Shown here one piece after another: positions 1 to 20,000 of a stretch of DNA of 20,000 nucleotides. Each line of letters starts with the position of its first letter. The stretch's first letter is position 1. The translations under genes and the position numbers were made by a program. The stretch spans positions 54,651 to 74,650 of the IMG/VR virus record IMGVR_UViG_3300021962_000076; one strand, written 5' to 3'. The stretch comes from an uncultured virus (IMG/VR IMGVR_UViG_3300021962_000076). Taxonomy: Duplodnaviria > Heunggongvirae > Uroviricota > Caudoviricetes. A model generated the notes under the pieces. It made no database searches and was not told the DNA's origin. It saw nothing but the letters and a program-made list of their open reading frames with translations.

Positions 1-2
1 TT

Positions 3-608
3 AAACAAACAGGAAAAGGATTTCATTCTTTACACGAAATTAAGTTTAGAAACAATGAACTACCTAAAGTTGGTGACACATTAGTTGAGGCTATAGTTAG
101 AAACTCACACAATGGTGCAACAGCATTTTCTATGTCAGCAGGACTACATAGGCTAGTTTGTTCTAATGGTCTAACAGTACCAACAGCGGTAGCAGAAAAG
201 TTCTCAATGAGACACAACCACTTCCAGCTTGACGATGTTAAGGAATTAGCCGAAAAGTTCTCAAAGAAATTACCAATGATTCAGAATTCAGTTGGTAGAA
301 TGATGGCTCGTGAAATGTCAGACGATGATAAGATTGACTTTATTCGTAAATCAGCTAAGATTAGATTTAACTTGGAAAAGACATTTAACGATCTTGAAAT
401 CTTAGACTTACTAACACCAAATAGAGTTGAGGATGAAGGAAATGACTTGTGGAGTGTTTTTAATGTAGTACAAGAGAAGTTTATTCGTGGTGGAGCAAAA
501 GTCTCAAATAATCGAGGAAAATCCACAAAGATGAGAAAAGTTGATAGTATTTTAACACAGAATAAAATTAACACACAACTCTGGGAGTTGGCAGAAACAA
601 TGGTTTAA
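3..608 (+). CDS. DUF932/DUF945-family protein, 5'-truncated by the window edge
   Basis: Frame is open from nt 3 (KQTGKGFHSLHEIKF...) into the listed ORF. It contains the family-typical NSHNG...AGLHRLVCSNGL and DLWSVFNVVQE motifs. Confidence 0.8.
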   Translation, partial: KQTGKGFHSLHEIKFRNNELPKVGDTLVEAIVRNSHNGATAFSMSAGLHRLVCSNGLTVPTAVAEKFSMRHNHFQLDDVKELAEKFSKKLPMIQNSVGRMMAREMSDDDKIDFIRKSAKIRFNLEKTFNDLEILDLLTPNRVEDEGNDLWSVFNVVQEKFIRGGAKVSNNRGKSTKMRKVDSILTQNKINTQLWELAETMV

Positions 609-609
609 T

Positions 610-957
610 ATGGATGAGGTAACCCTTTTTAGAATTGAAGAAAAATTTCTTAAATCTCTTTTTGAAACAAAAGGGGTTACCTACTCCAAAAACAAATTGA
701 TGACAACAATAAATCTAACACCTGAAATACTTTTAGAAAAAGATTATATTTTAGAGTATTGTGATATTGCAACATACCAGGAAGGATTTTCATATTTAGA
801 AGCAATTTTTAGGAATAAATCTGATTTTTATATATATTTATCAAAAAGAAATACAGAAAGTATTAATTATGATATTAAAATTTACTTTGAACCAAAAGAT
901 TTTACTGAGGTTAAGTTTTTTATAAAAAAATTATTAAAATTAAATCAATGGAAATAA
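610..957 (+). CDS. hypothetical protein
   Basis: 115 aa ORF starting 1 nt after the upstream stop and overlapping the thioredoxin start. Confidence 0.7.
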   Translation: MDEVTLFRIEEKFLKSLFETKGVTYSKNKLMTTINLTPEILLEKDYILEYCDIATYQEGFSYLEAIFRNKSDFYIYLSKRNTESINYDIKIYFEPKDFTEVKFFIKKLLKLNQWK

Positions 958-1262
958 ATAGTACAGAGCTACAACAACAAATTAATAGTGGTGAAAAAAT
1001 TATAGTTGAATTTTGGGCACCATGGTGTGGTCCATGTCGTATGATGAAACCAGGATTTGAGAAAGTCGCTAGAGAAAACACCTCTAATGTTAAGATGTAT
1101 ACAATGAACATAGACGAGAATAGAGAGGCCGCGGTAGGCCTAGGGATTAGAAGTATACCAACAATAAAGATTTTTAATTCTGGTGAAACTATAGAGACAA
1201 AAGTTGGTGTGTTATCTGAACAACAAATAAATGGAATGTTAAAAGAATTGATTAATGGATAA
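948..1262 (+). CDS. trxA: thioredoxin
   Basis: 104 aa; FWAPWCGPC active site and GIRSIPT cis-Pro motif. Confidence 0.95.
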   Translation: MEINSTELQQQINSGEKIIVEFWAPWCGPCRMMKPGFEKVARENTSNVKMYTMNIDENREAAVGLGIRSIPTIKIFNSGETIETKVGVLSEQQINGMLKELING

Positions 1263-1542
1263 GGTTGCTGTTTTATTCACAATGGATGGTTGTCCTTTTT
1301 GTGTTGATTTAAAAAATATGTTAAATGAGGCTGGTATTGAGTACTATGATAGAGATATTCATAAATATGAAGATGAATACAACCTTTTTGTTGAAATAAC
1401 TGAAAATGAATATGTTCCGGCCTTTATGTTGATTGAAGCCCCAGAGACAGAAGCCCCAATCACAAATTTATTTGCACCAGATCGAGACTTCCAGGATATA
1501 AATGAAGGGTTTGATATTATAAAATCATTCTTAGTTGATTAA
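1255..1542 (+). CDS. glutaredoxin-like protein
   Basis: 95 aa; N-terminal GCPFC CxxC motif and YVP motif; overlaps the trxA stop. Confidence 0.8.
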   Translation: MDKVAVLFTMDGCPFCVDLKNMLNEAGIEYYDRDIHKYEDEYNLFVEITENEYVPAFMLIEAPETEAPITNLFAPDRDFQDINEGFDIIKSFLVD

Positions 1543-1543
1543 C

Positions 1544-1570
1544 AAAAAACCCCCTTAATTGGGGGTTTTT
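1544..1570. terminator. bidirectional intrinsic terminator
   Basis: AAAAACCCCC-TTAATT-GGGGGTTTTT hairpin between convergent genes. Confidence 0.85.
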
Positions 1571-1573
1571 AAT

Positions 1574-2269
1574 TTAAACTAGTACTACGTGTTCTAACAT
1601 ATCTTGTTTTAGATATGGTTTTTCTCTATCAGGTGATAATATATCTTGTAATAAGTCATATTCATCAAGTCTACTATTAAACTCTTCTAAATCAAAGGAA
1701 AACACATCAAGAATTAATGATTTAATTTTATGTTTATTAATTTTTGAATTGGATACAATTTTAATTTTTAAATCACCATCCTCATCTTCATTTTTTGTAA
1801 AGAAAAAATCTAAAGATTTAACACCAAGTAGACTATACATATGATTAAAAATATAGTGTGAGTAATAAACCATAGACCTACCACAATTTAAACTATAACC
1901 ATATGGAAATTCAGATGATGTAGATAACTCAAAAACCGGTTCATCTTCCTCAATAAAGACATCCTTATTTACATTTACCCAACCTTTCTCAATATTATTT
2001 AATTCAACCTCGTATTTTATTAAATCTATTGTATTTATACGATCAATACCAACATCTTTTAATTCTTTATCAAACCAATTAGTAAAATCTGTTTTTATTT
2101 TTTCTAGGTCTAGTAAAGTATTTGATGTTGTAAGACCATGAATAACCATAAATGATTCACAATCTGTAACCTGGATAATTGAGTTTTCTTTTTTATCTAT
2201 TCTTGAAAGAATAAAATCGGCAAATAAATTAACAATGCCTCTTCTTGAATTTTTATTAATTTTTCTCAT
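1574..2269 (-). CDS. degenerate S-adenosylmethionine synthetase (MetK)-like protein, probably non-catalytic
   Basis: By-eye similarity to MetK N- and C-terminal regions: GRSMVYYSHYI vs DRSAAYAARYV; LILDVFSF...KPYLKQD vs LVREFFDL...FPWEKTD. Lacks GHPDK, GAGDQG and GGGAFSGKD. Confidence 0.55.
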   Translation of the reverse strand: MRKINKNSRRGIVNLFADFILSRIDKKENSIIQVTDCESFMVIHGLTTSNTLLDLEKIKTDFTNWFDKELKDVGIDRINTIDLIKYEVELNNIEKGWVNVNKDVFIEEDEPVFELSTSSEFPYGYSLNCGRSMVYYSHYIFNHMYSLLGVKSLDFFFTKNEDEDGDLKIKIVSNSKINKHKIKSLILDVFSFDLEEFNSRLDEYDLLQDILSPDREKPYLKQDMLEHVVLV

Positions 2270-2318
2270 ATTCTATTTTTTTATAATGAATATGATTTTT
2301 ATTTCAATAACTAAATAG

Positions 2319-3326
2319 TTATTCTACGTAATCAAAAAATCGCTCATTGATTTCTTGATTAACTTTTCTAAAATCTGGATATCCTAATTTTCTAAACTTA
2401 AACTCATCTATAATACCAAACCTTTGTAAACTATTTATAAAATAAAGGTAATCGGTATAATCTGTGATACTTTCATCTGTTGACGTATCAAAAAACATTT
2501 TTAATGTGGTACCAAAAAGTTTAATTTTTATTTTAGCCATATCACCTTCCCATCTAATATTAGGATCAAAGTATTCACTAATAGAATCTAAAACAATATC
2601 TGTCATTTCTTCATTCCAAGCCTCATTATATGAAAGTGAATATAAGTTTTCTAAGTCCCTTTGCAATTCACCAAAATAATTCATCATAATAACCTCATTA
2701 AAAAGGTCATCTTCATTATTCATAATAGCATTTATATTTTCGTGAAAACTAAAAACACCATCTTCATTTACATAATCAAGTAAAGCACTCCAAAAACCAT
2801 CAGAATCTATTATATCACTCTCTGATAATGTAATACCTTTAGTTTTTTCTAAAATAACTTTAGTTAGATATTTTTTATTTTCATTATTTAATACACTAAT
2901 AACATCATCATATAAATCATTAGTTTCAACATAAAAAGGTTCATACCAGTCCTGACCAAATAAATCTGAAATAAAATCCATATTAGGACCAATAAATAAA
3001 TCACGAATATCAGATAGGTATTTTAAATTTAGGTAGTAGTCATCACCTTCTTTTGTAATGTAATTACTAGCATACTGACTAAAATAGCGAACAAAGAAAT
3101 CAGGACCAAACTCTTTTAAATATAAATTACATATTTTACCAAAATCCCAAAGTTCAGCCTCCTCCATTCCATAATATATTTTATATAAATTAACATCTTT
3201 TAGTCTATTTTTTTTATAGACATACCCAAATATAAAATTTTTCATACCACCAAAAATAGTATGTAACTTTTCTAAAACATCCGGGTCATTAGTGTTAATC
3301 CCATGTATAAAATAATCAATATTCAT
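2319..3326 (-). CDS. acidic hypothetical protein, paralog of 3326..4441
   Basis: 335 aa, D/E/Y-rich; shares several colinear motifs with the neighbouring ORF; start overlaps the upstream stop. Confidence 0.8.
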   Translation of the reverse strand: MNIDYFIHGINTNDPDVLEKLHTIFGGMKNFIFGYVYKKNRLKDVNLYKIYYGMEEAELWDFGKICNLYLKEFGPDFFVRYFSQYASNYITKEGDDYYLNLKYLSDIRDLFIGPNMDFISDLFGQDWYEPFYVETNDLYDDVISVLNNENKKYLTKVILEKTKGITLSESDIIDSDGFWSALLDYVNEDGVFSFHENINAIMNNEDDLFNEVIMMNYFGELQRDLENLYSLSYNEAWNEEMTDIVLDSISEYFDPNIRWEGDMAKIKIKLFGTTLKMFFDTSTDESITDYTDYLYFINSLQRFGIIDEFKFRKLGYPDFRKVNQEINERFFDYVE

Positions 3327-4441
3327 TATATATAATCACCAAAATAATCATTTATGTATTTGTCAACTAATCGATAGTCAGGATAATCAGGTATTCTAAA
3401 ACTAATTTCATCAAGTACACCATCGTAAAACAAGAATCCCATCATTTCAGTATAAGAGCCTTGATATTCTAAAGTATTATAACGTATATTCTCTTCTAGA
3501 TATGATTTTACATTAGAATAAAAATCACGTATTTTAATTTTTGGATAATATCTAACCTTACCACTTGTTTGTTTAATTTCTTCCCAATCAAACTTACCAA
3601 CAAAATATTCCTGTAAACCATCCATTACAAGTTCGTAACACTCACTCTCATAAGCATTATTATATGCATTATTATGAATAGAATGTAATTCAGATTTCAA
3701 ATCATCTAAATCACCATTAAGAAGTTCGTCCATAGCTGATTCATCACCAATTAAATTCATAACATTACTATTTGTTATTTGAAAGGTATTTTTAGTTCCT
3801 TGTTCTTCTGAAAATTCATGAAATAAATCATCGTTATAGTCATCTAAATTTAAATCTCTATTACCAATTTCATTAAGAATATATTTTGCAAGTCTAGCTT
3901 CATTAGCACTATTTAATTCATCAATAACATCTCTATAAACATCATCTGTTGTGTCCCACCACCGTTCAAAGAAGTCGTCTTCAGCTAAGACAGCCTTTGC
4001 TAAATCCCTAGGACTTGTTTCCCTACTATAACTCTCAAAAAAAAATGATAAATCATCTCTACCATTAAGACTAAGATAATAACCGTCTTTTTCTACAATA
4101 ACATCACTATTTAAAATAGTACTAGCAATAAAATCTAAAGTATCACTTTCATTATTATTTAAAGACCAAAGTAAAAATCTATTTTTTACCTCATCATCCT
4201 CTAAACTATTATAATCACTAACACCACTAATAAAACCATTATCACCTAGAAAATTTATAAGCTCAGGGTCCCTCTCCCATTCATCTGTTGGAATATAACC
4301 AATATCAACATCTTCCTGCAGGTTATATTTTGCAACAATTTTTAAGAAATTACGTGTGGTGTTAAAGACCTGTAATATTTTTTCATATTCAGATTCCCTA
4401 CCATCGTGAAATAACTCTAAAAATCTATCAAGTTTTGTCAT
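3326..4441 (-). CDS. acidic hypothetical protein
   Basis: 371 aa, D/E-rich; preceded by the TATTTAT motif 5 nt upstream of ATG. Confidence 0.85.
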   Translation of the reverse strand: MTKLDRFLELFHDGRESEYEKILQVFNTTRNFLKIVAKYNLQEDVDIGYIPTDEWERDPELINFLGDNGFISGVSDYNSLEDDEVKNRFLLWSLNNNESDTLDFIASTILNSDVIVEKDGYYLSLNGRDDLSFFFESYSRETSPRDLAKAVLAEDDFFERWWDTTDDVYRDVIDELNSANEARLAKYILNEIGNRDLNLDDYNDDLFHEFSEEQGTKNTFQITNSNVMNLIGDESAMDELLNGDLDDLKSELHSIHNNAYNNAYESECYELVMDGLQEYFVGKFDWEEIKQTSGKVRYYPKIKIRDFYSNVKSYLEENIRYNTLEYQGSYTEMMGFLFYDGVLDEISFRIPDYPDYRLVDKYINDYFGDYI

Positions 4442-4454
4442 ATTCTATAAATAC

Positions 4455-4481
4455 AAAAAGGTGGGAAAAAATAACCCACCT
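4455..4481 (-). terminator. intrinsic terminator
   Basis: On the minus strand AGGTGGG-TTATTTTTT-CCCACCT followed by TTTT, downstream of the 49-aa ORF. Confidence 0.7.
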
Positions 4482-4507
4482 ATATGTATTCTTTAGTTAA
4501 ATGAAAT

Positions 4508-4657
4508 TTATTTACTATAATACTTTTGAATAATTTTTTTAACAGATTCCTGAACACTTTGTGTTTGAGTATTAGTACTACTAGTAGTATTTGAGGATTT
4601 AATTTGTTGTTGTGTAGTGTTATTATTGTTTCCCTTATTTTTGCAACCACATCCCAT
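4508..4657 (-). CDS. 49-aa MGCGCK-motif small protein (not in ORF track)
   Basis: Translates as MGCGCKNKGNNNNTTQQQIKSSNTTSSTNTQTQSVQESVKKIIQKYYSK*; ATG start, upstream TATTTAT motif and downstream terminator. Confidence 0.7.
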   Translation of the reverse strand: MGCGCKNKGNNNNTTQQQIKSSNTTSSTNTQTQSVQESVKKIIQKYYSK

Positions 4658-4739
4658 AACAATTGTTTTTATTAAGTTTATTTAATTATAAATATTATGA
4701 TATATTCATATTTGTAAAGTTTAAGGTATTTATTGTTGT

Positions 4740-6041
4740 ATGAAAACAAAACTTTTAAATGTTTTATCAAGGATCATTAAAGAAGAAGTTGAAGATGTAA
4801 GAATTTCAGCTGAAGATTATATGAAACTCTTAAAAAGAGTAAATTATGCCGCTCAAGCAATTCCAAAACTACCACAGTTTAAAGGAAAACACCTTGTTGT
4901 TGTTGGTGATGTTACTCTTAGAGACAATGATAAAATAATAGATTTAGGACCAATTACAATTGATGGTGATTTAGATGTCTCACGAACAAATATAAAATCA
5001 TTAGACCACACAAAAGTAACAGGGTATAGCCGCTATTGGCAAACACCATATGAAAAAGTTGTGTATAGTAGAAGACAAGCTGCCAAAATGGAGGAGCAAA
5101 AAGAAAAAAGAAGAGATGGTGAGTGGGATATGAATAGTAATTTAGATGAAGAAGGAATAAGAGCAAATTTAGTATTCCAATTTGCAGTTGATGAAGGTCA
5201 TATTGAAGAATTAGATGATGAAGAAAAAGAAAGAGTCCAAGAGATAAAAAAAGAAATAAAAAGACTAGAAGAAGATGAAGATGAAATCCAGGAAACTCAA
5301 GATGAAATTGACGAATTAGAAGATGAATTAAGCGACCTTTTAAGTGGTAAATTTGATGTATATTATTTATATCCTAGTGGTCGTTTTTATGCTATGGATG
5401 AATTTGAACTACTAGAAGATGGATCTAGATATGCAATTGGAACAGAAGATGAAGCCGAAGAGTCAATGAGAGATTATTACCAAGAATGGGTTGATTACCC
5501 TGAAAATTATTTAGATAACAATTTCCTATCATATTATATCGATGAAGAAGCCGTTGTAGATGATGCAAGATATGCTATTGAAGACTGGGTTCGAGAATCA
5601 CCAGAAGATTATGGTGTTGAAAGAATAGAATTATCATCATCCCAAGAAGAAGAAATAGAAAGATTAGAAAATCAAATTAGTGAATTAGAAGAAAAGTTAG
5701 AAGAGCTAGAAGACGAAGATGAAATCCAGGAAACTCAAGATGAAATTGACCAACTTGAAAGTGAAATACAAGATATTAAAGATTTTCCAGAAGGTGATTA
5801 TAGTGAAGATGATATAGAACAAGCAATAGAAGACTACCTAAACGACAACGTAAGATATGATCCAGCTGATTGGTTAAGAGAGATGGGAAGGGATATTACT
5901 GATTATATTGATAAAGATGATTTACTAGACGCATTAGTTCGTGATGGTGATTACGGAGACACTCTAAATTCATATGATGGAACATATGAAAGTGTTAGAT
6001 ATGGTAATGATTATTACATTATTATGAGAATAGACGCATAA
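4740..6041 (+). CDS. extremely acidic coiled-coil protein with internal duplication
   Basis: 433 aa, D/E-dominated; short LRR-like stretch (VGDVTL...IDGDLDVSRTNIKSL); two EDEDEIQETQDEID helices. Confidence 0.85.
   Translation: MKTKLLNVLSRIIKEEVEDVRISAEDYMKLLKRVNYAAQAIPKLPQFKGKHLVVVGDVTLRDNDKIIDLGPITIDGDLDVSRTNIKSLDHTKVTGYSRYWQTPYEKVVYSRRQAAKMEEQKEKRRDGEWDMNSNLDEEGIRANLVFQFAVDEGHIEELDDEEKERVQEIKKEIKRLEEDEDEIQETQDEIDELEDELSDLLSGKFDVYYLYPSGRFYAMDEFELLEDGSRYAIGTEDEAEESMRDYYQEWVDYPENYLDNNFLSYYIDEEAVVDDARYAIEDWVRESPEDYGVERIELSSSQEEEIERLENQISELEEKLEELEDEDEIQETQDEIDQLESEIQDIKDFPEGDYSEDDIEQAIEDYLNDNVRYDPADWLREMGRDITDYIDKDDLLDALVRDGDYGDTLNSYDGTYESVRYGNDYYIIMRIDA
5277..5750 (+). repeat. exact 36-bp direct repeat (5277-5312 and 5715-5750)
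   Basis: GAAGATGAAATCCAGGAAACTCAAGATGAAATTGAC occurs twice, in frame, 438 bp apart. Confidence 0.9.
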
Positions 6042-6083
6042 ATAATATTTACAGATTATATTATATGGTTATTTTTAAATTAA

Positions 6084-6857
6084 ATGAGAAAAAAGAAAAA
6101 GATAGAATTTTTAATGGACACAGATTGGATGTTCGAAAAACCCATAGACCGGGAACACAAAGAATATAAACTACTATCTTATTTTCAAAAAATGGGCGAA
6201 AGACTCGACAATATGGAGTTATACCCAGGATTCATAGAACTTTCATTACACTTAGCAAATGCACAAACATTACTTAAGGATAAAAAAATGTTATATACTG
6301 ATAAGAGGTTTAAAACACCTGATGATGAATTATTAGTAAAAGACCTTAAGTTAAAAGAACTACCACATATGTCAAATGAAGAATATTTTGAGTTTGTCAA
6401 AATATTAGGATATTCATTACCAAGACTTATGGAATATTTTAGTATTGCTAAATCAGTATGGGAATTAGTATTTGATAGTGTACATTTAATTGTAAAAAAG
6501 AATAAAAAAAATATAACATCAATAGATGGTTTTTTTTATTTTAAAGACAAAAAGGAAAATAAAATTTATTTATGGGAATATACAGAAAAACCAGCAACAA
6601 GAGGTGCAAATGAAAATAAAATAATAACAAAACTTATTTATTGTGATGAAATAAATAAATCAACAGTCCCAAAAATAATAAGTGAGAATGTAACTAGAGA
6701 GGATAAATCAAAACTACCAGTAATTGAGATGGTAAGTAGAGGTGAATTCCCAATTGAAGAAACATTACTACCACTTTTTAAAAGAAAGTTATTATCTTAT
6801 CTATATCAAAAAAGATTAATTAAGGAAAATGAAGAAGTCGAAAATAAAGAAAGCTAA
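6084..6857 (+). CDS. hypothetical protein
   Basis: 257 aa ORF with normal composition; no recognised motif. Confidence 0.8.
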   Translation: MRKKKKIEFLMDTDWMFEKPIDREHKEYKLLSYFQKMGERLDNMELYPGFIELSLHLANAQTLLKDKKMLYTDKRFKTPDDELLVKDLKLKELPHMSNEEYFEFVKILGYSLPRLMEYFSIAKSVWELVFDSVHLIVKKNKKNITSIDGFFYFKDKKENKIYLWEYTEKPATRGANENKIITKLIYCDEINKSTVPKIISENVTREDKSKLPVIEMVSRGEFPIEETLLPLFKRKLLSYLYQKRLIKENEEVENKES

Positions 6858-7068
6858 AGAACAAGTCGACCACCCAAAACATTATGGTGGTGAAGACAAT
6901 ACATATGAAGCAATAAAAGTAATTGACGCCTGGGATTTAAACTTTTCTTTGGGTAATACAGTAAAGTATATATCAAGAGCTGGTAAAAAAGATAAAGAAA
7001 AAGAAATCGAAGATTTAGAAAAAGCTTTATGGTATTTAGAGCACCATATTAATAAATTAAAAGATTAA
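6829..7068 (+). CDS. DUF3310 family phage protein
   Basis: VDHPKHY...EAIKVI...FSLGNTVKYISRAGKK...EDLEKALWYL signature. Confidence 0.88.
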   Translation: MKKSKIKKAKEQVDHPKHYGGEDNTYEAIKVIDAWDLNFSLGNTVKYISRAGKKDKEKEIEDLEKALWYLEHHINKLKD

Positions 7069-7415
7069 TCTGTTATAAAAACAGAGTCACCTTCTTTTAT
7101 GTCATATTTTTCACAATCACCACCATTTATTTCTAAAATCAAATCAGCAACACCACTATATCTAGGACAGTTATCTTCTCTACATGGAGGGCAATTACTA
7201 TGAATTTTATTAATTTTTAAATCTTTTATGAAAATAATATCTAAAGACGTTATGCAGTTTTTCATCCAAAAAGAATGGGAACTAATTTCATTAAAAACGA
7301 ATAACATACCATTAAAATCATCGTTAAATTTTTTATACATCATACCATTTTCAATATCCTGTCTAGTAATAACTGGTATGACTTTAAGTAGATTATCATT
7401 TATAATTAACTCCAT
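7065..7415 (-). CDS. DUF192 family protein
   Basis: GMM...GMLFVF...SFWMKN...LDIIFI...LEINGG...IKEGD signature. Confidence 0.88.
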   Translation of the reverse strand: MELIINDNLLKVIPVITRQDIENGMMYKKFNDDFNGMLFVFNEISSHSFWMKNCITSLDIIFIKDLKINKIHSNCPPCREDNCPRYSGVADLILEINGGDCEKYDIKEGDSVFITD

Positions 7416-7428
7416 ATTTATAAATATG
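7413..7428. promoter_or_regulatory. perfect 16-bp palindrome carrying TATTTAT on both strands; putative divergent promoter
   Basis: CATATTTATAAATATG spans the DUF192 start codon and most of the 18-bp gap between the divergent DUF192 and Nudix genes. Confidence 0.5.
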
Positions 7429-7433
7429 TAATT

Positions 7434-7847
7434 ATGGATAAATTTAAAAGATATTCAGGTGTAATTTTAAAAGTTGATGATGACATTTTACTATGTAAAA
7501 GATCACCAAAAGAATCAATGGCAAATGAATGGTCAATACCATCTGGTGGTATTGAATCAAACGAAACACCAATTAACGCGGCTCATAGAGAGTTTAAAGA
7601 AGAAACAAATATTTCATTACCAGATAATTTAAATTTAGTTGGATTAATAAATAAGTATAAAAAAGACGGCACTACAAAAAAAGGTATTTTGTATGTATTT
7701 TTATCTAAATGTGATAAAAAATATAAACCAAATTTAGTTAAGGCTAAAGATGGTCATGAACATACTAGTTGTAAGTATTTTACTAAAAAAACATTACCAA
7801 TTAGTGAAAATAATAAAGATTTAATTAAAATTATTAAATTTTTATAA
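7434..7847 (+). CDS. Nudix hydrolase
   Basis: Nudix box GGIESNETPINAAHREFKEETN (GX5EX7REUXEE). Confidence 0.9.
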   Translation: MDKFKRYSGVILKVDDDILLCKRSPKESMANEWSIPSGGIESNETPINAAHREFKEETNISLPDNLNLVGLINKYKKDGTTKKGILYVFLSKCDKKYKPNLVKAKDGHEHTSCKYFTKKTLPISENNKDLIKIIKFL

Positions 7848-7942
7848 AAAAAATTGATTTTTTATAAAAAACATATATTTATATGTTACATAAAAAACTA
7901 AATCAACCTTCTTCTTATCAATAAAAAATGGTTTAGAATATT

Positions 7943-7980
7943 AAAACCCATAAAACTTTAAATTTTTTATGGGTTTTTTT
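7943..7980 (+). terminator. intrinsic terminator
   Basis: AAAACCCATAAAA / TTTTATGGGTTTT 13-bp stem followed by a T-tract. Confidence 0.8.
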
Positions 7981-8008
7981 GTTTATTTTAAAAATTTACT
8001 TATATTTG
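7978..8008 (+). promoter_or_regulatory. Bacteroidota sigma-A-type promoter (-33 TTTG / -7 TAnnTTTG)
   Basis: TTTG (7978-7981), 19-nt spacer, TATATTTG (8001-8008); ATG follows at 8013. Confidence 0.65.
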
Positions 8009-8012
8009 TAAT

Positions 8013-8285
8013 ATGAAAGTAGGATATAATATTAAGGTAATAAACGAAAAGTTTGGTGAATTGGTAAACGAAACGTTTATGAATGAAATTCAGTTTAAAC
8101 TTTTTTTAAAAATGATACACGCAAGTATTGAATTAAAACAAAATTTAACTTTTTTTAATGGAGATACTTTTTTTGTTAATATACCAGCTAGTACTCTAAA
8201 AGATTCTATTGTTGTTACAAACACAAAAGAATTGTCTATGACTGAACAGGTTAGAAGTAAAATTGAAGCATTAGTAACTAAATAA
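8013..8285 (+). CDS. hypothetical protein
   Basis: 90 aa ORF directly after a host-type promoter. Confidence 0.8.
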   Translation: MKVGYNIKVINEKFGELVNETFMNEIQFKLFLKMIHASIELKQNLTFFNGDTFFVNIPASTLKDSIVVTNTKELSMTEQVRSKIEALVTK

Positions 8286-8287
8286 TT

Positions 8288-8728
8288 ATGAAAAATTTAT
8301 ATATAGCATTTTTAATCTTTTTTTCATTAATATCTTGTGAAAAAGAGCCAATTGGACCACCAAATCCACCAGAACCAATAATAAGTGACACATTAGAAAT
8401 TGACTCTACCTATAATTTAACTGGACAAATTTGGGTTATATCACAATATAGGGTTGGCCAATTTGGTGAAATTTTTCCATTAAACGATACTATAACGTTC
8501 CTAGATTTAAATACGTATACATATAATGGTTTTGAATCGTCATATTCGTTTTATCCAACGGCATCAGCTTATAATTTAACATTAAATTATACACCATTTG
8601 GTAATCTTAGCGGTACCATATATCAGGGCAACTTAAATCTTGGTGTTATGAATGGTTTAAAGTTTACTGACATTACAATTGGATCTAGTAATCAAACTGA
8701 GTATTATTTTTGGATGACAAGACAGTAA
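8288..8728 (+). CDS. putative lipoprotein
   Basis: Signal peptide II MKNLYIAFLIFFSLIS-C, then a Pro-rich tether and a beta-rich domain. Confidence 0.75.
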   Translation: MKNLYIAFLIFFSLISCEKEPIGPPNPPEPIISDTLEIDSTYNLTGQIWVISQYRVGQFGEIFPLNDTITFLDLNTYTYNGFESSYSFYPTASAYNLTLNYTPFGNLSGTIYQGNLNLGVMNGLKFTDITIGSSNQTEYYFWMTRQ

Positions 8729-8793
8729 ATTAATAAACTAATTTTTCCTTGTTTAGAAAAACAAGGTGGTGGAGTCGGAATATATATTCCATT

Positions 8794-8829
8794 AAAAAAT
8801 AAAGGAGGGTTATACCTCCTTTATTTTTT
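8794..8829. terminator. terminator-like hairpin overlapping the 3' end of the sigma-fusion gene
   Basis: AAAAAATAAAGGAGG-GTTATA-CCTCCTTTATTTTTT, 15-bp perfect stem with A/T tracts on both sides. Confidence 0.8.
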
Positions 8830-9823
8830 CTAACTCAATCTTAAGATTTTTTTTAGCCTTATGTAACTGTGATTTAGATGTGCCAATGTTAATACCTAAT
8901 TTATCAGCAATTTCATCGTGCTGTAAATCATCAAAGTAATATAAATTAAAAATCTCTTGTTGTTTTTTTGGTAATTCTAAAATAGCATTTTTTATATCAC
9001 TATCATCATATAGTCCCATATATCTATCATCATATTCATCTTCTTCACTATCATATCTATCAAAATCAAAATCTGAAACCTTATTACCTTTTTGTTTTCT
9101 AATTGTATCTATTGTGTTGTTTCTAACAATCATAGCAAGCCACGCACCAATTTTATCTGGGTTATCACTAAATTTTTCTAAATTATTAAAAGCTTTTATA
9201 AAACCATCTTGACAAAAATCCTTAGCCTTTTCCCTATCACCATCAGCGTACTTTAAACAAACATTATTATATATTGGATTAAACCAATTACGATATGCTA
9301 AATCAAAATCTATATTTTCATTTAGTTTATTATATAATTTAGCCTCATTTATTAGGTCAAAATCATAATTACTAAAAGATTCCGTAAGCTTTAATTCGGC
9401 ATCATTTTTTAAACCCTCTATAAATTTACGCATACCATTAGCAAAATTTTTAACTAAGGGTATTTTTGACAATAACATCTTATCCAAAAAATCCAAAGTT
9501 TTACCAGACCACTTTAGTATTGTTTTTAGTAACCAACCAAGTATTGGAACTTCTGAAACTGCCGAAACAACTTTACTACCCAAGACAAATGGTTTTGTTG
9601 CCCAATCAATCCCTGGTATCGCAGAAACTAGAGTTAATAATGCAAATGTATTTTTACCCTGACGCCAGTAAGATATTGCATTACCAATATCAACAATACC
9701 AGTAGGATCGAAAATACCAACAATATCTGCTATAGTATTTAGAATACCCTCATTTAATGAAAATTCTAAATTATTATTATTAACTATTAAATTATATTGA
9801 CTTTCTGTAATTATAATTTTCAT
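8810..9823 (-). CDS. ECF-type sigma-70 factor fused to an N-terminal leader and a PT-TG-like hydrophobic domain
   Basis: C-terminal half has region 2 (AKDFCQDGFIKAF...GAWLAMIVRNNTIDTIRK) and region 4 (LPKKQQEIFNLYYFDDLQHDEIADKLGINIGTSKSQLHKAK). The N-terminal ~165 aa is unrelated to sigma. Confidence 0.88.
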   Translation of the reverse strand: MKIIITESQYNLIVNNNNLEFSLNEGILNTIADIVGIFDPTGIVDIGNAISYWRQGKNTFALLTLVSAIPGIDWATKPFVLGSKVVSAVSEVPILGWLLKTILKWSGKTLDFLDKMLLSKIPLVKNFANGMRKFIEGLKNDAELKLTESFSNYDFDLINEAKLYNKLNENIDFDLAYRNWFNPIYNNVCLKYADGDREKAKDFCQDGFIKAFNNLEKFSDNPDKIGAWLAMIVRNNTIDTIRKQKGNKVSDFDFDRYDSEEDEYDDRYMGLYDDSDIKNAILELPKKQQEIFNLYYFDDLQHDEIADKLGINIGTSKSQLHKAKKNLKIELEKIKEV

Positions 9824-9881
9824 ATTTTTATAAATATCTTAAAATATTTAATATTTATTTTTATAAAAAAAAATTAATAAA

Positions 9882-10064
9882 ATGAAAATAAAATTATTGT
9901 TTATTATTTTAACTATTTCTACATTAACTGCTTGTAAAACGAGTAAAGAAAACTGTGAAGCATATAGTTATTATGAAGAAAATTTAAATGATATTGAATT
10001 TGATATATCAAAACAACATCAGAGGAGATTAGAAAATTTTAACACAACAGTTGTTATAAAGTAA
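9882..10064 (+). CDS. small lipoprotein
   Basis: MKIKLLFIILTISTLTA-C lipobox, followed by a CEAY motif. Confidence 0.7.
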   Translation: MKIKLLFIILTISTLTACKTSKENCEAYSYYEENLNDIEFDISKQHQRRLENFNTTVVIK

Positions 10065-10104
10065 TTTTTGGAATTAAATTTGTTCAACCGTAATTAAAAA
10101 AATT

Positions 10105-10764
10105 ATGGAAACAAAGAAACACAAATCATTAGAATTAGAAACCAAAAGAATTAGTTTTCTTTTAGTTGGTTTTTTATTTGCTGGCGCAATGACATTAGCC
10201 TCATTTTCGTATACCAATGTTTTAACAAACTATAAACCTATAATTAATAGTGGGAAGAGCACTACAATTAATTATATGGTTGAGTCAAAGGTTGATCCAC
10301 CAAAAATCTTGGAGTTACCAAAGATACAATACACACCACCTATTGATGAAAAAATAAAAGAAAAAGAAAATGAAAAAAAAATAATAACACCAGTTGTCAC
10401 TGTTGGGCCACCAAATATTGTTGATACTACTGAAATAATAATATCAGAAGAAATTATTGATTTTCCAGATAAAGACGCTATGTTCCCGGGTGGTGTCATT
10501 GAGATGATTAAATGGGTTGTACAAAATATAGATTATCCAGAGGCAGCAATCGAATTCAATGAACAAGGTAGAGTATACCTATCATTTATTGTCGAACCAG
10601 ATGGGTCAATTACTAATATAACAATAGAACGAGGCGTTAGCTTTGATCTAGACAAAGAAGCAAAAAGAGTTGTAAAAACAATGCCAAATTGGATTCCAGG
10701 TGAAAAAGGAGGAAAAAAGGTTAGGACTAGATGCTCACTCCCAATTAATTTTGAAATAAATTAA
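10105..10764 (+). CDS. tonB: energy transducer TonB (Bacteroidota type)
   Basis: N-terminal TM helix, Pro-rich linker, then AMFPGG...IDYPEAA...QGRVYLSFIVEPDGSI...LDKEAKRVV...MPNWIPG...LPINF (TonB_C). Confidence 0.9.
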   Translation: METKKHKSLELETKRISFLLVGFLFAGAMTLASFSYTNVLTNYKPIINSGKSTTINYMVESKVDPPKILELPKIQYTPPIDEKIKEKENEKKIITPVVTVGPPNIVDTTEIIISEEIIDFPDKDAMFPGGVIEMIKWVVQNIDYPEAAIEFNEQGRVYLSFIVEPDGSITNITIERGVSFDLDKEAKRVVKTMPNWIPGEKGGKKVRTRCSLPINFEIN

Positions 10765-10794
10765 TATTTTTCTTTTATATTGATTTATTTTTCT

Positions 10795-10802
10795 TATCTT
10801 TG
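10795..10802 (+). promoter_or_regulatory. Bacteroidota -7 promoter element
   Basis: TATCTTTG matches TAnnTTTG, 20 nt upstream of ATG 10823; no clear -33 box. Confidence 0.5.
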
Positions 10803-10822
10803 TAAAACAAACAAGATAAGAT

Positions 10823-11146
10823 ATGAAATTTGATATGACATTTACTGATTGGAAAGAAGGAAAACACAAAAACTTTACAAAACTTGTAATCAAAGGAGTT
10901 AACTCTACTATTGATGGTACATATACCATCAAAAAAATGGCGGACTTTGGTAATGGCTTTTGGTTTTACACCAATGAAGCTCACGTAAATGTTGACGACA
11001 TAACACAACCTTTAACAAAAGGACAATCTTGTGATGGTTGGGATGTTACATTCTTTAGACAAAAAACCGAGCTTCGTGTAGCATATAAATCCAACAAAAA
11101 CTATATGGAGAGACGAATTCCTATTGATAAATTTTACTTTGAATAA
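10823..11146 (+). CDS. hypothetical protein
   Basis: 107 aa ORF after a host-type -7 element. Confidence 0.75.
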   Translation: MKFDMTFTDWKEGKHKNFTKLVIKGVNSTIDGTYTIKKMADFGNGFWFYTNEAHVNVDDITQPLTKGQSCDGWDVTFFRQKTELRVAYKSNKNYMERRIPIDKFYFE

Positions 11147-11169
11147 ATTATAATTAAAAAATAAAAAAT

Positions 11170-11262
11170 ATGATAGTATATTTCGTTGGCGGAATTTGTT
11201 TTGGTGTGGTCATAAAACCATATGTTGATAGATTGATTATTAACCATGTAAATAAAAAATAA
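11170..11262 (+). CDS. 30-aa small membrane peptide (not in ORF track)
   Basis: MIVYFVGGICFGVVIKPYVDRLIINHVNKK*; A-rich upstream region; stop overlaps the next start (TAATG). Confidence 0.55.
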   Translation: MIVYFVGGICFGVVIKPYVDRLIINHVNKK

Positions 11263-12212
11263 TGGGGATTAAAAAATTAAAAGAAGAGAATAAAAATTTA
11301 TCATTAACACTAATTGATATGTTAGGTAGATTTGATACTAGTAAAACAAAAAAGTATACGCAGTTTTTGGTAAACGAATTAAAAAAAACCGACTTTGACT
11401 TGTATGTGTTTAATAAAAATTTAGTTGATGATTTAATTGGGGATGAAAAATTAGAAGACAAAGCTACAAAGTATGTTGTTTGTTCTATTTTAGGACATCA
11501 GAATATGTGCTCATTTATTGAGTTTTGTGATTTAATGGAAAAAGGTCTTGTCGAAGAAAAAGATATATCAACATATAATTCCTGGGATAAGCTAATGTTT
11601 GAACTGCATAAGGCAAAAAATAAGGAACTTTTTAAAAACTCAAAGAAAGAAATTAAAGTACTTTTTGAAAATGAAGATTATATTATTTTAAAACCTTTAA
11701 GTCATAGTTCTTCGTGTGTATATGGATATAATACAAAATGGTGCACGGCTATGGTAACTGACCCAGAGTATTTTTATAACCACTCTAAAGGTATTTTAGT
11801 TTATGTTTTGGATCAAAAAAATAATAAAAAATTTGGATTTTATAAGTCGTTACATACCGACACTCCATTAAACGACAACACATTATTTACAGTATGGGAC
11901 GAAAAGGATAATCAAATAGATTCAATACAAACAGGATTACCATATTATATCTTACAACTTTTATTGACTGAATTTAATACTAATTCGATTCCAAATTATA
12001 ACTTTTTTTCAGATGATGAGACAATAAAGATGACAAATATTTTAGGTGAGTATAAAACAGAAGTGGACCAGCCAAGGGAATATGTGGAACCAAGAACATT
12101 TACAGCAACCCAAAGACCAAATCCATTTACTTGGTGGGTAAACACAACACCACCACCACCAGCATTCAACTATATAGATAGGGATGAAAATATGATTGAA
12201 AAAGAATTTTAA
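11262..12212 (+). CDS. hypothetical phage protein with YGxxTKWCT motif
   Basis: 316 aa; LKPLSHSSSCVYGYNTKWCTA...ILVYVLD segment of a type I recall from large-phage proteins; Pro-rich tail. Confidence 0.75.
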   Translation: MGIKKLKEENKNLSLTLIDMLGRFDTSKTKKYTQFLVNELKKTDFDLYVFNKNLVDDLIGDEKLEDKATKYVVCSILGHQNMCSFIEFCDLMEKGLVEEKDISTYNSWDKLMFELHKAKNKELFKNSKKEIKVLFENEDYIILKPLSHSSSCVYGYNTKWCTAMVTDPEYFYNHSKGILVYVLDQKNNKKFGFYKSLHTDTPLNDNTLFTVWDEKDNQIDSIQTGLPYYILQLLLTEFNTNSIPNYNFFSDDETIKMTNILGEYKTEVDQPREYVEPRTFTATQRPNPFTWWVNTTPPPPAFNYIDRDENMIEKEF

Positions 12213-12232
12213 TTTTAAAAATAAATAGTAAT

Positions 12233-12808
12233 ATGGCAAAGCTATATTTTAGGTATTCAACTATGGGTGCTGGTAAATCATTGGATTTATTAAAGACAGC
12301 TTACAATTATGAAGAACGTGATAAATATATTTTATTACTAACATCTAGTTTAGATGATAGATATGGTAAAAATAAAATAACATCTAGATTAGGAATCGAT
12401 AGAGATGCAATTCCTTTTACTAAAGAAACTAATATATTTAACCTAGTTAGTAATTCTTCTTTTGGACTTAATTGTATTTTAATTGATGAAGGTCAGTTTT
12501 TAACAAAAGAACAGGTCTGGCAACTAACAGATATTGTTGATGAATTAGATTGTGATGTCATCGTTTATGGATTGAGATCAGACTTTAAAGGGGATCCATT
12601 CGAAGGTTCAATTTACTTAATGACTTTAGCAGATGAAATTGAGGAACTAAAGATGGTTTGTAAGTATGGTGAGAAAACATCAATGAATATGCGTTTAAAT
12701 AATAACATACCGGTATTTGATGGTGAAAAAGTAATGATTGGTGGTAATGATTCTTACTTACCAGTTTGTAGAGAATACTTTAAAAAAATGAAAAATAAAT
12801 ATGAGTGA
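12233..12808 (+). CDS. tdk: thymidine kinase
   Basis: LYFRYSTMGAGKS P-loop, ILIDEGQFL, VYGLRSDF, IGGNDSY.PVCR. Confidence 0.95.
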   Translation: MAKLYFRYSTMGAGKSLDLLKTAYNYEERDKYILLLTSSLDDRYGKNKITSRLGIDRDAIPFTKETNIFNLVSNSSFGLNCILIDEGQFLTKEQVWQLTDIVDELDCDVIVYGLRSDFKGDPFEGSIYLMTLADEIEELKMVCKYGEKTSMNMRLNNNIPVFDGEKVMIGGNDSYLPVCREYFKKMKNKYE

Positions 12809-13199
12809 TTTTGTTTTAATATCAACACACCCAATTAAAAAATCTGACTTAGGATTTCATGGTAATTTATTTGGCGGTAAACTTTTAGCCTGGTTAGATG
12901 CTGCAGGAGCAGCATACGCAATGGAGGTTTGCGACTCACCAAGAATGGTAACAGTAAAGATAGATGAGTGTATTTTTAAAAAAGCAGCAAAAGAAGGACA
13001 ACTATTAAAAATATATGGTAATGTGTTAAATATTGGTAATTCTTCTTTAACATTGGAATTAGAAGCTAGATCACATAATGTTTATTCAGGTATGCAGTCA
13101 GTTATATTAAGTACAAATATTAAATTTGTTAGAATTGACGAAAATGGAGACTCAATACCAATATCAGATAGAGTTAAAATAAAATATGGGTTTATTTGA
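12801..13199 (+). CDS. acyl-CoA thioesterase (hotdog fold, YciA-like)
   Basis: DLGFHGNLFGGKLLAWLDAAGA...VTVKID...F...G.SS motif. Confidence 0.88.
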   Translation: MSDFVLISTHPIKKSDLGFHGNLFGGKLLAWLDAAGAAYAMEVCDSPRMVTVKIDECIFKKAAKEGQLLKIYGNVLNIGNSSLTLELEARSHNVYSGMQSVILSTNIKFVRIDENGDSIPISDRVKIKYGFI

Positions 13200-13204
13200 T
13201 TATT

Positions 13205-13324
13205 ATGTTATATTTAAGTATTTTTTTTATAGTTGTGTTGTTTATAGGTTTTATGGGTAAAAAACATAAAATACTAGGCGAAGACCATCCATATAATGAC
13301 TTTTTTAGAAAAAAAGATGAATGA
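13205..13324 (+). CDS. 39-aa small membrane peptide (not in ORF track)
   Basis: MLYLSIFFIVVLFIGFMGKKHKILGEDHPYNDFFRKKDE*; fills the gap after the thioesterase and overlaps the next start (ATGAATGA). Confidence 0.55.
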   Translation: MLYLSIFFIVVLFIGFMGKKHKILGEDHPYNDFFRKKDE

Positions 13325-13628
13325 TAAAGAAAAAATATTAATTAATAAGTTTCTAGATAAACACTGCAATGACCTAGAGGTAATAAACTTACTACATAGT
13401 ACCTACATCACATTAGGAAGAAAAAAAGACAGTCAAAAACTATTTTTATATCATTCAAAATCAGGTAATTTATTCACAAACAACGATAGGGTCCTAAATC
13501 CAATAGTTAAAATGTTTAATACCGATTACGTAGAGACTCAAGAATACATAAAAAATTGGGTATTTGAAAACTATAACATCAAATCAAAAAAACTAATAGG
13601 AATAGACCCATACGTAAAAACAATCTAA
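13317..13628 (+). CDS. hypothetical protein (start probably 13317 rather than 13296)
   Basis: MNDKEKILINKFLD...; this start is coupled to the stop of the 39-aa ORF. Confidence 0.7.
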   Translation: MNDKEKILINKFLDKHCNDLEVINLLHSTYITLGRKKDSQKLFLYHSKSGNLFTNNDRVLNPIVKMFNTDYVETQEYIKNWVFENYNIKSKKLIGIDPYVKTI

Positions 13629-13649
13629 GGTTACTAGTATTTATGTTAT

Positions 13650-14270
13650 ATGAAATATCTTATTAATGAATCAAATTTAATTAATCTAGAAAGAAAGATT
13701 AACAAATCAATTCAGAACATTGGGTTATACGAAACATTAAGTAGATATAAACTACCATTCAAAGCAGCTAATATAATCCTAAGCCCACAAAACGAAGAAT
13801 ATTTTACTTGTAGAGAATTATCTGAAATATTTTTTTATTATCTAGGACAAACAAAAGATATACCTAAAGAAATTGTCTACAAGAATTTTAGAATTGTAAG
13901 TACACCAGACCCCGACGCTGGTGACGGTGATGATTTCTATATGGATACAGAAGTTTATTTTGATGGTGTTACAAAAAAATATTTATCAGGATATGGACAA
14001 CCATTTTATTGTGGATTTGGCTCTAAACGTGATCAAAATAGAACAACCGTAATTTCATTAGAATATAACTATTATATTGAAGGTGAATATGGATCTAGAG
14101 ATTACAGTGAACATGAAATAACTAGTAGATTTAGTCATCTTTGGCTTGAGGTTGATATTAAATTAAAAACTCTTGACCAGGCACTAGAGTGGTATTTAAA
14201 TGAATATCCAAAAATTATTATTGATTTTACTAAAGATGTTTTAGATGAGATAGATGAATATCTTTATTAA
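13650..14270 (+). CDS. hypothetical protein with MKYLINES leader
   Basis: 206 aa, acidic/aromatic; TATTTAT 5 nt upstream; N-terminus resembles the MKIIITES leader of the sigma fusion. Confidence 0.8.
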   Translation: MKYLINESNLINLERKINKSIQNIGLYETLSRYKLPFKAANIILSPQNEEYFTCRELSEIFFYYLGQTKDIPKEIVYKNFRIVSTPDPDAGDGDDFYMDTEVYFDGVTKKYLSGYGQPFYCGFGSKRDQNRTTVISLEYNYYIEGEYGSRDYSEHEITSRFSHLWLEVDIKLKTLDQALEWYLNEYPKIIIDFTKDVLDEIDEYLY

Positions 14271-14322
14271 TAAAACATTTAACACTACAACTTTAAAAAA
14301 AAATCAATTATATTTTTAAGTG

Positions 14323-14643
14323 ATGAAGGAAATAATTTTAACCGAAAATTGTTTTGGTCCAGATGTTATTATTGATGGTCAAACAGTTTTTGATTATATA
14401 TTTGATAATAGAGACCCTAAAGAAGTTGAAAAGATACATAAAGATATTGTATCTAAATTATTTGACTTAAGAGATAGAATGACAACAGGTGATTGGTATA
14501 AGATTGTTAAAATGATAATTGACAAATCAGAAGAATATGATTACGATTTAAATAGATCAGAAGAAATGGTTTTGTGTCCTGATTGTATGAGTAAAAACCA
14601 TAAATATGTATATATAAATAAAAATTATGATAAAGAAAGTTAA
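14323..14643 (+). CDS. hypothetical protein with C-terminal CxxC
   Basis: ATG at 14323; CPDC motif near the C-terminus. Confidence 0.7.
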   Translation: MKEIILTENCFGPDVIIDGQTVFDYIFDNRDPKEVEKIHKDIVSKLFDLRDRMTTGDWYKIVKMIIDKSEEYDYDLNRSEEMVLCPDCMSKNHKYVYINKNYDKES

Positions 14644-14944
14644 ATTATTTATGATTGACGAAAAACCATATTTAGCGTCATTAGACCCTATTGAAGTTGG
14701 TGACAAAGCAATTGTAACCGTTGGTGGCCAATATCCAAGTATTGTTGATTGTAAAAATGAACAAGTATTAAACTTAATAACAGAATCAAAGTTAACATTA
14801 ACACAAACATTTAAATTATTTATTGGTCCTGAAAAAATAACATTAACCAACCAACAGATAGATAGACTATCGGAAGGTGATGGTGTGTTAGAGGTTGAAG
14901 TTGCGGAAAATAAAATAACATATAATTTAGACATAAATGACTGA
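14627..14944 (+). CDS. hypothetical protein
   Basis: 105 aa; overlaps both neighbours in an operon-like chain. Confidence 0.75.
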   Translation: MIKKVKLFMIDEKPYLASLDPIEVGDKAIVTVGGQYPSIVDCKNEQVLNLITESKLTLTQTFKLFIGPEKITLTNQQIDRLSEGDGVLEVEVAENKITYNLDIND

Positions 14945-15200
14945 AAATGAAATAAAATTATTAGGGTTTGAAATTCATCATGATGATGGTGACGGTTTTT
15001 GGAACAAATACCATTATTATACATATACAGTAGCTAGAGGTTTTGAGTTTATAACAAATGCTAGTGACGATTTAGAAGATAGCAACCAGTGGTATGTTGA
15101 ATTTTTTGAGTCTGACCCAGAAATTAGATTTTACAATTTTGAAGAAGTTCAGAATTTAATAAATCTACTTGAAAAAAGAAAAGTAAAAAATCAAATATAA
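14937..15200 (+). CDS. hypothetical protein
   Basis: 87 aa; starts MTENEIKLLGFE; overlaps the upstream stop. Confidence 0.75.
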   Translation: MTENEIKLLGFEIHHDDGDGFWNKYHYYTYTVARGFEFITNASDDLEDSNQWYVEFFESDPEIRFYNFEEVQNLINLLEKRKVKNQI

Positions 15201-15202
15201 AA

Positions 15203-15381
15203 ATGGAAAATAAAAAAATACTTTACGAAAATTTACTAAATCAACATAGGATTGTTAGTAATCAGATTAGCGATATAAGGCTAGAAATTTTGAACCAACA
15301 CAAAAAGATAAAGAAGAAATTAAATTATTAGAACAAAAGCTAGTTCAGATTATGAAACAAATTAGAGTTTTATTTAATTAA
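15203..15381 (+). pseudogene. frameshifted small coiled-coil gene (1-nt deletion or sequencing error)
   Basis: Frame 0 reads MENKKILYENLLNQHRIVSNQISDI...; the -1 frame continues KARNFEPTQKDKEEIKLLEQKLVQIMKQIRVLFN* to a TAA just before the next gene. Confidence 0.55.
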
Positions 15382-15392
15382 ATAATATAAAA

Positions 15393-15599
15393 ATGTCGAC
15401 AAACTATAATACTAAAAAATGGATTGAGCGAGTTATATCATCTTGTACTAGCAATGATCAAATTTTAACCACCAAAAACCTAATTGTAAATTTTAAAAAT
15501 AAAATGAGAAAAGAAGGTTATGACGAATTATTAATGATACCATTTATTACTGATTTAGAATATAAATTAGAACAAAAAGGTAAATTATTTAATTTATGA
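15393..15599 (+). CDS. hypothetical protein
   Basis: 68 aa; KWIERVISSC...QI motif; A-rich start context. Confidence 0.7.
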   Translation: MSTNYNTKKWIERVISSCTSNDQILTTKNLIVNFKNKMRKEGYDELLMIPFITDLEYKLEQKGKLFNL

Positions 15600-15602
15600 T
15601 AT

Positions 15603-15797
15603 ATGGGTTTTAATAAAAGATTCTTAAAAAAAGAAACACTAAAAAAAATATATAATGAACTTGGTTATAATGGTATCTATGAACACATAACATATCCAGA
15701 CGTATTATATATTGGAGATTGTAAAGATATTGTTGAGATAATATATTCTAATGATTGTGAAACAAAAAAAAATATAGAAATAAAAAAAATTCTATAA
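15603..15797 (+). CDS. hypothetical protein
   Basis: 64 aa, starts MGFNKRFL; tightly packed with neighbours. Confidence 0.7.
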   Translation: MGFNKRFLKKETLKKIYNELGYNGIYEHITYPDVLYIGDCKDIVEIIYSNDCETKKNIEIKKIL

Positions 15798-15817
15798 TTT
15801 TATAGTATATTTACAAT

Positions 15818-17086
15818 ATGATTTTAGAAAAACTTAAAAACATCCCAAAAAATCCAGGTTGTTATCTATTCAAAGACGATAGGGAACAAATAATTTATGT
15901 TGGAATGTCTAAGTTTCTACCAAAAAGAGTATCATCCTATTTCCAAAAAAATCAAAAAGGTAAAACAAAATCACTTGTTGAAAAAATTTCAGATGTAGAA
16001 TTTAAGATTACATCATCAGAACAAGAAGCCATAATTCTGGAAGAAGAACTAATCAAACTTTACAAACCTAAATTTAATATTAAAGGTAAAGATGACAAAA
16101 CTAGAAGCTGGTCAATCTGTTTTACTAGTGAGGACTTCCCAAAACTTGAGATTGTTAGAAATAAACAAGATGATAGAATTTCACTTGACTTTACATCAGG
16201 TAATCTATGTCGTGAAATATATAATCTAATTCACGATGTCTTCCCACTTCGTAGTTGTTCTTATGATTTGAATGAAGAAAATATCAAAAAAGAAAAATTT
16301 AAAACCTGTTTAGAATTTCATCTAGGTAGATGTAATGCACCATGTGTTAATAACATACAAAAGGTATTATATAATAGTATTATTATTGATGTTAAAAAAG
16401 TTTTATCACTTGACATTTCTACTTTACAAAAAAAACTAAAAAAGACTATGAAGTACTACTCAACTAATCTAGAGTTTGAAAAAGCCCAGGATTTATTATT
16501 GAAACTTACAAATTTAGAAAGTATAGATAATAAATTAAATGTGATTAAACTACAAAAGTATAACAAGAAAGCTTTTGACATTAAAAATATTTTAGGTCTT
16601 AAAAATCAACCAAATGTTATTGAAGCTTTTGATAATTCACACAATCAAGGATCATCTAATGTTGCTGCGTCAGTTAGATATGAAAATGATAACCCGGTTA
16701 AATCGGAGTATCGTAATTATATAATTAGAAGTTTTGATGGAATAGATGATTATTCATCATTTGATGAAGTACTACAAAGAAGATTTAAAAGAATGGTAAA
16801 TGAAAAACAAAAATTACCAGATCTTGTAATCATTGATGGTGGTAAAGGACAATTAAATGTCGCTAAAAGAGTATTTGAAGAATTAAATCTAATAGATACA
16901 GTAGACCTCATTTCAATATCGAAAGACTCAAAACACAAATCTTCAACAATTCATTTGACAAATGGTAATGAGGTTAAAATAAATACAAATAATAACTTTG
17001 TTTTATTATCTAAAATCCAGGAAGAAGTCCATAGATTTGTAATTAAATTTCATAGAAAAAAAGAAATTAAAAGATTACTTTTTTAA
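15818..17086 (+). CDS. uvrC: UvrC-like excinuclease, shortened
   Basis: GIY-YIG domain (PGCYLFKD..IIYVG..PKFNI), Cys cluster (CSY..CLEFHLGRCNAPC), UVR motif (LEFEKA), RNase H-like domain (IEAFDNSH, DDY, PDLVIIDGGKGQL, QEEVHRF). No C-terminal HhH. Confidence 0.9.
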   Translation: MILEKLKNIPKNPGCYLFKDDREQIIYVGMSKFLPKRVSSYFQKNQKGKTKSLVEKISDVEFKITSSEQEAIILEEELIKLYKPKFNIKGKDDKTRSWSICFTSEDFPKLEIVRNKQDDRISLDFTSGNLCREIYNLIHDVFPLRSCSYDLNEENIKKEKFKTCLEFHLGRCNAPCVNNIQKVLYNSIIIDVKKVLSLDISTLQKKLKKTMKYYSTNLEFEKAQDLLLKLTNLESIDNKLNVIKLQKYNKKAFDIKNILGLKNQPNVIEAFDNSHNQGSSNVAASVRYENDNPVKSEYRNYIIRSFDGIDDYSSFDEVLQRRFKRMVNEKQKLPDLVIIDGGKGQLNVAKRVFEELNLIDTVDLISISKDSKHKSSTIHLTNGNEVKINTNNNFVLLSKIQEEVHRFVIKFHRKKEIKRLLF

Positions 17087-17108
17087 AAAAAACTAATATA
17101 TTTAAACT

Positions 17109-17357
17109 ATGTTTATACATATACTTGTCGATGAATTCGAAGAAGAGTTTCAGAAACCATGGAAAGCAGGATTAATAAAAAATATGTCTATTGATTATGC
17201 GACAAACGCAATACATGGTTGGTATGAAGATAGAGATGTCATAGTTTTTAAGTTTACTGGATATGGATTTATTAATGATAATAGACATTGTACATATTCT
17301 TTATCCTATGGTAAAGCAGGTATAACAATTTTAATAGAAAAAGTAAAATATGAATAA
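17109..17357 (+). CDS. hypothetical protein
   Basis: 82 aa ORF. Confidence 0.7.
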   Translation: MFIHILVDEFEEEFQKPWKAGLIKNMSIDYATNAIHGWYEDRDVIVFKFTGYGFINDNRHCTYSLSYGKAGITILIEKVKYE

Positions 17358-17374
17358 AAATTAAATAATATAGA

Positions 17375-17581
17375 ATGGTAAAAAAAAGAACATTAAACGA
17401 ATTACGACAAGAAAAAGAATATGGGTATAGACAACCTATTAATAAAAAATCTAAAGTGGTAGAAGATTATTACAAAGTAGTTAATTTTGATTGTCAATAC
17501 GTTGTAGATTTAATTAAAAAATTCCCAAATAACACAGAATTGGGTAAAGAAATAAGAAATTATTATAAAAGTTTAAAGTAA
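17375..17581 (+). CDS. hypothetical protein
   Basis: 68 aa; C-terminal LIKKFPNNTELGKEIR motif. Confidence 0.7.
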   Translation: MVKKRTLNELRQEKEYGYRQPINKKSKVVEDYYKVVNFDCQYVVDLIKKFPNNTELGKEIRNYYKSLK

Positions 17582-17586
17582 AAAAA

Positions 17587-18711
17587 ATGAAAATTCGTTT
17601 AGAATATGTTTGGCTTGATGGGTATGAACCAGAACCAAATTTAAGAAGTAAAGTTAAAATTGTTGACGCAAGCTTACTATATGGGACAACAAAAGAATTA
17701 ATTGATTTAATTCCAGAGTGGAACTTTGATGGATCATCAACAAGACAAGCTAATACTGGAAATTCTGATAGAATTTTAAAACCAGTTAGATTATATAAAA
17801 TAGACGTATCAGAAACCATCTATGTACTATGCGAAGTGTTAAATTCAGATGGTACGCCCCACGTATCAAATACTAGATCAAAACTAAAAGATGAAGATAA
17901 CGAGCTATGGTTTGGATTTGAACAAGAATATTTTATTCGTGAAGGTAAAAATAAAGCAATTTTAGGGCATAATGGTATTATTGAAGGTCAAGGTAAATAT
18001 TATTGTGGAGTTGGATCAAATGTGGTTGGAAGAGATTTTGTTGAAAAGCACACAAATATGTGTTTAAATTATGGAATTGATATTACGGGGACAAACGCAG
18101 AAGTAGCGCTTGGACAATGGGAGTATCAAGTATTTGCAGAAGGAAAACTAAAGGCTGGGGATGATTTATGGATGTCAAGATATTTTTTACATAAACTATC
18201 CGAAGAATATGGATATGAAATTGACTTACACCCAAAACCAATTCAACAGGGAGAATGGAATGGGTCTGGACTACACACAAACTTCTCAAATGATAAAATG
18301 AGAAATGAAGGTGGGGAAGAATATTTTGAATCACTATTTGCAAGTTTATATGGAAGACACTTAGATCATATTAAAGAATATGGATCATCAAATGAATTAA
18401 GACTTACCGGAAACTATGAAACACAATCAATTGATAAATTTAGTTGGGGTATTTCAGATAGAGGCGCATCAATTAGAGTTCCAAAAGGTACTGCAGAAAA
18501 TTGGAAAGGATATGTCGAAGATAGAAGACCAGGGTCGAATGCTGATCCATATAAAATAATTTATCAAATTGATAAGTCTATTAAAAACGCTGAAGCAATT
18601 GCCGACATTAAATATAAAATGAATTATGAACTTGATATAGATAATCTTAAAAATGATTTTAAAACACTTTCACCAGAGGAATTGTTAAGTGAATACCGTA
18701 AAGATGATTAA
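17587..18711 (+). CDS. glnII: glutamine synthetase type II
   Basis: LEYVWLDG, LRSK, WNFDGSST, WFGFEQEY, QGKYYCGVG, NAEVALGQWEYQ, WNGSGLHTNFS, RLTGNYET, DRGASIRVP, EDRRPGSNADPY. Confidence 0.93.
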   Translation: MKIRLEYVWLDGYEPEPNLRSKVKIVDASLLYGTTKELIDLIPEWNFDGSSTRQANTGNSDRILKPVRLYKIDVSETIYVLCEVLNSDGTPHVSNTRSKLKDEDNELWFGFEQEYFIREGKNKAILGHNGIIEGQGKYYCGVGSNVVGRDFVEKHTNMCLNYGIDITGTNAEVALGQWEYQVFAEGKLKAGDDLWMSRYFLHKLSEEYGYEIDLHPKPIQQGEWNGSGLHTNFSNDKMRNEGGEEYFESLFASLYGRHLDHIKEYGSSNELRLTGNYETQSIDKFSWGISDRGASIRVPKGTAENWKGYVEDRRPGSNADPYKIIYQIDKSIKNAEAIADIKYKMNYELDIDNLKNDFKTLSPEELLSEYRKDD

Positions 18712-18732
18712 TAGTATTTTATAGTTTAATTT

Positions 18733-18759
18733 AAACCCAACAATTCGTTGGGTTTTTTT
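18733..18759 (+). terminator. intrinsic terminator
   Basis: AAACCCAAC-AATTC-GTTGGGTTT plus T-tract after the GS gene. Confidence 0.85.
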
Positions 18760-18945
18760 GTTAATAAATTAACAATAAATATTAAGCCAATTATATCGTT
18801 TGAAAAAAAATACTTGATTATTTCTTTATAAGTAAAAATACTTAAGTATTTATTAGTATATACTCGACCGGCCCATGGAAGATGGGGGTTCCACTATTAT
18901 GGATCTTCAAGTGAGATAGATAAATAATCATTAATCTCGACCATT

Positions 18946-20000
18946 ATGAAGAATTTACTATTTTTACTAACAACAATCTTTACGATTTTTACAACAACAA
19001 CATTTAGCCAGTGTACAAACAACGTTTATGGTTTGTATGCATCACTAACCCCAACATGCACAGGAGCGTGGCAAACAGTCACTACTTGTGGATGGAGAGG
19101 AGAATACTCTAACATCAATGTAACTGCAGGAAATTCGTATTCATTTGCAAGCTCTGTTGGTTCAGATATTGTAACCATCACAACTACGGCAAATGCTGTA
19201 TTAGCTTGGGGAACTGGAACTGCTACTTGGACAGCAACATTCACAGGAACAATTAGATTTTATACACACGGACCTGGATGTACAACAGGAACAGGATGTA
19301 GAACAAGGAGGGTAATGTGTTCTGGCCCGCCACCACCCCCGTCATGTACAGATAATCCATTAGTTATTAATATGTACGATTCTTGGGGAGATGGTTGGAA
19401 TGGTGCAACATATACTATCATTAATGATGCAAATGGTTCCACGGTGGGATCAGGAACATTATCCACAGGTTCATCAGGTACCTCATCTATATATTGTGTG
19501 TTAGATGGTTGTTATACTATCATAGTAACTGATGGTACTTACCCAACCGAAGTATCTTGGACAGCAACAATTAATGGAGTTGTTTATGCGAGTGGAGGAG
19601 CAGTATCGTCAACACAATTACCTATTAACTCCTTTTGTGCACCGCCAGTAGCTGAAATGAAAATCCCATCATCTGGTAATAACTCTTACAACGTATGTGA
19701 AGGTATGTTATATGATAATGGGGGATCGATTGGCAACTACTCTGTAAATGCTAATGGATACACAACTCTATATCCTGGTACTATAGGATCAATGGTGTCA
19801 GTAACATTCACCTCATTTAATCTTGAGACTAATTGGGACTACGTATATGTATATGATGGTAATAGCACTGCATCCCCACTACTAGGTGTATTTACAGGAA
19901 CTGCCTTACCGGAAAACTTTATATCTACCGCACCTGATGGTTCTTTGACGCTAAGACTAACATCAGATGGTAGTATACAATACGCTGGATTCTCAGCTGA
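18946..20000 (+). CDS. large secreted Cys/Thr/Gly-rich protein with CUB-like domain, 3'-truncated (not in ORF track)
   Basis: Frame open from ATG 18946 to the window end. Signal peptide MKNLLFLLTTIFTIFTTTTFSQ, a DSWGDGWNG module, and CUB-like YDNGG..NYS...TFTSFNLETNWDYVYVYDG...LTSDGS...GF. Confidence 0.85.
   Translation, partial: MKNLLFLLTTIFTIFTTTTFSQCTNNVYGLYASLTPTCTGAWQTVTTCGWRGEYSNINVTAGNSYSFASSVGSDIVTITTTANAVLAWGTGTATWTATFTGTIRFYTHGPGCTTGTGCRTRRVMCSGPPPPPSCTDNPLVINMYDSWGDGWNGATYTIINDANGSTVGSGTLSTGSSGTSSIYCVLDGCYTIIVTDGTYPTEVSWTATINGVVYASGGAVSSTQLPINSFCAPPVAEMKIPSSGNNSYNVCEGMLYDNGGSIGNYSVNANGYTTLYPGTIGSMVSVTFTSFNLETNWDYVYVYDGNSTASPLLGVFTGTALPENFISTAPDGSLTLRLTSDGSIQYAGFSA

Follow-up and report, generated by a model that had tools for sequence, protein, structure and literature searches.

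Whether a lytic-type phage could carry a sigma factor of its own into the host cell as virion cargo, released from a longer protein by a prohead protease, is the question raised by a single gene in the 20,000-nucleotide stretch of DNA analysed here (the window), which originates from an uncultured virus of the Caudoviricetes (IMG/VR record IMGVR_UViG_3300021962_000076). The gene (8810..9823, minus strand, as for all its parts) is translated without an internal stop into 337 amino acids beginning with a leader, and its reading as leader, hairpin module, linker and ECF sigma factor is based on the translation, Pfam matches, homologues and bridging contigs. The leader (residues 1-25; 9749..9823), in which E7 and E25 mark candidate prohead-protease sites, is capsid-targeting-like in appearance. 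Next come a PT-TG-like helical hairpin (residues 26-82, DxxGxxDPTG to SAIPG; 9578..9748), recognised from the ESM Atlas and an RHS relative, and amphipathic helices (residues 83-141; 9401..9577) which complete the module according to hhalign, HMM comparison and a structure model. A linker (residues 142-169; 9317..9400), of low pLDDT in the structure model and carrying candidate cleavage sites behind E148, E160 and E169, leads into the ECF (group 4) sigma factor (residues 170-337; 8813..9316), identified by Pfam, NCBIfam and Foldseek, in which Pfam places region 2 at about 9089-9262 and region 4 at about 8843-8995. The division into leader, module and intact ECF sigma factor given by the first-pass annotation is borne out by the 337-residue ORF and by the Pfam matches to regions 2 and 4. 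In the structure model of the 337-residue protein, residues 83-141 contain helices at a pLDDT of about 50-60, and the monomer model has no defined packing between domains (pTM 0.29). A perfect 15-bp inverted repeat (8794..8829), a terminator-like candidate that overlaps the stop codon between convergent genes, is not among the predictions of a consensus terminator scan.

An assembly chimera as the origin of the fusion was ruled out by contigs from three studies (runs X1, X3, X4 and X5, X1 being possibly the source of the window sequence), which cross the module-sigma junction with zero differing letters. Nor is the fusion a one-off of otherwise separate genes, since in addition to this bridging it is found in 17 protein clusters, with identities as low as about 46%. 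Both the fusion and hairpin proteins without a sigma factor were thus recovered in related phages, where the first-pass annotation had proposed looking for the fusion and for the module on other cargoes.

The sigma domain is intact, with Sigma70_r2 spanning residues 188-245 (E 4e-12) and Sigma70_r4_2 residues 277-327 (E 3.5e-16), and it scores 95 bits against TIGR02937 (cut-off 42.9), the best NCBIfam subfamily being the Bacteroidota family TIGR02985 at a score below its cut-off. Regions 2 and 4.2 are both present and regions 1.1 and 3 are absent, the composition by which ECF (group 4) factors are defined, and the best Foldseek matches of the model are ECF sigma factors including SigW, SigH and RpoE. 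The protein therefore shares with bacterial ECF factors the possession of intact regions 2 and 4.2 only and the SigW/SigH/RpoE fold, its nearest bacterial counterparts being of Bacteroidota type (P0211-P0213, 39-42% identity). In contrast to these, it is carried by a lytic-type phage, and a phage leader or cassette stands in place of the N-terminal helix found in the bacterial factors. Bacterial ECF genes are, moreover, usually co-transcribed with an anti-sigma gene (a typical rather than a defining property), whereas here no co-directional neighbour is present as an anti-sigma partner, both flanking genes (encoding a lipoprotein-like protein and a TonB C-terminal domain protein) being located on the opposite strand.

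The window is the terminal part of a 74.6-kb virus fragment with an estimated completeness of 25%, and head genes are absent from this contig. Of the 84 proteins predicted on the fragment, 54 are matched collinearly (median identity 55%) in the complete 296-kb record G008, which encodes homologues of terminase, portal, S77 prohead protease, scaffold and gp23-type capsid protein. In the second half of a further relative (G004), an S77 protease is found in a head-gene block with terminase, portal, protease and capsid genes and a reverse-strand bS21 gene (L083:12583-12771, minus strand); this order, together with the reverse-strand bS21, is the one published for Bacteroidetes-infecting bS21 phages in the available portions of PMC9723584. 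The window contig is without the bS21 head block, yet it is collinear with G008, which has the corresponding terminase, portal, protease and capsid genes. G004 (L072-L085) itself looks chimeric, containing two head modules as if two phages had been joined.

The bS21-encoding freshwater phages of Chen et al. 2022 have genomes of about 300 kb, predicted Bacteroidetes hosts and a core RpoD-like sigma factor, as reported in parts of PMC9723584; in places 1-92 of the 94 sigma rows of its table S6, the true sigma factors belong to the RpoD-like family except one. Unlike in the present family, leaders, an ECF cargo and the hairpin module are not described in those portions. The host of the large uncultured aquatic phage studied here is probably a member of the Bacteroidota. 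Searches of isolate phages gave only distant matches to crAss-type sigma factors with the sigma domain and no match with the stand-alone hairpin family (see below), and the capsid proteins of the nearest isolates have 41-43% identity to the family capsid. Before many genes of these phages a TAnnTTTG box is present, with TTG further upstream at 33 of 49 sites, corresponding to the flavobacterial sigma-A box given in a passage of PMC9723704. These boxes often end 4-5 nt 5' of the ATG, which suggests leaderless mRNAs.

The leader is not particular to the sigma gene, being common to many unrelated proteins of the same phage: ORFs with this start number 13 of 267 in G003, 19 of 195 in G004 (second half) and 23 of 349 in G008, and by a strict pattern 1 of 84 in the window's own fragment. 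Sigma genes were collected from 57 loci, giving 55 ORFs and 30 distinct sequences, or 28 following removal of two cut by contig ends; the leader type starts 25 of these 28 distinct complete ORFs, and the motif RTATTTAT is located upstream of 25 of the 28. In the window this candidate late-promoter element (9830..9837, minus strand) ends 6 nt 5' of the ATG and would generate a near-leaderless transcript. The motif lies upstream of 15 of 23 leader genes against 61 of 326 other genes in G008 (p 4e-6, with unrefined starts), while TATTTAT precedes 9 of 13 against 46 of 254 in G003 and 12 of 19 against 54 of 176 in the second half of G004 (in both cases with starts refined toward the motif). On annotated genes the difference was not significant (structural genes 7 of 10, others 7 of 19; p 0.13), and across the whole window no enrichment was found (19 occurrences against 12.2 expected, with 13 of 200 shuffles reaching 19). 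Among 327 operon heads, the TATTTAT motif was found in 124, the host-type box in 51 and both in 3. These distributions make late expression driven by RTATTTAT likely. Two other window genes (4740-6041, encoding a very acidic protein that contains a repeated coiled segment, and 13650-14270) combine the upstream motif with leader-like starts (IKEE, INES) and are candidates for head cargo.

A motif resembling that of sigma-70 (TTGAC/TATAAT) precedes some replication genes, although with 10 occurrences against a shuffle mean of 2.45 and maximum of 10 it is borderline, the pattern having been picked after inspection. In G003, TTGAC-N17-TATAAT sites before the genes for SSB, DNA polymerase and a glycosyltransferase (gene starts L097:16149, L099:7380 and L100:15954) could be recognised by the RpoD-like sigma factor of the phage.

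If the protein is processed in the head, cleavage sites would be expected at its module borders, and the first-pass annotation had pointed to five such x-E sites there. All five are present (ITE7, LNE25, LTE148, INE160 and LNE169), with two additional [IL]xE sites at residues 283 and 336, and a count of five across the two linker regions exceeds that in shuffled sequences (p 0.00025, for regions chosen after the sequence had been inspected). An alignment of 17 sequences upholds most of them: E7, E25 and E148 are each conserved in 17 of 17 and E169 in 13 of 17, but E160, which lies in an insert specific to the window's subclade, is for that reason kept in only 4 of 17. The spacing is also constrained, given that I/L/V-x-E occurs 18-19 residues N-terminal to the C[LM][KR]Y motif, conserved where region 2 begins, in 24 of the 28 sigma ORFs, and [ILVMF]-x-E occurs 13-14 residues N-terminal to DPTG in 181 of 202 hairpin proteins (208 proteins, the hairpin being unlocated in 6), whatever precedes it, over prefix lengths from about 20 to 450 residues. 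This hairpin-proximal site is missing in the bacterial RHS relative P0197, and near the sigma-border position an L-x-E is found in one of three bacterial outgroup ECF factors (LIE12 in P0211). Such high counts overstate the support, because related sequences are not independent.

A protease of a fitting type is encoded in the family, as both G004 and G008 encode a gp21-like S77 protease and the family capsid carries an INE site: its prodomain ends with INE in 71 of 71 distinct sequences (76 of 80 loci), before the body aligning with mature T4 gp23, a conservation which is partly expected because the capsid N-terminus is highly conserved overall. Scaffold proteins contain 542 [IL]xE motifs against 449 expected (only 1.2-fold, a mild enrichment), whereas nine control enzymes are not enriched (50 against 59).

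Phage T4 offers a close comparison, since its Alt protein is ejected and has host RNA polymerase as a target. According to passages in PMC5694885 and PMC9958956, T4 gp21 trims short leaders off internal proteins, and Alt is cleaved at ITE-6 and LTE-619 (PMC5694885, in part). The present leaders resemble the capsid targeting sequences of T4 IPI-III and Alt, processed by gp21 (PF03420, S77), in being short, N-terminal and terminated by a site ending in E, and a gp21-like protease and a gp23-like capsid protein exist in this phage family as in T4. They differ in that the putative cargo is a sigma factor, in that several cassettes are chained into predicted polyproteins with internal sites, and in that leader genes number at least 13-23 per large contig. 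The system is best described as a putative T4-type cargo system with an unusual cargo, a sigma factor.

Taking these observations together, the best reading, to which we assign a probability of roughly 0.55, is that the gene encodes a polyprotein made late, packaged in the head and cleaved to give two cargoes for injection; a sigma factor of the phage's own would thus probably be loaded into the head and delivered to the host. The gene would be an accessory head cargo of a T4-like myophage of the bS21 group, of roughly 300 kb and with a predicted Bacteroidota host. Following late transcription from RTATTTAT, the N-terminal leader would dock the protein on the prohead core, by analogy with the T4 capsid targeting sequence, and the gp21-like S77 protease would then cut after E7, E25, E148 and E169, generating the hairpin module (residues 26-148) and a sigma factor (residues 170-337) that starts at region 2. 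Both would be ejected alongside the DNA, whereupon the sigma factor could bind host core RNA polymerase at once, either to fire a small ECF regulon of phage or host genes or to compete with host sigma factors, and the hairpin module would probably enter the inner membrane as a separate effector. The fusion would, on this account, represent a two-cargo polyprotein with a single shared promoter and leader, and not a regulator with its tether. The packaged and protease-processed polyprotein of the first-pass annotation gains comparative support from the border sites, the shared leader, the S77 protease, the INE capsid site and the candidate late-promoter motif, while its core unit, its polymerase switch and its PT-TG assignment needed to be corrected, as set out below.

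The most serious competitor, which we nevertheless consider unlikely, accepts late synthesis and places the action of the protein in the producing cell, through tuning of late transcription of host or phage or competition for core enzyme, the leader being a mobile expression cassette (a promoter with a start that is translated well) or a protease-timed tag, and packaging, should it occur, being incidental. Short pieces of other contigs match positions 9788-9844, so that promoter motif and leader are shared as one stretch of DNA and appear to travel as a single cassette, and leader genes are many, small and fast-changing ORFs. A search for target promoters found none, the best pair count for an ECF-type bipartite promoter being 8 where shuffles reach 6-9, which is also in keeping with such a role. 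What this explanation leaves unaccounted for is the presence of E sites at fixed distances from internal module borders, and the retention of E148 in 17 of 17 sequences.

If the sigma factor is packaged, it may be asked what it would achieve after injection. The ECF gene is absent from the complete relative G008, and is for this reason an accessory gene. Since host-type promoters are in addition present on many genes, an obligatory RNA polymerase switch is improbable and a role as essential early switch unlikely; its role is probably to activate a small regulon or to compete for the core enzyme. Of the first-pass claim that the protein redirects host RNA polymerase, the intact ECF factor stands, whereas redirection as an obligatory step is unlikely. 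A partial parallel exists in the virion RNA polymerases of phiKZ-like phages (described in sections of PMC13282480 and PMC7824862), in which transcription machinery is likewise placed in the head and injected, whereas the present cargo would be a single specificity subunit for the host core enzyme, accessory rather than essential, and putative. In the sections available from these two jumbo-phage reviews, phage sigma factors figure as expressed recruiters of host polymerase. An injected sigma factor would, if real, constitute a far smaller route to instant takeover than a whole virion RNA polymerase.

The core unit of the architecture is leader plus ECF factor, with the hairpin as an optional cassette that has been repeatedly gained or lost. 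Among the 28 distinct complete sigma ORFs the hairpin is present in 6 and absent from 22, in most of which the leader runs directly into the sigma domain, and this module-free form is the commonest; one sigma ORF (L058) has neither leader nor upstream motif. In a sigma tree of 47 rows, module-bearing and module-free forms are interleaved, requiring at least 7 gains or losses, and a single clade of module-bearing sigma factors is rejected (p-AU 1.4e-6; 21 against 26 rows). An obligatory three-part architecture is ruled out by the 22 hairpin-free ORFs and by these changes on the tree. Several module-free forms still carry the last part of the linker, which is what in-frame deletions between leader-like repeats would be expected to leave behind; deletion-like forms are P0209, P0210, L021 and L023. 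Further arrangements include leader and hairpin module at the sigma locus with the sigma domain missing (L008:3396-3881), leader-sigma and hairpin proteins encoded by separate genes (G009), an ECF domain behind a DHH-like domain of about 470 aa (L062:4883-6805, 640 aa in all) and an ECF domain behind a two-leader cassette (L037:9665-10588, 307 aa). Leader and hairpin without sigma are also found in proteins P0006 and P0106.

The hairpin module was compared with the PT-TG domain (PF14449), to which the first-pass annotation had likened it. In the ESM Atlas, when only named clusters are considered, the top three matches are PT-TG (0.91, 0.90 and 0.87, with 132 of 256 features shared at 0.91), and in the unfiltered ranking PT-TG is at rank 10 (0.86). 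The hairpin is moreover 47% identical over 64 aa to the segment directly following the RHS core of the bacterial protein P0197. On the other hand, the PF14449 profile gave no match in the module, 10 relatives, 5 genomes or 30 distant relatives, and the 25 families displayed for 103 hairpin-family members do not include PF14449; no Pfam or PHROG identity was obtained for the module. The resemblance, suggested by the Atlas neighbours and the RHS-position relative without a score on the family profile, is a lead, and the module is to be called PT-TG-like, a resemblance and not Pfam membership. Common to both is a glycine-rich helical hairpin; PT-TG of polymorphic toxins precedes a toxin, whereas the phage hairpin precedes a sigma factor or an uncharacterised helical domain, has no trafficking domain or immunity gene and has an RHS context only in P0197.

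The module corresponds to a shortened N-terminal half of a stand-alone phage protein family of 330-400 aa, present at 433 viral stretches: an hhalign comparison of A1 with A2 gave a probability of 99.95 (query 1-156), and the module covers positions 48-124 and 153-205 of the 384 in the family HMM. The upstream promoter motif is present at 48 of 59 distinct ORFs of this family. A model of the stand-alone protein (pLDDT 68.7, pTM 0.40) gave generic helical bundles in a fold search (best VIA, Z 7.4) and no match in BFVD at E 0.001 or better, and PDB profile matches of the family were rejected as compositional only. A search for longer hairpin-bearing proteins was positive for 0 of 50 candidates, a weak form of evidence. 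The hairpin is also seen inside proteins of 490-675 aa (P0139, P0165, P0189, P0190, P0191, P0204 and P0185), behind a weakly ParB-like or peptidoglycan-binding domain. Three proteins with hairpin N-termini on bacterial-looking C-termini (P0014, P0016 and P0059) are probably assembly chimeras and were left out of the cargo examples. The stand-alone hairpin gene (L106-L185) has a DNA methyltransferase/DUF3310 pair on one side and a DHH-like gene on the other; since DUF3310 (6829-7068) directly adjoins DUF192 (7065-7415) in the window, the stand-alone hairpin block is missing there.

The toxin-like resemblance bears on a further explanation, in which the protein is packaged and trimmed and the hairpin remains with the sigma factor, or acts with it as a handle for translocation across the inner membrane. 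Pre-toxin domains of the PT-TG type have been proposed to translocate toxins, the relative in P0197 stands right after an RHS core, and the fusion has persisted under selection to about 46% identity, the deletion-like forms listed above suggesting that the fused form is old in its subclade. Sister lineages without the module nevertheless keep an intact sigma factor, two or three cut sites separate module from sigma domain, and a recent survey, in the part available (PMC13483458), leaves PT-TG function open and argues that a translocation role is probably not correct. We regard this explanation as improbable.

Still less credence is given to a membrane-tethered ECF factor freed by regulated host proteolysis during infection, the alternative offered by the first-pass annotation, which is weak at best. 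The module is indeed N-terminal to the sigma domain and contains amphipathic helices, but the hydrophobic character claimed for it amounts to moderate hydrophobicity, with no clear transmembrane helix (best 19-residue Kyte-Doolittle mean 1.59). A tether would hardly be missing from 22 of 28 sigma ORFs or occur without a sigma factor, and the sites fit the pattern of a capsid protease and not that of a sensor domain.

Across 15 pairs of six fused genes, dN/dS ranged from 0.02 to 0.42 in the module and from 0.11 to 0.45 in the sigma domain (distant pairs being near saturation), and about 0.06 for the hairpin compared with L010; module and sigma domain are both under purifying selection. A neutral recombination product of leader cassettes with one non-functional part, or an assembly artefact, is the least probable explanation, for although leader repeats supply microhomology (as at the L021 versus L015 junction) and the state of the module changed at least 7 times on the sigma tree, it is contradicted by these ratios, by the junction-crossing contigs of three studies and by the 17 clusters carrying the fusion.

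As regards the proposed two-cargo polyprotein, no listing returned by a literature search mentions a sigma factor packaged in virions, or this leader. The leader together with the fixed cut sites would provide a sequence rule for listing the injected proteome of an abundant group of uncultured phages, and gives exact peptides to seek in virion or environmental proteomics. The hairpin would connect phage ejection cargo with a pre-toxin domain of bacterial toxins (treated in part of PMC13483458). The fullest version of the proposal, namely that a virion sigma factor reprograms host RNA polymerase before any phage expression, that a hairpin borrowed from the delivery systems of polymorphic toxins inserts in the inner membrane and helps the cargo across, and that the leader defines a set of exchangeable cassettes encoding dozens of injected effectors, is a tentative possibility, and as a whole it is doubtful.

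With respect to the surroundings of the sigma gene, a host-type box precedes the operon with the lipoprotein-like gene (8288-8728) and also the gene for the TonB C-terminal domain protein (positions for these features 8000-8012, 10105-10764 and 8288-8728). Other genes in the window encode thymidine kinase, UvrC and glutamine synthetase (12233-12808, 15818-17086 and 17587-18711), and a gene for a CUB-domain protein (18946-20000) is truncated by the window end.
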